DNA from: Candidatus Marinacidobacterales bacterium
GTDB lineage: Bacteria; Acidobacteriota; Vicinamibacteria; Marinacidobacterales; SMYC01
DNA: 64,000 nucleotides
Direction of reading: 5' to 3'
Assembly: GCA_965224085.1 (NCBI GenBank)
Contig: CBDCYI010000004.1
Location: 1,152,001 to 1,216,000, forward strand
Shown: positions 1 to 64,000 of the stretch, one piece after another
How the letters are laid out: each line of letters starts with the position of its first letter
Numbering within the stretch: position 1 is the first letter of the stretch
Notes under the pieces: model-generated
What the model was told of the DNA's origin: nothing
Seen by the model: the letters and a program-made list of their open reading frames with translations, nothing else
Databases searched by the model: none
Position numbers and translations under genes: made by a program

Positions 1-2312
1 CGGTCGAAACGGTGGAACTGGGTGGCCGGGCGCAACGGCGCTAGATGGCTGGTCGACTTCAGTACGTCTTCCGACAGGCTCTCGAAAATGCCGACGTCGT
101 CCATGATCCAGAACCCGCGACCGTGGGTGCCGATGACCAGGTCGCTCTCGCGGGGATGGAGCACCATGTCGTGTACGGGTACGGTGGGCAGGTTGTTCTT
201 GAGCGGGACCCAGTGCCCGCCACCGGTAATGGAGACGAAGACTCCAAACTCGGTGCCAACGAAGAGCAAGTTGGGATTGCGCAAGCCCTCGACCATTACC
301 CGGGTCGAGCCGAACGCGGGCAGGTTGTCGGTGATGGAAGTCCAGCTCTTGCCGAGGTCCGCGCTCTTGATCACAAAGGGTCTGAAGTCGTTGTCCTTGT
401 GGGCATCGAAGGTCACGTAGAGAGTGTTTTCCTCGAAACGGGAGAGCACCCCCCGGCTCACGCGAGTCTGCTCCGGCACTCCGGGGAACTGATCGAATTT
501 ACTCCAGTTGGCGCCGTCATCCGTCGTCACCCACAGGAGCCCGTCATCGGTTCCCACCGCCAGAAGGCCCTCGCGTATCGAGGATTCGGAAAGCGTGGTG
601 ATGTTTCCGTACTCGGACGTGCCGGTGTGAAGCCCGATGGCGTCGCGCGGCCACAGCCTGCCCTGAAGCGGCAGCTCGAAGTGGTCGAGCTGGCGGGTGA
701 GATCCGGGCTGATCACGTCCCAGGCGTCGCCGCGTTTGGTGCTCTTGAACACCTTGTTGGCCGCGAAATACAGCGTTTCGTGATCGAAGCGTGAGATGAG
801 AAGCGGTGAGCTCCAGTTCCAGCGGTAACTCTCGCCTTCCGGCGGCTGCGGCTGGATCAGGTGCTGCTCTCCCGTCCGGGTGTCGAAGCGCACCAAGCGT
901 CCGTAGTGGGCCTCCGAGTACACCACGGTGGGGTCGGTGGGGTCGATCGCCGCGTAGAAGCCGTCGCCTCGGATCGTGCGGAACCAGTCGGCGTTGGTGA
1001 TGCCGTCGGTATTCCGCGTGCCGCTTGGACCGCCGTAGGAACTCTGGTCCTGCGTTCCCCCGTAGACGTAATAAAAGGGCTTCCGCATATCCACCGCGAC
1101 GGTATAGAACTGGGTGACGGGAATGTGGTCCATGAACTCCCAGCTCTCTCCGCGATCGTAGGAGAGATAGAGACCGCCATCCGTCCCGAGAATCAAGTGG
1201 TCGGACTGGGCGGGATCGATCCAGAAGGAACGGTGATCGCCGTGTACCCTTCCGCCGGAAACCAACGGACGATGGGTCTTGCCTCCGTCCGTCGAGACAG
1301 TCGTGTCGCCCGCCAGGACGTAGACGCGATCCGGATCGTTGGGGTCGCACAGAAGGTCGCCGTAGCTCCATCTCGTGGCGACTTCACGGGTAAGAAGCTC
1401 CCAGCTGGCGCCGCGGTCCTCCGAGCGATAGATACCGTTCTCCTCTCCTTTGGCCCGGACGGCGGCGTAGATCCGGTCGGGCTGGCCTCGGCAAACGGAT
1501 AGACCGATTCTGCCCATCTCGCCGGTGGGCAGACCGTTGTCGAGTCGACTCCAGTTCGCCCCGCCATCGTTGCTTCGGAAGATGCCGCCTTCCGGTCCGC
1601 CGGCCACGAAGCTCCAGTTGCGCCGCTCCCGCTGGAAAGCAGTGGCGTAGAGCCAGTCCGGGTCGCGCGGGTCCATCGCAACGTCCACCACGCCGGTGTG
1701 CTCGCTGATGTAGAGCGCCTTGGACCATGTCTTTCCGCCGTCGGTGGTCTTGAACAGGCCCCGCTCCTCGCTCGCTCCCCAGAGAGAGCCCATGGCGGCA
1801 ACGAAGACGACGTCCGGGTCTTCCGGGTGAATGACGATGTCCCCGATTTGACGCGTCTCCTCCAATCCCAGGTGCTCCCACGTCTTTCCGGCATCCTCCG
1901 ACTTGTAGACACCGTCTCCCCAGGAGTTGCTCCGGGCGTTGAAATCCTCACCGGTGCCCACCCAGACGATGTTCGAGTTGGAGCGTGCCACCGCCACGGC
2001 GCCCAGCGATAGGGTTCCCTCTTTCTCGAAGACCGGCTTCCAGGTGGTGCCGTTGTTGACCGTCTTCCAGAGCCCGCCGGTGGCGGTGGCGGCGTAGATG
2101 ATTCTCGTATCGTCCTCGACGACGGCGATGTGGGCGATGCGGCCACTGGTTATTCCCGGACCGATATTTCGCCACTCGAGGTTTCCGAGAAGGGAGGCGC
2201 GAAGCGAACCTTCGGAAGCCTCTTCGACTTCCGAAGCGATGGCTAGCGATGCGGTCAACGATGAAGCGACGAGAAGGATAGGAAATTTCAAAGCCTGCCC
2301 GGGGCGTTCCAC
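1..2312 (-). CDS. VPS10/sortilin-like BNR-repeat protein (glycosyl hydrolase-like), runs off left edge
   Basis: Manual translation (frame absent from ORF track): GTG at 2312 with GGAG RBS, signal-like N-terminus, then LEWRNIGPGITSGRIAHIAV...GGLWKTVNNGTTWKPVFE...GDGVYKSEDAGKTW; paralog of 18603-21827. Confidence 0.9.
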   Translation of the reverse strand, partial: MERPGQALKFPILLVASSLTASLAIASEVEEASEGSLRASLLGNLEWRNIGPGITSGRIAHIAVVEDDTRIIYAATATGGLWKTVNNGTTWKPVFEKEGTLSLGAVAVARSNSNIVWVGTGEDFNARSNSWGDGVYKSEDAGKTWEHLGLEETRQIGDIVIHPEDPDVVFVAAMGSLWGASEERGLFKTTDGGKTWSKALYISEHTGVVDVAMDPRDPDWLYATAFQRERRNWSFVAGGPEGGIFRSNDGGANWSRLDNGLPTGEMGRIGLSVCRGQPDRIYAAVRAKGEENGIYRSEDRGASWELLTREVATRWSYGDLLCDPNDPDRVYVLAGDTTVSTDGGKTHRPLVSGGRVHGDHRSFWIDPAQSDHLILGTDGGLYLSYDRGESWEFMDHIPVTQFYTVAVDMRKPFYYVYGGTQDQSSYGGPSGTRNTDGITNADWFRTIRGDGFYAAIDPTDPTVVYSEAHYGRLVRFDTRTGEQHLIQPQPPEGESYRWNWSSPLLISRFDHETLYFAANKVFKSTKRGDAWDVISPDLTRQLDHFELPLQGRLWPRDAIGLHTGTSEYGNITTLSESSIREGLLAVGTDDGLLWVTTDDGANWSKFDQFPGVPEQTRVSRGVLSRFEENTLYVTFDAHKDNDFRPFVIKSADLGKSWTSITDNLPAFGSTRVMVEGLRNPNLLFVGTEFGVFVSITGGGHWVPLKNNLPTVPVHDMVLHPRESDLVIGTHGRGFWIMDDVGIFESLSEDVLKSTSHLAPLRPATQFHRFD

Positions 2313-3105
2313 TGCGATTTCTCCAGCTTGAGCGATCGTGGCGTCATGTCATTCAGTATCGGTGACATTAGCAAAGGTTACGCAGCAAGACAAGGCGGTG
2401 AGGGCGGAGGGTGTTCATGGGGAAGACACAGGTATGGCGTACTTGACAGTCTCGCTTCAGCGAACCGGTCAGCTGAGCACGCGCGGAGCGGCGATACAGA
2501 CTTTAACGGCCGAGGCCGCGACGGTTTGTGAGGAGCTCGCGGAACATCTTCGCTATCTCGAGTCCGGAGAACGGCCGCTGGCTGAGCCACGTTGTTTTGA
2601 AGTCGCTCTTCGCGGCGATTTAAGACGCCGCCCGGCGCACGGGCGCTACCATCGCCAAAGAGCTTCGCAAGCGTCAAGAAGTCCGAGCTTGAGCGTTCAG
2701 TTTTTGGACGCCGGTCCCGGGATCGGGCGCCCACGGAAACAGGTTCCCTTCGACGTCACGATAGTCACTATAGCGATAAATTATCTCTCTCACGCCGCGC
2801 TCCGGACCCATCCGGCTTTCGGTGTGGTGGGTCAGGCCCGCCTCGTGCAAAAGATGGGTTGTCTTGTGGCCCATGCCCCCGGTGGCAGACACCTCTCAAC
2901 CGCCTTGTCTCGCTTGCTCGCGTTCTGATACCGTCACCGGGACTCAATCGGGCCGCACAGCCCTATCCCTTGGGGAAAATTCGAGCGGATCGGCAACGGG
3001 CACGTATGAATTCTCCTATCTTTTTCAGGTCGTTCGAGCCTACTCCGGATCCCGCTTGAACCTCTGCTCGGGGGCCGATGCAATCCCCTAGAGGTCCAGG
3101 TCCCC

Positions 3106-3636
3106 ATGAGGATTCGGATGTCCCACAGGCTCTTCTTCGCGCTTCTGCTGCTTCCCCTCTACGGCCCTACCCTGGCCAACGGCAAGGACATTGTCGCCTC
3201 GCCCTCGTCTGCGAAAGTGATCGCGTTCGTGGACGGCAGATGGATGCGGGTGCAGCGTTACATAGCCGTGGGACCCGTGGTCTTGATGACCACCACCGAT
3301 GGGAAACTCCGGTCGGTGCGCCGGTCCTCTGTCAACCTGGAGGCCACGGAGCGGAAGTGGGGGGATAGCATTGGCCGAGAATCGTCCTCGAAGCATGACA
3401 GATCGGCCAAACGGCTCTTTGTCGACTGGCGATCGCTTTGCTCTTCGCTCGACGTCGCTGGGAACGCATACCGATCACAAATTAACGTTTCCGATAAAGC
3501 GCTCACAGCTCAAGTTCTCGTTCGCTCGACAAAGGATGGATCCAAAGAAGCTGAAAAATCTGAAGCAGCTGTACAAATATTTGAGCAGCGAAAGAAATAC
3601 GCTTATGCAGTCCTCCGGAACTGTTCCGCTTCTTGA
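3106..3636 (+). CDS. hypothetical secreted protein (possibly truncated or chimeric)
   Basis: Signal-peptide-like N-terminus; 47-aa module shared with N-terminus of 44559-47183. Confidence 0.5.
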   Translation: MRIRMSHRLFFALLLLPLYGPTLANGKDIVASPSSAKVIAFVDGRWMRVQRYIAVGPVVLMTTTDGKLRSVRRSSVNLEATERKWGDSIGRESSSKHDRSAKRLFVDWRSLCSSLDVAGNAYRSQINVSDKALTAQVLVRSTKDGSKEAEKSEAAVQIFEQRKKYAYAVLRNCSAS

Positions 3637-4460
3637 CAAGCGGCTAGATGGTGAAGTCGAACTTGGTTACAGCTATATCCCCGGTGAACCGGAGCTTGGC
3701 GGGAAGAAAGGGGCGGCGGCGGCTCGGCTCGGCCTCAAGGGAAAATGGGATCGCGTGAAGTACTGGGGCGAGTACGGCTTCTATGGCAAAGAATTTACGA
3801 ATATCCGGCGTCCCACTCTTAAGGACCGTGCGGGAGGGAAGATTGGAGCGAAGTTGAAATTGGGCGTTCTCAGCTCGAAAGCGGAGCTCACCCGGTTTCA
3901 TAACAATGTCCAGCGGGATCCTACTGAATCTCAGACCACTAAGTCTCAGGGAAAGGTGTCCTTCGATCTGGCGGTTCCGCGGTGGCCAAAGTTGACACTC
4001 ACCTACAAGCGCAGGGAGAAGGAAACATCCAGGCCAAACGGCACAGTGAGCAAAAAGTCTTCAGCCAACACGGTAAGTGGGACGTTGCGGTACTCGCAAT
4101 CGGCGTGGGAGATCAAGCCCTCCCTCGGGTTCACCCGGTATATCTACCCCTTCGCGCGATTACCGCAAGGAGAGACTTTATGCCTCTTTGGTTTCAGATT
4201 ACTCCATCATAGAGAGGTCGATGACCCTTTCTCTCACTGGAAGATTCACCGCCGATAAGACCACCGATGGAAATTACGATACTCAACGTTTCGACGGCTC
4301 TATAGGGTTACTAAAGAATGTTAGCAACGTATTCGGCCTTCCTGACGATAAGGCGATGCTGTCTGTTAAGCTGAATTACAGCCGATATATCGACCTGGTC
4401 GATCAGGGCGCCGATCTTGAAAAATACTCCGTACTCTTACTGTGTGAGATTAGCCCCTAA
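3630..4460 (+). pseudogene. outer-membrane beta-barrel-like protein fragment, frameshifted near 4150
   Basis: Alternating amphipathic strand pattern split over ORFs 3299-4258 and 4077-4460; no credible start. Confidence 0.45.
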
Positions 4461-4759
4461 TCTCGTAGCCTCATCTTTTTTTGGCCCAAGCGGCTCGGGA
4501 GAAACGATGGTGCTTCCGCCATCTGCTGTTGGTGATTCGTACGCATCCCCTTGACACAAAGTCGCCTTTGCGGCATTTCGCGGGCGCCGTAGGCTGCGAG
4601 CTCCTAATTGGCTATAATTCGTTGCCCTTATAGCCTCTAACCTATCAGAAGCGAGGATTTTGTTCGCACTTTTGGGTTGAAGAAGCTCGGTCGTTCTCAA
4701 AGTGGACGCCGACGGCGTCCACTTGAGAAGCAACGCAACGTCGTCCGCTATGGATTTTC

Positions 4760-5090
4760 TGAGATCAAACCCATTCCCGAGATACCACGCCCAGAGCTGG
4801 AGTCTCGTCTCGAAGAGTGGAGGCGTTTGCTTCGTGGAAGCGTGACCCAGGGGCGCTTGGTGCTCCAAAAGATTCTCAAAGGCAGGCTGCTCATGATGCC
4901 CCTAACGGATGAGGTTGGATATGAGTTCAGTGCCCCCACGAGATTCGACAAGCTCTTCTCAGGTCTGGCAATCCCATTGCCTAAATTTGTCGAGGAAATT
5001 GGTGAAAGCAATTCGGGATATGAGCACATAACTCCCGCAGATACGCCGGATGGGGAGAAGGAAGCACTGTCAGAAATCCGAGCGCTCTTT
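4760..5090 (+). pseudogene. large serine recombinase C-terminal remnant
   Basis: LEEWRRLLRGSVTQGRLVLQKILKGR...GYEFSAPTRFDKLFSG resembles recombinase-family C-termini; ends at a tRNA-Glu 3' copy. Confidence 0.65.
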
Positions 5091-5105
5091 TGGCATCCCC
5101 GACGG
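5091..5105 (-). repeat. tRNA-Glu 3'-end duplication (att-like)
   Basis: TGGCATCCCCGACGG identical to 10258-10272. Confidence 0.8.
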
Positions 5106-6073
5106 CATCCGCGCCAAGCGCTTGGAGGGCCTTTTTCAGGTTCATGGTCAAGTGCACGATTAGGAAGCAGCATGACGGCCGTTTTTAATATTCAAGGCCC
5201 GCTGCGGAATCTGCAACAGGCTGCTCATCGGCCTTTGCAGGGCCGGGTACAGCTCTCGCAAAGGCAAAAAGAGACCGCCCGTCACGATAAAACGGGCGGT
5301 CCCTTTCAACGGTTCACTGAGTTCGTTGCTGGGTGAACAAGTTGATGTCATAGTCGTAGATGGCATCGCCTGGTCAGTGTCCGGGGCGTGCGGCACTCGT
5401 TAAAAGAAGGTCACCTGACTACCAACGCATTCGGTCAAAGCTCATCCGGCTCCGTCTCACGAGGGAAGACGTGCGTGTTGGGCGCATTCTCCGAACTCGA
5501 ACGTCTCGCACCGAGGCAGTAGCTCGGTCGCAATCAGTGGGCTAGCAGACTGCCTTTTCTCCACCCGCGAGGGTGAATTCCAGTCGGTGCCTGCGGCCGC
5601 ATAGAGGCTCCACTTTCGTGTTTTCCATGTTCTCTTCCAACAGAGGCTGCGACGATACCCATCCAACTGATGGCGTACCGGTCGGACCGGCGCGGGGTCA
5701 AGCCGATAGCAACACTGGCCCTCAGAGGTCGCTCAAAGTGATTGGCTCCTCGCGCGCGGATTTTCCGTCATGGCCCGGAGCACACAAGAAGCTCGTCACT
5801 GAGGCCGAAGATGTGTTTGCAGTCTGACCCACTCGTCACCGATTTGGACGAGCAGCTCTGAGGAAGACTTTTTTGAGGAAGGTGTTGATTGAGGAGTCCA
5901 GATAACGCCGCCAGGGGCATTTGCATAACCGCGGTCGACGGTCTGCATGTGCCGGAAAACGCGATCAAGTGGTTCTTCCATAACAATGACGACAGCGCGC
6001 ACACGAATACCTCCCTCAGACTCAAGCGCTCGTCCGGTGGAAACCGTGGCGGACGATGTTTCCGGCCCCGACG

Positions 6074-6650
6074 TCATTCCACGACGAACTGACCCATCAT
6101 CCCCACGTCTTCGTGCTGGAGGATGTGGTAGTGGAACATATACGGATTCACGGGGTCCCCGTGGTCGTGAAAACGCTTGATGATGCGCACGGTCTCGAAA
6201 GGGCGGACGAGGACCACGTCCTTCCAGCCGAGCTCGTTGGCTGTCGGGCTCGCCCCACCTCGCGACAGGATCTGGAACGCGTCGCCGTGCACGTGGAACG
6301 GATGGGCCTGGTTGTTGGGGTTCGTGATTTCCCATACCTCGGCCGCGCCAAGCCGGATCCGCGCGTCGATGATGGACATGTCCATCCGCTTCCCGTTGAT
6401 TCCGAACGGATTGGCGTTGCGCTCGAACGTCCGTGGGCTTCCGGCGTTCACGGCTTCGGACTCGGGAATCGGGGCCACGACGGCCAGGCGCTCGAGGAGA
6501 GTGCGAACGGCGCCGGCAGTGGCCGACCCGATCCGGATCTCGAGAAGATCGAAATCGGCGCTGTCCCAGGGATCCTGGAGCCGAGACGGAACGAAGGTCG
6601 GGCCGTTGCCTCCGTTGAAACTGCGTAGGCTGAGCGTCTGTGCTTCGTCG
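6074..6650 (-). pseudogene. multicopper oxidase C-terminal fragment
   Basis: HPFHVHG and MFHYHILQHEDVGMMGQF motifs; N-terminal domains absent; type-1 Cu Cys replaced by Tyr. Confidence 0.85.
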
Positions 6651-6846
6651 GCGCTCAGGTCGACGAGAAGCCTCGAAGTCGATTTCACGTCGCGTGCCAT
6701 AGAAGCTGGAAAGAAGTTTGCCGCTGCGCGACGGAAGCAAGGGGCCAAGCTGTTAGGATATCCAACGACGCCGTGGTTCAGCACGGTGAGAAGATCCCAT
6801 TTGCAATAGAAGCGAGGGATTCTTGTTACCGCAAGGAGATTCCAAG

Positions 6847-7308
6847 ATGAAAAACCTGGTGATGCTCAGAATCGCCTCGGTGCTCTGGGGAATCTGGGGC
6901 GCCTTTCACCTGTTCATCGGCGTTGCTCTGCTGATGGTCATCGCTGCGGGTCATCCCGACGGGCAGCTCGCGTCCATTCCCGGAGTCGTGAACATCATGA
7001 TGATGGGCAACGAGGGCCGCTTCGCCGTGATCCCCTCCCTGGAGCAGCACGCCTTCAATCTGGCCTGGTTCGGCGTGGTGGTGGGCGTCGGGTGCGTCTA
7101 CGTATGGCGACGCAGGGCCGAGGCGATCTTTGTGTGCACCCTGGTGGGCGGCTTCGCCGACCTGGGCTACTTCCTGTACGTCGACCTGCCTGGCTACGCC
7201 GATCCCCCGGGGCCCCAGATGACCTACATCATGGCCTCCGCCATCGCCCTGAGCCTCTACGCCTACTTCAAGAGCGACACGCTGCGGGCAATCCAGAATC
7301 CGGGATGA
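6847..7308 (+). CDS. membrane protein, about 4 TM segments
   Basis: GGAG RBS, ATG, hydrophobic segments, strongly GC3-biased codons. Confidence 0.75.
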   Translation: MKNLVMLRIASVLWGIWGAFHLFIGVALLMVIAAGHPDGQLASIPGVVNIMMMGNEGRFAVIPSLEQHAFNLAWFGVVVGVGCVYVWRRRAEAIFVCTLVGGFADLGYFLYVDLPGYADPPGPQMTYIMASAIALSLYAYFKSDTLRAIQNPG

Positions 7309-7432
7309 GATCGGCGCCTTTCGCGCCCAAGAAGCATTCCCCTGGAGGTTTTAGTCCCCGGGATTTGCTGGAGAGGACCGGGCCGCGTTGCGTAAGCCGA
7401 AGCGACCGGTCCTCTGCGGTGGGACGAGGCGG

Positions 7433-7448
7433 TGGCATCCCCGACGGG
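7433..7448 (-). repeat. tRNA-Glu 3'-end duplication (att-like)
   Basis: TGGCATCCCCGACGGG identical to 10258-10273, followed by degenerate TTCCGTACC vs AGTCGAACC; 10-bp inverted repeat 7372-7381/7406-7415 adjacent. Confidence 0.85.
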
Positions 7449-7505
7449 TTCCGTACCTTTTAACGCCTTTTTCCTTGAAGGATGCGTGGTTGTTGAGAGT
7501 CCGGT

Positions 7506-7880
7506 CTAGCGACCTTTCTCAAATACCCACGGCTCGCGCCACCCATCGCTCTCCCACTGCAAATCACCTTCTTCGTCACAGATACACACGCGCCATCGGG
7601 TTCTATCGTCTTCTACTATGAACAAGGTTTGGTATCCCGCGGAGCCCGTCCAGCGGGCTCGGGACCTAAAGGCTTGCCAAACAAGCTCGGCATCCGAGTC
7701 TTCCATTCTCACAAATCGGTAGCCGTTTTTATTCGCCCACTGCTCGCACTTTCTCCGGTGTCCCATTACGTCCCGTTGTGCCAGCGAGAAGCGGAGTCCG
7801 TACGCTGCAGCCGCAACGATGACGATGATCAACAAACCAATTAGGAAATCATATAGGGAATCAAAGGGGATGGAGTACAT
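7506..7880 (-). CDS. hypothetical single-pass membrane protein
   Basis: 124-aa ORF with N-terminal TM helix. Confidence 0.55.
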   Translation of the reverse strand: MYSIPFDSLYDFLIGLLIIVIVAAAAYGLRFSLAQRDVMGHRRKCEQWANKNGYRFVRMEDSDAELVWQAFRSRARWTGSAGYQTLFIVEDDRTRWRVCICDEEGDLQWESDGWREPWVFEKGR

Positions 7881-8099
7881 TCGGGTCGACCTTCCCGCTC
7901 TAGGGACGACATCCTATAGGTCTGACAAGTTGTTTGCAAGCGCGGATGAAAAACCTCCGAGCCTCGGGCTGGCAGCCCTCGCTAAAAAAAGATTTCACTT
8001 TAACTAGTAACCCCTAAGTACGACCCCGGCCCCTCTAGCGCCGCTAACTTGCTAACCAGTAAAGGGTTGGCGGGGCGCCCATAGTGGCCATATAAGGTC

Positions 8100-8210
8100 C
8101 GCCCGGCGGGCCGGGTAGCCTACGGGGCGCGGGGCGCGTAGCCGGGGGCACCTCGGGGCGAGGTGGGCCGCCCTCCCGGGGAACGGCGGGGGTAGCGCGG
8201 CCCGGCCCCG
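8100..8210 (-). other. GC-rich multi-stem structured element (ncRNA or DNA signal candidate)
   Basis: Stems 8108-8115/8201-8208, 8120-8124/8137-8141, 8149-8155/8159-8165, 8168-8172/8185-8189; no ORF. Confidence 0.4.
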
Positions 8211-8243
8211 GCGGTTTTCTAGGGCTCCACCGCCACGCCTCTC

Positions 8244-9461
8244 TTAGTTTGGTGGCAAGCTGGTAACCGTTTTCTTATGCGACACCGATTTTTTTGCGAC
8301 GAGACTGTGGAGATTTGACCAATGCGACGTCGATCGTCCGATATAGCTTACGTCCCGACCCAACTCTTCCGACAGTTTACGTGTCAGTTTAATAAGGTCC
8401 GAACACGTGGAGGACCACAAGCTCTTGACGGAATCGAAACCATCTACCCAGTAGTACTCATCGGTACGCGTGTTGTACTCAACCTGAGTGCGAAACGCTG
8501 CGAGAATCGGAAACAGCGCGCTTCGCATAATGGAGTTTTCTCCCTCCGCGCCTGCGAAGTAAAAGCGCTGGTTACCAGCCTTTGCCTGCTCAATAAAAAC
8601 CAACTTTCCCCCCCGAGCCCCTCGGTTGTTCGCGTTGTAAATCTCCCGCGCCGTCATTGAAACGTGATCGTGAAACCACAGAATTTGCGGAATTAATTGT
8701 CGCATCGATTCCCATTGCTGGGGTTTCAGCGTGTACGACTTGAGCACTTTCTTCTTGCCGCTATAAGCGCGCTTGGGATGGTCAAACCCTTCGTTTGGAA
8801 ACGCCCGCGCGTTAAAGAGGTCGAGAATTGCGAGTATATCGACGACCGTGTAGGCTTTCTTTTCGTTCTCGCGGTAGGCGATGTCGTCCCGATATGTCTG
8901 CGTCGCTAGAAGCTCTTTCAGCCAGTCGAACTTCCCTTCCATATTCTTGAGCGAGTAGTCCTGGACCTGAATACTCGTATTCAGTCCCTTCGACACTTCG
9001 GGCCAAAGACTAGGGCGGAGGCCGGTGAGGACGTCAAACTTAACGTATTGCTTTGGCCGTCTCTTATTGCTTTTTCCATCCACCAAATCCAAAAGCTCTT
9101 GTTGCGCTTGTAGTAAGAGTTGATAAGTGTGACCTCCATCGACGATTCCCTCTCCCGGCTCGAACACGATGTCGGCTTTGCCGTCCGAGATTCGCACCTC
9201 GGACGCAACTATCGTGATGCCTTTGTTCTTGAGATGAAAAGTGTTGGGAGTCCCGACACCCTCCTCGTTCAGGAGGTGTTTCCGAATCTCCCGCCAAACC
9301 AGTTTATTCAGGTCCTGCGCGCGGGGGTTCGGGTCGAGTGGAATACCGGTCGGAAGTCCGAGCACAGGTGTGTAGAAGATGTACCTCCGTTGTGCTCCGG
9401 TAGTAACCGGGTCTGAGAAAGTATGCGGCCCCACTACTGGAAGGGATATTGTTAGTGACAT
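8244..9461 (-). CDS. AIPR family protein (abortive infection phage resistance-associated)
   Basis: NPR...FHLKNKGITIVA...GIVDGGHT...GLNTSIQV motifs; lower GC than flanks. Confidence 0.85.
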   Translation of the reverse strand: MSLTISLPVVGPHTFSDPVTTGAQRRYIFYTPVLGLPTGIPLDPNPRAQDLNKLVWREIRKHLLNEEGVGTPNTFHLKNKGITIVASEVRISDGKADIVFEPGEGIVDGGHTYQLLLQAQQELLDLVDGKSNKRRPKQYVKFDVLTGLRPSLWPEVSKGLNTSIQVQDYSLKNMEGKFDWLKELLATQTYRDDIAYRENEKKAYTVVDILAILDLFNARAFPNEGFDHPKRAYSGKKKVLKSYTLKPQQWESMRQLIPQILWFHDHVSMTAREIYNANNRGARGGKLVFIEQAKAGNQRFYFAGAEGENSIMRSALFPILAAFRTQVEYNTRTDEYYWVDGFDSVKSLWSSTCSDLIKLTRKLSEELGRDVSYIGRSTSHWSNLHSLVAKKSVSHKKTVTSLPPN

Positions 9462-9911
9462 CTTTGACCTCTATTTGCGCGCGATCGCGCTTATCTAAAA
9501 AATACTCTAAGCGGACTCGTGTGTCAAACCTAAGTTCGTTTCTCGCCCTATTTGCGACTTCTTCTAATCGAGAATGGCAAAAGTTCAGAGCACAAATAGA
9601 AGAAAATAACATGACTGTCGTAACGACAATAACAGGAGTGAATCATCGAGGCCGGAGAAGAGGAACCCTCGAAGATGTGGGATTGCCTGGAGAGATTGGG
9701 GCAGGAGCTATTGGTGCTCCGGCTTCAGCACGAAGCGGAGCACTGGCGAGAACGCGATTGCATTTTTCCGTGACGAAGCGTCATCGCAGCACTCCAGCCA
9801 CACACTCGCGCCCCCCGGACTCGTCGTAAAGCCGCTCGTTCCCAGCAGCGGGATATTTCTTTCGCACATTCACTACATTTCACCAACGCCATGCCAGCCT
9901 CCCAGGAGTAA

Positions 9912-9933
9912 TACTTATAGTCTCTGGTAAGTC
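9912..9933 (+). promoter_or_regulatory. C-box-like operator
   Basis: TACTTATAGTC (1 mismatch to GACTTATAGTC) plus downstream TAAGTC, just upstream of controller-type HTH. Confidence 0.5.
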
Positions 9934-9960
9934 TGTGTCAACCGCGCCCACGATTCGCGG

Positions 9961-10113
9961 GTGGACGACCTACGGGCGGCTTTCGGACGGAACGTCCGCG
10001 AGCTGCGAAAGACGCGTGGTTTCTCTCAGGAGGAGCTGGCGCACCGCGCTGACATTCACTGGACATACCTCGGTGGGATTGAGCGCGGAGAACGCCGTCC
10101 ACGAGCCAGTTAG
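9961..10113 (+). pseudogene. XRE-family HTH (RM controller C-protein-like), C-terminally truncated
   Basis: VDDLRAAFGRNVRELRKTRGFSQEELAHRADIHWTYLGGIERGERRP then stop. Confidence 0.8.
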
Positions 10114-10139
10114 CAACATTGCTCCGAGACGAGCACACC

Positions 10140-10257
10140 AAGCCTTCGTGGGTGAAGGATGGCGACAAGAGGGGCACCGAACATATCGGTCCCGAGGATA
10201 CGTTCGATGGAGATTATGGCCGCGCTCTCAAGAAAACGCAGGACCGCGTTAAAAGGA
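10140..10257 (+). pseudogene. large serine recombinase extreme C-terminal remnant reading into antisense tRNA-Glu
   Basis: KPSWVKDGDKRGTEHIGPEDTFDGDYGRALKKTQDRVKRMASPTGVEP; homologous to GYEHITPADTPDG at ~5020. Confidence 0.6.
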
Positions 10258-10333
10258 TGGCATCCCCGACGGGAGTCGAACCCGTGTTGCCGCCGTGAAA
10301 GGGCGGAGTCCTAGGCCACTAGACGACGGGGAC
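10258..10333 (-). tRNA. tRNA-Glu: tRNA-Glu (TTC)
   Basis: GTCCCCGTCGTCTAGTGGCCTAGGACTCCGCCCTTTCACGGCGGCAACACGGGTTCGACTCCCGTCGGGGATGCCA, 76 nt, full cloverleaf with CCA. Confidence 0.97.
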
Positions 10334-10377
10334 GCATTCTCGGCGTCACAAAATCCGAGTCACTCTTGATTCCAAAA

Positions 10378-10427
10378 TGGTAGGCCGTGATGGTCTCGAA
10401 CCATCGACATCCTGCTTAAAAGGCAGG
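10378..10427 (-). pseudogene. 3' half of tRNA-Lys (TTT), att-site fragment
   Basis: CCTGCCTTTTAAGCAGG anticodon arm, T-arm and ACCA present; D-arm and 5' acceptor strand absent. Confidence 0.9.
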
Positions 10428-10552
10428 ATCCACGACCTTTTCTGCTGTCTTGTCTGTCTGGTACTTGTCAAGGCTACTCAATGAATTCAATGAGTTAGCC
10501 AGATTGCCTGTCTTGTGCTGTCCATTGCTGTCGCCTCTTGTCCTTGCAAATC

Positions 10553-10574
10553 TGCGTCCTATTTGCGTCCTATT
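10553..10574 (+). repeat. tandem 11-bp direct repeat (putative integrase arm-type sites)
   Basis: TGCGTCCTATT x2 between tRNA-Lys fragment and integrase; IHF-like ATTCAATGAGTTA near 10485. Confidence 0.6.
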
Positions 10575-10654
10575 CTGGTACCCTGCTTCCTAGCACGACA
10601 TAGGATTCCCAAAGAACGCAAACATGCAGCTGACCAAAGAGAAGGGCTAACTGA

Positions 10655-11235
10655 ACAAGCTCACTGACCGTTCCATTCCTTCTCTGTCGATGCCTCCGAA
10701 ACCACAACAAGTTGAATTCTACGGCGACGATCCTAAGCTGCCGGGGTTCGGTGTTCGTGTAAGTTACGGCGGCACGCAAACGTTTATCTTACGTTACCGG
10801 ACCGAACACGGCAAGACGAAACGCCTCAAACTTGGGCGCTACGGACCACCAGGGAGCTTCGCGGACGCCAGAGCGGCAGCCTTTGCAAGCCATCGCGAAG
10901 ATCGACGCCGGGGAAGACCCGCAGGAGAAGAAACGGGGACCCGAGACGGTTGAGGGACTGTTCGACTACTTCTTCGAGCAGCGAAAGGACCTCGGAACGA
11001 AGACGGCGTATGAGTGGAAGCGGCTGACCAATAAGCACATTGTCCCGGCATTTGGTGACGCCAACCCTGACGAGGTTGATCCCGAAGATGTGCTGGATCT
11101 CTGCGAAGGGATCGAAGCTCGTATCGTCTCCAATCGAGTCTTCGAGCTTATCCGTACCGTTCACAACTTCGGGGCTGCACGTCGGAAGGTGACACGCTCG
11201 CCCATGTACGGACTCAGGAAGCTCCATGAGGAGCT
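10655..11235 (+). pseudogene. tyrosine integrase N-terminal remnant (arm-binding domain), frameshifted, catalytic domain missing
   Basis: LPGFGVRVSYGGTQTFILRYR...KRLKLGRYG...ADAR, frameshift ~10880, then GEDP...KHIVPAFG. Confidence 0.85.
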
Positions 11236-11415
11236 ATCTTGGCCCCATCGTGGCGCGGGTTTTACGCTGGGTGGCGTTGAGCTCGTTGTCGTCGCGGGGT
11301 AAAGAAGAAAGCGGCGGAGTTGCTGGGCTTGAAGCCCACGATGCTCAATGAGATGATTAGGCCCTATAACGTCAGCCTGGAGAGGAAGGAGCCCTCTTCC
11401 ACGCGCTGAACGAAC

Positions 11416-13503
11416 ATGAAGGGGTTACAGATGAGAGCAATCCTGGCGCTTTTGGGGATTATGGTCCTCGCGCCTCTCGCCTCCGCGGACGAGCGCGTCG
11501 ACAGGCTTTCCGAAGAGCACAAGGCCTGGCTCGAGCGTGAGGTCGTCTACATTATTACCGAGCGCGAGCGTGAGGTGTTTCTCACGCTCGAGTCCGTCGA
11601 GGAGCGGAACCGCCTCATCGAGGCATTCTGGAGAAAGCGCGACCCCAATCCCGCGACCCTCGACAACGAGTACAAGATCGAGCACTACCGACGCATCGAT
11701 TATGCGAATACCTTTCTCGGAAGGGAAACTTTTCGCGAAGGCTGGCGAACGGATCGGGGCCGGTACTACATCCTTCTCGGAGAGCCTCGTGAGATCCAGC
11801 GTTTCGACGGCTACGGAGAGATCGTCTCGTCCCACCTCTGGTTCTATCAGGGCGACCTCCGCATGGGCACGCCCGCGTTCTTCTACCTTCTTTTCTTCAA
11901 GAAAAACGACTTCGGCGAGTATCAGCTCTACAGCCCCGTGATCGACGGGCCCCAGGCCTTGCTAACGGGCAGCGGTTCCCTGGGGGGGAGCGACAACGCC
12001 GCTGCGCTGGAGGCTCTCCGCGAGGTATCCCCGGAGCTCGAGACCGCTTCGCTTTCGTTCGACACGAGCGAGCCGGCCGATTACTTTTCCGGCCGTCCCG
12101 CGCTCGGCACTGATATCATGATCGCGCGTATCGAAGAGTCACCGAAGCGCGCCATCCGAAGCGACTACGCGGAGGCTTGGCTTCGGTACGGCAACCGCGT
12201 ATCGGCGGAGTACTCCTTCAACTTCGTTCCCTCGCGTCACGTTTTTTCCGTCCTTACCGATCCGTCGGGTACGGCACTGGTGCACTTCAGCGTCGAGATC
12301 GACCCGCAGAATTTCGCGTTGGAGACCGACGAGGAGAAAACCCGGTTCTACACGACGCTGGATCTGACGACCGAGGCTCGTACCGCGGACGGTACGCTCG
12401 TCTTCGCCAGCGACAGGGAAGCCTTCATCGAGCTCACGCCGAGTGAGGTGGAGCAGATTCAAACCTCTCCCTTCGCCTACCAGAACGATTTTCCCCTGGT
12501 GCCTGGCGACTATAGCGTGACCGTGATCGTGAGGAACAGGGTGGTCAGTCAGTATACGGTCGCGGAGGCGGAGCTCCACATACCGCGGTTTACAGAGGTG
12601 GATCCGGTTCTCACCGATGTCATCCTCGCGTTCGATACCAGGCTCGTGGGTGGAGCTCCCGACGATGCTGAGGTTCGCACCTATCAAGTCGGGAGTTTGC
12701 GCTTGCAACCCGCCGCGGAGAATATATTCGTGATCGGCGACACCGTGCATCTCGTCACCCAGGCTTTCGGTGCGTCGCCGGAGCACAAGGTCGTGTTCGA
12801 GCTCCGGAACGGCGAAGAGGTTGTGCACGACATCGAAAGCAAGGTGGCCGACAACGGGATGGTGCTGGACTACCTCAAGCTCGAGGACATGGTCGGGGGC
12901 AATTTCGAGATTCGGGCGCGCCTTGTGTCTCCCTCGGGGGAGGCGCTCTCGGAGAAGACCGCCGCGATTACCGTCTCGCCGCGTTCCACCGCGTCCCGTC
13001 CGCGGTTCGTCTTTCGCCGCGGGGTCAACACGCGCGTGCCCGGCGTTCTGAGCGCGATGCGCGGCGAACAGTTGTGGAGGCTGCGAAAGTTCGAAGAAGC
13101 AAAGGCGGCTCTCGAGGAGTCCCTGTCCGCCAATCCCCGAATGGTCCCGGCACACGTCCAACTCGCGGACATTCATCTCCTGGAAGGGGAGCCGGACAAG
13201 GCACTGGCGCTTCTCAAGCCGCTCGAAGAGCCGTTGCCGAATCAATACGACGTCGTGGCGGGTCTGGGACGAGCCGTGCATCTCAAAGGCGATTACGCGA
13301 GAGCCGTCGGCTATCTCGAGCGGGCACGAGAGCTCAAGCCACCCGACACCGCGGTTCTCAACGCTCTCGGAGACAGCCACCAACGGCTCGGAAACTTCGA
13401 CGAGGCCCGCGAAGCGTTCCAGCGCTCGCTCGAGCTCTATGCCGACCAACCTGTCGTCCGAGAACGCCTGGCGGAGCTCGACGCCGAAGTCGGCAAGAAC
13501 TGA
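11416..13503 (+). CDS. GWxTD domain protein with C-terminal TPRs
   Basis: WLEREVVYII...FWRKRDP...EGWRTDRGRYYILLGEP; TPR-like C-terminus; signal peptide. Confidence 0.93.
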   Translation: MKGLQMRAILALLGIMVLAPLASADERVDRLSEEHKAWLEREVVYIITEREREVFLTLESVEERNRLIEAFWRKRDPNPATLDNEYKIEHYRRIDYANTFLGRETFREGWRTDRGRYYILLGEPREIQRFDGYGEIVSSHLWFYQGDLRMGTPAFFYLLFFKKNDFGEYQLYSPVIDGPQALLTGSGSLGGSDNAAALEALREVSPELETASLSFDTSEPADYFSGRPALGTDIMIARIEESPKRAIRSDYAEAWLRYGNRVSAEYSFNFVPSRHVFSVLTDPSGTALVHFSVEIDPQNFALETDEEKTRFYTTLDLTTEARTADGTLVFASDREAFIELTPSEVEQIQTSPFAYQNDFPLVPGDYSVTVIVRNRVVSQYTVAEAELHIPRFTEVDPVLTDVILAFDTRLVGGAPDDAEVRTYQVGSLRLQPAAENIFVIGDTVHLVTQAFGASPEHKVVFELRNGEEVVHDIESKVADNGMVLDYLKLEDMVGGNFEIRARLVSPSGEALSEKTAAITVSPRSTASRPRFVFRRGVNTRVPGVLSAMRGEQLWRLRKFEEAKAALEESLSANPRMVPAHVQLADIHLLEGEPDKALALLKPLEEPLPNQYDVVAGLGRAVHLKGDYARAVGYLERARELKPPDTAVLNALGDSHQRLGNFDEAREAFQRSLELYADQPVVRERLAELDAEVGKN

Positions 13504-13605
13504 AACGCGCTCCCCAGGCGTCGTGGCGTTTACTAGCGCACAGAATATTCGCTTCGACGATGTCGACGGGTTCCTATCGGCCGCGTCGATATAGACTCTG
13601 ACTCA

Positions 13606-15438
13606 ATGACCCGTACCTATCTCGCGGACATCGCCGGGCGGGACAAAGAGTCCTTGCGTACTCACGGGACCTGGGTTCTCCTCATTGCGATAGCCACTCT
13701 TCCGTACCTCAATGCGCTCGGAAACGACCTCGTCTACGACGATCTAGCAGTAACCGTAGAGAACACGCTGGTCCGCTCGCTCGACCCTATCCCCATCTTT
13801 CTTGCTCCCTCTCTCCCGGAGCACGACATCGAATGGTATCGACCCTTGACCATCTACACCTTCGCGCTCAACCACGCCGCGCATGGTCTAGAGCCTGTCG
13901 GATACCACACCCTCAATCTTCTATTGCACCTGGCCAACGCCCTCCTCGTGTTCGCACTCGCGAGGCGATTGCTCGACAACTTTGCTGGTGGGCTCATCAC
14001 AGCTAGTCTGTTCGCCGTCCACCCCATTCACGTCGAGGCGGTCGTCCCGGCGTCCGGCCGCGGAGATCTGCTGGCCACGTTGTTTGTGCTATCCGCCTGG
14101 CTCTTGTCGATTCGCCTGGTCGAGAAGCTTTCTTTTTACCGCGCGATGGTCATTGGCTCACTGTTCTTCGCGGCTTTGCTCTCCAAAGAGAGTGCCATTG
14201 TTGCGTGGCCAGTTATTCTGTTGACCGACTTCGCGCAACTGCAAAACAAGGCGAGGGCTCTGAGCACTTTCGACTTGGTGGCCAAGCGAGCCTACCTGCA
14301 TCTGGCCCTGGCCGGGGTGGTGGTTGCGTATTTCGGCCTTCGCTACGTCGCCACGGGAGGTTTCCTGTTCGCGGGGGAAGTGGCCATCCGTCCTATCGAG
14401 AACCCCCTGTTCGGCGTAGATCTGCCGGCACGGCTGGCAACCTCTATCTGGGTGCTATTGAAATACCTTTCTCTACTCGTCGTCCCCCTCAGGCTCTCGG
14501 CAGATTACTCCTACAATCAAATCCCCATCGTAGGGAGCGCGGGCGATCCTCGACTGCTGCTGGCAACTGGGGTGTTGCTGTCGGTGGGAGCGGCAGCAGC
14601 GGTTCTGGGCAAACGTCACCCGCCTTTGGTGTATTTCTCTCTGCTATTTCTCGTTATGTGGCTGCCGATTTCAAACACCATCGTGGTCATCGGTACCATC
14701 ATGGCCGAGAGACTCATGTATCTGCCCTCCGCGGCTTTTTGTTTCATCGTGGGGGCCCTTGCTGCGAGTTTCTGGCCGTCTCGACCTCGTTTCCAGGTCC
14801 TGGCAGCGGCGGCGATCGCAACTTTGTTAGCGGCTTGCGTAGTGAGAACGATTTCGCGAAATCGTGACTGGCGCTCTCAAGAGACTCTGTTTGCAGCCAC
14901 CGTTCGCACCGCTCCCCGGAGCGCAAAAGCTCACTTCAATTACGGCACCGAGTTGCTCGAGCTCGGCCAACCATCGCGGGCGGCGGCGGAATTCGAGGCC
15001 GCTTTGAGCATTACGGACCGATATCCGGAAGCGCATAGCGCTCTCGGCACGGTCTTCATGGACGAAAACGACCTTCCCCGGGCCGAGGCCGAGTTCCGCG
15101 CAGCCCTTCGCGATGACCCGGAAATGGCCAGTGCGTGGGCGAATCTCGGAATGACGCTGTTCCGCACCGACCGCTATGGGGAAGCGAGGCACGCTTTTCG
15201 ACGAGCGGTGGAGCTCCGACCGCAGCTCGATCTGGCGTGGGCAACTCTAGGCGCTCTGGCAGAGCGAGAGGGCAAACTCCGGGAGGCCATCGACTACTAC
15301 TGGAAAGCGTATGATTTGAACCCGAACTTCGAAGGACTCGGGACACATCTGGCGTCCCTGCTTGCAGAATCCGGCAGAGACTCGGAGGCCCAGCGGCTCA
15401 GACGGGATCACGCTCGGAGAAAATCGGTACCGGAATAA
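13606..15438 (+). CDS. TMTC-like membrane protein O-mannosyltransferase (DUF1736) with TPRs
   Basis: VYDD, YRPL, LFAVHPIHVEAV..GR, LSKE, LSADYS, AERLMYLPS, RNRDW motifs. Confidence 0.9.
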   Translation: MTRTYLADIAGRDKESLRTHGTWVLLIAIATLPYLNALGNDLVYDDLAVTVENTLVRSLDPIPIFLAPSLPEHDIEWYRPLTIYTFALNHAAHGLEPVGYHTLNLLLHLANALLVFALARRLLDNFAGGLITASLFAVHPIHVEAVVPASGRGDLLATLFVLSAWLLSIRLVEKLSFYRAMVIGSLFFAALLSKESAIVAWPVILLTDFAQLQNKARALSTFDLVAKRAYLHLALAGVVVAYFGLRYVATGGFLFAGEVAIRPIENPLFGVDLPARLATSIWVLLKYLSLLVVPLRLSADYSYNQIPIVGSAGDPRLLLATGVLLSVGAAAAVLGKRHPPLVYFSLLFLVMWLPISNTIVVIGTIMAERLMYLPSAAFCFIVGALAASFWPSRPRFQVLAAAAIATLLAACVVRTISRNRDWRSQETLFAATVRTAPRSAKAHFNYGTELLELGQPSRAAAEFEAALSITDRYPEAHSALGTVFMDENDLPRAEAEFRAALRDDPEMASAWANLGMTLFRTDRYGEARHAFRRAVELRPQLDLAWATLGALAEREGKLREAIDYYWKAYDLNPNFEGLGTHLASLLAESGRDSEAQRLRRDHARRKSVPE

Positions 15439-15475
15439 TCCTGTCGCTCAGGCTCGAGCATTACCGACGATTCAT

Positions 15476-17038
15476 TCAGTGACTGGTGGCGGGCCCGGCT
15501 TCCCGTACCATCGACGCCACGTTGTCCAGCAACGCCCGAGCATCGAAAACAATTCCGTCCTTGATCGTGTAATGGATCCCACCACCGCTTTCAAGCTCCC
15601 CGGTCTCCCCCAGCTTTGTGATGCCGGTTCCGTAAAGCACTTTGAGGTCATGCAGAGGGTTTCCGTCCACGACAACCAGGTCGGCGGGACTGCCAAACCG
15701 CACGCCCTTGGCCAGTTCGTCGAGACCCAGCACACCAGCCGCCCCGGTCGATGCCACTTCGATGATGTCGACCGGATCCAGACCCGCTTCCTGATAGAGC
15801 TCCATTTCGCGCACGTTGTTGAATCCGTATAGGCCGAAGCTCCCGCCTGCGTCCGGTGACAGGGCGAGCTGTCCCCCGCGCTCCCAGAACTCGCGCACGA
15901 ACCGCATCCAGATCTGAAAATTCTCTCGCCAGCTCGCTTCATCCCCCGAGGTCCATGCATAGTGGTAGGAGCCATGGTGCGCGAGATTCGGCTTCCAGTA
16001 CTCCAGCATGATCGGAAGGGCATACTTTTTGTAAAAGGGCAAGTTTCGTGCTCTCACCAGATCGCGATTCGGTTCGTAAGCGACAAAGGTCGGCACGAGC
16101 GTTGTGCCTTCCTCCAACAGCGTGTCCATCACCTGCTCGAGCAAGACGGGGTCCGCTTCTTGCCACAGCTTGCCCGCGTAACGGAAACGGGCAAGCTCGT
16201 CCAGGTAGTTGTAATCCCCTGGAAAGCTCTGTACGCCTGGGATCGCCGCATCTGGAATGCCGTACCAATGCTCGATGGTCGTAACCCCGGCGCGCGCCGC
16301 GATGGCGCCATCGACTTGGCCCACCGCAATGTGAATGGCGACTCCCATCTCCAGCTTGCGCGCTTCGTCGCAAAGCGTGGTCAGCACATCCGTGTAGGTG
16401 GGTCCAAACACTTTGATACCCTTCGCCCCGGCCTGATGGAGCTTTTGGACATTTGCCCGCACCTCCTCCGCGGTTAAGTTCTTCTCGTCAGCTCGACCCA
16501 AGCCTCGCCATCCCGCGTAGGGGATGATTCGGGGAGCGGTGATTTCGTTCGCATCGCTTCGGCGTGCCTCCTCCACCAGAACATCCAACCCGGCTCCCGA
16601 GCCGACATCGCGAAGCGTGGTGACCCCATGGGCCAGCCAGAGCTGATAGGCGAATGAACGTCCCCACTCACCCGCGGGCACGACCCGGCCCTCGGGAATG
16701 TGCGCGTGCATGTCGACCAAACCCGGGACGATGTACATCCCCTCTGCGTCAATCACGCGATCCCCGGTGGGTCGCGTGAATCCAGGGTCATAGCCTCCCA
16801 AAGACACTGCATCCACTGGGATGATGTTGACGACGGTGCCACCCTCGACGACGATGTCGACCGGACCCCGCATCGGGCTACCCAAACCGTCCACCAGCAT
16901 GCCTCCTCTGATGACCAGTCGCTCATACCGAACTCCCCTGGTTGTCTCCTGGGCAGCGGGCGCTGTCGCCACCACCAACCCGATGAACACCGATACGTGC
17001 AACCAGGTCAACCAGCCACCTTTCCGTGTACAACTCAT
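15476..17038 (-). CDS. secreted amidohydrolase family protein
   Basis: PGLVDMHAH, GVTTLRDVG, TIEH, ADLVVVDGNPL. Confidence 0.92.
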   Translation of the reverse strand: MSCTRKGGWLTWLHVSVFIGLVVATAPAAQETTRGVRYERLVIRGGMLVDGLGSPMRGPVDIVVEGGTVVNIIPVDAVSLGGYDPGFTRPTGDRVIDAEGMYIVPGLVDMHAHIPEGRVVPAGEWGRSFAYQLWLAHGVTTLRDVGSGAGLDVLVEEARRSDANEITAPRIIPYAGWRGLGRADEKNLTAEEVRANVQKLHQAGAKGIKVFGPTYTDVLTTLCDEARKLEMGVAIHIAVGQVDGAIAARAGVTTIEHWYGIPDAAIPGVQSFPGDYNYLDELARFRYAGKLWQEADPVLLEQVMDTLLEEGTTLVPTFVAYEPNRDLVRARNLPFYKKYALPIMLEYWKPNLAHHGSYHYAWTSGDEASWRENFQIWMRFVREFWERGGQLALSPDAGGSFGLYGFNNVREMELYQEAGLDPVDIIEVASTGAAGVLGLDELAKGVRFGSPADLVVVDGNPLHDLKVLYGTGITKLGETGELESGGGIHYTIKDGIVFDARALLDNVASMVREAGPATSH

Positions 17039-17427
17039 GTTTTAGCCCTCCAGCTAGAATTCTCATCCCCGCCGCATGTTCTGCAGGGAACAAGTCGGCT
17101 TTCTTTGAGCCGATTAGTGAATGGTTTTTCGCCACAAAGCGGCACGGCGGCTGCGTCGGAGCCCTTGTCAACGAACACCCTGCCGTCACGCATAGCCACC
17201 CCCGCGTTTCGACTCCGTTGAGCCAACTGGCACGACTCCAAGCGACATTTCATGACTACATAACACAATCGAAGGCGCGAGCGCGAAAACAACTTCGAGC
17301 TCACTGTGGTCGCCAACCTCATAGCCTCTGGAGATTGCTGAACTCCAACGTACTCTGTTAGAGTTCCATTTCGATAGGGATAGCGATCGCGGAACGTTAA
17401 ACGTCGAAGTGTGAGAGGCTTGTTTAC

Positions 17428-18582
17428 GTGCCCCCCGAGGAAGCTTTACTTCCGAATATTTCAATCGCCAAGCGAACGTGTTTTGGCCTTCTCCTCGTGG
17501 CGTTGATCGCAGCGACAACGCTGCTCGTTGTTGAAGTTCTCCTTCGAACCATCAAATCCCACGAGCACAGTTTCGAAGGAACATTGCTCGTGCCACTCGT
17601 TCGCCGACTAGAGGCTCCACCTCGCCTTTCCTGGTGGGAACGACGTTTCCTCGAAAATTACAAAAAGGGCGTCAGCGACATGGTGTTTCGATACAACAAA
17701 GGACTGCACCGGTCGCACCCGACCCGCGGATGGACGCCAAAACCGAACATGAAGACGGGAACAGGCCTTCGATACACAACCAACAGTCATGGTTGGCGCT
17801 CTCTCTATGAGTTCAAGAATGATCCTGAAACGTATCAGGTGATAATAGTCGGTGATTCATTCACTTTTGGTGATGAAGTTGACGACTCGGACACTTGGCC
17901 TCATCTTCTCCAACAGCTGGACGAGAGGCTGAATGTCATGAATATGGGCGTCACCGGGTACGGTATTGATCAGATGTATCTCACGCTGTCCGAGGCCACG
18001 GAAGAGTTTGCCCCAAAGTTGATTATTGCCGCCTTTATCGGCGACGATCTCAACCGATCGCTTCTCGATTTCCGAGACTACAAGAAGCCGCGCTTCGTTC
18101 TCGACAAAAACGGTGAGCTCGAGCTCACGAATATACCGATAGGAAGTCCGGCCGAGGTCTATCAGGAACTTCAACAAAGACACCATCGTTCGACATCAGA
18201 GCTCATCAACTTGTCGAGATCGGCCGGCCGCTCGAGAGAGGTTGTCGATGAAGAGCCGTCATCGTGGTTTTTCTTGAACGAACGTTTGTTGGCTGGTATG
18301 GAACAGATCGCACGAAAGCAGGATGCGGAGTTTCTGATGCTGTATCTTCCCAGCGGTCCGGAGCTCGTCGATCCAGGCTCGAGAACCCCTGGCGAGCGTT
18401 TTTTTCAGCAGTACCAAAAGACACATGGGAACTTGTTCTTGACTCCCCGCCAAGCGTTTTTGGAGGCCCCGTTCAAAAAATCTGAAGAACACTATAAGCC
18501 CAACGAAACAAAGTTGATCAGTCAGTTGGTTTACACGTTCATTCGGGGGTTGCCGTCATGGCAACGGTTCGAGAATTTCTAG
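17428..18582 (+). CDS. membrane-anchored SGNH/GDSL hydrolase
   Basis: VGDSFTFG, NMGVTGYG, C-terminal His; N-terminal TM. Confidence 0.85.
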   Translation: MPPEEALLPNISIAKRTCFGLLLVALIAATTLLVVEVLLRTIKSHEHSFEGTLLVPLVRRLEAPPRLSWWERRFLENYKKGVSDMVFRYNKGLHRSHPTRGWTPKPNMKTGTGLRYTTNSHGWRSLYEFKNDPETYQVIIVGDSFTFGDEVDDSDTWPHLLQQLDERLNVMNMGVTGYGIDQMYLTLSEATEEFAPKLIIAAFIGDDLNRSLLDFRDYKKPRFVLDKNGELELTNIPIGSPAEVYQELQQRHHRSTSELINLSRSAGRSREVVDEEPSSWFFLNERLLAGMEQIARKQDAEFLMLYLPSGPELVDPGSRTPGERFFQQYQKTHGNLFLTPRQAFLEAPFKKSEEHYKPNETKLISQLVYTFIRGLPSWQRFENF

Positions 18583-18602
18583 ACGGTAGGTCGAAAGGAG
18601 TC

Positions 18603-21600
18603 ATGATGAGCTCACGTCGCTTCGCTTGGGTTATCGCTCACCGGAGGGTGGGTCCCGTTTCCATTCTTTTAGTAGCAGTCCTTCTCTTCGGTGGAGTCTT
18701 TGTGGCCACACTCGAGGCCCAGGCGACTGAAAGCCCGCGTTCCGACAAAGTCCTGGACTCTGCCATCCTCAAAAACCTGACGTGGCGCGGTATCGGCCCG
18801 GCCGTTCCAAGCGGGCGGGTGAACGATTTCGCCGTGGTCGAGAGCAATACCCACATCATCTACGCGGCGACGGCGACCGGTGGAGCCTGGAAGACGATCA
18901 ACAACGGCACGACGTGGGAGGCGGTGTTCGACAGCGAACGAACCAGCGCCCTCGGGGCGATTGCGGTGGCGCCCTCCAATCCGAACGTCGTTTGGGTGGG
19001 AACGGGTGAGTCGTGGGGAGCGCGCCTGTCGGCCTACGGTGATGGGGTGTACCGGTCCGAAGACGGCGGCAAGACCTGGCAGCACATGGGTCTCGAGCAA
19101 ACGCGCTACATCGGTCGGATTCTCATCCACCCGGAAGACGCGGAGACCGTTTACGTGGCAGCCCTTGGCTCTTTGTGGGGGCCCAACGACCAACGCGGGC
19201 TGTTCAAGACGACGGATGGAGGAAAGAGCTGGACCCACGCACTCTCCGTCAACAAGCACACCGGCGTTGTCGATGTGGCGATGGACCCCGAAAACCCCGA
19301 CCTGCTATACGCCGCGACGTATCAGAGGGAGCGACGAGCCTGGAACTTCGTCGGCGGTGGAGAGGAGTCAGGCATCTTCAAGACCTCCGATGGCGGTGAG
19401 AGCTGGCAGGAGCGAACGGCCGGACTCCCCCAGGGTGACATTGGTCGGATTGCTCTTTCGATTTGTCGCTCCAAGCCCAACGTCGTCTACGCGGCGGTCG
19501 AGGCGGTCGACGCGGAAAGCGGTGTTTACCGCTCGTCGGACTACGGAGCAAGCTGGGAGCTGCGCACCAACGATTTCTCCACGCGCTCTGACTTCGGCCA
19601 GATCCGCTGCGATCCCAATGACCCTGAGCGGATCTACCTGCTCCACGTCAGGCTCTTTCTCTCCGAGGATGGCGGCAAAAGCTTCCGCCGCGACGTCTTC
19701 GGCCCCAGTGCCCATGCGGACTGGCGCGGCTTCTGGATCGATCCCGGCGATTCGAACCACCTCATCGTCGGCAACGACGGGGGCGTTTATTTCTCCTATG
19801 ACCGCGGGCGTACTTGGGACTTTCAGAGCAACATTCCGGTGTCTCAATTCTATGCCGTCAGCGTCGATCTGCAGGAGCCCTTCTACAACATTTACGGAGG
19901 GCTCCAGGACAACGGCACGTTTGGAGGGCCGAGCGGCACCCGCCACGTCGCCGGCATCACCAACGCCGACTGGTTTCGAACCGCCGGGGGTGACGGCTTC
20001 TACACTCAGGTCGATCCTTCCGACCCAACCGTGGTCTATTGTGAATCGCAATATGGAGTGCTGTACCGGTTCGACACGCGGACCGGAGAGCGCCGCTCCA
20101 TCCAGCCGCTGCCGCCTGATGGGGAGGTGTATCGCTGGAACTGGAGCTCACCGCTCCGAATCTCCCGATACGATTCCAACACCCTCTACTTCGCGGCCAA
20201 CGTCGTTTTTCGCAGCCGGGACCGGGGTGACTCCTGGGAGGTGATAAGCCCCGATCTGACCCTTCGCCTCGACCCTTATGAGTTGCCCATCATGGGCAAG
20301 GTTTGGCCGAGCAACTCGGTGGCTTACCACCAGGGCACGGCTGACCTTGGCAACGTCGCCTCTCTCTCCGAGTCTCCTCTCGAGAGAGGACTTCTCGCGG
20401 TGGGAACCGACGATGGTCTCGTTCATGTGACTCGCGACGACGGGCGCACCTGGGAGAAGTTCGATCGGTTCCCTGGAGTGCCGGAGCGGACCTGGGTGAC
20501 CCGGGTCCTTTTGTCGGCTCACGACGAAGAGACCCTCTACGCAACGTTTGCCGGCCACCGGGACAACGATTTTCGTCCGTACGTGGTCAAGAGTACCGAT
20601 CTCGGCAAAAATTGGGAGCCGATCACGGGTAATTTGCCGGACCTGGGCACCCTCCGCGTCATCCTCGAGCACCCTTCTAACCCCAACCTGCTTTTTGTAG
20701 GCACCGAGCTCGGCGTCTTCGTGTCCATCTCCGGGGGCGGTCACTGGGTTCCCCTCCGGAACAACCTGCCGACCGTGCTGGTGCATGACCTGCTCGTTCA
20801 CCCGCGCAAGAACGATCTCGTGGTGGCGACCTACGGTCGCGGGCTATGGATTCTCGATGACCTTGCGATACTCGAGGAGATGACCCCTGAGGTGCTCGAG
20901 GGTAGCAGTCATCTCGCTCGCATTCGGCCGGCCACCGAGTTGCACCGCTACGATCGCCACTGGGGCTCCGAAGGCCATCGTTTGTTCGCTGCACCAAACC
21001 CACCGGACGGGGCGATCATCACTTACTACATCAATCCCGATGCCATGAGTTCGGAAGAGGCGCCCAGGGTGCAGCTCGATATCCTCGACGCGAAGGATCG
21101 CGTGGTGCGGAGGCTTTTACCAGTGCAGGGCTCGATTGGCGCCGGCATCCAGCGGCTGGTGTGGGACCTGCGTCATCCTTTGCCCTTTGACACCAGCGCG
21201 GACGAGCCCTCGTTTTCTCGCGGGCGACCACGAGGGCCTTTCGTCCTTCCCGGAAACTATCAGGCGCGTCTGAGCGTCGGCGACGCGACGCACGTTCAGT
21301 CAGTGAAGGTCATGGGTGACCCCCTCATTGATATTTCTTTGGAAGACCGGCGCCGCTGGCACGATACCTTGCTGACGCTGACTCAAATGGAAGCGACGGT
21401 GCGAGCGGTTGTCTCGACCGCAGGCGAAGTCAAAGAAAGAATGATGGATGTGCACGACAGCCTCGAACGGCATCTCGAGGTTCCGGAATCGCTTCGGCAC
21501 GACGTTCGGACGTTAACGGCCGAGGCGGACGAGATTCTCGGCCAAATGAGCGGGGGAGAGACACGAGGCGGGGCCGAGCAACGGAGACGAATGCCCATCG

Positions 21601-21827
21601 CGCGTCAAGTCACACGGCTCTACTCGTCCGTGGAGGCAGCGACCGCGGTGCCCACCGCCGACCAGCGTCGCCTCATCCTCGAATCCCGTGAGAAGCTGGA
21701 TGAGCAAGTGGCCAAGCTGAACCGTTTAGTCAGCGAAGCTCTGCCGGCGCTCAACGACCAGCTCACCCAACACGGTGTGTCATGGACGCCCGGTCGGCCC
21801 ATCGCGCTGCCGCTGAATACGCGATGA
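18603..21827 (+). CDS. VPS10/sortilin-like BNR-repeat protein (glycosyl hydrolase-like)
   Basis: WRGIGPAVPSGRV, repeated SxDGGxTW Asp-boxes, GGLQDNG, ATYGRG; GGAG RBS. Confidence 0.93.
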   Translation: MMSSRRFAWVIAHRRVGPVSILLVAVLLFGGVFVATLEAQATESPRSDKVLDSAILKNLTWRGIGPAVPSGRVNDFAVVESNTHIIYAATATGGAWKTINNGTTWEAVFDSERTSALGAIAVAPSNPNVVWVGTGESWGARLSAYGDGVYRSEDGGKTWQHMGLEQTRYIGRILIHPEDAETVYVAALGSLWGPNDQRGLFKTTDGGKSWTHALSVNKHTGVVDVAMDPENPDLLYAATYQRERRAWNFVGGGEESGIFKTSDGGESWQERTAGLPQGDIGRIALSICRSKPNVVYAAVEAVDAESGVYRSSDYGASWELRTNDFSTRSDFGQIRCDPNDPERIYLLHVRLFLSEDGGKSFRRDVFGPSAHADWRGFWIDPGDSNHLIVGNDGGVYFSYDRGRTWDFQSNIPVSQFYAVSVDLQEPFYNIYGGLQDNGTFGGPSGTRHVAGITNADWFRTAGGDGFYTQVDPSDPTVVYCESQYGVLYRFDTRTGERRSIQPLPPDGEVYRWNWSSPLRISRYDSNTLYFAANVVFRSRDRGDSWEVISPDLTLRLDPYELPIMGKVWPSNSVAYHQGTADLGNVASLSESPLERGLLAVGTDDGLVHVTRDDGRTWEKFDRFPGVPERTWVTRVLLSAHDEETLYATFAGHRDNDFRPYVVKSTDLGKNWEPITGNLPDLGTLRVILEHPSNPNLLFVGTELGVFVSISGGGHWVPLRNNLPTVLVHDLLVHPRKNDLVVATYGRGLWILDDLAILEEMTPEVLEGSSHLARIRPATELHRYDRHWGSEGHRLFAAPNPPDGAIITYYINPDAMSSEEAPRVQLDILDAKDRVVRRLLPVQGSIGAGIQRLVWDLRHPLPFDTSADEPSFSRGRPRGPFVLPGNYQARLSVGDATHVQSVKVMGDPLIDISLEDRRRWHDTLLTLTQMEATVRAVVSTAGEVKERMMDVHDSLERHLEVPESLRHDVRTLTAEADEILGQMSGGETRGGAEQRRRMPIARQVTRLYSSVEAATAVPTADQRRLILESREKLDEQVAKLNRLVSEALPALNDQLTQHGVSWTPGRPIALPLNTR

Positions 21828-23248
21828 AAGCGGTACGCACTGCCGTGCGTTGTTTGTGTGTGACGGTGCTCGTGCTCGTCTCTTCATCGTCCGCACCATC
21901 TTTGCCGGCCCAGCAACCGCCGGATGTAGAGCTCTTCTTCCGGGCGGCGAGTCGCGAAAAAGACGAAGCGGAGGCGGCGCTTAAGAAGATCGCGGAAACA
22001 TGGAAAGGCGGATACGCGAGCATGATCATCGATATCGTTCGTTTCCTACCGAGCTCTGGACAGAGACCTCTCTCCCCGACGGATAGGGCACGAGCGAGAC
22101 TTCTGAGCTTCCTCGAGAAACAAACAGGCGAGGACTTCGGTGAAGATTTCTTCGATTGGCGAAATTGGATGTGGAACCGCCCCTACGAGCCTCATCCCGA
22201 CTACTTATACTTCAAGTCGATGCTCTATCGACTTGTCGACAAGCGGATGACGGAGTTCTTTCAGCCGGGAGGTCCGACCCTGATCCGTCTCGACGAGGTG
22301 GAATGGGGCGGGGTCAAAGTGAACGGCATTCCTCCTCTCGATCACCCCGAGCATGTCCCCGCTTCAGAAGCCAGCTACCTCGACGACGGCAACATCGTTT
22401 TCGGAATCGCCCTCGATGGCGACGTGCGAGCTTATCCCAAGCGAATTCTGGCGGTTCACGAGCTCGCTCGCGACCGGGTCGGCGGGGTCGAGCTCGCCAT
22501 TGTCTACTGCACGCTTTGTGGAACCGTGATCCCTTACGAGGCCGAGGTCTCGGGGGAGCACCGCACTTTCGGAACCAGCGGACTCCTCTATCGCTCGAAC
22601 AAGCTCATGTTCGATGAGGAATCGATGAGTCTCTGGTCGACGCTCGAAGGCCGGCCGGTGATTGGCAAATTGGCGGGCCAGGACCTGGAGTTCACGTTCC
22701 GTCCGGTCGTGACGACGACCTGGAAGGAATGGCGGACCCAACACCCCGACACCGTGGTGCTATCTATCAACACCGGCGTCGAACGCGACTACTCCGAAGG
22801 CGCGGCATACCGGGATTATTTCCGGACCGACCAACTGATGTTCGGGGTCCCGAAGAGGGACAAGCGTCTCAAGAACAAAGACGAAGTGCTGACTCTCTTG
22901 CTCCGCCAGAAAGGAGCAGCCCCCGACGCCGAGCGGAAAGCTCTCGCTCTCTCGGCGAAATTCCTAAAGAAAAACCGCATCCATCACGTTTCCTTCGCCG
23001 GCTACGATCTCGTCGTCGTCACGAGCCAAAAGGGTGCAAACCGGGTCTACGACGCCTCCCACCGACGTTTTGTCAAGCAGAGGAAGGACGGCCTGCTCCA
23101 GGATACCGAAGCCAGGCGTTGGAACCTGACTGAAGACGCTCTGCTGAGCGAAGTCGCCTCGCTCGCGCCGCTGCCGCGCGTGCCGGCTCGACGGGCCTTT
23201 TGGTTCGGCTGGTACGCGCAGTTTCCCACGACGGAGCTCGTCCGCTGA
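21824..23248 (+). CDS. DUF3179 domain protein
   Basis: GGVKVNGIPPL, RAYP, HE, YCTLCG, FGTSGLLYRSNKLMFD, FWFGW; ATGA overlap with upstream stop. Confidence 0.9.
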   Translation: MKAVRTAVRCLCVTVLVLVSSSSAPSLPAQQPPDVELFFRAASREKDEAEAALKKIAETWKGGYASMIIDIVRFLPSSGQRPLSPTDRARARLLSFLEKQTGEDFGEDFFDWRNWMWNRPYEPHPDYLYFKSMLYRLVDKRMTEFFQPGGPTLIRLDEVEWGGVKVNGIPPLDHPEHVPASEASYLDDGNIVFGIALDGDVRAYPKRILAVHELARDRVGGVELAIVYCTLCGTVIPYEAEVSGEHRTFGTSGLLYRSNKLMFDEESMSLWSTLEGRPVIGKLAGQDLEFTFRPVVTTTWKEWRTQHPDTVVLSINTGVERDYSEGAAYRDYFRTDQLMFGVPKRDKRLKNKDEVLTLLLRQKGAAPDAERKALALSAKFLKKNRIHHVSFAGYDLVVVTSQKGANRVYDASHRRFVKQRKDGLLQDTEARRWNLTEDALLSEVASLAPLPRVPARRAFWFGWYAQFPTTELVR

Positions 23249-23249
23249 T

Positions 23250-24824
23250 ATGTGTGATGCCATGAAGGGAGGAAGGAATGACTTCATCTCTCTAGTGCTC
23301 GCTCACTCCTCGTTCGCTCGCTCGGCGCTCCCGTCGGCGGCCCATTCGGGCCGGGCTCGCTCCGCTCGCAGCAGGGTGCACCCGAGTTTTTTGGTACCCT
23401 GCTTGTGGATGGCGCTGTCTGTTGCCAGCTTGTTGGGATGCGCCGCGTCAGAGGGCCACCGAGCCGGGCAACCCGAGGAGCGACCCCTCGTCTTCACGCA
23501 TGTCACCGTCATCGACGCGACGGGGGCGCCACCGGCCGAGGACCGCACGGTGGTGGTCGCCAGGGGGAAAATCCAGTCGGTAGCTCGAAGCGGCGAGGTG
23601 AGCGTCCCCGAGAACGCAACGGTGGTGGATTCAACCGGAAAGTTCTTGATCCCCGGTCTCTGGGACATGCATGTCCACACGCGCTATCAAGGGATCGACT
23701 TCTTCGGTCTCTTCCTGGCCAACGGGATCACGGGAGTGCGGGACATGGGGGGGCCCCGGGAGCAGTTTGAAAAGCTCAAGAGCGCGAGAAGGGATGTCGA
23801 TGAGCAAAGTGCCCCGGTGCCTCGCATCGTGACCGCGGGACGGCTCCTGGCCGGCCCGGGCTCTCCGTGGTCTCACGCCGCCATCGTGGAAGGGCCCGAG
23901 GAGGGCCGGAAGCTCGTGAGGCGTTTGAAAGACGAGGGGGCGGATCTCGTCAAAGTGTCCAGCTTGCTGAGTCGGGATGCGTTCTTTGCCATCCTGGACG
24001 AGGCGAAACGGCAGGGACTTCCTTTTTCCGGACATGTCCCCGGAGCGGTGAGTGCCGCCGAAGCTTCCGACGCGGGCCAGCGCACCATCGAGCACCTGAG
24101 CGGTGTGCTGCTGGGCTGCTCACGGGAGGAAGAATCGCTGCGGCAGCGGTGGCTCGACAGCGGCTCGAGGCCGGACGGGTCCACGCTCCTCGAGACCTAC
24201 AACGAACAGAAGGCCAGCTCGCTCATCGACCGATTTGTCGCGAACGAAACGTGGCACGTGCCCACGCTTGCAAGCGCCTGGACGCGGCTCCGAGCACGGG
24301 GGGGAGACGCGCGGGTAACGGCCCGTGAGCGCCTCGACTACCTCCCCGCCCGTTACCGGGAGGCCGTCTCTTTGGGCGCGCCGTCTCGCCCCGGAGCACT
24401 CGAGTTACAACAAAGGGTCTTAGAAAAGCAACTCGAGCTCGTCGGGCAAATGCACGCGGCGGGTGTAAAGCTCCTCGCTGGGACGGATACGTACAAGCCG
24501 TTTCTCGTTCCCGGCTTCAGCCTGCACGACGAGTTGGCGCTGCTGGTCGAAGCGGGCCTTACGCCGCTCGAGGCGCTTCAAACCGCGACGCGCAATCCGG
24601 CCGAGCACCTGGGCTTGTCGGACCTGGGCACCGTGGAGGCGAGAAAGTTGGCGGACCTGGTGCTCCTCGATGCCAATCCCCTCGAGGACATTGGCAACAC
24701 GATGCAGATTGCAGCGGTCGTTTGGCGCGGCCGGATCCTGCACCGGTCGGCTCTAGAAGCTCTGCGGGACGAAACGCGGGAAGCAGCACGGAACCGCAAC
24801 GGCGAGCCCACGTCTATCCCTTGA
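23250..24824 (+). CDS. amidohydrolase family lipoprotein (start uncertain, possibly ~23409)
   Basis: PGLWDMHVH, NGITGVRDMG, TIEH, LLAGTD, ADLVLLDANPL; LLGC lipobox. Confidence 0.9.
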   Translation: MCDAMKGGRNDFISLVLAHSSFARSALPSAAHSGRARSARSRVHPSFLVPCLWMALSVASLLGCAASEGHRAGQPEERPLVFTHVTVIDATGAPPAEDRTVVVARGKIQSVARSGEVSVPENATVVDSTGKFLIPGLWDMHVHTRYQGIDFFGLFLANGITGVRDMGGPREQFEKLKSARRDVDEQSAPVPRIVTAGRLLAGPGSPWSHAAIVEGPEEGRKLVRRLKDEGADLVKVSSLLSRDAFFAILDEAKRQGLPFSGHVPGAVSAAEASDAGQRTIEHLSGVLLGCSREEESLRQRWLDSGSRPDGSTLLETYNEQKASSLIDRFVANETWHVPTLASAWTRLRARGGDARVTARERLDYLPARYREAVSLGAPSRPGALELQQRVLEKQLELVGQMHAAGVKLLAGTDTYKPFLVPGFSLHDELALLVEAGLTPLEALQTATRNPAEHLGLSDLGTVEARKLADLVLLDANPLEDIGNTMQIAAVVWRGRILHRSALEALRDETREAARNRNGEPTSIP

Positions 24825-24881
24825 CTTTCCAACTCTTGGCCATCTAGCATCACGCGAAACCGCTTGAGGAGGTATGGAACC

Positions 24882-25147
24882 ATGCAGATGAAGTGGGTCG
24901 TCGCCGCCCTCACCCTGCTGGCAATCATCCAGGTCCCGATGCTCGTCGGCGAAACTGTTCCCGCATCCGGCAACGAGATCTACACGCCGGCACTTTTCTC
25001 TGGTCTGTCCTATCGGGCGGTGGGGCCGTCCCGGGGAGGCCGAGTGACCGCGGTTGCCGGCCACCGGGACCAGCCGTCGACGTTGTATATGGGAGCGAGC
25101 GGAGGTGGCGTCTGGAAGACTACCGATTACGGCCACACCTGGCACCC
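24882..25147 (+). pseudogene. truncated VPS10/BNR protein N-terminus
   Basis: YRAVGPSRGGRVTAVAG...GGVWKTTDYGHTW then homology lost. Confidence 0.85.
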
Positions 25148-25472
25148 GTCTTGTCCAAAAATACGAACGAGTCGAAGGGCGTCATTCCCGAAGGCGTTTT
25201 TGTCGCCCGGAAAAACTATCGATCGGCGCCTGGCTCGCGAGAGGCGATTCGCCAACCTGACCTCCGCTCCCAGGTCATCCGCTGAACGACTCGCACCGAG
25301 TTGTTATGCGGCTTCGCGGTAGTAAGTAGTTGAGCGTGCCGCCCAATCGTTTGCGACATCTCACGTTCCCGTCGAGACTGCCCACGTGCTCGTCCGGTTC
25401 GATCAACGCGTTTTCGAGACCTTATAGAGTAGCCACGGCTCCCCGACGTCCAGGGGCCGAGGAGTTGCCGGG

Positions 25473-27425
25473 ATGATGACTCACAGGCTCGAGTTCATAG
25501 CGATTCTATCGTCCTTCCTTGCGTATGGCCGTTTGCCGCTGTCCGCCGAAGAAGCCAACGCCCCCCTGCCACTCGATACGCTGCTCGAGATCCGCAGCGT
25601 GGTCGCAGACGAGACGCCGCGATGGGCTCCCGACGGCTCGAGTATCCTCTTCGCCTCCGGGTCGAGCCTGATGACGGTCCGCGCCGAGGGCGGTTCCATC
25701 CGACGACTCCCGATGGATCTCTCGGAGGCGGGGCACTTTCTCGCCTCTCACATGCCGCGCTGGTCACCCACCGGAGAGTGGGTCGCCTACGTTTCCGACC
25801 GGACCGGAACGCCGGAGATATGGCTCTGGTCGGCCAAGGATGGCAGAGAGCGAGCCCTGACCCATCATGGGGCGAGGATCAACGCGTTCAGCTGGGCCCC
25901 GGACGGAAAGTGGATTGCTTTTTCCGGGGACCGCTACGGGAGCTACGACATCTGGAAAGTGTCCGTTCCACGGGGTGAGGCCGAGCGAGTCACCTCCCAC
26001 GAGAGATACGAGGTATTCCCGTCCTGGACGCCCGACTCGAAGGAGATCCTCTACGTCCGTCTGGACGAGCGGTGGATCGACCACCACGTGATCGTGGTTC
26101 AAGCGGACGGCGAGAACGCGCGCGTGATGCTGGAGGATCGAGAGTTTTTCGACTACCGGGCCGGAGGTACATTCGGATTTCCCCTCGTTTCTCCCGACGG
26201 ACGCTCATTCCTCTACCCCTCCTTGCGAAGCGGATGGATCAACTACTGGATCGCGCCCTTGGAAGGAGGCGAATCGCGCCCCATCGCCCCGGCACAGGCG
26301 GATCAAACCGAGGCGACCTGGTCGCCCGACGGTCGGTCGCTCGCCTTCATCGAGAACCACAACGGTACGCACGAGCTGCGGCTCGTCGATCCGTCGGGAG
26401 GCTCATCGGCAACGCTGATGGCACCCGAGACGGGAGTCGTCGCCGAGCCGGCCTGGTCGCCGGATGGAGAGCACATCAGCTTCACCCTGGAGGACTTCAA
26501 TCGGCCCAAAGACCTCTACGTCGTTTCAGTCGAGTCAAAAGACATCCGTCAATTGACCTTCTCGATGCCGGAAGGAAACCTGGAAGCGCAGCTCTTGATA
26601 CCAGAAAAGATCACCTACCCGAGCTCGGACGGTATCGAGATCGCGGCCTACCTCTACAAGCCGCAAAACCTGGCGCCGGACGACAGGCTGCCCGCGATCG
26701 TCTGGACGCACGGAGGCCCTACCTCCCAGTACAACGATACCTTCAACCGCAACGCCCAGTTTTTTGCCCAGCGCGGCTACGCGGTGCTCTTGCCCAACAT
26801 TCGCGGAAGCTCCGGCTACGGTCATCGGTTCGAAAAGATGAACAATGGCTGCTGGGGGCACTGTGATCTCGAGGACGTCATCGCGGGTGTCGAGTACTTG
26901 AAGACCCTTTCGTACGTGGAGCCCGACAAGATGGGGACGACGGGCTCGAGCTATGGTGGGTTCATGACCTGTAGTGCCATCGTGTTCGCGCCGGGAGTCT
27001 TCCAGGCCGCCGTTGCCGCCTCCGGCTACTGCAATCGCGTGTCCTTTGTCGAAGAAGGGGAGCACCGGCACATTCAGCAGCTTGCCTACGAGTTAGGGTC
27101 TTTCGAGGAGAATCGAGAGCTCTATTATCGAAACTCCCCCTTCTTCTTCGTCAAGAACATCCGGACCCCCACGTTTGTCCTCCACGGAGAGGGCCGCTAT
27201 CCGGGATCCCCCCAGATGCGGGAGTTCGCGCGGATGATGCAAAAAGAGTACAAGACATTTCGCTACAAGGCTTATCCGGGCGAGAACTACTACGTCCGAG
27301 GGAAGGCAAATACCCGGGCGATGCTCACCGACATGCTCCGATTCTTCGACTTCTACCTCAAGGACAAGGATCTCGAGCTCCCCGGAGTGGGGCACATTGA
27401 GGAGCTCACGCCAGCCAGCAAGTGA
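25473..27425 (+). CDS. S9 family (prolyl oligopeptidase-like) protein with TolB/PD40 propeller
   Basis: WSPDG repeats, HGGP, NIRGSSGYG, GSSYGG. Confidence 0.92.
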   Translation: MMTHRLEFIAILSSFLAYGRLPLSAEEANAPLPLDTLLEIRSVVADETPRWAPDGSSILFASGSSLMTVRAEGGSIRRLPMDLSEAGHFLASHMPRWSPTGEWVAYVSDRTGTPEIWLWSAKDGRERALTHHGARINAFSWAPDGKWIAFSGDRYGSYDIWKVSVPRGEAERVTSHERYEVFPSWTPDSKEILYVRLDERWIDHHVIVVQADGENARVMLEDREFFDYRAGGTFGFPLVSPDGRSFLYPSLRSGWINYWIAPLEGGESRPIAPAQADQTEATWSPDGRSLAFIENHNGTHELRLVDPSGGSSATLMAPETGVVAEPAWSPDGEHISFTLEDFNRPKDLYVVSVESKDIRQLTFSMPEGNLEAQLLIPEKITYPSSDGIEIAAYLYKPQNLAPDDRLPAIVWTHGGPTSQYNDTFNRNAQFFAQRGYAVLLPNIRGSSGYGHRFEKMNNGCWGHCDLEDVIAGVEYLKTLSYVEPDKMGTTGSSYGGFMTCSAIVFAPGVFQAAVAASGYCNRVSFVEEGEHRHIQQLAYELGSFEENRELYYRNSPFFFVKNIRTPTFVLHGEGRYPGSPQMREFARMMQKEYKTFRYKAYPGENYYVRGKANTRAMLTDMLRFFDFYLKDKDLELPGVGHIEELTPASK

Positions 27426-27505
27426 AACTGCGGGAGCAAGCTCGTCGCTTCCGCTCAGCACGTGAGCGACAAGGGACTGAGCTAAAGGAAAGGAGTTAAT
27501 TAACC

Positions 27506-29218
27506 ATGCGTTCCCTATGGTCGATGACGATGATTGCCGCCATGTTCCTGGCGGTATTTGTTCATTCGGTGGGCGAGGCTCAGACAAAAGCGTTGCCTAC
27601 CGATCCAAGAGACCCGCTTCTCAATCAGGGGCCGAAAGAGGAAGAGATCGCGGAGAAGGCCATGGTCAGCACCCAGCTTCCCGCGGTGACCGAGGCGGCT
27701 CTTCAGGTGCTGAGACAAGGCGGTAATGCCGCGGATGCTTTCATCACCGCGGTTTTCATGCAGCACGTCAACGACTTCCACCAGGTGTCTCTCTTCGGGG
27801 CCATGACCGGGCTCTACTACGAGGCGTCATCGGGAAAGTATTACGCTTTCAACGCTTTTTCGGACCGACCCCTGGCCGACAGAAGTGAAGTGGGCGACCC
27901 CAGCAAGGTGGCCATCGCGGGCACCGTTCGCGGTCTCGAAGCCCTCGCCAAGCGCTTTGGAACCCGTGCCTGGGCGAGCTACCTCGAGCCGGCGATCGCC
28001 TCGGCCGAAGAAGGTGTCCTCGTCACCTCCTTCATGTATGCCAGCAATTACTCGACGATGGAAAGAAGCCTGGCGGAGAACCGCGAAGCGAGAGAGTTCT
28101 ACAAGCCGGACGGGCATCTCGCTCCCGTCGGGTTCCGCTGGAAGATGCCCAAACTGGCGGAGACGCTCCGCAAAGTAGCGTCGGAAGGGGCGGACTATAT
28201 GTATACCGGCGCCTGGGGGCAGAAGTTCGTCGAGGAAGCAGTCGAGCGTGGAGGTCGCGTGACGCTCGAGGACATGGCGAGCTACGAAGTGCGGTGGATG
28301 GAGCCGGTGCGCTTCACGTATCGCGGACACGAGATCATTGGCGAGCCACCGCCCGGCACCGGCGGCCTGATTCAAGCCTACAGTATGAACATCCTCGAGA
28401 ACTTTGACTTGAGAGCGCTGGGGCACTTCACCACCTCGCCGCGAACCCTCGAGACCATGGCGCGCACCTTTGGCCGCGTCGAGGACGAGCTGCGTTGGAC
28501 GCTACGGGATCCGCTGAGTTTCCAAATCCCGAGCGAGGTCTGGCTTTCCAAGGAGTATGGACGAACGGGCGCCGAATTTGCGCGGAAGACCACGACGCAC
28601 CCCGGGGTGAGTCTTGCCGGCAGCAAGGAAACGGCGGGCGCTGACGGCGGTGTCCCTCTCCTCGCACGTCAGGAGCGAGACGGGCTTCCGGTTCTAGGCA
28701 GCAATCACAACGTGATCGTGGACGCCCAGGGAAACTGGATCTCGTCTCTCCATACCGGCCACGGAGGCGCTCCCGGCGTCTTCATCGACGGTGTCCGTGC
28801 AACCGGGAGCGGGATGCGGGGAGAAACGACGGGGCCGGGGCGGCGCATCCTGGCCGGAGTGGGTGCGGTCATGGTGGCCAAGGACGGTGTCCCGTGGCTG
28901 GCTTTGGGCACGCCCGGCTGGCCGCCTCAACCCATCGTGGAAGTGCTCGTCAACATCATCGATTTCGACATGCACCCGAAGGACGCAGCCGACGCGCCGC
29001 GCTTCTTTGCTTTTCTCAACAACGAGAACGTGGTGGAAATAGAGTCTCGGATCTCGGAGGAGGTGCGAGAAGGGATGGCCGCCGCGGGCATCAAGCTGAA
29101 CGAGCTCGGAGACTACAATTGGCATACCGGCTCGATGCAAATCGTCTGGCGCGACGCCGATGGAAAACTCCACGGTGTCAGCGACCCCCGTCGCCTGGGA
29201 TATTCGGCGGGCTACTAG
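27506..29218 (+). CDS. gamma-glutamyltransferase family Ntn-hydrolase (divergent)
   Basis: GGNAADA, LAETLRKVA, PPP, GSNHNVIVDAQGN, APRF, VSDPRR; AAGGAG RBS. Confidence 0.9.
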   Translation: MRSLWSMTMIAAMFLAVFVHSVGEAQTKALPTDPRDPLLNQGPKEEEIAEKAMVSTQLPAVTEAALQVLRQGGNAADAFITAVFMQHVNDFHQVSLFGAMTGLYYEASSGKYYAFNAFSDRPLADRSEVGDPSKVAIAGTVRGLEALAKRFGTRAWASYLEPAIASAEEGVLVTSFMYASNYSTMERSLAENREAREFYKPDGHLAPVGFRWKMPKLAETLRKVASEGADYMYTGAWGQKFVEEAVERGGRVTLEDMASYEVRWMEPVRFTYRGHEIIGEPPPGTGGLIQAYSMNILENFDLRALGHFTTSPRTLETMARTFGRVEDELRWTLRDPLSFQIPSEVWLSKEYGRTGAEFARKTTTHPGVSLAGSKETAGADGGVPLLARQERDGLPVLGSNHNVIVDAQGNWISSLHTGHGGAPGVFIDGVRATGSGMRGETTGPGRRILAGVGAVMVAKDGVPWLALGTPGWPPQPIVEVLVNIIDFDMHPKDAADAPRFFAFLNNENVVEIESRISEEVREGMAAAGIKLNELGDYNWHTGSMQIVWRDADGKLHGVSDPRRLGYSAGY

Positions 29219-29494
29219 TTACTGGAAGTCGACCTTCACTTCTGGGGACATCTGGTGGGCGGGCTCACATGGGAGCCGCTGTCGCTCTTCGTAGTGATGC
29301 TTATTGTGCACGCTGTGTCGAAACTGTGGACTTCTTGGCACTGCCGCGCCTAAGATGGCTCCCCTTTCGCCTTCAACACCGGCCCGGAGAACCTGCTCCG
29401 CGCTCATTCCCCCACGAGCTGGCGTTCGATTGCCGAAGACGGCAATCGAACGCGTCGAGCGAAGAGACGTCGACTGGGAGTTCTAAACGCGAAG

Positions 29495-30415
29495 GATAAG
29501 GAACAAAGGCGTCGCGTCTATCGAGATCTACTGAAGGTGTCGGAAGAAACCTATCGCTCCGCTCAACGCGTTGCAGACCAGTTGGACGAGTCCGGCTTGA
29601 CCGAGCCGGTGAAGCGAGCGAGTGCGGAGAAGATCGCCGCGGATTTTAAGCACTTTCTCGTCCTCACCGAAAAAGTCATCAACCAAACTCGGCGTAGAGT
29701 GATTGATGAAGAGCGTGTGCCTGCGGAGGAAAAGGTCGTTTCGATCTTCGAAGAACACACCGACATTATTCGCAAAGACCGGCGCGAGACTCTCTACGGT
29801 CACAAGGTGTGTTTGACTGGTGGCTCGTCCTCGATGATTTTGGATTGCGTGATCTTGGATGGGAATCCGTCCGATTCAACTCTCGCGGAAACCATGATCG
29901 ACCGTCAAGTCGAACTCTACGAACGGGCCCCGCGCCAGGTTGCCTACGATGGCGCGTTTTCTTCAAAGGCAAACTTGGAAGCCATCAAAGGCAAGGGAGT
30001 TGAAGATGTTGCCTTTACCAAGGCTCACTTCGCGGTGACCGATATGGTCAAGAGTTCCTGGGTCTATCAACGCCTACGGCGATTTCGCTGCGGAATCGAA
30101 GGCGTCATTTCGTTCTTGAAACGAGTCTTTGGTCTCGACCGATGCACATGGCGCTCATTGCCTTCTTTCAAATCCTACGTATGGAGTTCCATCATCACCT
30201 GCAACCTGTTGGTAATGGCAAGGCACCTATTACGATAATAATGATTACTCTTACTGCGTTTATAGCCATGGATTGCTGACGATTCGCCTCTCGTTTCGTC
30301 CAAGATTTTCATTCGCTTCCGAGCCTACGAGGTGCCGACTGAAAACGTATAATACCCACATCTTCGATAGGCCTCTCGTACACCACAAGTTATGGTGTTT
30401 CTGGACAGGAACTAG
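29495..30415 (+). mobile_element. ISNCY/IS5-like transposase, 5'-truncated, with right end
   Basis: EKVVSIFEEHTDIIRK..YGHK..GNPSD..DG..GIEGVISFLKR; CDS remnant ends 30238; end motif TTTCTGGACAGGAACTAG. Confidence 0.85.
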
Positions 30416-31924
30416 CTAGCCGCCTCCCCGGCTACCGATACACTCGAGCGCCAGCGCCGCGGCATCCGCGTTCGACGGGGCCACGACGACACCAGCCTCC
30501 TGCAGTGTCGCGATCTGCTGTGACCGGTCCTGCCGATCGCCACGCGTGCCGGTGACCGAGCAGACGATCACGGGTAGCTGTTCGGCATGCTCGTTCAGAC
30601 AGTTTGCCAGGTGGCCCGCGGGATCTTCCGCGGCACCCTGACCTATCACGATGTCGAGCAAAATGACCCCGACGCCGGCATCGGCGAACGCCTCGGCGAG
30701 CGGCGCATCGCGCACGGCGGGATCGATCATGGGATGTGGCCGACCCCGGGTGTACTCGTCGTCGCCCAGATCCAGCAGGACGTGTGCACCGTCGGCTCGC
30801 CCCAGTTCCCTCGCCCCAAAAACTGGGGCGTTGGACGCCACGGCTTCACCGGCCTCGGTAAACACCACTTGAGCTTCGGCGGCGAGCGTACCACCAGCGA
30901 ACAATCCTCGCACACGGCTACCGCGCGCAATGGTCCGGTGCGTTTCGACCCGGACCGCTTCGGGACCCGCAAAGCTTACGCCGCCGAGCGCCTGCTCGGC
31001 CGCAGCCTTCAGGGTACGCGCCAGGGTGGCGTTATGAGGCAACGGAATACCATCCGCCCCGACGAAACACACGGTGTAGGATTTCGCACTTGCGGCGATC
31101 TTTGCCGTAATGCGTGCAACGACATCACCGGCAGGCGGTTTGGAGATCAGCACGATATGTCGAGTGCCGGCGTCGGCTTCGAGTACTTCCATGGCCATCA
31201 GGGTCGAAATCCCGCCCACCGCTTCGCTGAGGTCACGCCCGCCCACGCCCAGTGCATGAGAAACACCGCCCCCGGCTTCGGACAGCAGCGACGACACCTC
31301 CTGCATTCCCGTCCCGGATGCACCGACGATGCCGGTCTCGCCCCTCGAGACGCGGTTCGCGAACGCCAGCGGCACGCCATCGATGATGGCGGTGCCGCAG
31401 TCCGGCCCCATCACCAGCAAGCCGAGATCCCGCGCCTGGCGTTTGAGCGCCACCTCATCGGCCAGCGCCACGTTGTCGCTGAAGATCATCACATGCCGGC
31501 CGCTTGCGAGTGCCTTCTGCGCTTCGAAAGCGGCGTACAAACCCGGCACCGAAATCAACACCAGGTTGGCAGCCGGCAGCACCTGCGAGGCACCGCGCAG
31601 GTCGCGCGGTCGAAAGCCGCCAGTCTTCTGCTGGCCGCGCGAACCGCGTTCCGCATCAAGCGCGTACTCGGCCGCTTCGAGCGCCTGTTCCGCCGCAGCC
31701 CTTGAGCGCGCGCGAACCGCTATCACCAGATCACCACCACTCGCGTCGATTCCGTCACCACTCAGGAGTCCCGCATCGAGCATGAGTCGTTGATTGGTTG
31801 GCGAACCCATCATCAGTGCGGCGTCATCGACACCGTCGCTGTCGGCCACGGCTCGCGAGATGCGCATGAGGGCGACCGAGTCGAGAAAAAAACCGCTCCG
31901 TACTCGGTGCAGGGATATGCTCAT
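30416..31924 (-). CDS. fdrA: FdrA/AllF acyl-CoA synthetase-like subunit of oxamate carbamoyltransferase
   Basis: DSVALM, ISVPG, FSDNV, MGPDCGT, GASGTG, GVGGRDL, DLGDDEYTRGRPHPMIDP. Confidence 0.93.
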   Translation of the reverse strand: MSISLHRVRSGFFLDSVALMRISRAVADSDGVDDAALMMGSPTNQRLMLDAGLLSGDGIDASGGDLVIAVRARSRAAAEQALEAAEYALDAERGSRGQQKTGGFRPRDLRGASQVLPAANLVLISVPGLYAAFEAQKALASGRHVMIFSDNVALADEVALKRQARDLGLLVMGPDCGTAIIDGVPLAFANRVSRGETGIVGASGTGMQEVSSLLSEAGGGVSHALGVGGRDLSEAVGGISTLMAMEVLEADAGTRHIVLISKPPAGDVVARITAKIAASAKSYTVCFVGADGIPLPHNATLARTLKAAAEQALGGVSFAGPEAVRVETHRTIARGSRVRGLFAGGTLAAEAQVVFTEAGEAVASNAPVFGARELGRADGAHVLLDLGDDEYTRGRPHPMIDPAVRDAPLAEAFADAGVGVILLDIVIGQGAAEDPAGHLANCLNEHAEQLPVIVCSVTGTRGDRQDRSQQIATLQEAGVVVAPSNADAAALALECIGSRGGG

Positions 31925-33366
31925 CGGATACCCATCCTCGCCGCGAAGGCACGCAACGCCTGCTCAAAGCAGCCGAGCGGTGCTTCGACAACCCCGGCGC
32001 CGACCTGCCCTACCCCGGGTTCGCGGTGCGCAATGCCGGTGTTTATGGTCGGGGCGATGCGCCTCGCGACGACGCGGCGAATATCGATGCCGGTTGGTAC
32101 GCCCAGGTAGTCAAGCGCGGGTATCGTCCACTCGGGGTTCCCACCGACGGTGATCTCTCGCATACGGTGTGTGACGAGCGCCGCTTCGGATGCTTGTCCG
32201 GCCCCTACGAACCCTGCCACCGCTGGCGCTGCGCCCATCGCAAATCCGCCAAGCCCGACGGTCTCGACGATCGTCGAATCACCCATGTCCGGGTTGGCGT
32301 CGACCTCGCTGAACCCCGGGAAGTACAGGCCCTGCGGCATCTCCACGGGTGCTGTGAACCACTCATCGCCGGTGCCACTCACTCGGATGCCAAAATCGGT
32401 ACCGTTTCTGGACATGGCGGTCACCACCGTGCTCGCCTCGATACCGCGCACCGGATCCATCATCGCCTTGCTGAGCACCATCGCGATATTGAGGAAGAAC
32501 TGGTCGTTGCCAGCGATGAACGTCAGTGCTTGCGCGAGCGTTTCGCTATCGTTACAACGCCGCGCCAGCGCGGGCGCCAATGCTCGCAACAGCAGTCCCG
32601 TGCAGGCAACGTTTCGCTGGTGCATCTCATCACCCATCCCGAGACCGCGGGCCACCAGGTTCTTGACTGGGACGCCCCCCATGTCACGCAAAGCATCGCC
32701 CAACACCGGACCGAGCACGTCACGCAGCCACGCGAGCCGGCTGAGGACATCCGCGTCGTTGCCACCGAAGCGCATGACTTTTCCCAGGCCTTCGTTGATC
32801 GTGCAATACGCACGGTTGCCGAACGCACGGTTCTCTACAACCATCACTGGCTGGGACATCGTGGTCAGACCGGTCATCGGTCCAACGGCGGCAAAGTGAT
32901 GGTTGGGCTGAAAGTCGAAAGCACCGCGCGCCGCCATGCGGTCCGCCGCGGCCAGGTCCTCCGCCCAGCCCTCGAAAACCGCGACCCCGGCCACCGCACC
33001 CCGCATCGGCCCGCACATACGCTGCCAGTCGATTGGCGGGCCGGCATGCAGGATCATTTGCGGCCCCAGCCCGGCAATGCATTCAGTCGCCGGCACGACA
33101 TCGATCAGCACCGGGTCGGAAGCGAGGATGCGCTGCAATGCCTCCCGATTGGCCGTCTCGACGCGCGAACTCAGGCCGCTCGCCGACACGTCATCGAGCT
33201 TCCCGAGCAGCGACGCCAGCTCCGGATCGCCACCAGCGGGCGGAGCCCAGTCCACGTGCACCACATCGACACCGAGCTCTGACAGGTCACTGGCGAACGC
33301 TTCGAGACCCACGTTGATGACGCCGGTTACCTGATCGAGGCGTTTACGATCTGGCGGTTTCGACAT
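31921..33366 (-). CDS. ylbE: DUF1116 / YlbE (AllG) protein with fused short N-terminal domain
   Basis: LHAGPP, AVGPMTG, NEGLGKVMRFG, MGDEMHQRN, MSRNG, DMGDS, INTGIAH. Confidence 0.92.
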   Translation of the reverse strand: MSKPPDRKRLDQVTGVINVGLEAFASDLSELGVDVVHVDWAPPAGGDPELASLLGKLDDVSASGLSSRVETANREALQRILASDPVLIDVVPATECIAGLGPQMILHAGPPIDWQRMCGPMRGAVAGVAVFEGWAEDLAAADRMAARGAFDFQPNHHFAAVGPMTGLTTMSQPVMVVENRAFGNRAYCTINEGLGKVMRFGGNDADVLSRLAWLRDVLGPVLGDALRDMGGVPVKNLVARGLGMGDEMHQRNVACTGLLLRALAPALARRCNDSETLAQALTFIAGNDQFFLNIAMVLSKAMMDPVRGIEASTVVTAMSRNGTDFGIRVSGTGDEWFTAPVEMPQGLYFPGFSEVDANPDMGDSTIVETVGLGGFAMGAAPAVAGFVGAGQASEAALVTHRMREITVGGNPEWTIPALDYLGVPTGIDIRRVVARRIAPTINTGIAHREPGVGQVGAGVVEAPLGCFEQALRAFAARMGIR

Positions 33367-33378
33367 GGGCGCGACGGC

Positions 33379-34635
33379 TCAGCTCGGCTGTTCGTAGGCG
33401 GCGTAGGCGGCATCCACCGCCGCACCAGGGCTCGAAGTATAGTGCTGCCGACGGAGCACGGCTTCCAGTGCAGTAAGACAGCGCAATACGCTCGTTCGGC
33501 GACACACGTGACCCATCGTACCGATCCGCCAGATCTTGCCGTGCAACGGGCCGAACGAGGTGCCGATCTCGATACCGAAATCCTCCAGCATTTCGGTTCG
33601 CAGCCGATCACCGTCGATGCCATCTGGAATCACTACGCCGGTCACGTTCGCCATCCGCGCACCCGGGTCGCCGTATAGTTGCAGGTCCATGGCCTCGAGA
33701 CCGGCACGCAACGCGCGACCGGTAACGGCGTGTCTCTGAAACCCCTGCTCCAGACCCTCGGCCAATACTACGCGGGCGCACTCGCGCGCTGCGTAGAGCA
33801 TGCTGGTCGCCTCGGTGTGGTGATTCAGGCGTGTCGGCGACCAGTAGTCCATCAGCATCGGCAGGTCGAAATAGTTCGAGCGTATACGGGCCCCTGCAGC
33901 GTCCCGGGCTCCTTGCGGGCGAATGCCGAGTTCGATGTGTTTACGCGTATTGACGACGTCCGCCACGCGTTCATTGAAAGTGACCGGCGCAGAACCCGGG
34001 GGGCCTGACATGCATTTCTGCAATCCGGCGGTCACCGCATCGAGCTGCCACGCATCGACTTCCAGCGGATTGCCACCGAGCGTCGCCGTGGCGTCAACGT
34101 AAACCACGACATCCGCGTCATGACAATACGCCCCGATTTCGGCGAGCGGCTGCGCCATGGTCGTCGAGGTGTCACCATGAACCATCGCCAGTACGTTGGG
34201 CCGATGTCGACGCACCGCGTCGGCGATCTGGTCGGGCTCGAACACGCTCCCCCACTCGGTTTCGATCGATTCGACGCGCGCGTCATAGCGCGCCGCGATC
34301 TCCATCAGCAAGTGCCCGAAACGCCCGAACACCGGCACCAGCACCGTATCCCCCGGCGTGATCAGGGATGCCAGACAGGCTTCGATACCGGCTCTGGCCG
34401 TGCCGTCGACCAAAAGCGTCCACTGATTGTCGGTACGAAACACCTGCCGGTACAACACCATGACCTCGTTCATGTAGGCGGTAAACTGTGGGTCGAACTG
34501 ACCCAGCATGGGTGTTGCCATGGCACGCAATACCGGCGGATAGACGTCGACCGGACCCGGACCCATCAGCAGTCTTGGTGGCGGGTCCAGAGCGTCGAAA
34601 AGGGCGGGGGTCCGACTGCTCGTCATGTCATCCAT
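33379..34635 (-). CDS. pucG: (S)-ureidoglycine-glyoxylate aminotransferase (PucG/HpxJ-like, class V)
   Basis: RLLMGPGP, GQFDP, GTARAGIEA, HGDTST, GLQKCMSGPPG, SNYFDL, NHHTEATSM. Confidence 0.88.
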   Translation of the reverse strand: MDDMTSSRTPALFDALDPPPRLLMGPGPVDVYPPVLRAMATPMLGQFDPQFTAYMNEVMVLYRQVFRTDNQWTLLVDGTARAGIEACLASLITPGDTVLVPVFGRFGHLLMEIAARYDARVESIETEWGSVFEPDQIADAVRRHRPNVLAMVHGDTSTTMAQPLAEIGAYCHDADVVVYVDATATLGGNPLEVDAWQLDAVTAGLQKCMSGPPGSAPVTFNERVADVVNTRKHIELGIRPQGARDAAGARIRSNYFDLPMLMDYWSPTRLNHHTEATSMLYAARECARVVLAEGLEQGFQRHAVTGRALRAGLEAMDLQLYGDPGARMANVTGVVIPDGIDGDRLRTEMLEDFGIEIGTSFGPLHGKIWRIGTMGHVCRRTSVLRCLTALEAVLRRQHYTSSPGAAVDAAYAAYEQPS

Positions 34636-34897
34636 AGCAAACGATCCCACCACAATCCGCGCGATACTGTCCAGTGACGTTACCAGGCGCATCGTGCCAC
34701 GCAACAGCGACGCACATCGCAGCGATGTCCACGTTGTGAACCTATCCGCCCCTCGCGTCGGACTGTGGAGCGGCCGGGTTGGTCGGCAGTGACGACGACA
34801 ACTCTGCCGGGAACCGGCTGCCATCACAGTGTAGCGCGTGCACGCGTTGTGCGCTTCCCGATACTCTTCCGGGATGAGACTCTGTTCAGCAGCGCGA

Positions 34898-35345
34898 GTG
34901 GCAGAACCGCGGCTGCAGTTTTGCGCTGGACAAGCACTCGCTGAATGAGCTCAAACCGCGCCGCCGGCCGTTTCACACCATTCAACCTCCACTCGCGCTG
35001 CTGAACGACGGGCGTACCCTGGTGTTCGGCACTATGGGTGGTGACGGCCAGCCTCAGACGCAAGCGGTAGTGTTCACTCGTCACGTGCTCTACGGCCAGG
35101 AGTTGCAAGCAGCGATCACCGCACCGCGCTGGCTGCTGGGGCGGACCTGGGGAACCGAAATCACCCGTCTGAGGATGGAGAGTCGTTTCGACGTAGATCT
35201 CATCGATCGGCTTCGCGACGCTGGTCACGACATCGAAGTCGTGGGCCCGTACGACGAGTTGATGGGCCATGCCGACGCCGTGGTGCACCATCCGTCCGGT
35301 CTTCTGGAAGGCGCGTCCGATCCACGCAGGCGATGGTGAAGCGGC
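34898..35345 (+). pseudogene. hpxW: HpxW-like oxamate amidohydrolase (GGT family) C-terminal fragment
   Basis: WQNRGCSF...PFHT...GTMGGDGQPQTQA...PRWLLGRTWG...GASDPR; no 5' part. Confidence 0.7.
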
Positions 35346-35390
35346 TGGCTTCTAGCGGACCAGCATGCGACAAATCTGTGCATCACGACC

Positions 35391-36746
35391 TCAACGAATC
35401 AAGTAGAACGACTCCTGTCGCGGTCGGAAGAATATGTAGCCGGATTCGGTCAGGTAGGCAGGGTCCTCGTGCATCACGAACACTTCCTTCCCGTTCCATT
35501 CCGGAACCGGAGTTCTCGTGTTGAGCTCGATGGACATGTAAGAGCCGTTTCGAAGCCGCTTGGCGAGCCGGTCCCGGCGGTCGCGCTGGACACTGCGGAA
35601 GTCGATCCCGGCACCCATGCCGTGGCCATGATTGCCGAGAGGATGGCTGTAAATCTGCGCGCGAATGCCCTTCTTCTCCATCTGTGCCATGGCGATCTCG
35701 TAGACCTCGCCCGCGGTGCGTTCCGGACGCGCGGCGCGAAGCGTGAGCGCATCCTGTAGAGCGTTGGTGTTGGCGAGCGCCCGCTTCAGTCCCGCGGGCG
35801 CATCGTCTTCACCCTCGCGCAGAACGTAGGCCATCTTTTGCCAGTCGCTGTCGAATCCCATGTAACTGATGCCGAAGTCCAGGTGCAGGAGATCGCCGCG
35901 CTCGACGACGAGGCTCTCGCTTGCCACCGCCAGAAAGCCGCGGGAAGTCGCGTTCGGCGTTTCCATGCGCTGAAGGCGAAAGTCGGGCTGGAACCAGGTG
36001 TCGACACCGTTCTCCCAGAGGGCATCATAGAGCCAGCGGCGCAGATCTCCGATGGTCGTCGTGCCGGGCGTGATCGCCCCGTTCGAAAGGGCGCGGCGCG
36101 CCAGCACTTCGGTGAGGTGAACGAGCTTCTCGTAGTGCTCTTTCTCTCCCGGAATCCGCGTCTCGAGAAACTCCTCGATGAGATCGGCGGCACTCGTGAG
36201 CTTGTCCGCGTCCGCCCCGAGCGCCTCGCTCAACAACAGGAACGTATCGTGCGTCAAGCTCCGCGTCATGCCCCGCCGGCCACCGATGCCCACCGCAACC
36301 TTTTCCGGTCGATACGTCTCGTTGAGCGCCGCCAGCACCTCTTCCGAGGGACGCGGCTCGTCCGGGTTTGGCGTAAAGCGAGCCTGCTCGAAGAAACGTT
36401 CGAGGTTCTCCTCCCAGAAGCCAGTCAAGGCGACCCGCTTCAGACCATCGTCACCGGCATCGATGAAGACGAAGATATCGCGGCCTCCCGCGTACGGTCG
36501 TGGTGGAGCGACGTACTCGGTGAGCGGATCGTCATGGAACTCCTCGTTCACCACGATCCACATACCGATGCCGTGCCGGCGCATCATGGGCAGGAGCATC
36601 TCGTAACGCTCGACGAGCCATCCCTCGCGCACCGCCATCTGCTCGGACCAGCTGAGAAGAGCCGGCTCCGTCTGTGACCGGGCGGCGGTTACACCAAGAA
36701 GCGAAAAAAGGAAGGCGGCGACGGCGACGGGGCTGCGAGGGGACAT
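35391..36746 (-). CDS. M24 family metallopeptidase (Xaa-Pro-like), secreted
   Basis: GDLLHLDFG..DSD, HPLGNHGH, SIE, HED. Confidence 0.9.
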   Translation of the reverse strand: MSPRSPVAVAAFLFSLLGVTAARSQTEPALLSWSEQMAVREGWLVERYEMLLPMMRRHGIGMWIVVNEEFHDDPLTEYVAPPRPYAGGRDIFVFIDAGDDGLKRVALTGFWEENLERFFEQARFTPNPDEPRPSEEVLAALNETYRPEKVAVGIGGRRGMTRSLTHDTFLLLSEALGADADKLTSAADLIEEFLETRIPGEKEHYEKLVHLTEVLARRALSNGAITPGTTTIGDLRRWLYDALWENGVDTWFQPDFRLQRMETPNATSRGFLAVASESLVVERGDLLHLDFGISYMGFDSDWQKMAYVLREGEDDAPAGLKRALANTNALQDALTLRAARPERTAGEVYEIAMAQMEKKGIRAQIYSHPLGNHGHGMGAGIDFRSVQRDRRDRLAKRLRNGSYMSIELNTRTPVPEWNGKEVFVMHEDPAYLTESGYIFFRPRQESFYLIR

Positions 36747-37375
36747 CAGGACGTACCGGACGACAGCGAGTCCAGCTCGACCTTCGGTTGGAAGCCTCGG
36801 CCGGTGACACCCGCCGTAGGAGAGGCAAACCCTGGTCCGGTCCGGAAGTCACCGAGCGTCGCTCGTTCCACGCGTCGGTTCCGCAGAAGGTCGATCATCA
36901 CGCGGATCGCCTGCTCCCAATCCTCGGAAAGAACTTCCACGGAGAGCGTGAGGCCGTCGACGTCGAGCTCGGCGTCGAGTTGCGTGCCGAGGGATTCGAG
37001 CCGGAGCGACAAGGGCGGTGAGCCCTGCGAGTCGCTGGTCAGAACGCGCGTCAGCGCCTCCGAGCCGCCCGCCTCATCCTCTCTCTCGTAGAATCGCCCG
37101 ATCGGAATAGCCGCCGTCACCCGGACTAGTGGGTCGGAGGCATCCGCTATCACGTAGGCCCGAAGACCGCTCGCGGCCTCCAACCGGGCCGTTTCCGGAG
37201 CGGGAGGTCGAAACGAGCTGGGCTCGAAAGTGAAATCCCGCGGATGTGGCCAGTCGTGCTCGAGGAGAGGGCGCGAGTGACCGGGAAGTATCGTTGCTTC
37301 CTGCTCGCAGCTGACCAGCACAAAGGTCGCGACGCAGCAAAGGCCTGCCGAAACGATGAACGTCTTCAGAGTCAT
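36746..37375 (-). pseudogene. M16 (insulinase)-like lipoprotein subunit, truncated
   Basis: HPRDFTF...GLRAYVIAD..PLV...LESLG; only 209 aa; an upstream M16 C-terminal remnant (DDIARVARRYF) at 37372-37475 overlaps its start by ATGA. Confidence 0.6.
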
Positions 37376-37700
37376 GGCGAACTCGCTTTCCCCGGGTCGC
37401 TTCGCGTCGTGGCGATGACCCGATTCGATGAAACGAAGTAGCGGCGGGCCACCCGCGCGATGTCGTCCGCGGACTGACGAAAGAAAAGCTCGATCGCCTC
37501 ATTCGGAAGGTCGAGCGCCGCGGCTACGAAGAGGCGGTTTTCCTCAAAGGACCTCCCTCAACGGGGTGTTGACCGGGCCGAAACTGCCGGGGATTGTATC
37601 CGCCTGCGAGGTCAGAAGCGAGGACCAGCTTGCCAGCACCAAAACCCTTCTCCCAGGGGAGAGGGAGCGCGCGCTCGAAGGGCATCGTGAACTCGTCGGT

Positions 37701-38522
37701 TCATTCGATCTTCAACACACGGGCGGCGTTGCGGTACACGAGCTTGTCGACCACCTCCGGCGCGAACGGATACTCGAGGAAGCGCTTCAAATCGTCGAGG
37801 GGACGAAAGGGGAAACCGCTCGCGTAAATGATTCTGTCCTGCAGGATCGTATTGGCAGCCTCGAAGATGGGCTCGGCTCCCGGCAGGAACTCATAGATCG
37901 AAGCTTCCAGATAGACGTTGTGGCGCCGGTAGGCGAGAGCAATGAGCTCGGTGACTTGCGGCCAGATCCCGTGCGAGCAGACGAGCGTCAGGTCGGGAAA
38001 ATCCTCGGCCACGCTGTCGACGCTCCCGGGCTCGGCCCATTTGCCCACGATGGGACCCATCGTGATGATGACCGGAACATCCAGCTCCACGCACTTCGCG
38101 TAGAACGGGTGCCAGATGGGATCGTCCGGCGGGCGTCGGGAGGAATGGGGATCGATAGAGATGCCCTTCATGCCGAGCTCGTCGACCGTACGCTCGATCT
38201 CGCGCAACGCCCTCTCTCCCTGGGTCGGATCGATTCCTGCGAATCCGAGCAGGCGTTCGGGATGCGCCTGCACACACTCGAAGACGTAGTCATTAGGAAG
38301 GGTCTTGACCGGCGTCTGACGGCCGGTAAAGACCGCGCGCGTGACCCCGGCTTCATCCAGCGCGTCGATGAAGCGGGACAGAGGCGCCGACTCCGGTCGG
38401 GGACATTGAAAGAACCGCTCCCATGGACGGGTATCGGGATACAGGCCCATGTACTCCTCGGTGTTGGGGCGAGCGCGAAAATCGATGACTGTCATGGATC
38501 TACTCCCTGAAACGGGGCTCAC
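37701..38522 (-). CDS. amidohydrolase_2 family protein
   Basis: IDFRARP, GFAGIDP, PFYAKCVELDVPV, CSHGIWP, IYASGFP. Confidence 0.9.
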   Translation of the reverse strand: MSPVSGSRSMTVIDFRARPNTEEYMGLYPDTRPWERFFQCPRPESAPLSRFIDALDEAGVTRAVFTGRQTPVKTLPNDYVFECVQAHPERLLGFAGIDPTQGERALREIERTVDELGMKGISIDPHSSRRPPDDPIWHPFYAKCVELDVPVIITMGPIVGKWAEPGSVDSVAEDFPDLTLVCSHGIWPQVTELIALAYRRHNVYLEASIYEFLPGAEPIFEAANTILQDRIIYASGFPFRPLDDLKRFLEYPFAPEVVDKLVYRNAARVLKIE

Positions 38523-39397
38523 ACTCGGAGTCCCAGGCCGTTAGAAAGATCGTCGAGCGCCGCCAGCGATTCCTCCAGCGATAAATGCCGATAGTCGACG
38601 TCGGCAATGAGCGCATTCACGCCCAGCTTCGCGTAGCTCTCGACCAGCGCCTGGCTCGGAACGATGGCGCGCCCGGGACGCACCACGAGCTCGACGTCGG
38701 TCATGGAGCGCCCGGTCTGTTCGAGCTCCCGTTCGAGACGCTCGAGCCGTTCCGCCAGGAGCTCCGGAGGCAGGTTCGAGGGTTGCCATCCGTCGCCCAC
38801 TTCCGCGACCCGTCGCAGCGCCGCGTTGCTGTGGCCACCGATCAGAACGGGCAGCCCGGCGCCGTCAACCGGCTTGGGCGACATGTCGAACGGGACGGGC
38901 GAGTGGAACTCGTCTGCCAGCTCGATGGGACCGGGCGCCCAGCAGGCACGCAGCGCTCGAATGGCCTCGGTCATGCGGCGGCCTCGCTCAGAGAAATCCT
39001 GGCCGCAGAGCTCGAACTCCTCCGCGAGCCAGCCAGCCCCGACCCCCAGCAGGAGTCGACCACCAGAAAGGCGGTCCAGGGAAGAGGCCATCTTCGCCAC
39101 GAGGAGTGTGGGGCGCAACGGAAGCACCAGGATGGAAGTGCCCAGGTGCACGCGTTCGGTGACCGCCGCTGCCCAGAGCAGCGTGGCGAACGGGTCGAGC
39201 CAAGGGAGATCGGAGGGCCAGCTCATGCGACCGTCCTTGCTGCCCGGATAACGGCTCTCGGACTCGAGAGGAATGGCGACGTGGTCGCTCGCCCACAAGG
39301 ACGTGAAGCCGAGTCGTTCCGCTTGCCCGGCCACCGATTCGATCGCTCGCGCGCCGGCCAGCGGCCCGGTGCCGGGAAGCATGACGCCAAACTTCAT
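38519..39397 (-). CDS. LLM-class (putative F420-dependent, Rv2161c-like) oxidoreductase
   Basis: AERLGFTSLWASDH, LGTSILVLP, LSGGRLLLGVGAGW, IGGHS..ALRR..GDGW. Confidence 0.92.
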   Translation of the reverse strand: MKFGVMLPGTGPLAGARAIESVAGQAERLGFTSLWASDHVAIPLESESRYPGSKDGRMSWPSDLPWLDPFATLLWAAAVTERVHLGTSILVLPLRPTLLVAKMASSLDRLSGGRLLLGVGAGWLAEEFELCGQDFSERGRRMTEAIRALRACWAPGPIELADEFHSPVPFDMSPKPVDGAGLPVLIGGHSNAALRRVAEVGDGWQPSNLPPELLAERLERLERELEQTGRSMTDVELVVRPGRAIVPSQALVESYAKLGVNALIADVDYRHLSLEESLAALDDLSNGLGLRV

Positions 39398-39462
39398 CGA
39401 ATCCCTGTTACCATACATGCCGCTCGTCTGTCGATGGGCGATGCCTCTGAGCGGAGCGTTCG

Positions 39463-40326
39463 ATGATCATAGACTTCCGAGTTCGGCCTCCTTTCAAAGC
39501 TTTCTGCGATCTTCATATTTTCCGTCCTCGCGAGCCCGAGCCGGATCCCGTCACGGTGAGCGGCCTTCGACTCGACCTGCCGTCCTATCGCTCGTTCGAA
39601 GAGAAATCCATCGCTTTTTTCCTCGAAGAGATGGACGAGGCGGGCATCGATATGGCGGTGGCCATGGGCCGGCAGTCTCCGCCCCCCTACGGATCGGTCC
39701 CCAACGAGGATCTGTCCGAGCTAGTGACCACCTACCCGGACAGGTTCGTCGCTTTCGGGGGCATCGACGGCTCTCAGGGCGAAGAGGCTTTGCGGGAAAT
39801 CGATCGCTGCCGCGAAATGGGTTTCAAAGGAGTGGCGCTCGACAACGGTTGGTGCGATCCACCTCTCTATGACGACGACGCAAAGCTGTTCTCCATCTAT
39901 CAAAAGTGCATGGAGGATGGTCTCATCGTGTCTCTGACCAGCAGCATCTTCGTTGGGCCCGATCTGACGTATTGCATGCCGGTTCACATCCAGAGAGTCG
40001 CCCGGCGCTTCAAAGAGCTCACGATCGTCGTGCCCCATGCGGCCTGGCCCTGGACGACCGAGATGTGCGGCGTCGCGTTCCAGAACCCGAATGTCTATCT
40101 CATTCCAGATTTCTACGGCCACATTCCCAACACGCCGGGTGCTACGGAATACGTTCGCTCGGCCAACTACTTCCTGAGCTACCGGATGCTCTTTGCCAGC
40201 AGCTATCCGGTACGTCCTCTCAAGCAGAGCGTCGAGCAGTTCAAGGACCTCGGATTCGAGTTCGAAGAGATTCGCTCCCGCTGTCTGGGTGAGAACGCAG
40301 CGCGGCTACTCGGTCTCGACGACTGA
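39463..40326 (+). CDS. amidohydrolase_2 family protein
   Basis: MIIDFRVRPP, YPDRFVAFGGID, VPHAAWPW, PNVYLIPD, FASSYP. Confidence 0.9.
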   Translation: MIIDFRVRPPFKAFCDLHIFRPREPEPDPVTVSGLRLDLPSYRSFEEKSIAFFLEEMDEAGIDMAVAMGRQSPPPYGSVPNEDLSELVTTYPDRFVAFGGIDGSQGEEALREIDRCREMGFKGVALDNGWCDPPLYDDDAKLFSIYQKCMEDGLIVSLTSSIFVGPDLTYCMPVHIQRVARRFKELTIVVPHAAWPWTTEMCGVAFQNPNVYLIPDFYGHIPNTPGATEYVRSANYFLSYRMLFASSYPVRPLKQSVEQFKDLGFEFEEIRSRCLGENAARLLGLDD

Positions 40327-40341
40327 CGTGCGGAGAGCCGA

Positions 40342-41409
40342 GTGAGCTTCGGACGTGCCCTGTTCCTCCTGACGGCATTCGCGGCGGGAGGTTGTGGGGA
40401 ATCGAACGAGGCCCCGGGCCGTCCGGATGGCTCTCCGCTCTGGGAGGAGCTGGCTCGCGGCGATCCGTCGTGGCGTCGGCTGGTCGAGGAGGCCCTCGTG
40501 GAAGGGGAGGTCGTGGTGCGGAGCGTGTTTCCGGAGGTGATCGAGATGGATCTCTTCCGGAGGTTCGAAGAGGCGAGCGGGATCCGCGTGAGCTACAGCC
40601 GCAAAGGAGGATCGGCACCGACGCTACAGACCTACCTTACCGAGGTGGCCGCGGGGCAGCACCTTGCCGATGTGCTCCAGCTCGAAGTGAGTATCGCCGC
40701 CAGCATTCTCAGCGAAGAGCGGCTGGCGGAGTTCGAGATCCCGAACGAGATCCACTATCTGGAACGCTACCAGGAGCGGGCTCCCGGAGCCCATCCGGTG
40801 GCTTCTCTGGGAGTCCCGATCGTCTACAACCGCAACTTGATCGGGGAGGAGGAACTCCCTGGTTCCTACGAAGAGCTCGCGCATCCCAGGTATAAGAGCA
40901 AGCTGGCGATGGGAAGTCCAGAGAACTCATCCAACGTCGTGGGCCTTTTGTTTCTCTGGGAGCAGCAGTTCGGCGTGCCCTGGCTCGAGTCGCTCGCGGC
41001 CAACGATCTACTGGCTACGGATCGAGAAGTGGAAGCTGCCAACTTCATCGCCCGGGGCGAGCGCCTTCTCGGACCCATGAGCCAGACCTCTCCGTCGGCG
41101 CAAATCGAGGCCGGTGCTCCACTGGGCTACCACTGGGTCCAGGGCACGAAGCTCGATTCCTACGTTGCGGTGGTCCCGGAGGCCGCGCCTCACCCGAACG
41201 CGGCGCGCCTGTTCGTGAACTTCGTTCTGTCCCCGTCTCACCAGCAGCGGCTCGCCGACAAATTGAGGGCCTTTCCCGTCGTCTCGGGCGTTTCGGCCCC
41301 GGAGGGATTCCCGGATCTGGAGGCGCTGGACCCGGTCTCTTTCGACGTCCAGACCTTCAACGAAAACCGTGAAAGAGTCATCGCGCTCTGGCGGTCCATC
41401 CTCCGTTGA
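40342..41409 (+). CDS. ABC transporter substrate-binding lipoprotein (Fe3+/polyamine-like class)
   Basis: AGGC lipobox, YNRNL, APHPNAARLFVNF. Confidence 0.88.
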   Translation: MSFGRALFLLTAFAAGGCGESNEAPGRPDGSPLWEELARGDPSWRRLVEEALVEGEVVVRSVFPEVIEMDLFRRFEEASGIRVSYSRKGGSAPTLQTYLTEVAAGQHLADVLQLEVSIAASILSEERLAEFEIPNEIHYLERYQERAPGAHPVASLGVPIVYNRNLIGEEELPGSYEELAHPRYKSKLAMGSPENSSNVVGLLFLWEQQFGVPWLESLAANDLLATDREVEAANFIARGERLLGPMSQTSPSAQIEAGAPLGYHWVQGTKLDSYVAVVPEAAPHPNAARLFVNFVLSPSHQQRLADKLRAFPVVSGVSAPEGFPDLEALDPVSFDVQTFNENRERVIALWRSILR

Positions 41410-41440
41410 GGTCGCAAAGGCTGCAACGTAGCATCCACCT

Positions 41441-42553
41441 ATGGCCCAGGTCAGGGTAGAGCACCTGACGAAGACCTTCGGTGGAGGCGTCCGCGCGGTG
41501 GACGGCGTGTCCTTCACCGCCGACGAAGGCCGGATCGTGACGCTACTGGGACCGAGCGGCTGCGGCAAGACAACGATCCTGCGCTGCATCGCCGGGCTGG
41601 AAGAACCCACGGCGGGACGCATCGTGATCGGGGACGAAGTCGTTCACGACAGCGCGTCGGGCCGAGCGGTCCCGGTCGAAGAGCGAGCCATCGGTATGGT
41701 GTTCCAGTCCTACGCCATCTGGCCTCATCTCGACGTCTTCGACAACGTGGCGTTTGCGTTGAAGATCGGCGGGAAGAAAGCGGAACGACCCGAGGCGTTG
41801 CGGGAGAAGGTCGTGGAGGTTCTTCGCTCCGTGGGGATGGAAGGCTATGAGAAACGATATCCGTCGGAGTTGAGCGGCGGACAGCAGCAACGGGTGGTGC
41901 TGGCGCGGGCGCTGGTCTACCGGCCGCGCGTACTGCTCCTGGACGAGCCGTTGGCCAATCTCGATGCCAAGCTGCGCGAGGCGATGCGGCTCGAGCTTCG
42001 CGACGTTCAAAAGCGCTACGGTCTGACCACCATCTATGTCACCCATGACCAGGCGGAGGCCATGGCGCTCTCCGACCAGGTGATCGTTCTTCGAAGCGGG
42101 ACGATTCTGAGCCAGGGGACGCCGCGGGAGATTTTCACCAGGCCGGCGCATCCCTTCGTGGCCGATTTCCTCGGCGTCTCGAACCGTGTTGCCGGCCGGA
42201 TCACAAAGGCGCGAAAGAACCGTTCGGTCGAGGTCGTACTCGAGGGCGTCGACCGGCCCATCCTGGTGAGCGGTGACGCCGCGGCCGAGGAGCGAGTCGT
42301 GGTGGCGATTCGCCCGAGCCGGGTCGAGCTCCACCGCCAGCTCGCGGAATCTCAGGAAAACACACTGCCGGGTCGGATCGTTCGCGTTACGTTTCTCGGA
42401 GAGGAGCTCGATTGTCTCGTCCAGGTTGGAGACGTGACGCTCCGCGCCAGAGATTCCGCCGAGAAAGAGTGGCGGTCGGGCGAGGACGTCCAGGTGCGGC
42501 TCGCCCGCGAGCACCTGATGCTTCTTCCGCCCGACCCCGCCGAGGAGCCGTAG
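41441..42553 (+). CDS. ABC transporter ATP-binding protein with TOBE-like domain
   Basis: GPSGCGKT, LSGGQQQR, LLLDEP, VTHDQ. Confidence 0.95.
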   Translation: MAQVRVEHLTKTFGGGVRAVDGVSFTADEGRIVTLLGPSGCGKTTILRCIAGLEEPTAGRIVIGDEVVHDSASGRAVPVEERAIGMVFQSYAIWPHLDVFDNVAFALKIGGKKAERPEALREKVVEVLRSVGMEGYEKRYPSELSGGQQQRVVLARALVYRPRVLLLDEPLANLDAKLREAMRLELRDVQKRYGLTTIYVTHDQAEAMALSDQVIVLRSGTILSQGTPREIFTRPAHPFVADFLGVSNRVAGRITKARKNRSVEVVLEGVDRPILVSGDAAAEERVVVAIRPSRVELHRQLAESQENTLPGRIVRVTFLGEELDCLVQVGDVTLRARDSAEKEWRSGEDVQVRLAREHLMLLPPDPAEEP

Positions 42554-42556
42554 GTA

Positions 42557-44314
42557 ATGAACGAGCCCGACACCAACAGATCGAGACGTGGATGGCGACA
42601 ACATCCTTTGGCGCCCGCAGTCGTGGTCGGGCTTCTGGTGGTGGGCGTCGTGAACGTGTATCCGATGCTCTGGTTGGCTCTGGGCAGCGTGAGAGGAGAC
42701 GAAGGAGACATCACGCTCGAGCATTACCTTTCACTTTTCCAGCGCCTCGGCCCCATCGAGGCCCTCAAGAACTCCATCGTTTTCACCGGCTGCTCGCTTG
42801 TACTGGGGCTCGGAATGGCCGCCGTCTCGGCACTCAGCACGACCCGCCTGCAGACGCCTCTGGCAGGCTGGGTGCGCTCGATGAGCATCATCGCTTTCGT
42901 GAACCCACCCTGGATCCTGGCCATGGCTTACGCCTGGCTGCTGTCACCGCAAGCCGGAACGTTCAACCGCTGGTCGGATGCGCTTTTTGGCGTGAAGCTT
43001 TTCGATGCTTTTTCGATGCCCAGCATGGTGTTCGTTGCCGCGCTCTTCCTCTACCCCTACCTCTACCTCACGCTGAGCGCCGCCCTCGAGAACGTCGACA
43101 GCGCCTATGAGGAAGCGGCTCTCACGGCGGGAGCGTCTCCGTGGCGCATGTTCCGATCGGTGACACTTCCGTTGGTCACACCGGCGATGGTTACCAGCAT
43201 CGTCTTTTCCATCGTGCTGCTCTGGGAAAGCTTTTCCATTCCGGCCATCCTGGGGACACCAGGCAGAATCTACGTCTTTGCCACGTACTTGTATCGCCTC
43301 CTCAGCACACCTCCACCCGAACTCGGTCTTTCGGCGGCCGTCGCTGTCTTTTTCGCCGTCACCGCCGGTCTGGCCGTCTGGCTGGTCCTGGGTCTGGCGC
43401 GCCGTCGTCATGGCGGGCGTTTCCAGGTCATTGGCCGCAAGGCTCACCGCACCGTCCGGATCGAAGTCGGTTGGGTGAAGTATCCGCTGGCGATCTTCAA
43501 CGTGAGTGTTATCGGTCTCGCGCTGCTGGTTCCATACGCGACGCTTCTGATGCTCTCGCTGTCGCAGAATCTCTACGAGCGCTTCTCCTTTTCGAACCTT
43601 ACGCTGCGGCACTACACAGAGCACCTGCGAAGTCCCGTGTTCCACGAGATCTTCTGGAATACCTTGCAAGTGGCTTTCTTCATGTCCATCTCGGCGAGCC
43701 TGATCGCTTTGCTTGTGGCCTACCTGGACCTCCGCGGCCGTAGCCGATTCGAGAAGCTGCTCTCCCTGAGCGCGACGTTTCCGATTGCCGTGCCCGGTGT
43801 CGCTTTTGTGGTCGGTGTCGCATGGGCGTGGCTGCGCCCGCCGCTGGTGCTTTACGGGACGATCTGGATCATCGTCGTCTGCCAGATCTCGAGATTCCTG
43901 CCGCTCGGAGTTCAGCACCTTCGCGACGGTTTGAGCCAGGTTCAGGCGGAGCTCGAAGAAGCGGCCCGAATCTGTGGTGCGGGGACGCTCACCATGCTGT
44001 GGCGCATCACCCTGCCCGTGATACGTCCGGTGGCGGTAGCCACGTTTCTCCTTCTCTGGATGGCGAGCATGCGGGACCTGCTCACCCCTCTGTTCCTCGG
44101 AACCGGGACACCAGAAACGGCGACGCTCTCACAGCGCATCTACTTCCTGTGGGGCGAGGGCCTCACCGCCCAAAGCGCTTCGCTCGCGGTGATCCTGGTG
44201 AGCCTCATGGCGGCCTTGTACGCACTGATGCGCGTCGTCCTTGGCGTCTGGGCGCCGAGTGTCAGTCGAACGAAAACGCCGGCCCCCACCGGTAGGCCTG
44301 CAATCGGCGTTTGA
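42557..44314 (+). CDS. ABC transporter permease (duplicated, FbpB-like)
   Basis: Two EAA motifs (EEAALTAGA, EEAARICGA), ~12 TM. Confidence 0.93.
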   Translation: MNEPDTNRSRRGWRQHPLAPAVVVGLLVVGVVNVYPMLWLALGSVRGDEGDITLEHYLSLFQRLGPIEALKNSIVFTGCSLVLGLGMAAVSALSTTRLQTPLAGWVRSMSIIAFVNPPWILAMAYAWLLSPQAGTFNRWSDALFGVKLFDAFSMPSMVFVAALFLYPYLYLTLSAALENVDSAYEEAALTAGASPWRMFRSVTLPLVTPAMVTSIVFSIVLLWESFSIPAILGTPGRIYVFATYLYRLLSTPPPELGLSAAVAVFFAVTAGLAVWLVLGLARRRHGGRFQVIGRKAHRTVRIEVGWVKYPLAIFNVSVIGLALLVPYATLLMLSLSQNLYERFSFSNLTLRHYTEHLRSPVFHEIFWNTLQVAFFMSISASLIALLVAYLDLRGRSRFEKLLSLSATFPIAVPGVAFVVGVAWAWLRPPLVLYGTIWIIVVCQISRFLPLGVQHLRDGLSQVQAELEEAARICGAGTLTMLWRITLPVIRPVAVATFLLLWMASMRDLLTPLFLGTGTPETATLSQRIYFLWGEGLTAQSASLAVILVSLMAALYALMRVVLGVWAPSVSRTKTPAPTGRPAIGV

Positions 44315-44558
44315 GGCTTCGTGAAAGGCCAACGGCCGTCCAGTTCATCACCGAAATCGCCGCGGAGCCCGACTGGGCGACGAGTGCGACCGCGCCGGGT
44401 TTCGCCCTGGAGCCCGCGCTCAAGAGCGGAAGACCGGAGCGACTGTTCGCACGAGACTTTGTCGTCGAGCCCCACGCGGTTAGGGTGCCTGTGGTATACA
44501 CGTTCTCGTCCGAGCGTGGCCCTCCCCAAACGGCGACCTCGACCGAAAGGAACCCACG

Positions 44559-47183
44559 GTGTCGAAGCGGCGACGGCACTGGCTTCTGCCAGCGGCGCTC
44601 CTCTGGGCGTCGGTGCCCTTATCGGCCGAAGATGAGTCTCCACCATCCGCTACTCCTTCGTCCCCTCGAGAAGTGCGCTTCGTGGACGGGAGCTCGATTG
44701 CGGTTCAACACTACGAGGTCCAGGAAAAGTTGGTCTTGCTGGTGACTCCCGAAGGGAAACTCCACTCGGTGCCCCGGTATTTTGTCGACGTCGAGGCCAC
44801 GGTACGAGAGAATCACGCCGTTGCCGAGGCGTCGCCTTCCCCTCTGTCCTCCCCGTCCAAGACCCGTCCCCCACCAGAGCCAGTCCGTGCCCATCAGGCA
44901 CGGCCGGCGACCGAGGTGCCTCAGATCCTCTCGCTAACCCAGCCGGCTCTCGATACATCCGCTCGATCGAGTGCGGGGCATCTCGTCATCGACGGCCCGC
45001 CGCCACCGGAGTCGCCGGCGGTCGTTTCACGCGACGCCGAAGGACGTTTCACCATGAGGGCGATCCGGCTCGATTCGCCGCTGACCGTTGACGGGAAGCT
45101 CGAGGAAGCGGTCTACGGCAGGGTTCCCGGCGTGAGTGGTTTCATCCAGGCCGAGCCCCGACCCGGCGAGCCTGCCACGGAAAAGACCGAAGTCTGGGTG
45201 CTCTTCGACGACCGTAACGTTTACGTCTCTGCTCGCTGTTGGGACAGTCATCCCGAGCGCATGGTGATGAACGAGATGCGGCGTGACAACACGGGCATCT
45301 TCGGCAACGAGACCCTGACGGTCATTCTCGACACGTTCTATGACCGCCGAAACGCCTTCTTCTTCTACACCAATCCCCTCGGAGCACTCTCCGACAGCGT
45401 CATCACCGACGAGCGCAACATCAACCGCGACTGGAACACCGTCTGGAGCTCCAAAGCGAGCCGTTTTGCCAACGGCTGGACGCTGGAAATGGCTTTCCCG
45501 TTCAAATCGTTACGCTACCGGACCGGCGGCTCTCAGCTCTGGGGAATCAACTTTCGGCGGGTCGTTCGCTGGAAAAACGAGCTTTCCTACCTGGCTCCCG
45601 TTCCGCCAGCCCTCGGCGCAATGGGTATCAGCAAAGTCTCCTCCGCCGGGACGCTGGTGGGTCTGGAGACACCGCCCCGTTCCAGCAACCTCGAGGTAAA
45701 GCCGTACGCCATCTCTGAGCTGGTCACCGATCGAAACGCCGACCCCCCCTTCTCCGACGAACTCGAGCCGGACGCCGGCTTCGACGTGAAGTATGGCGTC
45801 ACCCAGGGACTCATCGCGGATTTCACCTTCAACACCGATTTTGCCCAGGTGGAAGCTGACGAGCAGCAGGTGAACCTCACCCGCTTCAGTCTTTTCTTTC
45901 CGGAGAAGCGCGAGTTCTTTCTGGAAGGCCAGGGGATCTTCGATTTCGGAGACGCTCGAAGCGCTCGGGCCCAGCGCGCCGCGCGGCGGTTCGGGACTCC
46001 CACCTCCACGCCGATCGTTTTCTTCAGCCGACGGATCGGCCTGCATGAGGGCGAGGAGGTTCCCATCCTTGCGGGAGGAAGGCTCACCGGCCGAGCCGGC
46101 AAATACAGCATCGGGCTGCTCAACATACAGACGGAAGACGCCCCGCCGTCAGGAGCGCTGGCCACGAACTTCTCTGTGGTGCGCCTCAAGCGGGATATTC
46201 TGCGACGAAGCAACATCGGGGTCATCGCAACCAACCGCTCGGTCGCACTCAATGAGGACGGCTCCAACCAGGTTTTCGGTCTCGATGCCAACCTGGCGTT
46301 CCACGAGAACGTCCGCGTCAACGGTTATTTCGCCCGGAGCCAGACCACAGGCCTTTCGGGCGAGGCGGACACTTATCGCGGTTTCTTCGAATATGACGGA
46401 GACCGATACGGGGCGGAGCTCGAGCGACTGGTCGTCGAAGAGAACTTCAACCCGGAGATCGGGTTCCTGCGGCGGACAGACTTCCAGCGGAACTTCGCGC
46501 AGGCCCGATTCAGCCCGCGGCCAGCTTCCATAGAAGCGGTGCGCAAGTTCACCTGGCAAGCCAGCCTGGATTACACGACCGACAACCGGGGACAGCTGGA
46601 AACACGCATTGGCAAGACCACCTTCCGAACGGAGTTCGAGTCGTCGGATCAATTGAGCTTCGACTACACCCGAAACTTCGAGTTCCTGCCAGAGCCTTTC
46701 GAGATCTCCGAGGGCATCACGATACCGATGGCCGGCTACAACTTTCAGGACGTGCGGATAGGCTTCGAGCTCGGGCGCCAACGAAGGATTTCAGGGAACC
46801 TCTCTTTTCTGACCGGCAGCTTCTTCAGCGGCGATCGCAAGGAGTTGGGCTACCGGGGTCGCCTGGGAGTCACAGCGCAGCTCTCGGTCGAGCCCATGCT
46901 CTCCTTCAACTGGGTCGACCTGGAGGAGGGAAGCTTCACCACCCAGCTGGTGGGCGGCCGCGTGAACTACAGCATCAGTCCCCGCAGCCTTTTTAGCGCA
47001 CTGATTCAGTACAACTCCACGAACGACTTTCTATCGAGCAACGTACGGTTTCGCTGGGAGTATCAGCCGGGGAGCGATCTCTTCGTGGTCTACAGCGATG
47101 AGCGGAACACGCTGATGCCCGGATTCCCCGGACTCGAAAATCGCAGCTTCGTGGTAAAGCTTACCCGGCTGTTTCGATTCTGA
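44559..47183 (+). CDS. CBM9-like + DUF5916 outer membrane protein
   Basis: VDGKLEE, LDTFYDRRN, EMAFPFKSLRY, NTDFAQVEAD, FPEKREFFLEG, FFSRRIG, terminal Phe. Confidence 0.9.
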   Translation: MSKRRRHWLLPAALLWASVPLSAEDESPPSATPSSPREVRFVDGSSIAVQHYEVQEKLVLLVTPEGKLHSVPRYFVDVEATVRENHAVAEASPSPLSSPSKTRPPPEPVRAHQARPATEVPQILSLTQPALDTSARSSAGHLVIDGPPPPESPAVVSRDAEGRFTMRAIRLDSPLTVDGKLEEAVYGRVPGVSGFIQAEPRPGEPATEKTEVWVLFDDRNVYVSARCWDSHPERMVMNEMRRDNTGIFGNETLTVILDTFYDRRNAFFFYTNPLGALSDSVITDERNINRDWNTVWSSKASRFANGWTLEMAFPFKSLRYRTGGSQLWGINFRRVVRWKNELSYLAPVPPALGAMGISKVSSAGTLVGLETPPRSSNLEVKPYAISELVTDRNADPPFSDELEPDAGFDVKYGVTQGLIADFTFNTDFAQVEADEQQVNLTRFSLFFPEKREFFLEGQGIFDFGDARSARAQRAARRFGTPTSTPIVFFSRRIGLHEGEEVPILAGGRLTGRAGKYSIGLLNIQTEDAPPSGALATNFSVVRLKRDILRRSNIGVIATNRSVALNEDGSNQVFGLDANLAFHENVRVNGYFARSQTTGLSGEADTYRGFFEYDGDRYGAELERLVVEENFNPEIGFLRRTDFQRNFAQARFSPRPASIEAVRKFTWQASLDYTTDNRGQLETRIGKTTFRTEFESSDQLSFDYTRNFEFLPEPFEISEGITIPMAGYNFQDVRIGFELGRQRRISGNLSFLTGSFFSGDRKELGYRGRLGVTAQLSVEPMLSFNWVDLEEGSFTTQLVGGRVNYSISPRSLFSALIQYNSTNDFLSSNVRFRWEYQPGSDLFVVYSDERNTLMPGFPGLENRSFVVKLTRLFRF

Positions 47184-47423
47184 TCCGGCTGCTTCATCAT
47201 CATTCTCACCGAGATGCCGATACGTTCTCGTCTACCAGCCTCGTGGTGTATCAGTTGATGGCCAGCACGATCTCGAGATCCGGGTCAAGAGCACCGACGT
47301 GGACGAACTCCGCGCCCGGCCCGGCTACTTCGCGCGCCCGAGCCAGAACTGAAATGAGCGGTCAACGTCAGCTCGTTTTGTGGCAAAGCGAGTGTGGGTG
47401 TGATTGCCATGCAGCACTCGTCA

Positions 47424-48548
47424 CTAACGCTCTTTCCGCTCCTCCGCGCGCACCGACTCGGCGATGGGGCGGATGAACGGTTCCAGAAAACGGTAGTCGC
47501 TCGTACCGTCTCCCGGCCCGGTTCCGGCACGGGCCGCCACGATTCCCAGACTGGGAATGACGACGAGAAGCGTCTCGGTGTCGCGGGTCACCTGACCGCC
47601 CCAGGCCCAGAATGCATCTCTTGGAACATTAGGGAGCGTCCCGTCCGAGTTGTTCCACCACAAGAGCCCATAGTGGTTCGAGGCCTCGAGGTTGTCGTCG
47701 GGGTTCAGCACAGGAAGCCCAAGCAGCTCCGGAGGCGTGATGCGTACCGCGTCGACGAAACCCTTCGGCAGGATCTGCGTCCCCTCCCACCGTCCGTCGA
47801 GAGCGAAGAGGTAACCGATGCGCGCCAGCGCGTCGACATTCGCCCGGATGCCGGAGCCGAGTTCGCGCCGCTTAATCCCTTCGATCTTGTCCGGCCGATA
47901 GTAGCTGTCACGCCAGGTCAGATCCGACTCGGTGATTCCCAGGGGCGAGAACACCCGGTCGAAGAGAAGGGTTTTGATGTCCTGCAGGTACTCGAGCGTA
48001 ATGCACTCCGCCAGCCAGTTCGGGCCGCCGTCGGAGTAGGACCACTTCGTCCCGGGTGCGAAAAGCAAGGGTTGAAAACCGTGCGCGAGGTCGAACCCCG
48101 CCGTATGTGTCGCCAGCTGTTGAAGCGTGATCTCGCCGAGCCAGCCGGTCGCTCGGTTGCTGGTGGGCGGGACTCCGAAACCGGGATGGTACTGCGACGC
48201 TCTGTCGCTGAGCGTCATCCGGCCGTCCAGGATCGCCAGCCCCAGCGCGCTGATTCCGATCGATTTGGTAACGGACTTCACCTGGTAAAGCTCGGTGGGA
48301 CTCCCCCAGGCCATCACCAGCTTTCCGTCGCGGGTGATGAACCCCGAACCACCGCGATGCGGGTCCTCGCGTTTCAACAGAACGTAGTCCCGCGCCTCTT
48401 CCAGCTTGCCACGGTCCATGCCCGCTTCCTCCGGTGTCGCTCTCTGCCACTCGAACCGCTCCTGCGCGCGAGCGTTCAGCACCGGCATGAGTCCAAGAAG
48501 TACGATAGCGGCCCGGCGAGAAAAAGCGATCCGGAGCTGGTGCGACAT
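47424..48548 (-). CDS. serine hydrolase, beta-lactamase family
   Basis: SVTK, THTAG, PGTKWSYS, YGLLWW. Confidence 0.9.
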   Translation of the reverse strand: MSHQLRIAFSRRAAIVLLGLMPVLNARAQERFEWQRATPEEAGMDRGKLEEARDYVLLKREDPHRGGSGFITRDGKLVMAWGSPTELYQVKSVTKSIGISALGLAILDGRMTLSDRASQYHPGFGVPPTSNRATGWLGEITLQQLATHTAGFDLAHGFQPLLFAPGTKWSYSDGGPNWLAECITLEYLQDIKTLLFDRVFSPLGITESDLTWRDSYYRPDKIEGIKRRELGSGIRANVDALARIGYLFALDGRWEGTQILPKGFVDAVRITPPELLGLPVLNPDDNLEASNHYGLLWWNNSDGTLPNVPRDAFWAWGGQVTRDTETLLVVIPSLGIVAARAGTGPGDGTSDYRFLEPFIRPIAESVRAEERKER

Positions 48549-48678
48549 GAGCCTACCTCTTTTCGGGATCGATCCTGTTTCTACGATTCGCTCGTATTCT
48601 ACTGACAATTCCCGCTTCGTTCTCACCTGCGAAAACGAACTTGACAAAGCCGGCTCGAATCAGCCAAAACCCGTGTTC

Positions 48679-50304
48679 ATGACGAACCTTCGACGGCTCC
48701 GACTCATACTGCCCATACTCCTGAGCGTCTGCGCTGGCTTGTCCTGGGCGGACGACTACCCCAGGACGCCGGGCCTCGACGTACTCCATTACACCTTTCG
48801 GCTCGAGCTGAGCGATGCGACGGACGAGATCATCGGCGAGACCACCGTGGTGGTCCGTTTTGTTTCCGAAGGTGGGACGGACTTCCATCTCGATCTGATC
48901 GGCAAGAAGGAAATCACTGGGATGACGGTGAGCGCCATTTCAGAGGATGGCGAGCCCGCCACTTTTACCCACGAGGACGACAGGATTCACATCTCGCCGC
49001 TCTCGCCGGGAAAAGCGGGGGAGCGGCGAAGCTACACGATCCGCTATCATGGCGTTGCTGCCGATGGACTTGTCATTGCCAACAACAAACACGGCGAGAG
49101 AACGTTCTCGGCCGATAACTGGCCCAACAAAACGCATCACTGGCTTCCCACCCTCGACCACCCTTATGACAAAGCGACCTGCGAGTTCGTGATCGCGGCT
49201 CCCGATCACTATCAGGTCGTCGCCAACGGCCTGAAACTCGAAGAGACGAACCTTGCTGCCGATCGTCGCCGAACGCACTGGAAGCAATCCGTTCCCATCG
49301 CTACTTGGCTCATGGTCATCTCCGTCGCTCGATACGCGGTCCAGTACGTGGGTGACTACCAGGGTACGTCGATACAGACCTGGGTCTTTCCTCGAGATCG
49401 GGATGCGGGGTTCTACGATTTCGCGCGGGCCAAAAGGCCGCTCGCGTTCTTCAGCTCCTACATCGGACCCTACTCTTATGAGAAGCTGGCGAACGTACAG
49501 GTAACGGCTCCGGTGGGTGCGACGGAGGCGGCCACGTCCATCTTCTATCAGCAAGAATTTGTCACCGGCGATCGCGAGCGAGAAAACACCATTACTCATG
49601 AGATCGCCCACCACTGGTTTGGAAACGCCGTCACCGAAGACGACTGGGATCATGTATGGCTGAGCGAGGGGTTTGCGACCTACTTCACCCTTCTTTTCAT
49701 CGAATATGCCTATGGGAGAGACCGCTTCGTCGAGGGACTAAAGCGAAGTCGCGAAAGGGTCTTCGAGTTCTACAAGGACAACCCCGACTACCACATCGTC
49801 CATGACAATCTCACCGACATGTCGAAGGTGACCACCCGCAACACGTACCAGAAGGGGGCCTGGGTTCTCCACATGCTTCGGGGCCTCATGGGAGACGAGA
49901 GTTTCTGGGCCGGGATCCGCGAGTACTATCGAAGATTCCGCGACACAAACGCCTCCACCCAGGACTTCCGGCACGTCATGGAAGAGTTTTCTGGAGAAGA
50001 CCTGTCATGGTTCTTTCATCAGTGGCTCTATCAGGGAGGGAAACTCGAGTACCGGGGCCGATGGAGCTACGATGGAGAACAAAAACAGCTCGAGCTGGAG
50101 CTCGACCAGGTACAGACAGACGGCACAACCTTTCGCATGCCGGTCGAGATCGGCATCTATGGAGCCGGAGAGCCGCAGATCGAACGACTCCAGGTCGACG
50201 AAAGAAAAACCCGATTCACGATCGCGCTGGAGGAGCCGCCCACCACCGTTGTGCTCGATCCCAACAGCTGGGTCCTCATGGAATCGGAGCTCGCAAGAAG
50301 GTAG
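48679..50304 (+). CDS. M1 family aminopeptidase
   Basis: GATE, HEIAHHWFGN...WLSEGFATY, YQKG. Confidence 0.93.
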   Translation: MTNLRRLRLILPILLSVCAGLSWADDYPRTPGLDVLHYTFRLELSDATDEIIGETTVVVRFVSEGGTDFHLDLIGKKEITGMTVSAISEDGEPATFTHEDDRIHISPLSPGKAGERRSYTIRYHGVAADGLVIANNKHGERTFSADNWPNKTHHWLPTLDHPYDKATCEFVIAAPDHYQVVANGLKLEETNLAADRRRTHWKQSVPIATWLMVISVARYAVQYVGDYQGTSIQTWVFPRDRDAGFYDFARAKRPLAFFSSYIGPYSYEKLANVQVTAPVGATEAATSIFYQQEFVTGDRERENTITHEIAHHWFGNAVTEDDWDHVWLSEGFATYFTLLFIEYAYGRDRFVEGLKRSRERVFEFYKDNPDYHIVHDNLTDMSKVTTRNTYQKGAWVLHMLRGLMGDESFWAGIREYYRRFRDTNASTQDFRHVMEEFSGEDLSWFFHQWLYQGGKLEYRGRWSYDGEQKQLELELDQVQTDGTTFRMPVEIGIYGAGEPQIERLQVDERKTRFTIALEEPPTTVVLDPNSWVLMESELARR

Positions 50305-50359
50305 TGGATGTTACTCGGCCCGGACCTGTGTCGAACGTTCGCTCTCCGTCCTCCACAGT

Positions 50360-50920
50360 CTTCGTGCGAGAAGCACCGGTGCGTGGCTGCAGCGTCGTCG
50401 CGGCCATCTGCGACGAGATGGCGTTCTGGTGGGACGAGTCGAGTGCGAATCCTGACGTGGAGATTCTGAACGGGCTCCGTCCCTCGATGGCGACGGTACC
50501 GGACTCTCTCTTGTTGTGCATTTCGAGCCCGTACGCGCGGAGAGGCGAGCTTTACAAGAGCTATCGGGAGCACTTCGGCAAGGAACGAGATCCGGTGTTG
50601 GTATGGCAGGCGGCCACGACCAGCATGAACCCGACGCTTCCGGCGCACGTGATCGAGGAGGCGACCCATCGAGCGCCAGCGCGTAGTACGGTGCAGCGTT
50701 CAGAACGGACGTGGAAACCTTCGTCTCGGTCGAGGCCTTGGAAGCGTGCATGGTGCCGGGCGGTGCAGTGCTGCCTCCGGTGCAGGGTGTGAGCTACATC
50801 GCCTTCACCGATCCGAGCGGCGGCTCTCAAGATTCGTTCACGCTCGCGCTTGCGCACCAAGAGGGCGAGGGAGCGGTGCTCGACCTGGTGTTGGAAAGAC
50901 GGCCTCCGTTTTCGCCTATG
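50360..50920 (+). pseudogene. phage terminase large subunit fragment, frameshifted
   Basis: Walker B-like AAICDEMAFW, ISSP coupling motif, nuclease AFTDPSGGSQD. Confidence 0.75.
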
Positions 50921-51087
50921 GTAGTCAACGAGGACTCGATTGTCTCCTCGCGAAAACGCGTGATCGCGTTTATAGAAGGGACAGGTATCCACCGTCGAGT
51001 GAGTCACCCGGGCTTCCAATTTTTCCTGGAGCGCCAACGCGGAGGCCCGTCACGAATCAGTCACCCGTCGTCAAGAATCTCTATTCT

Positions 51088-52076
51088 TCAACGCCGTTGA
51101 GACAATTCGACCGCAGACTTCGGAGTTGTTCTGCTAGCAGCCAGGACCTGCTCCGTTCTCATCTCGACGACGGACCGCAGAGCTTTGGCTTGCGCCCTAG
51201 TAATGTGCAAGCCCAACGGTCTGAAGTCCGTGAGAGCATCCCGAGACAGCTTTTGTTTCAGAATTCCGGTCTCGCTGTGACTAGGGCCGAGAAGACAATG
51301 GGCAAGCTCGTGGGCGAGGACGCGGCCGATGGCCCGAGCCACGACACGGGGCGTCAAGCCGTTCCATTTCCACAAGCCCCATCCCGAGCTCGTTGCCGCC
51401 TCTTCCACCGAGTTCCTTGAAATGTGAATGGTCTCCACTCGGAACTCACCGGCCTGACTCCAGAAGGTATAGCCCATGACGCGGCGCTCAGCGACATTCA
51501 ACTCGAGCTTCGACAGCAGGCTCGGCAAGAACTCGCGGAAAATGTAGACGTGGACGATCCCCCTCTCGCCAAGGAGGGGCGAACACTTTGGGAACCATCA
51601 GAGTTGAACCTGCAGCCGATTGTTCTCGCCAGCGCGGGTTTATGAGGTCGCTCCAAACGTCTCGCCCACGGTCAAGAAAGACGCTGCACAGACGAACAAC
51701 GCCGGAAATGTCGCGAGGCCATCCAGTGTTCTTCTGCTCGTCCTCAACCACTGCTCGAAAGTGCGCTGTTTTAGTCCAGCCCGTCTCATGATATAGCTCC
51801 TCTCACCGGCTTTTGGTGTTTCTTGAAAGAGCGCGTCACCAAGAACTCCGATCGATCAGGTCATTCACCGTCAGAACGGGCTTCAGAATTCCATCTTCGG
51901 TGTGGCCCGACAGCAGGAATCGATGTGCGAGCTCGTGCGCCAGGACAATCGACGAGGTAGACGTGAAGCTCGGCTCGAATTTCCGGGTCGACCTCAGTAG
52001 GGGCGGTGGCCCATCCTTCCCAAGCCAGGAGAAGCAAAAGAGGAAAGTACCAAAGATTTTTGCCCGCCGTGGCCAT
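51088..52076 (-). pseudogene. fragmented secreted HEXXH-motif protein(s)
   Basis: GRVLAHELAHCLLGPSHSETGILK (~51270) and VLAHELAHRFLLSGHTEDGILK (~51900); signal peptide at 52076. Confidence 0.6.
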
Positions 52077-52279
52077 CGTGGCCTCCCTTCCGAAGGTCCT
52101 CCGGCCTTCTTCGGGCAGCCTAGGCGTTCCCGAACGGCGACTGAATGTTCGCGGGCTGATCCGTCGGTTGTTTGTTCTGATCGAAGATGATCGATCTAAT
52201 TCGTCAGAAGTGAGGGATTTGTACGGAGTGATCGGTTGGGGATTTCGCTATAATCTGCTCAGTCACGGGAGGGCTTGCT

Positions 52280-52447
52280 GTGACGCTCCGTTTCGACGGG
52301 TTCACCCTGGATCCGGAGACAGGTGAGCTGCGGAAGGACGGAGAGCTCGTCAAGCTCAAGCCGGCGCAGGTGCTGGCGCTCTTGGCCAGCCAAGCCGGCA
52401 GCCTCGTCACGCGGGAAGAGATCCAGAAGGAGTTCTGGCCGGCGTGA
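52280..52447 (+). pseudogene. CadC/OmpR-type winged-helix regulator N-terminal fragment
   Basis: LRFDGFTLDPETGELRKDGELVKLKPAQVLALLASQAGSLVTREEIQ; close paralog of 54885 N-terminus. Confidence 0.8.
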
Positions 52448-52545
52448 CGGTTTGGCCTCAGGACAACGAAGGGCTCGAACGCCTCTGCCGGTACCTACTT
52501 CGCTGCCCCCTTAGCCTGTCTCGCATTCATTGGACACCGGGCTCC
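52444..52545 (+). mobile_element. IS91-like transposase fragment
   Basis: DNEGLERLCRYLLRCPLSLSRI. Confidence 0.55.
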
Positions 52546-52862
52546 TATCCTTCGCTCAGTGTGTCGAGAACTACCCACCCACCGCGGTTTCTCAAAGAAA
52601 CACGGATGCTACTAGCTCCCGAGCAGCGTAGTCCCCGGGACACGGCGTTGGATGGGTCGAGCGTCCGGCTGAGAAAGAGTCGCCGGTCGACCGCTCCGGG
52701 TTAATGCGGTAGATGTTCCAGCATTTCTCCCGTGATGGTGATGAGAACAAGCGTGAGGGTGCGGCGCGGGGGGGCCCGCATGCAACCTACCATGCGGATT
52801 GCCTCCCCGCACGGTACCGTATACGCTACACACTCGTCCCTCACCTTCCGGACTTGCGCCGG

Positions 52863-54885
52863 TCAGCGTCTCGCTGGTACGCGACGTTTGAGCTCTTCGT
52901 CGAAATTCTGAACGAGAACTAGCTCAGTGGGCGCGGGGTTGGAGAGGATCTTTTCGACGACTGCGAAACTCTGGCCGTCTGGTGATACGTCGAAAACTTG
53001 CCGGAGGCCGGGCTCTCCGAAAGATTTCTCGAAGACGAGCTTCGGCGCCCCGGGGTCGAGCTTCCCGTTTGTCGCGACTTCGACGGACATCAGCTCTTTC
53101 CCGCTAGAGTAGAAGAGCTCTCGCCCGTCGCGACTCCATCTCGGAGCCCAACCCCCGTTGGCGGAGATGCGCCACTTCTTTCCAGGTCCGGGATAGGGAC
53201 GCACGTAGATCTCGAAACGGCCCGTTTCGTCAGACTCATAAGCGATGTGTCGTCCATCGGGAGAGAATTCCGGGAACCACTCGTTGAACTCGGTCGACAA
53301 GAACGGCTGAACGACGTATTCGCCTTCATTTGAGATCAAGGCAAGGTCCCAGCCCCGATTCGGCTCGAGAATATGCAGCGCCCAGAGCTTCCCATCGGGG
53401 GACGGGCTGGCGAGACGGAACATCCGATCCATGTCACCGATCGCTTCGACCTCGCCCCCGCCATCGGCCGGCGTCCGATAGGGCTTCCAGACGCCCGAAC
53501 GAGTCGATACAAAGTGGAGGTGTCTCCCATCGTGGGTCCAGACAGGCAGCTGGTTGTCCCATACAAACGTAAAAGGGTTCATCGTGCCGCGGTCGAGGTC
53601 TCGGACCCACACCTGCGTGCTCAGACCACCGGCCGTGAACGCGAGTCGACGGCCATCCGGCGAGAAACGCGGGTCGCGAACGAAGTCGAGGGTCGAAGGG
53701 TACGGCGAGCAGCCCCCCTCCTCGCGCGTAGACGAGATGCCCCGATGGGCTGTAGCGCGCGAACCGGCCCCCTTCCAGGACCACCCGGTACTCGCCGGTC
53801 TCCAGTGAAAGGACGGCGATGGAAGCTTCGCCCCAGGATTCGGTGTCTGCCATCGCCATCGTGAGCAGAAGCGTCTTTCCGCCCGGTAGCATCTGGGGGA
53901 AGCGGTGGCTTTCCTCTAGCCGCTCACGTTTCGGGACGGTGAGAGGCTCCGCTGCCCCTTCTTCGAGCCAGACTTGCGAAAGCCCCCCAGCGAAGAGTCG
54001 AGTACCCAGTACAATCCTGCCATCCGGTCCCCAACTTCCCCCGCGGTGGGCACCCGCCAAATCAGCGATCGTGACCGGCGCCCCGCCGCTGACGGCAACC
54101 TTCTTCAACACGCGACCCGTGCCGATGGAAGTCACACTCGCGTAATAGGCCAGCCATTGACTGTCGTGAGAGAAGAACGGCTGGCGGGCACCCTCGCCAT
54201 CAATGGCGCGAGCCTCCAGCTGACCAGAGGCGCGTAAGTAGAGCTGGCTCGCGTCGCCGTCTCGAGCAACGTAGGCGATGTATCGACCGTCCGGCGAGAT
54301 CGCCATGCTCGTGTCGTCGCCATCGAGCGCAAGGCTGCTGCCGGGCACGAGTGGAATCACCGCGCGCGTGACGGCGCGCGCGGGCGGCGCATCGGATCTC
54401 CGGAGTGCCAGAAATATCGCGAGGAGGCTCAGTAGCACAGCCAGCGGGATCCACATGAAAGGTTTTCGTCCGACGTCACGGCCCGGCCAGCCCGCGCTCG
54501 ATGCGTGGGACGGAGTTGTCGTTGTTGTGTCGGCGCCTTGGGCACCGCTTTGGCCTTCCTCTGCGGCCGCCTGACGAGACGTCCGGTTGACGAACCGATA
54601 GCCCTTGCGAGCCAGCGTCTGGACGTAGCGCGGGCTCCCCGCATTATCCTCGAGCGCGATGCGAATCTGGCGGATGCACGAGTTGATGCCGAGATCGAAG
54701 TCGACATAGGTGTCGTCCTGCCAGAGCGCCCTCTGAATCTCTTCTCTGGTGATGACCTCGCCGGGACGACTGGCCAGCAGCGCAAGAACCTGCGCCGGCT
54801 GCGGCTTCAACTTGACGAGGTCCCCGCCCTTGCGGAACTCCCTCGTCTCCGCGTCCAGGGTGTAGTCGTCGAAACGGAGCATCAC
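52863..54885 (-). pseudogene. CadC-type wHTH-TM-TolB/PD40 propeller protein with internal deletion and frameshift near 53690
   Basis: wHTH (RYVQTLARKGYRF), TM, ISPDG repeats split across ORFs 53434-54885 and 52863-53612. Confidence 0.85.
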
Positions 54886-55140
54886 TGCCAGCTCCTCCTG
54901 CTCAAGTGAATTATAGTCGAGACCAGATGGCCGGCTCGACCAGCTGATTCACCATTTCAGCGTGTCTCGCACCGTTGGACACGGATGGTGCCCCAGGTGG
55001 GGCGAGGGTACTTAGCTGGGCTCTTTGGAAGGCGAAATAGAACGAACTGCCAGCCGGGACACTAACTGACACTCGACCGTCGAGCTTCATATGACGGCAA
55101 AAGCTTGCAAATACTTGCACGGTAAGCTACACTGATAATC

Positions 55141-55341
55141 ATGGCGTCGATCACGCACCGCATCGATGAAGAGCTGAAGGAGCTCTTGGACCGCTTCTGC
55201 GACGAGCACGGCCTCAAAGCGCAAGCCGTCGTTCAAGAGGCAATCGCACAGTGGCTCGAGGACGCCGAAGATTTGGCGTTGGTCGAAGAGCGCCGCCGCG
55301 GTCCGTGGGTCGAGTGGGACGAGGTTCGAGACGACATATAA
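55141..55341 (+). CDS. RHH/CopG-type antitoxin
   Basis: SITHRIDEELKELL...EAIAQWLEDAED; acidic C-terminus; overlaps toxin frame. Confidence 0.8.
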   Translation: MASITHRIDEELKELLDRFCDEHGLKAQAVVQEAIAQWLEDAEDLALVEERRRGPWVEWDEVRDDI

Positions 55342-55606
55342 AGTCGTTCTGCACGCGGCCGTCCCAAAAGAGCTTCGCAAACTCCCTACGAAAATTCGGA
55401 CGGGCGCGAAGGCTGCCATCGACGGCTTGAAAAAAGAGCCAATCCCACTAGGAGCGGGGCGACTACGAGGGCGCGCGAACGCGTATCGTATTCGAATCGG
55501 AAGCTATCGGATCGTCTATGAGGTGCACGCGACCGAAGTCGTCGTGTATGTTGTGGGAGTCGGGCACCGGCGCGAAGTCTATCGCCGAATTCTAGACCGC
55601 CGCTAG
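55331..55606 (+). CDS. relE: RelE/ParE family toxin with non-canonical (ACG) or lost start
   Basis: TYKVVLH...KELRKLP...RLRG..AYRIRIGSYRIVYEV...VGVGHRREVY; frame open for 91 codons. Confidence 0.85.
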   Translation, partial: TTYKVVLHAAVPKELRKLPTKIRTGAKAAIDGLKKEPIPLGAGRLRGRANAYRIRIGSYRIVYEVHATEVVVYVVGVGHRREVYRRILDRR

Positions 55607-55624
55607 GGCAAACTCCGCCGCGCC

Positions 55625-56493
55625 ATGCTCCGTGTTCTCATCTTCCTCGTCTCTCTCGGAACCCGTGCGATCCGGGCGATGTGTCGTCGCCGAGCCGGCC
55701 TCCCCTCGAGGACGCGGACCGCGCGTTCTGGGTGGCGCTCCGCCAATCCTGGCCCGGGTGGGCTAGTCGCTTGGTCATCGTCAACGCGGACACGGTCGCG
55801 CGGTGGAATCGGGATCAATTCCGACGATACTGGGCAAAGATCTCGCGGAGACGTTATCCGGGACGACCTCGAGTGGATGGCGAGATTCGCCGGCTCATCC
55901 GGACCATGGCTCAGGATGGCTGGGGCGCACCGCGTATCCACGCGGAGCTCACGAAGCTCGGATTCATCGTGTCCGAGATGACGGTGTCGCGATACTTGCC
56001 GCGGCGCCCAGCCGAGCCCGACCAAGTGAAGCGATGGATAGCGTTCTTGCGCAACCACAAGGACGACATTGCTGCGATGGATCTGTTCACGGTGCCGACG
56101 GCGTCGCTTCGGCTGCTGTACGGCTTCTTCGTCATCGAGCACGGCCGTCGGCATATCGTTCACTTCAACGCCACGTTCCATCCGACGTCCGCTTGGGTGA
56201 TGCAGCAACTGCGTGAGGCGTTTCCCTACGACACGGCGCCGAGATGCCTCATCTTTGACGGCGACGCGATCTTCAGCCCGGCGGTCGTCAAGTTCATAAG
56301 GGCCATGGGCACAAAGCCTATTCACCTCGTATCGCAGCCCTTGGCAAAACGGAACCGCCGAGCGCTAGATCGGCAGCTGTCGGCGCGAGCTCCTCGAGCA
56401 CGTCGTAGTTCTGGGCAAGCGCCATCTCGTCCGACTCGTGCGAGCTTACATCGCTTACTATCACGAGGACCGTTGCCATTTGGGCCTCGGTAA
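55625..56493 (+). mobile_element. integrase-core (IS3/IS481-like) transposase pseudogene
   Basis: PGRPR, WGAPRIHAEL, AMDLFTV, LIFDGD; frameshifts; cut after HLGLGK at 56493. Confidence 0.85.
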
Positions 56494-56520
56494 GGTACTT
56501 TCGAGTGAACGAACGATTTC

Positions 56521-56570
56521 GGTCACTCTCCGATGACCTCCGCCCACGCGGGCGGTGCCATTGCTGTCAA
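56521..56570 (-). mobile_element. diverged IS110 left-end fragment
   Basis: 44/50 identity to 56787-56836. Confidence 0.8.
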
Positions 56571-56786
56571 GTTTTCCACGGCCTGACGGCCACCCCGAAT
56601 GAATGAAACGCGGTAGTCTCTGGAGGTGGCACCGGCTCAACACGACGCCTGAGGGAGTTCGGTTTTGACGTCACTGCCCCCAAACGCTACACCCTGAGTT
56701 TCTTATTAGTTGGGAGCGCGGACCACCAGATATAGTCGTTGCTACACCTAACCTGACCACACAATATTGTGGTACCTCACCTCAAT

Positions 56787-57042
56787 TTGACAGCAATGGC
56801 ATCGCCCGGGCGGGCGAAGGTAATCGGAGACTGACCCTTTGAGATCTGTGGGAGGAAGTAGACTCCGATCGAGTGCAGCCGGGAGTCAAGGCCGAAGGTA
56901 CGATGGTGCTCAGTGCCCGTTTGACAGCAAGGTCTGGAGGGTTAGCGGGAGTATCCGTGGTGGCATGTCGCGAGGCATGACCCCGTTCGAAAGAATGTTT
57001 TGAATCGCCCCTCTCTCCTGGTTGCGCCGAAAGGAGCGAGAA
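56787..57042 (+). ncRNA. IS110 left non-coding end, bridge/seekRNA candidate
   Basis: 256 nt upstream of transposase, apparently identical in copy 2 (60516-60771); hairpins incl. CATGTC-GCGA-GGCATG, TTC-GAAA-GAA, GACTCC/GGAGTC. Confidence 0.65.
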
Positions 57043-58431
57043 ATGGCACGTCGCGTCAGGACAAAAAGCAGTCGTCAAGCAAGACGGAAAAAATTGGAGC
57101 ACGAGCTCGACACGGTAAATCTAGATGCTGCAGGGATTGATATTGGAGCGGAGTCAATCGTGGCGGCAGTCCCGAAGGGGCGCACTCCTGAGGGCGAACA
57201 TGTCCGCACGTTTCAGAGCTTTGTATGCTCGCTGCGAGAGCTGGCCAATTGGCTGAAGGCGTGCGGCGTGTGCACGGTGGCGATGGAGTCGACCGGAGTT
57301 TATTGGATTTCACTGTACGAGTTGTTGGAAGACGAGGGATTTGAAGTCTATCTGGTCGATGCTCGCAAAGTGAAAAACGTATCTGGGCGCAAGTCAGACG
57401 TGTCGGATGCGGAGTGGCTGCAACAGCTGCATACATTCGGGCTACTCCCAAAAACCTTTCGGCCGGAATCGGCGATTTGCGAGCTAAGGGCATACACCCG
57501 CCAACGAAGCTCGCTGGTGGAGTCAGCGGCTCGCCACATTCAGCATATGCACAAAGCGCTCAACCAAATGGGGCTCCAGCTACAACACGTCCTGCGCGAC
57601 GTGACCGGAGTCACCGGCCTTGCGATCATCCGAGCGATCTTGAGAGGAGAGCGAGATCCTCGTGACCTAGCAAAACTGAGGCATGAACGTTGCCACAACG
57701 ATGAGGCCACGATCGCGAAAGCCTTAGAAGGTAACTATCGGAGCGAGCATGTTTTCGCTCTTCAACAGTCGGTGGAGTTGTACGATTTCTATCAAGAGAA
57801 AATGGAAGACTGTGACAAGCGGATCGAGAGATGCCTGTCCAAATTGGAGACCCGGCCTCAGGACGCTCGGCCTAAGCCGAAACCACGGACACGGCGAGCG
57901 CGTAGCGGCAACGGGCCGCGCTTTCCGCTCGCTGAGTCTCTATTGGGACTCACGGGGGTGGACCTAACCAGGGTTCCCGGCTTAGGTAGCTATGCCGTTC
58001 TGCAGCTCGTAGGAGAAACCGGTTGCGACATGAGCCCGTGGAAAAGTGACAAGCACTTCACCTCATGGCTAGCTCTCGCACCGAATAATAAGGAGTCCGC
58101 TGGTCGAATCTTTCGCCGGGCCACCCCAATGAGCTCCAGTCGTGCTGCAAAACTCTTTCGCCTCGCCGCGTGCGCTGTCCGCAATACCCAAACCGCGCTC
58201 GGCGCTTTCTATCGACGAATCCGATCGCGACGAGGTGCTCCAAAGGCCATCACAGCTACCGCCCGTAAAATAGCGACCATCTACTTCCGCATGCTTGCGA
58301 CTGGAGAGGAGTTCATTGAGCTCGGTCAGGACGCCTATGAAAGGCAATACCAGCAACGCCTCCTGAGTAATCTCCGACGCAAAGCTACCCGACTCGGCTT
58401 CAGCCTCGTTCCCGATCAATCCATATCATGA
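57043..58431 (+). CDS. IS110 family transposase/recombinase (intact copy)
   Basis: GIDIG, AMESTGVYW, GRKSDVSDA (DEDD), PNNKESAG serine motif, KAITATARK; AAGGAG RBS. Confidence 0.95.
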   Translation: MARRVRTKSSRQARRKKLEHELDTVNLDAAGIDIGAESIVAAVPKGRTPEGEHVRTFQSFVCSLRELANWLKACGVCTVAMESTGVYWISLYELLEDEGFEVYLVDARKVKNVSGRKSDVSDAEWLQQLHTFGLLPKTFRPESAICELRAYTRQRSSLVESAARHIQHMHKALNQMGLQLQHVLRDVTGVTGLAIIRAILRGERDPRDLAKLRHERCHNDEATIAKALEGNYRSEHVFALQQSVELYDFYQEKMEDCDKRIERCLSKLETRPQDARPKPKPRTRRARSGNGPRFPLAESLLGLTGVDLTRVPGLGSYAVLQLVGETGCDMSPWKSDKHFTSWLALAPNNKESAGRIFRRATPMSSSRAAKLFRLAACAVRNTQTALGAFYRRIRSRRGAPKAITATARKIATIYFRMLATGEEFIELGQDAYERQYQQRLLSNLRRKATRLGFSLVPDQSIS

Positions 58432-58709
58432 AAAATGCCTTCGGCCGGGAGTGTCAGTCGAAAGTACCCAATGAACTCCTCTCCAGTCGCAAGCGTTGTG
58501 GCAACGTTCATGCCTCAGTTTTGCTAGGTCACGAGGATCTCGCTCTCCTCTCAAGATCGCTCGGATGATCGCAAGGCCGGTGACTCCGGTCACGTCGCGC
58601 AGGACGTGTTGTAGCTGGAGCCCCATTTGGTTGAGCGCTTTGTGCATATGCTGAATGTGGCGAGCCGCTGACTCCACCAGCGAGCTTCGTTGGCGGGTGT
58701 ATGCCCTTA

Positions 58710-60069
58710 GGGCCTGTTACATATTAATATTTACAATACACTGTCATTGCTGCTATCCTCTGCTGGTTGCGAGACTATACGAGGATGGCAACAGATCGAA
58801 AGGTACCAGAGTCTGAGCGTCACTGGTTGAGGGTGCTGGGGACGTTGAACGAAGCGCAAGCGCGTGTTTTTGTGGCTCAACGGGCGCTTGAAGAAGGACG
58901 CGGCGGGGTCAGTCGGCTGTCACGACTTACGGGGATGTCGCGGCCGACCATCATGAAGGGCGTGGCGGAACTCAAAGCGAAAGCGCCGATAGTTGATGAC
59001 GACAGCGCCCGAGTGCGCAAGCCTGGCGGGGGGAGAAAGCGGGTCGAGGAGTTAGACCCGAGAATCGAGCGGCAGCTGAAGAAGATCCTCGACGAAAGAA
59101 CCGCCGGCGACCCGATGAAGCATCTCAAATGGACGAACAAGTCCACGAGAGCGATGGCGGAGGAGCTTGAACGCAAAGGTCACGATGTCTCGCACGTGAC
59201 AGTTGCTCGACGCCTAGGAGAAATGGGTTACTCGCTGCAAGCTAACGTGAAGAGACTGGAAGGGGATCAGCACCCGGATCGGGACAAACAGTTTCGTTAC
59301 ATCAACAAGCAAGTAAGCAAGTTCATGCGAAGCAAGGATCCGGTCGTGAGCGTCGATACCAAGAAGAAGGAATTGATAGGAGCCTTTGAAAACAGGGGTA
59401 AAACGTGGAGGAAGAAGAAGGGCGGAGGTGAGCCGGTTCTTGTACACGACTTCCCCAGTATGGCTGAGGGCAAAGCAATTCCCTATGGGACTTACGATGT
59501 GTCCCGCGACGAAGCGCTGGTCAACGTCGGCATTACTCACGAGACTGCGGAATTCGAGGTAGAAAGCATCCGGAGATGGTGGCGCATACTCGGAAAAAAG
59601 TCTTATCCGATGGCGAAACGTCTGCTTGTTTGCGCGGACGCCGGTGGAAGCAACGGAAACCGGCTGCGAGGCTGGAAGCTCCACCTCCAAAAGCTATCGG
59701 ACCAACTGAAGATTCCCATCACCGTATGCCACTATCCACCGGGAACCAGTAAATGGAACAAAATCGAACATCGACTATTCTCCTTTGTCAGCATGAACTG
59801 GAAAGGACGGCCTCTCGTGAGCTACGAGGCGGTCGTCAATCTTATCGGCAACACCAAGACCCGAACCGGCTTGAAGGTAAAGGCCATGCTGGACAAGAAC
59901 TCCTACGAGACAGGCCAGAAGGTCAGTAACGAAGAAATGCAGGAGCTTCGACTCAAAATCCACCCCTTCCACGGCAACTGGAATTACACTCTCCATCCCC
60001 GACGTGCTTGATTGAGGGTATTAATTCTTACCGAACTCGTATTTGTAAATATTATTATGTAACAGAACC
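58710..60069 (+). mobile_element. ISAzo13 family IS, complete, TSD TTA
   Basis: TIRs GGGCCTGTTACATATTAATATTTACAA / GGTTCTGTTACATAATAATATTTACAA; TTA at 58707-58709 and 60070-60072. Confidence 0.92.
58785..60011 (+). CDS. ISAzo13 family transposase
   Basis: GYSLQAN, HPDRDKQF, SVDTKKKE, ADAGGSNG, PPGTSKWNKIEHRLF, FHGNWNY. Confidence 0.93.
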   Translation: MATDRKVPESERHWLRVLGTLNEAQARVFVAQRALEEGRGGVSRLSRLTGMSRPTIMKGVAELKAKAPIVDDDSARVRKPGGGRKRVEELDPRIERQLKKILDERTAGDPMKHLKWTNKSTRAMAEELERKGHDVSHVTVARRLGEMGYSLQANVKRLEGDQHPDRDKQFRYINKQVSKFMRSKDPVVSVDTKKKELIGAFENRGKTWRKKKGGGEPVLVHDFPSMAEGKAIPYGTYDVSRDEALVNVGITHETAEFEVESIRRWWRILGKKSYPMAKRLLVCADAGGSNGNRLRGWKLHLQKLSDQLKIPITVCHYPPGTSKWNKIEHRLFSFVSMNWKGRPLVSYEAVVNLIGNTKTRTGLKVKAMLDKNSYETGQKVSNEEMQELRLKIHPFHGNWNYTLHPRRA

Positions 60070-61189
60070 TTAGCTCGCAAATCGCCGATTCCGGCCGAAA
60101 GGTTTTTGGGAGTAGCCCGAATGTATGCAGCTGTTGCAAGCCACTCCGCATCCGACACGTCTGACTTGCGCCCAGATACGTTTTTCACTTTGCGAGCATC
60201 GACCAGATAGACTTCAAATCCCTCGTCTTCCAACAACTCGTACAGTGGAATCCAATAAACTCCGGTCGACTCCATCGCCACCGTGCACACGCCGCACGCC
60301 TTCAGCCAATTGGCCAGCTCTCGCAGCGAGCATACAAAGCTCTGAAACGTGCGGACATGTTCGCCCTCAGGAGTGCGCCCCTTCGGGACTGCCGCCACGA
60401 TTGACTCCGCTCCAATATCAATCCCTGCAGCATCTAGATTTACCGTGTCGAGCTCGTGCTCCAATTTTTTCCGTCTTGCTTGACGACTGCTTTTTGTCCT
60501 GACGCGACGTGCCATTTCTCGCTCCTTTCGGCGCAACCAGGAGAGAGGGGCGATTCAAAACATTCTTTCGAACGGGGTCATGCCTCGCGACATGCCACCA
60601 CGGATACTCCCGCTAACCCTCCAGACCTTGCTGTCAAACGGGCACTGAGCACCATCGTACCTTCGGCCTTGACTCCCGGCTGCACTCGATCGGAGTCTAC
60701 TTCCTCCCACAGATCTCAAAGGGTCAGTCTCCGATTACCTTCGCCCGCCCGGGCGATGCCATTGCTGTCAAGTTGACGTTGCGAGCAAGCCGGCACCGCC
60801 GGATTGTCGTCTCTGCTCGAGTCAGGCGGCGCACGTGACGGCGTCCCAAGCGAGGAACGCGCGACCTCGTAGCTCTCGGTATTGTGATCCGGCGCGAGTC
60901 AGCGTTGTGCCGCTTCGCAATTGCACGCGCGCCGGATACAATCCTTACGTTAGACCGACACAACATCAAGAGAGAATATTGAGCGATGCCATCGCCAGAT
61001 CCGCCGTGTGACAACCCGAAGGCAGCATTAGAGCGATACATTGTCGAGTTATGGGACGAATATCTTCCATGGTACGATCGGTCCTCGTTAATCAATTACT
61101 ACCCGTGGGTTGTCATCCAGCTTCTGGCAATTGTCGCCGGCTTACCCAGAGCGAAGGCCATGCGCGTGGTTATGACGGCGTTTTTCCCG

Positions 61190-61544
61190 CACTCAGTTGG
61201 CCGAGGTTCTTTCTCAGGCCGACGCAGTTGTGCTCAGCGTTCCGCTCACACCGGATACTGAGCAGATGTTCAATGCGGAGATACTTGCGGCCATGAAACC
61301 AGATGTAATTCTCGTCAACATCGCCCGTGAGCAAGTGGTAGACGAAATCGCGCTGATCAAAGCCCTGAAGGACGACCGGATCGGATTTGTCGCACTTGAC
61401 GTTACGCAGACCGAACCGCTGCCTGCCGATAGTCCGCTTTGGGATCATCCCAATGTTCTCATAAGCCCGCACGGCGCAAGTACGGTTGCGGATGAAAACA
61501 GAACAGAACTGACATTTTTATACATAATTTGGAGTGCCTGCTAG
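61190..61544 (+). pseudogene. D-2-hydroxyacid dehydrogenase C-terminal fragment
   Basis: VPLTPDT, LVNIAR, ALDVTQTEPLP..SPLW..NVLISPH. Confidence 0.85.
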
Positions 61545-61704
61545 GACAGCCGGCCAGGCAGCATGAAAAACGTTTTTAATAAATCGCAACTCTATGGACG
61601 TTTTAGGACAGTTAGAGGCTGACTCAAAAAGAACTGTTTGACATCAGGCTCTTGCAAGCCTGCGTGTGACGAGGCGCACGGCGGCGAAACGGGGAGGAAC
61701 GGGC

Positions 61705-62883
61705 ATGGATCCCAACAACGCGATCGACGGCCTGACGGAAAAGATCACCGACGAGCTCATCCGAATCCGGCGCAGCATCCATCAGAATCCCGAGTTGGGG
61801 TTCGAGGAGTTCGAGACCGCGAAGCTGGTGTCCGGCACTCTCGACAGGCTGGGGATTCATCAACGCAGCGGCGTCGGCGGCACCGGCGTTGTCGGCGTCA
61901 TTGAGGGCGCCGGCCCCGGCAAGACCGTCGCGATCCGCGCCGACCTGGACGCACTTCCCATCCACGAGCAGAGCGGCGTTTCCTTCGCCTCCAAGGTGCC
62001 GGGCAAGATGCACGCCTGCGGCCACGACATTCACACCGCCATCGCCCTCGGCGCAGCCATGGTGCTAAACGAGATCAAGGATCGTCTTAAGGGCCAGGTG
62101 AAGCTTATTTTCCAACCCAACGAGGAGGGCCTTGGGGGCGCCCAGGCGATGATCGAGGACGGGGTGCTCGAGGACCCGGCGATCGACATCGTGCTGGGCT
62201 ACCACAACTGGCCGCTCCTGGAAGCAGGCAAAGTCGGTTACCAGACGGACGTGGTGTTCGCGGCCGCGGACTTATTCGACATTACCCTCAAGGGGGTGTC
62301 CGGGCACGCCGCCCATCCCCACACCACCGTCGATGCCATCGCCGCCACGGCCTACTTCATCACCCAGTTGCAGACCATCGTCAGCCGCGAGATTTCGCCG
62401 ACCGAACCGGCCGTCATCAGCATCGGGCAGATCGAGGGTGGCACCGCGCGCAATATCATCGCCAGCGAGGTTCGCCTGTCGGGCGGCGTGCGCGGCCAAT
62501 CGACCGAGGTGATGAAGCGGGTGGAGAAGACCATGCGCCGGCTGCTGGACGGCATCAAGGCGGGGATGCGCGTTGATTACGAGCTCGACTACCGCATTGC
62601 TGTCCCGGTACTGCGCAACGACACGGCGACCCTGGATCGGGTGCTGAGATCGGCGCGGAACATTCTGGGCGACGAAAACGTCAAGGACCTAGCCTTTTCC
62701 TCCATGGGCAGCGAGGATCTGTCCTTCTTCACCGAACGCTTTCCCAGCGCCCACCTGCGCATCGGCGCCAAGATCGACGGGCTGGAGACCATGCCGCACA
62801 AAGCCAACTACGATTGCAACGAACTGGCCATCCCGACCGCCGTTCGCGCCATCAGCCGCGCTACCCTGGACCTGCTGGGATGA
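61705..62883 (+). CDS. M20 family amidohydrolase (hippurate hydrolase/AbgB-like)
   Basis: HQNPELGFEE, IRADLDALP, MHACGHD, FQPNEE, GHAAHPH, MGSED; GGAGG RBS. Confidence 0.93.
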   Translation: MDPNNAIDGLTEKITDELIRIRRSIHQNPELGFEEFETAKLVSGTLDRLGIHQRSGVGGTGVVGVIEGAGPGKTVAIRADLDALPIHEQSGVSFASKVPGKMHACGHDIHTAIALGAAMVLNEIKDRLKGQVKLIFQPNEEGLGGAQAMIEDGVLEDPAIDIVLGYHNWPLLEAGKVGYQTDVVFAAADLFDITLKGVSGHAAHPHTTVDAIAATAYFITQLQTIVSREISPTEPAVISIGQIEGGTARNIIASEVRLSGGVRGQSTEVMKRVEKTMRRLLDGIKAGMRVDYELDYRIAVPVLRNDTATLDRVLRSARNILGDENVKDLAFSSMGSEDLSFFTERFPSAHLRIGAKIDGLETMPHKANYDCNELAIPTAVRAISRATLDLLG

Positions 62884-62923
62884 AAGCCCGGGTCGACGCC
62901 AGCTCGAAAAGACGAGACAAGCG

Positions 62924-63454
62924 ATGACCGGGACCGACGGTGCCAACCCAAGGCGGCCCCTGGACTTGGCTTTTCCTTTGCGCCTGGTCGTCGGCGCCGG
63001 ATTCGGCGTGATCGTGGTGCTGACCATCGCCCAGGTCATCTTCCGCTTCGTGTTCGACAGCCCCCTGGTGTGGAGCGAGGAGCTGGCGCGACTGCTGCTC
63101 GTCTGGGTGACGTTCCTCGGCGGTGCCGTGGTCTGCTGGGATGGCGCCCACCTAAACGTGGACGCTCTCTTCGTCAAGCTTCCGCGCCCCTTGCGCCGCT
63201 ATGTCCGTATCTTCAACGGGGCCGTCGCCATCGTCTTCCTGGTGGTGCTTTCGTATTTCAGCATCGAAATGGTGATCATCGAGCACATCACGACGCTGGG
63301 ATCCATGGACATCCCGGCAAGCTTCGTTCGCGTCCCGGCAACCATCGGCGGCGCCTTGATGGTTATCTTCATCGTGCTGCGTTGGGTCTATCGCCTGCCC
63401 GCCGAACGGGCGGCGATGGGCGAAGCGTTCGACGACAGCGAAGAGCCCATGTAG
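62924..63454 (+). CDS. dctQ: TRAP transporter small permease
   Basis: QVIFRFVF..PLVWSEELAR..WVTFLG..HLNVD. Confidence 0.9.
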   Translation: MTGTDGANPRRPLDLAFPLRLVVGAGFGVIVVLTIAQVIFRFVFDSPLVWSEELARLLLVWVTFLGGAVVCWDGAHLNVDALFVKLPRPLRRYVRIFNGAVAIVFLVVLSYFSIEMVIIEHITTLGSMDIPASFVRVPATIGGALMVIFIVLRWVYRLPAERAAMGEAFDDSEEPM

Positions 63455-63472
63455 GCGGCGGGAGGAAAGACC

Positions 63473-64000
63473 GTGCTCGTCGTCGCCATACTGGTGCTTC
63501 TGGTCGCGCTGCTGTTGCTTGGCATGCCCCTGGTATTTGCCATGGGGACGACGGCGGTCATCTATCTCTACATCACCGATATCCATTTTTCCATGCTCGC
63601 CCAGCGCATGACATCGGCGGTCGATTCCTTCCTCATCCTGGCCATCCCGTTCTTCTACCTGGCCGGCGAGCTGATGAACGCCTGCAAGCTGACCGACCGT
63701 ATTGTGGCCATGGCCAAGGCCTTGGTCGGCCACATCCAGGGCGGCCTGGCCCAGGTCAACATCGTGGCCAGCATGATCTTCGCCGGCATGTCGGGTTCGG
63801 CCACCGCGGATACGGCGGCCTTGGGTTCGGTGCTTATCCCGGCGATGAAGAAGGAGGGTTACCACGCCGATTTCAGCGCCGCCGTCACCGTTGCCTCGGC
63901 GATGATCGGCCCAATCATCCCGCCCAGCGTCGCCATGGTGATCTTCGGCGCCGTCGCCGACGTCTCCATCGGCAGGCTACTGCTTGCCGGCATCCTGCCC
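63473..64000 (+). CDS. dctM: TRAP transporter large permease, runs off right edge
   Basis: GTG with GGAGG RBS; LAIPFFYLAGELM, GGLAQVN, GMSGSATAD, GPIIPPS. Confidence 0.92.
   Translation, partial: MLVVAILVLLVALLLLGMPLVFAMGTTAVIYLYITDIHFSMLAQRMTSAVDSFLILAIPFFYLAGELMNACKLTDRIVAMAKALVGHIQGGLAQVNIVASMIFAGMSGSATADTAALGSVLIPAMKKEGYHADFSAAVTVASAMIGPIIPPSVAMVIFGAVADVSIGRLLLAGILP

What the first reader, a model, noticed from the sequence alone, without database searches (positions are those of the whole stretch)
56787..57042. Structured 256-nt IS110 leader: candidate bridge/seekRNA
Seen: the leader between the element end (TTGACAGCAA...) and the transposase ATG is shared by both IS110 copies. It is full of stems: TCGCCCG/CGGGCGA, GACTCC/GGAGTC, and GNRA-capped CATGTC-GCGA-GGCATG, TTC-GAAA-GAA and GCC-GAAA-GG. 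The transposase keeps its DEDD and C-terminal Ser motifs. Known: IS110 recombinases such as IS621 use an RNA from the non-coding end to specify donor and target. Inference: this is a guide RNA for a potentially active programmable recombinase, possibly with a different architecture from IS621.
Basis: partly seen in the sequence, partly recalled or inferred. Interest (0 to 1): 0.7.

Follow-up and report, generated by a model that had tools for sequence, protein, structure and literature searches.

The report
Bridge RNA of an IS110 element
The stretch in front of this jumping gene's recombinase encodes its guide ("bridge") RNA, which picks the tip of another jumping gene as landing site; the kind of system is known, but its guides are laid out in an unusual order.

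Summary
The leader is real, and it is the bridge/seek RNA gene of an IS110-family element. It is identical in 9 genome copies, two of them in the window.

- **Conservation.** A covariance model built from 16 homologues finds the same two-loop motif directly upstream of the recombinase gene in 78 of 80 related loci from many phyla. 16 of its 21 pairs show compensatory changes.
- **Guides.** After a conserved CCCGU, each loop carries 5 nt, then AG, then 3 nt. The loop 1 guide repeats the left junction. The loop 2 guide repeats the right end. A short 5' segment of loop 1 pairs with the right flank.
- **Covariation.** Each guide matches its own element's junctions (15/19 and 14/19), against 0 of more than 300 mismatched pairings.
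- **Boundaries.** This resets the element to 56794-58464, with crossover dinucleotide AG and target TTGAC-AG-TACC. That target is the terminal inverted repeat of an IS6-family element. The genome holds 10 empty sites, 10-11 sites filled by the IS and 19 filled by a 66-nt mini derivative.
- **Differences from IS621.** The top-strand complement lies 5' of the bottom-strand match, which is the published IS1111 order, although the RNA gene lies upstream. No guide for the right donor half was found.
- **Not shown.** Transcription and activity.

The parts
56787..56791 (+). Left target half-site (LT) TTGAC. This is flank, not element.
   Evidence: All 10 left junctions and all 10 empty sites carry it. 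It matches loop 1 guide positions 1-5.
56792..56793 (+). Crossover ('core') dinucleotide AG, left copy.
   Evidence: AG is the only sequence shared by the left junction, the right junction and both guides. The empty site reads TTGAC-AG-TACC.
56794..58464 (+). The inserted IS110-family element, 1671 nt including the right core copy.
   Evidence: Occupied minus empty site. 7 full copies at 100% identity.
56802..56817 (+). Hairpin near the left end (TCGCCCG / CGGGCGA).
   Evidence: There is a compensatory T-A to C-G change relative to the 66-nt mini copies. Most homologues have a hairpin at the same place, but it is not significant against shuffles.
56831..56835 (+). CTGAC, the inverted partner of GTGTCAG in the right end. 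It corresponds to the family's GAAAC (left) / GTTTC (right) subterminal repeat.
   Evidence: G[AT]AAC lies 31-41 nt after the core in 30 of 44 homologues, at +49 in 1 more, and is absent in 13.
56861..56887 (+). Hairpin GACTCC ... GGAGTC upstream of loop 1.
   Evidence: The sequence is not conserved in homologues.
56880..57039 (+). Match to covariance model R1: the two-loop RNA core.
   Evidence: 110.8 bits, E 8.6e-31. The window sequence was one of the 16 used to build the model.
56890..56893 (+). Loop 1 outer stem, 5' arm (GGCC). Pairs with 56931-56934 (GGUC).
   Evidence: 4 of 4 pairs have compensatory changes; 99.7% of cells paired.
56897..56901 (+). Loop 1, 5' strand: GGUAC, complementary to the top strand G|TACC (second core base plus right target half). 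This is the short target guide.
   Evidence: 5 Watson-Crick pairs here. Family-wide, a run of 5 or more in 6 of 12 loci against 0 of 132 mismatched pairings. In the larger set, a run of 4 or more in 13 of 57 against 56 of 3158.
56904..56919 (+). Loop 1 inner stem-loop: UGGUGC (56904-56909) pairs with GCCCG (56915-56919).
   Evidence: The innermost pair is CG:41, GC:30, UA:10.
56921..56930 (+). Loop 1, 3' strand: UUGAC-AG-CAA, identical to the left junction 56787-56796. [quoted passage not shown]
   Evidence: 10 of 10 here. Matches of 9 nt or more in 15 of 19 loci against 0 of 342 mismatched pairings. 44 of 73 against 141 of 5671. Identity per position is about 1.0 for positions 1-8, 0.70 for position 9 and 0.12 for position 10.
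56931..56934 (+). Loop 1 outer stem, 3' arm.
56945..56947 (+). Loop 2 outer stem, 5' arm (GCG). Pairs with 56996-56998.
   Evidence: 3 pairs, 2 with compensatory changes, 78% of cells paired. This is the weakest helix.
56948..56957 (+). Loop 2, 5' strand (GGAGUAUCCG). Its partner is unknown.
   Evidence: It is not complementary to the DNA next to the core. In relatives it is a same-sense copy of a left-end segment 21-27 nt after the core: 17 of 44 against 151 of 1870. The match is weak in this element.
56958..56985 (+). Loop 2 inner stem with the GCGA-capped hairpin (UGGUGGCAUGUC GCGA GGCAUGACCCCG).
   Evidence: 9 pairs, 6 with compensatory changes, 96.6% of cells paired.
56987..56996 (+). Loop 2, 3' strand: UCGAA-AG-AAU. 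The first 7 nt equal the element's right end 58458-58464, so this is the donor guide.
   Evidence: The 7-mer is found at the end of, or after, the recombinase gene in 14 of 19 loci against 0 of 318, and in 57 of 71 against 196 of 5269. Positions 8-10 show no match to the flank.
57033..57036 (+). GGAG ribosome-binding site.
   Evidence: It sits 6 nt before the ATG.
57043..58431 (+). IS110-family DEDD/Ser recombinase, 462 aa.
   Evidence: Pfam PF01548 7e-25 and PF02371 2.3e-08. NCBIfam NF033542 257.9 bits. Distant from IS621: found only by profile, E 5.2e-12.
58451..58457 (+). GTGTCAG, the subterminal repeat of the right end (GTTTC in the family).
58458..58464 (+). Left donor half TCGAA plus the right copy of the core AG. 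This is the end of the element.
58465..58468 (+). Right target half-site TACC (flank).
   Evidence: Present at all 11 right junctions and all 10 empty sites.
60516..60771 (-). The same leader in the second, inverted and broken copy.
   Evidence: model match at 60519-60678 on the minus strand.
56494..56570 (-). A filled target site holding the 66-nt mini derivative (ends of a related IS110, no RNA loops, no gene).
   Evidence: 19 such copies in the genome.

Best explanation
**What it is.** The leader is the gene for the bridge (seek) RNA of an IS110-family insertion sequence, whose inserted DNA is 56794-58464. The RNA core (about 56888-56998) folds into two internal loops. Each loop is closed by an outer stem and by an inner UGGUG/CCCG stem-loop.

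**Loop 1 reads the target.**
- Its 3' strand, UUGAC-AG, has the sequence of the left target half plus the crossover dinucleotide, so it would pair with the bottom strand. It runs on 1-3 nt into the element's own first bases.

**Loop 2 reads the donor.** Its 3' strand, UCGAA-AG, has the sequence of the element's right end plus the crossover dinucleotide.

**How it would act.** The DEDD/Ser recombinase, held on this RNA, would recombine the joined ends of the element with TTGAC-AG-TACC. That sequence is the tip of the terminal inverted repeat of IS6-family elements in this genome.

**Shown:** conservation, structure covariation, guide-junction covariation, empty and filled sites.

**Inferred:** that the RNA is made, binds the recombinase and directs recombination; the circular intermediate; which strand is exchanged first.
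For: **Recombinase.** IS110 family with DEDD and Ser.

**Conserved RNA motif.** Model R1 matches directly upstream of the gene in 78 of 80 loci from other genomes. Of the two without a match, one has only 138 nt of upstream sequence and the other is truncated by another gene.

**Structure.**
- An unfitted MAFFT/RNAalifold alignment of 16 sequences gives 21 pairs, 11 with compensatory changes.
- On 84 distinct rows, 95.2% of cells are paired against 81.5% in shuffles (0 of 500 shuffles reach it) and 33-44% when the partners are slid. 16 of 21 pairs have compensatory changes.

**Strand.** G-U pairs (for example GU:27 at one pair) and GNRA/UUCG loops fit only the + strand.

**Guides against own junctions.**
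- Loop 1 guide: 15/19 against 0/342. Loop 2 guide: 14/19 against 0/318.
- Larger set: 44/73 against 141/5671, and 57/71 against 196/5269.
- 5' strand of loop 1 against the right flank: 6/12 against 0/132.

**Core covariation.** The core dinucleotide covaries between the two loops (AG/AG 48, AA/AA 28, mixed 5). It also covaries with the facing base of loop 1's 5' strand (C with AG 45, T with AA 29).

**Prediction met.** TTGACAGTACC occurs 10 times (about 3.3 expected), always in the contexts where filled sites lie. 45 sites that differ only by AA in place of AG hold no insertion.

**Transfer to a second element.** A second, unrelated-looking IS110 element of the genome obeys the same rule: its guide TGTCA-AG-TTT equals its own left junction.
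Against: - No guide for the right donor half was found at the place expected by symmetry. Own and mismatched pairings score alike, and there is no match to the right end either.
- Single-sequence folding is weak (z -1.79).
- No Rfam family matches, even at E up to 10.
- No sigma-70-type promoter was found in the leader or across the computed end-to-end junction.
- Evidence for RNA is limited to short contigs from 4 metatranscriptome runs of a single study. They cover 56871-57167 and parts of the gene. The tool warns that such libraries can hold DNA.
- Many relatives lack a detectable match: left junction 29 of 73, right junction 14 of 71. The short target guide gives a Watson-Crick run of 4 or more in only 13 of 57.
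- The first set of 19 loci was picked by a pattern that demanded AG, so AG invariance within it is by construction.
- Alignment A3 is fitted to the model, and the relatives are not independent.
- Three of the ten copies share the same IS6 body on the left with different right flanks. Some copies may therefore have spread as passengers of the IS6 element rather than by their own recombinase.
Confidence: 0.88

Rival explanations
1. The leader is only a 5' untranslated region that controls recombinase translation. The repeated motifs are protein-binding sites in the DNA, not RNA guides.
For:
- No promoter or RNA ends were shown.
- The 5' strand of loop 2 has no DNA partner by complementarity.
Against: - A protein-site model does not predict that 7-10 nt inside two structured loops change in step with each element's flank and ends across phyla.
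- It does not predict stems kept by compensatory and G-U changes.
- The family's mechanism with an RNA is established for IS621 and for IS1111 and IS110 members (passages seen).
Confidence: 0.04
2. The RNA gene is real, but this element is now mostly a passenger. Its copies multiplied inside IS6-family elements, which carry it in their end, rather than by RNA-guided recombination.
For: - Copies L003, L006 and L010 share 90 nt of identical IS6 body on the left and have different right flanks.
- The 66-nt mini copies lie in 13 copies of the same 872-nt IS6 unit, which are 97-99.9% identical to one another.
- The IS6 tip beyond the insert is kept intact.
Against: - The 10 left junctions lie next to at least 6 different upstream sequences.
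- 10 empty sites remain, and all copies are 100% identical.
- Insertion is exact to the base at an AG site, and none of 45 AA sites is filled. This points to several independent site-specific insertions.
- The two routes are not exclusive.
Confidence: 0.2
3. The match between the leader and the left junction is a leftover of target capture or duplication at insertion. It is not a functional guide.
For: In this element the match runs 10 nt and includes 3 nt of the element itself. This looks like a copy of the junction.
Against: - The same relation holds in loci whose sequences differ entirely, at a fixed distance of 107-179 nt and at a fixed place in a conserved loop.
- The partner strand of the loop is complementary to the other side of the target.
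Confidence: 0.02

Closest known systems
IS621 bridge RNA (IS110 group; Durrant et al. 2024, PMC11208160; Hiraizumi et al. 2024, PMC11208158; passages read)
   Same: - DEDD/Ser recombinase.
- RNA gene in the long left end, upstream of the recombinase gene.
- Two internal loops, the first for the target and the second for the donor.
- One long guide with the sense of the DNA top strand and one short complementary guide of 4-7 nt, both including the crossover dinucleotide.
- A 1-2 nt extension that matches the other DNA partner, like the 'handshake' bases.
   Different: [quoted passage not shown] Here it is the reverse.
- The crossover dinucleotide reads CT on the RNA-sense strand in IS621 and AG here, which is CT on the other strand.
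- The extension sits on the long guide, not the short one.
- Read on the opposite DNA strand, the layout becomes that of IS621, as if RNA gene and recombinase gene were inverted relative to the crossover site.
- The proteins are very distant: no phmmer hit, profile E 5.2e-12.
- No right-donor guide was found.
IS1111-type seekRNAs (ISEc11, ISPa11, ISKpn4; Siddiquee et al. 2024, PMC11187229; abstract and passages read)
   Same: - The top-strand complement lies 5' of the bottom-strand match.
- Subterminal inverted repeats are present (here only about 5 nt: GTTTC/GAAAC in the family, GTGTCAG/CTGAC in this element).
- Insertion is site-specific, into repeats.
   Different: - In IS1111 elements the non-coding region lies downstream of the recombinase gene. 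Here it is upstream: 249 nt on the left and 33 nt on the right.
- The repeats are shorter than the 7-17 bp quoted for IS1111.
- The position of the protein in the family tree was not tested.
[quoted passage not shown]
   Same: An IS110/IS1111-family element whose natural target is the terminal inverted repeat of another mobile element.
   Different: - Here the host repeat belongs to an IS6-family insertion sequence (Pfam DDE_Tnp_IS240).
- Two different IS110-family elements use overlapping positions of the same repeat.
Miniature non-autonomous derivatives (MITE-like), and the separate ssr9 RNA modules of ISPpu9 (PMC12288879; abstract only)
   Same: Short derivatives of an IS110-family element occur apart from the recombinase gene.
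   Different: The 66-nt mini here keeps only the two ends and no RNA loops. It sits in the same target site as the full element. Whether it moves was not shown.

Membership tests
IS110-family bridge/seek RNA system | Recombinase with an N-terminal DEDD (RuvC-like) domain and a C-terminal domain carrying a catalytic Ser | tested here: met
   PF01548 and PF02371. NF033542 scores 257.9 bits against a cut-off of 140. D33, E82, D119, D122 and S352 are invariant. S352 aligns with the IS621 Ser.
IS110-family bridge/seek RNA system | Conserved structured non-coding RNA encoded in the long non-coding end | tested here: met
   The motif is found in 78 of 80 related loci. 16 of 21 pairs have compensatory changes. 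This is DNA-level evidence only.
IS110-family bridge/seek RNA system | The RNA is transcribed and bound by the recombinase | tested here: inconclusive
   Contigs of 4 RNA libraries from 1 study cover 56871-57167. The tool warns that this does not show transcription. Binding cannot be tested here.
IS110-family bridge/seek RNA system | [quoted passage not shown] | tested here: met
   The predicted target was found as 10 empty sites.
IS110-family bridge/seek RNA system | A second loop with two segments matching the two strands of the donor (the element's ends) | tested here: inconclusive
   The left-donor guide is met (14/19 against 0/318; 57/71). A right-donor guide was not found.
IS110-family bridge/seek RNA system | Crossover dinucleotide shared by target, donor and both loops | tested here: met
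   AG is in both guides, both junctions and the empty site. It covaries AG/AG 48 and AA/AA 28.
IS621-like (IS110 group) architecture | [quoted passage not shown] | tested here: not met
   The order is reversed and the core reads AG on the sense strand, against the statements read.
IS621-like (IS110 group) architecture | Promoter rebuilt across the joined ends of the circular form | tested here: inconclusive
   No sigma-70-type match spans the computed junction. The best is 8 of 12, lying inside the left end. The host's promoter type is unknown, and no circle was looked for.
IS1111 group | Long non-coding region, with the RNA gene, downstream of the recombinase gene | tested here: not met
   33 nt lie downstream and 249 nt upstream. 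The model matches upstream only.
IS1111 group | Top-strand complement 5' of the bottom-strand match in the RNA | tested here: met
   GGUAC at 56897-56901 precedes UUGACAG at 56921-56927. The rule was read.
IS1111 group | Subterminal inverted repeats of 7-17 bp | tested here: inconclusive
   Only about 5 nt are present: GTTTC next to the right end in most relatives, and G[AT]AAC 31-41 nt inside the left end in 30 of 44.
Rfam families | A match to a curated covariance model | tested here: not met
   Nothing at gathering score in the window apart from a tRNA. Nothing credible at E up to 10 in 56400-58800.

The most novel reading that the evidence does not exclude
This widespread subfamily (46-55% identical recombinases in many phyla) may be a third layout of RNA-guided IS110 recombination.

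- **Layout.** The RNA gene lies upstream as in the IS110 type, but the guide polarity is that of the IS1111 type, with crossover AG on the coding strand.
- **Donor reading.** The 5' strand of the donor loop does not read the DNA next to the crossover. It is instead a same-sense copy of a segment 21-30 nt inside the left end, just beyond a hairpin. The right donor half would then be recognised through a folded or looped-out DNA, or through an RNA-RNA contact, rather than by simple pairing.
- **Mini copies.** The 66-nt mini copies keep exactly crossover, hairpin, that segment, both subterminal repeats and the left donor half. They would then mark the minimal donor that the full element can move in trans.
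Probability: 0.3. Interest if true: 0.65.

Novelty: new variant of a known kind. Interest (0 to 1): 0.45.

Why it matters
Bridge recombinases are being developed as programmable tools for inserting, cutting out and inverting DNA. The work so far rests on IS621 and its close relatives.

- **A distant, widespread subfamily.** It now has a simple, readable guide code: CCCGU, then 5 nt, the core, and 1-2 nt further, plus a short complementary strand. This gives a new set of candidate enzymes and a test of which features of the IS621 mechanism are general.
- **Biology of the genome.** The element shows that one mobile element can live inside the end of another. The tip of an IS6-family repeat is the landing site of two different RNA-guided elements and of their miniature derivatives, which then travel with the IS6 element.
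- **Practical use.** The guide rule sets element boundaries to the base, which repeat-based annotation got wrong by 7 nt on the left and 4 nt on the right.

Tried and rejected
**Searches and tests that led nowhere**
- Rfam: no family for the leader, at gathering score or at E up to 10.
- Megablast of the element against plasmids: no match.
- phmmer of the recombinase against PDB sequences: no hit. Only a 6-sequence profile reached IS621 and ISCro4.
- Sigma-70 promoter and terminator scans of 56650-57100: none. A hexamer scan across the computed end-to-end junction found nothing spanning it.
- Search for an empty site of the G013 relative by its shared left flank: 13 matches, none an empty site.
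- A first position-by-position covariation scan of the leader against the DNA found one informative position only, then stopped on a script error.
- RNA contigs: parts of the stretch, for example 56801-56867 and 57538-57939, have no or almost no cover in the 4 runs.
- Supplementary files of the papers are closed. Durrant 2024's supplementary tables of predicted bridge RNAs may already hold this subfamily, which bears on the novelty claim.

**Right-donor guide**
- The 5' strand of loop 2 was tested against the first bases of the element in the register that works for loop 1. The mean run was 1.0, against 1.09 for mismatched pairings.
- The antisense test against the first 45 nt gave 4 of 44 against 218 of 1870.
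- Sense and antisense tests against the last 60 nt gave no enrichment.

**Other negative tests**
- Positions 8-10 of the loop 2 guide against the right flank gave no signal: 0.89 of 3 against 0.72.
- Folding of the first 34 nt of the left end in 44 relatives gave a median z of -0.36, so the hairpin is not shown by this test.

**Ideas rejected**
- The 77-nt repeat is the IS6 element's own end. Rejected: IS6 copies without the 66-nt insert exist, and their ends then match 15 of 20.
- The first 50 nt of the unit are target-derived. Rejected: they are identical in all IS copies and differ from the mini copies at 6 of 43 positions.
- The RNA is read from the minus strand. Rejected on G-U pairs and loop types.

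**Literature**
- Nothing on IS110 elements targeting IS6/IS26 repeats was found with the terms.
- Nothing on miniature or non-autonomous derivatives was found in the preprint read.
- I did not see any paper describing an upstream RNA gene combined with the IS1111 guide order. That rests on the searches and on the passages read, not on whole texts.
Full report
**What is there.** Positions 56787-57042 precede an ORF (57043-58431, 462 aa). That ORF matches Pfam DEDD_Tnp_IS110 (7e-25) and Transposase_20 (2.3e-08). It also matches NCBIfam NF033542, 'IS110 family RNA-guided transposase' (257.9 bits, cut-off 140). The unit 56787-58468 occurs 7 times full length at 100% identity in the 6.87-Mb genome, besides partial copies. 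The second window copy is inverted at 60068-60771. Folded alone, the leader is only slightly more stable than shuffles: -100.1 kcal/mol, z -1.79, 8 of 200 as stable. Rfam has no family for it.

**A puzzle at the ends.** The first 50 nt of the unit (88% identity) and its last 11 nt also occur in a 77-nt repeat present 19 times in the genome. Thirteen of those copies form the end of an 872-nt IS6-family element (its transposase is Pfam DDE_Tnp_IS240, 6.3e-38). The IS110 unit sits exactly where the 77-nt repeat sits, next to several different upstream sequences and followed by unrelated flanks. The puzzle was solved only through relatives.

**Relatives and the guide code.** Recombinases about 50% identical occur in related genomes. 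One of those genomes has 8 or more copies with sharp boundaries. A pattern scan of one genome per species gave 561 matching stretches, of which the best 80 loci (46-55% identity, many phyla) were kept. Their leaders share two repeated modules: a variable 6-8 nt, then CAYUGGUG, a hairpin, CCCGU, 5 nt, AG, and 3 nt.
- I picked the 19 of 81 loci (80 plus the window) that show two such modules 45-120 nt apart. Because this pattern demands AG, AG invariance in this subset is by construction.
- The 10 nt after the first CCCGU recur as an exact match of 9 nt or more, 90-190 nt upstream, in 15 of 19 loci. Mismatched pairings give 0 of 342.
- The first 7 nt after the second CCCGU recur at the end of, or just after, the recombinase gene in 14 of 19 loci. 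Mismatched pairings give 0 of 318.
- In the window the first guide (56921-56930) equals 56787-56796. The second (56987-56993) equals 58458-58464.
- In relatives the right end reads GTTTC, 5 nt, AG, and identity between copies stops right after AG.
- The only sequence common to both junctions and both guides is AG, so AG is the crossover dinucleotide. The window element is therefore 56794-58464, and its target should read TTGAC-AG-TACC.

**Test of that prediction.**
- TTGACAGTACC occurs 10 times in the genome (about 3.3 expected by chance). It always follows the same upstream contexts as the filled sites. Six of the ten sit at the end of the IS6 element's body.
- Without the insert, that IS6 element is 806 nt long and its two ends match at 15 of 20 positions. 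The target is thus the tip of its terminal inverted repeat.
- In all, the genome holds 10 empty sites, 10 left and 11 right junctions of the IS, and 19 sites filled by a 66-nt mini element.
- The mini element shares 37 of the first 43 nt and 10 of the last 12 nt with the IS.
- 45 sites that differ only by AA in place of AG hold no insertion.

**Structure.**
- RNAalifold on an unfitted MAFFT alignment of 16 leaders gives 21 pairs in four helices, 11 of them with compensatory changes.
- A covariance model built from that alignment matches directly upstream of the recombinase gene in 78 of the 80 loci. Of the two misses, one has only 138 nt of upstream sequence and the other is cut by another gene.
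- The same model matches both window copies and nothing else in the window.
- On the 84 distinct rows, 95.2% of cells pair, against 81.5% in shuffles (0 of 500 reach it) and 33-44% when partners are slid. 16 of 21 pairs show compensatory changes. That alignment is fitted to the model, which leans the counts towards it.
- G-U pairs and GNRA/UUCG loops fit the + strand only.
- Each loop is an internal loop between an outer stem and an inner UGGUG/CCCG stem-loop.

**The other strand of loop 1.**
- The bases just 5' of CAYUGGUG are complementary to the second core base plus the first bases of the right flank.
- In the 12 of 16 loci with a known right flank, a Watson-Crick run of 5 or more occurs in 6, and of 4 or more in 7. 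Mismatched pairings give 0 of 132.
- In the larger set, a run of 4 or more occurs in 13 of 57, against 56 of 3158. With wobble pairs allowed it is 23 of 57, against 8.9% in same-core controls.
- In the window GGUAC (56897-56901) faces G|TACC.
- The base facing the core covaries with it: C with AG 45 times, T with AA 29 times. The core is the same in both loops: AG/AG 48, AA/AA 28, mixed 5.

**Larger set, with its misses.**
- Of the 89 matches, 5 identical rows were dropped.
- Of the 84 rows left, 73 had enough upstream sequence and 71 enough downstream sequence.
- A left-junction match of 8 nt or more was found in 44 of 73 (mismatched pairings 141 of 5671).
- The right-end 7-mer was found in 57 of 71 (mismatched pairings 196 of 5269).
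- The loop 1 guide matches the integrated left junction at positions 1-8 in nearly all rows, at position 9 in 70% and at position 10 in 12%. It therefore runs 1-2 nt past the core into the element's own first bases. In the first set, position 9 followed the element's second base in 16 of 16 loci, against 31% for mismatched pairings.
- The corresponding bases of loop 2 show no match to the flank.

**What does not fit.**
- By symmetry, the 5' strand of loop 2 (56948-56957) should pair with the element's first bases. It does not, in this element or in the family.
- Instead, in relatives it is a same-sense copy of a segment 21-27 nt after the core, just beyond a hairpin. Matches of 5 nt or more occur in 17 of 44, against 151 of 1870; matches of 6 nt or more in 7 of 44, against 33 of 1870.
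- In the window element that match is weak. I have no tested explanation.
- The hairpin itself is visible in most relatives but is not significant against shuffles.
- No sigma-70-type promoter was found in the leader or across the computed junction of the ends.
- Contigs from four metatranscriptome runs of one study cover 56871-57029, 56879-57167 and 56901-57134, and parts of the gene. This shows presence in RNA libraries, not transcription.

**Comparison with what is known.**
- Hiraizumi et al. place the two 'handshake' bases after the 3' guide, and place the RNA downstream of the core in the left end (passages).
- Here the long, top-sense guide with its extension is on the 3' side, the short complementary guide is on the 5' side, and the core reads AG on the RNA-sense strand.
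- Read on the other DNA strand this becomes the IS621 layout, with a CT core, the short guide 5' and the long guide plus extension 3'. Relative to the crossover site, the RNA and recombinase genes therefore lie the other way round.
- The window element thus combines the IS110-type position with the IS1111-type order, plus short subterminal repeats.
- Its protein is far from IS621: no phmmer hit, profile E 5.2e-12. I could not place it in a tree against IS1111 references.
- I found no description of this combination in the passages and listings I saw. Supplements were closed.

**Verdict.** This is a bridge/seek RNA gene (confidence 0.88) of a known kind of system, in a widespread subfamily whose guide layout differs from IS621. 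Activity and transcription remain unshown.

Noticed in passing
window 56494-56570 (-); 19 copies genome-wide (e.g. G000:C4:1656090-1656166): A 66-nt mini element sits in the same TTGAC-AG-TACC site as the full IS110. It consists of the first 43 nt of the left end (37 of 43 identical to the IS, with a compensatory change in the hairpin) and about 20 nt of right end. It has no RNA loops and no gene. It lies next to at least 4 different upstream sequences. No full-length parent with its sequence variant is in the genome.
   Followed up: partly
G000:C9:14880-15235 (-) and 8 more places; window 56571-56715: A second IS110-family element (428-aa frame, 37% identical, 9 model matches at 33.2 bits) has the guide TGTCA-AG-TTT, equal to its own left junction. 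It inserts a few bases further into the same IS6-type terminal repeat, in the opposite orientation. Window 56571-56715 is an internally deleted 145-nt remnant of it, keeping the left and right ends only.
   Followed up: partly
window 58469-60771: The second IS110 copy is inverted and broken. Bases 1-703 lie at 60771-60068 and bases 698-914 at 58710-58494. The two are separated by a 1357-nt insertion sequence encoding a Rhodopirellula-type DDE transposase (58767-60011, Pfam PF07592, 4.6e-138), with a 6-nt overlap that looks like a target duplication. Bases 1507-1532 follow at 58494-58469, directly abutting the first copy's right flank.
   Followed up: partly
window 55681-56493 (+): A 270-aa frame with a weak HTH_21 match (5.8e-4, below the cut-off) runs straight into the tip of the IS-type repeat at 56494. 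It looks like a transposase or integrase gene cut by an insertion.
   Followed up: no
G000, 45 places (e.g. C4:171261): TTGACAATACC is the other version of the IS6-type repeat tip. It differs from the target by one base in the crossover dinucleotide (AA for AG). It occurs 45 times and never holds an IS110 or a mini insertion.
   Followed up: yes
G000:C9:848940-849099 (-): A third bridge-RNA-like leader (78.8 bits) has AA in place of AG in both guides, like the alphaproteobacterial relatives. It lies in front of another IS110-family gene.
   Followed up: no
loci L064-L143, alignment A3 columns 104-113: The 5' strand of the donor loop is a same-sense copy of a left-end segment just after a hairpin (17 of 44 against 151 of 1870). 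No explanation was tested.
   Followed up: partly
G000:C11:1174771-1174826: The first 50 nt of the unit occur at 100% identity and are then followed by unrelated sequence. This is a truncated copy or another insertion at that point.
   Followed up: no
window 10261-10333 (-): A tRNA gene (Rfam RF00005, 56.3 bits). It is the only Rfam match in the window at gathering score.
   Followed up: no
plasmid records H7-H14 (Citrobacter, Enterobacter, E. coli): A 48% identical recombinase of this subfamily sits on many enterobacterial plasmids. Citrobacter accounts for 61 of the 404 matching records. It is annotated only as 'IS110 family transposase'.
   Followed up: no
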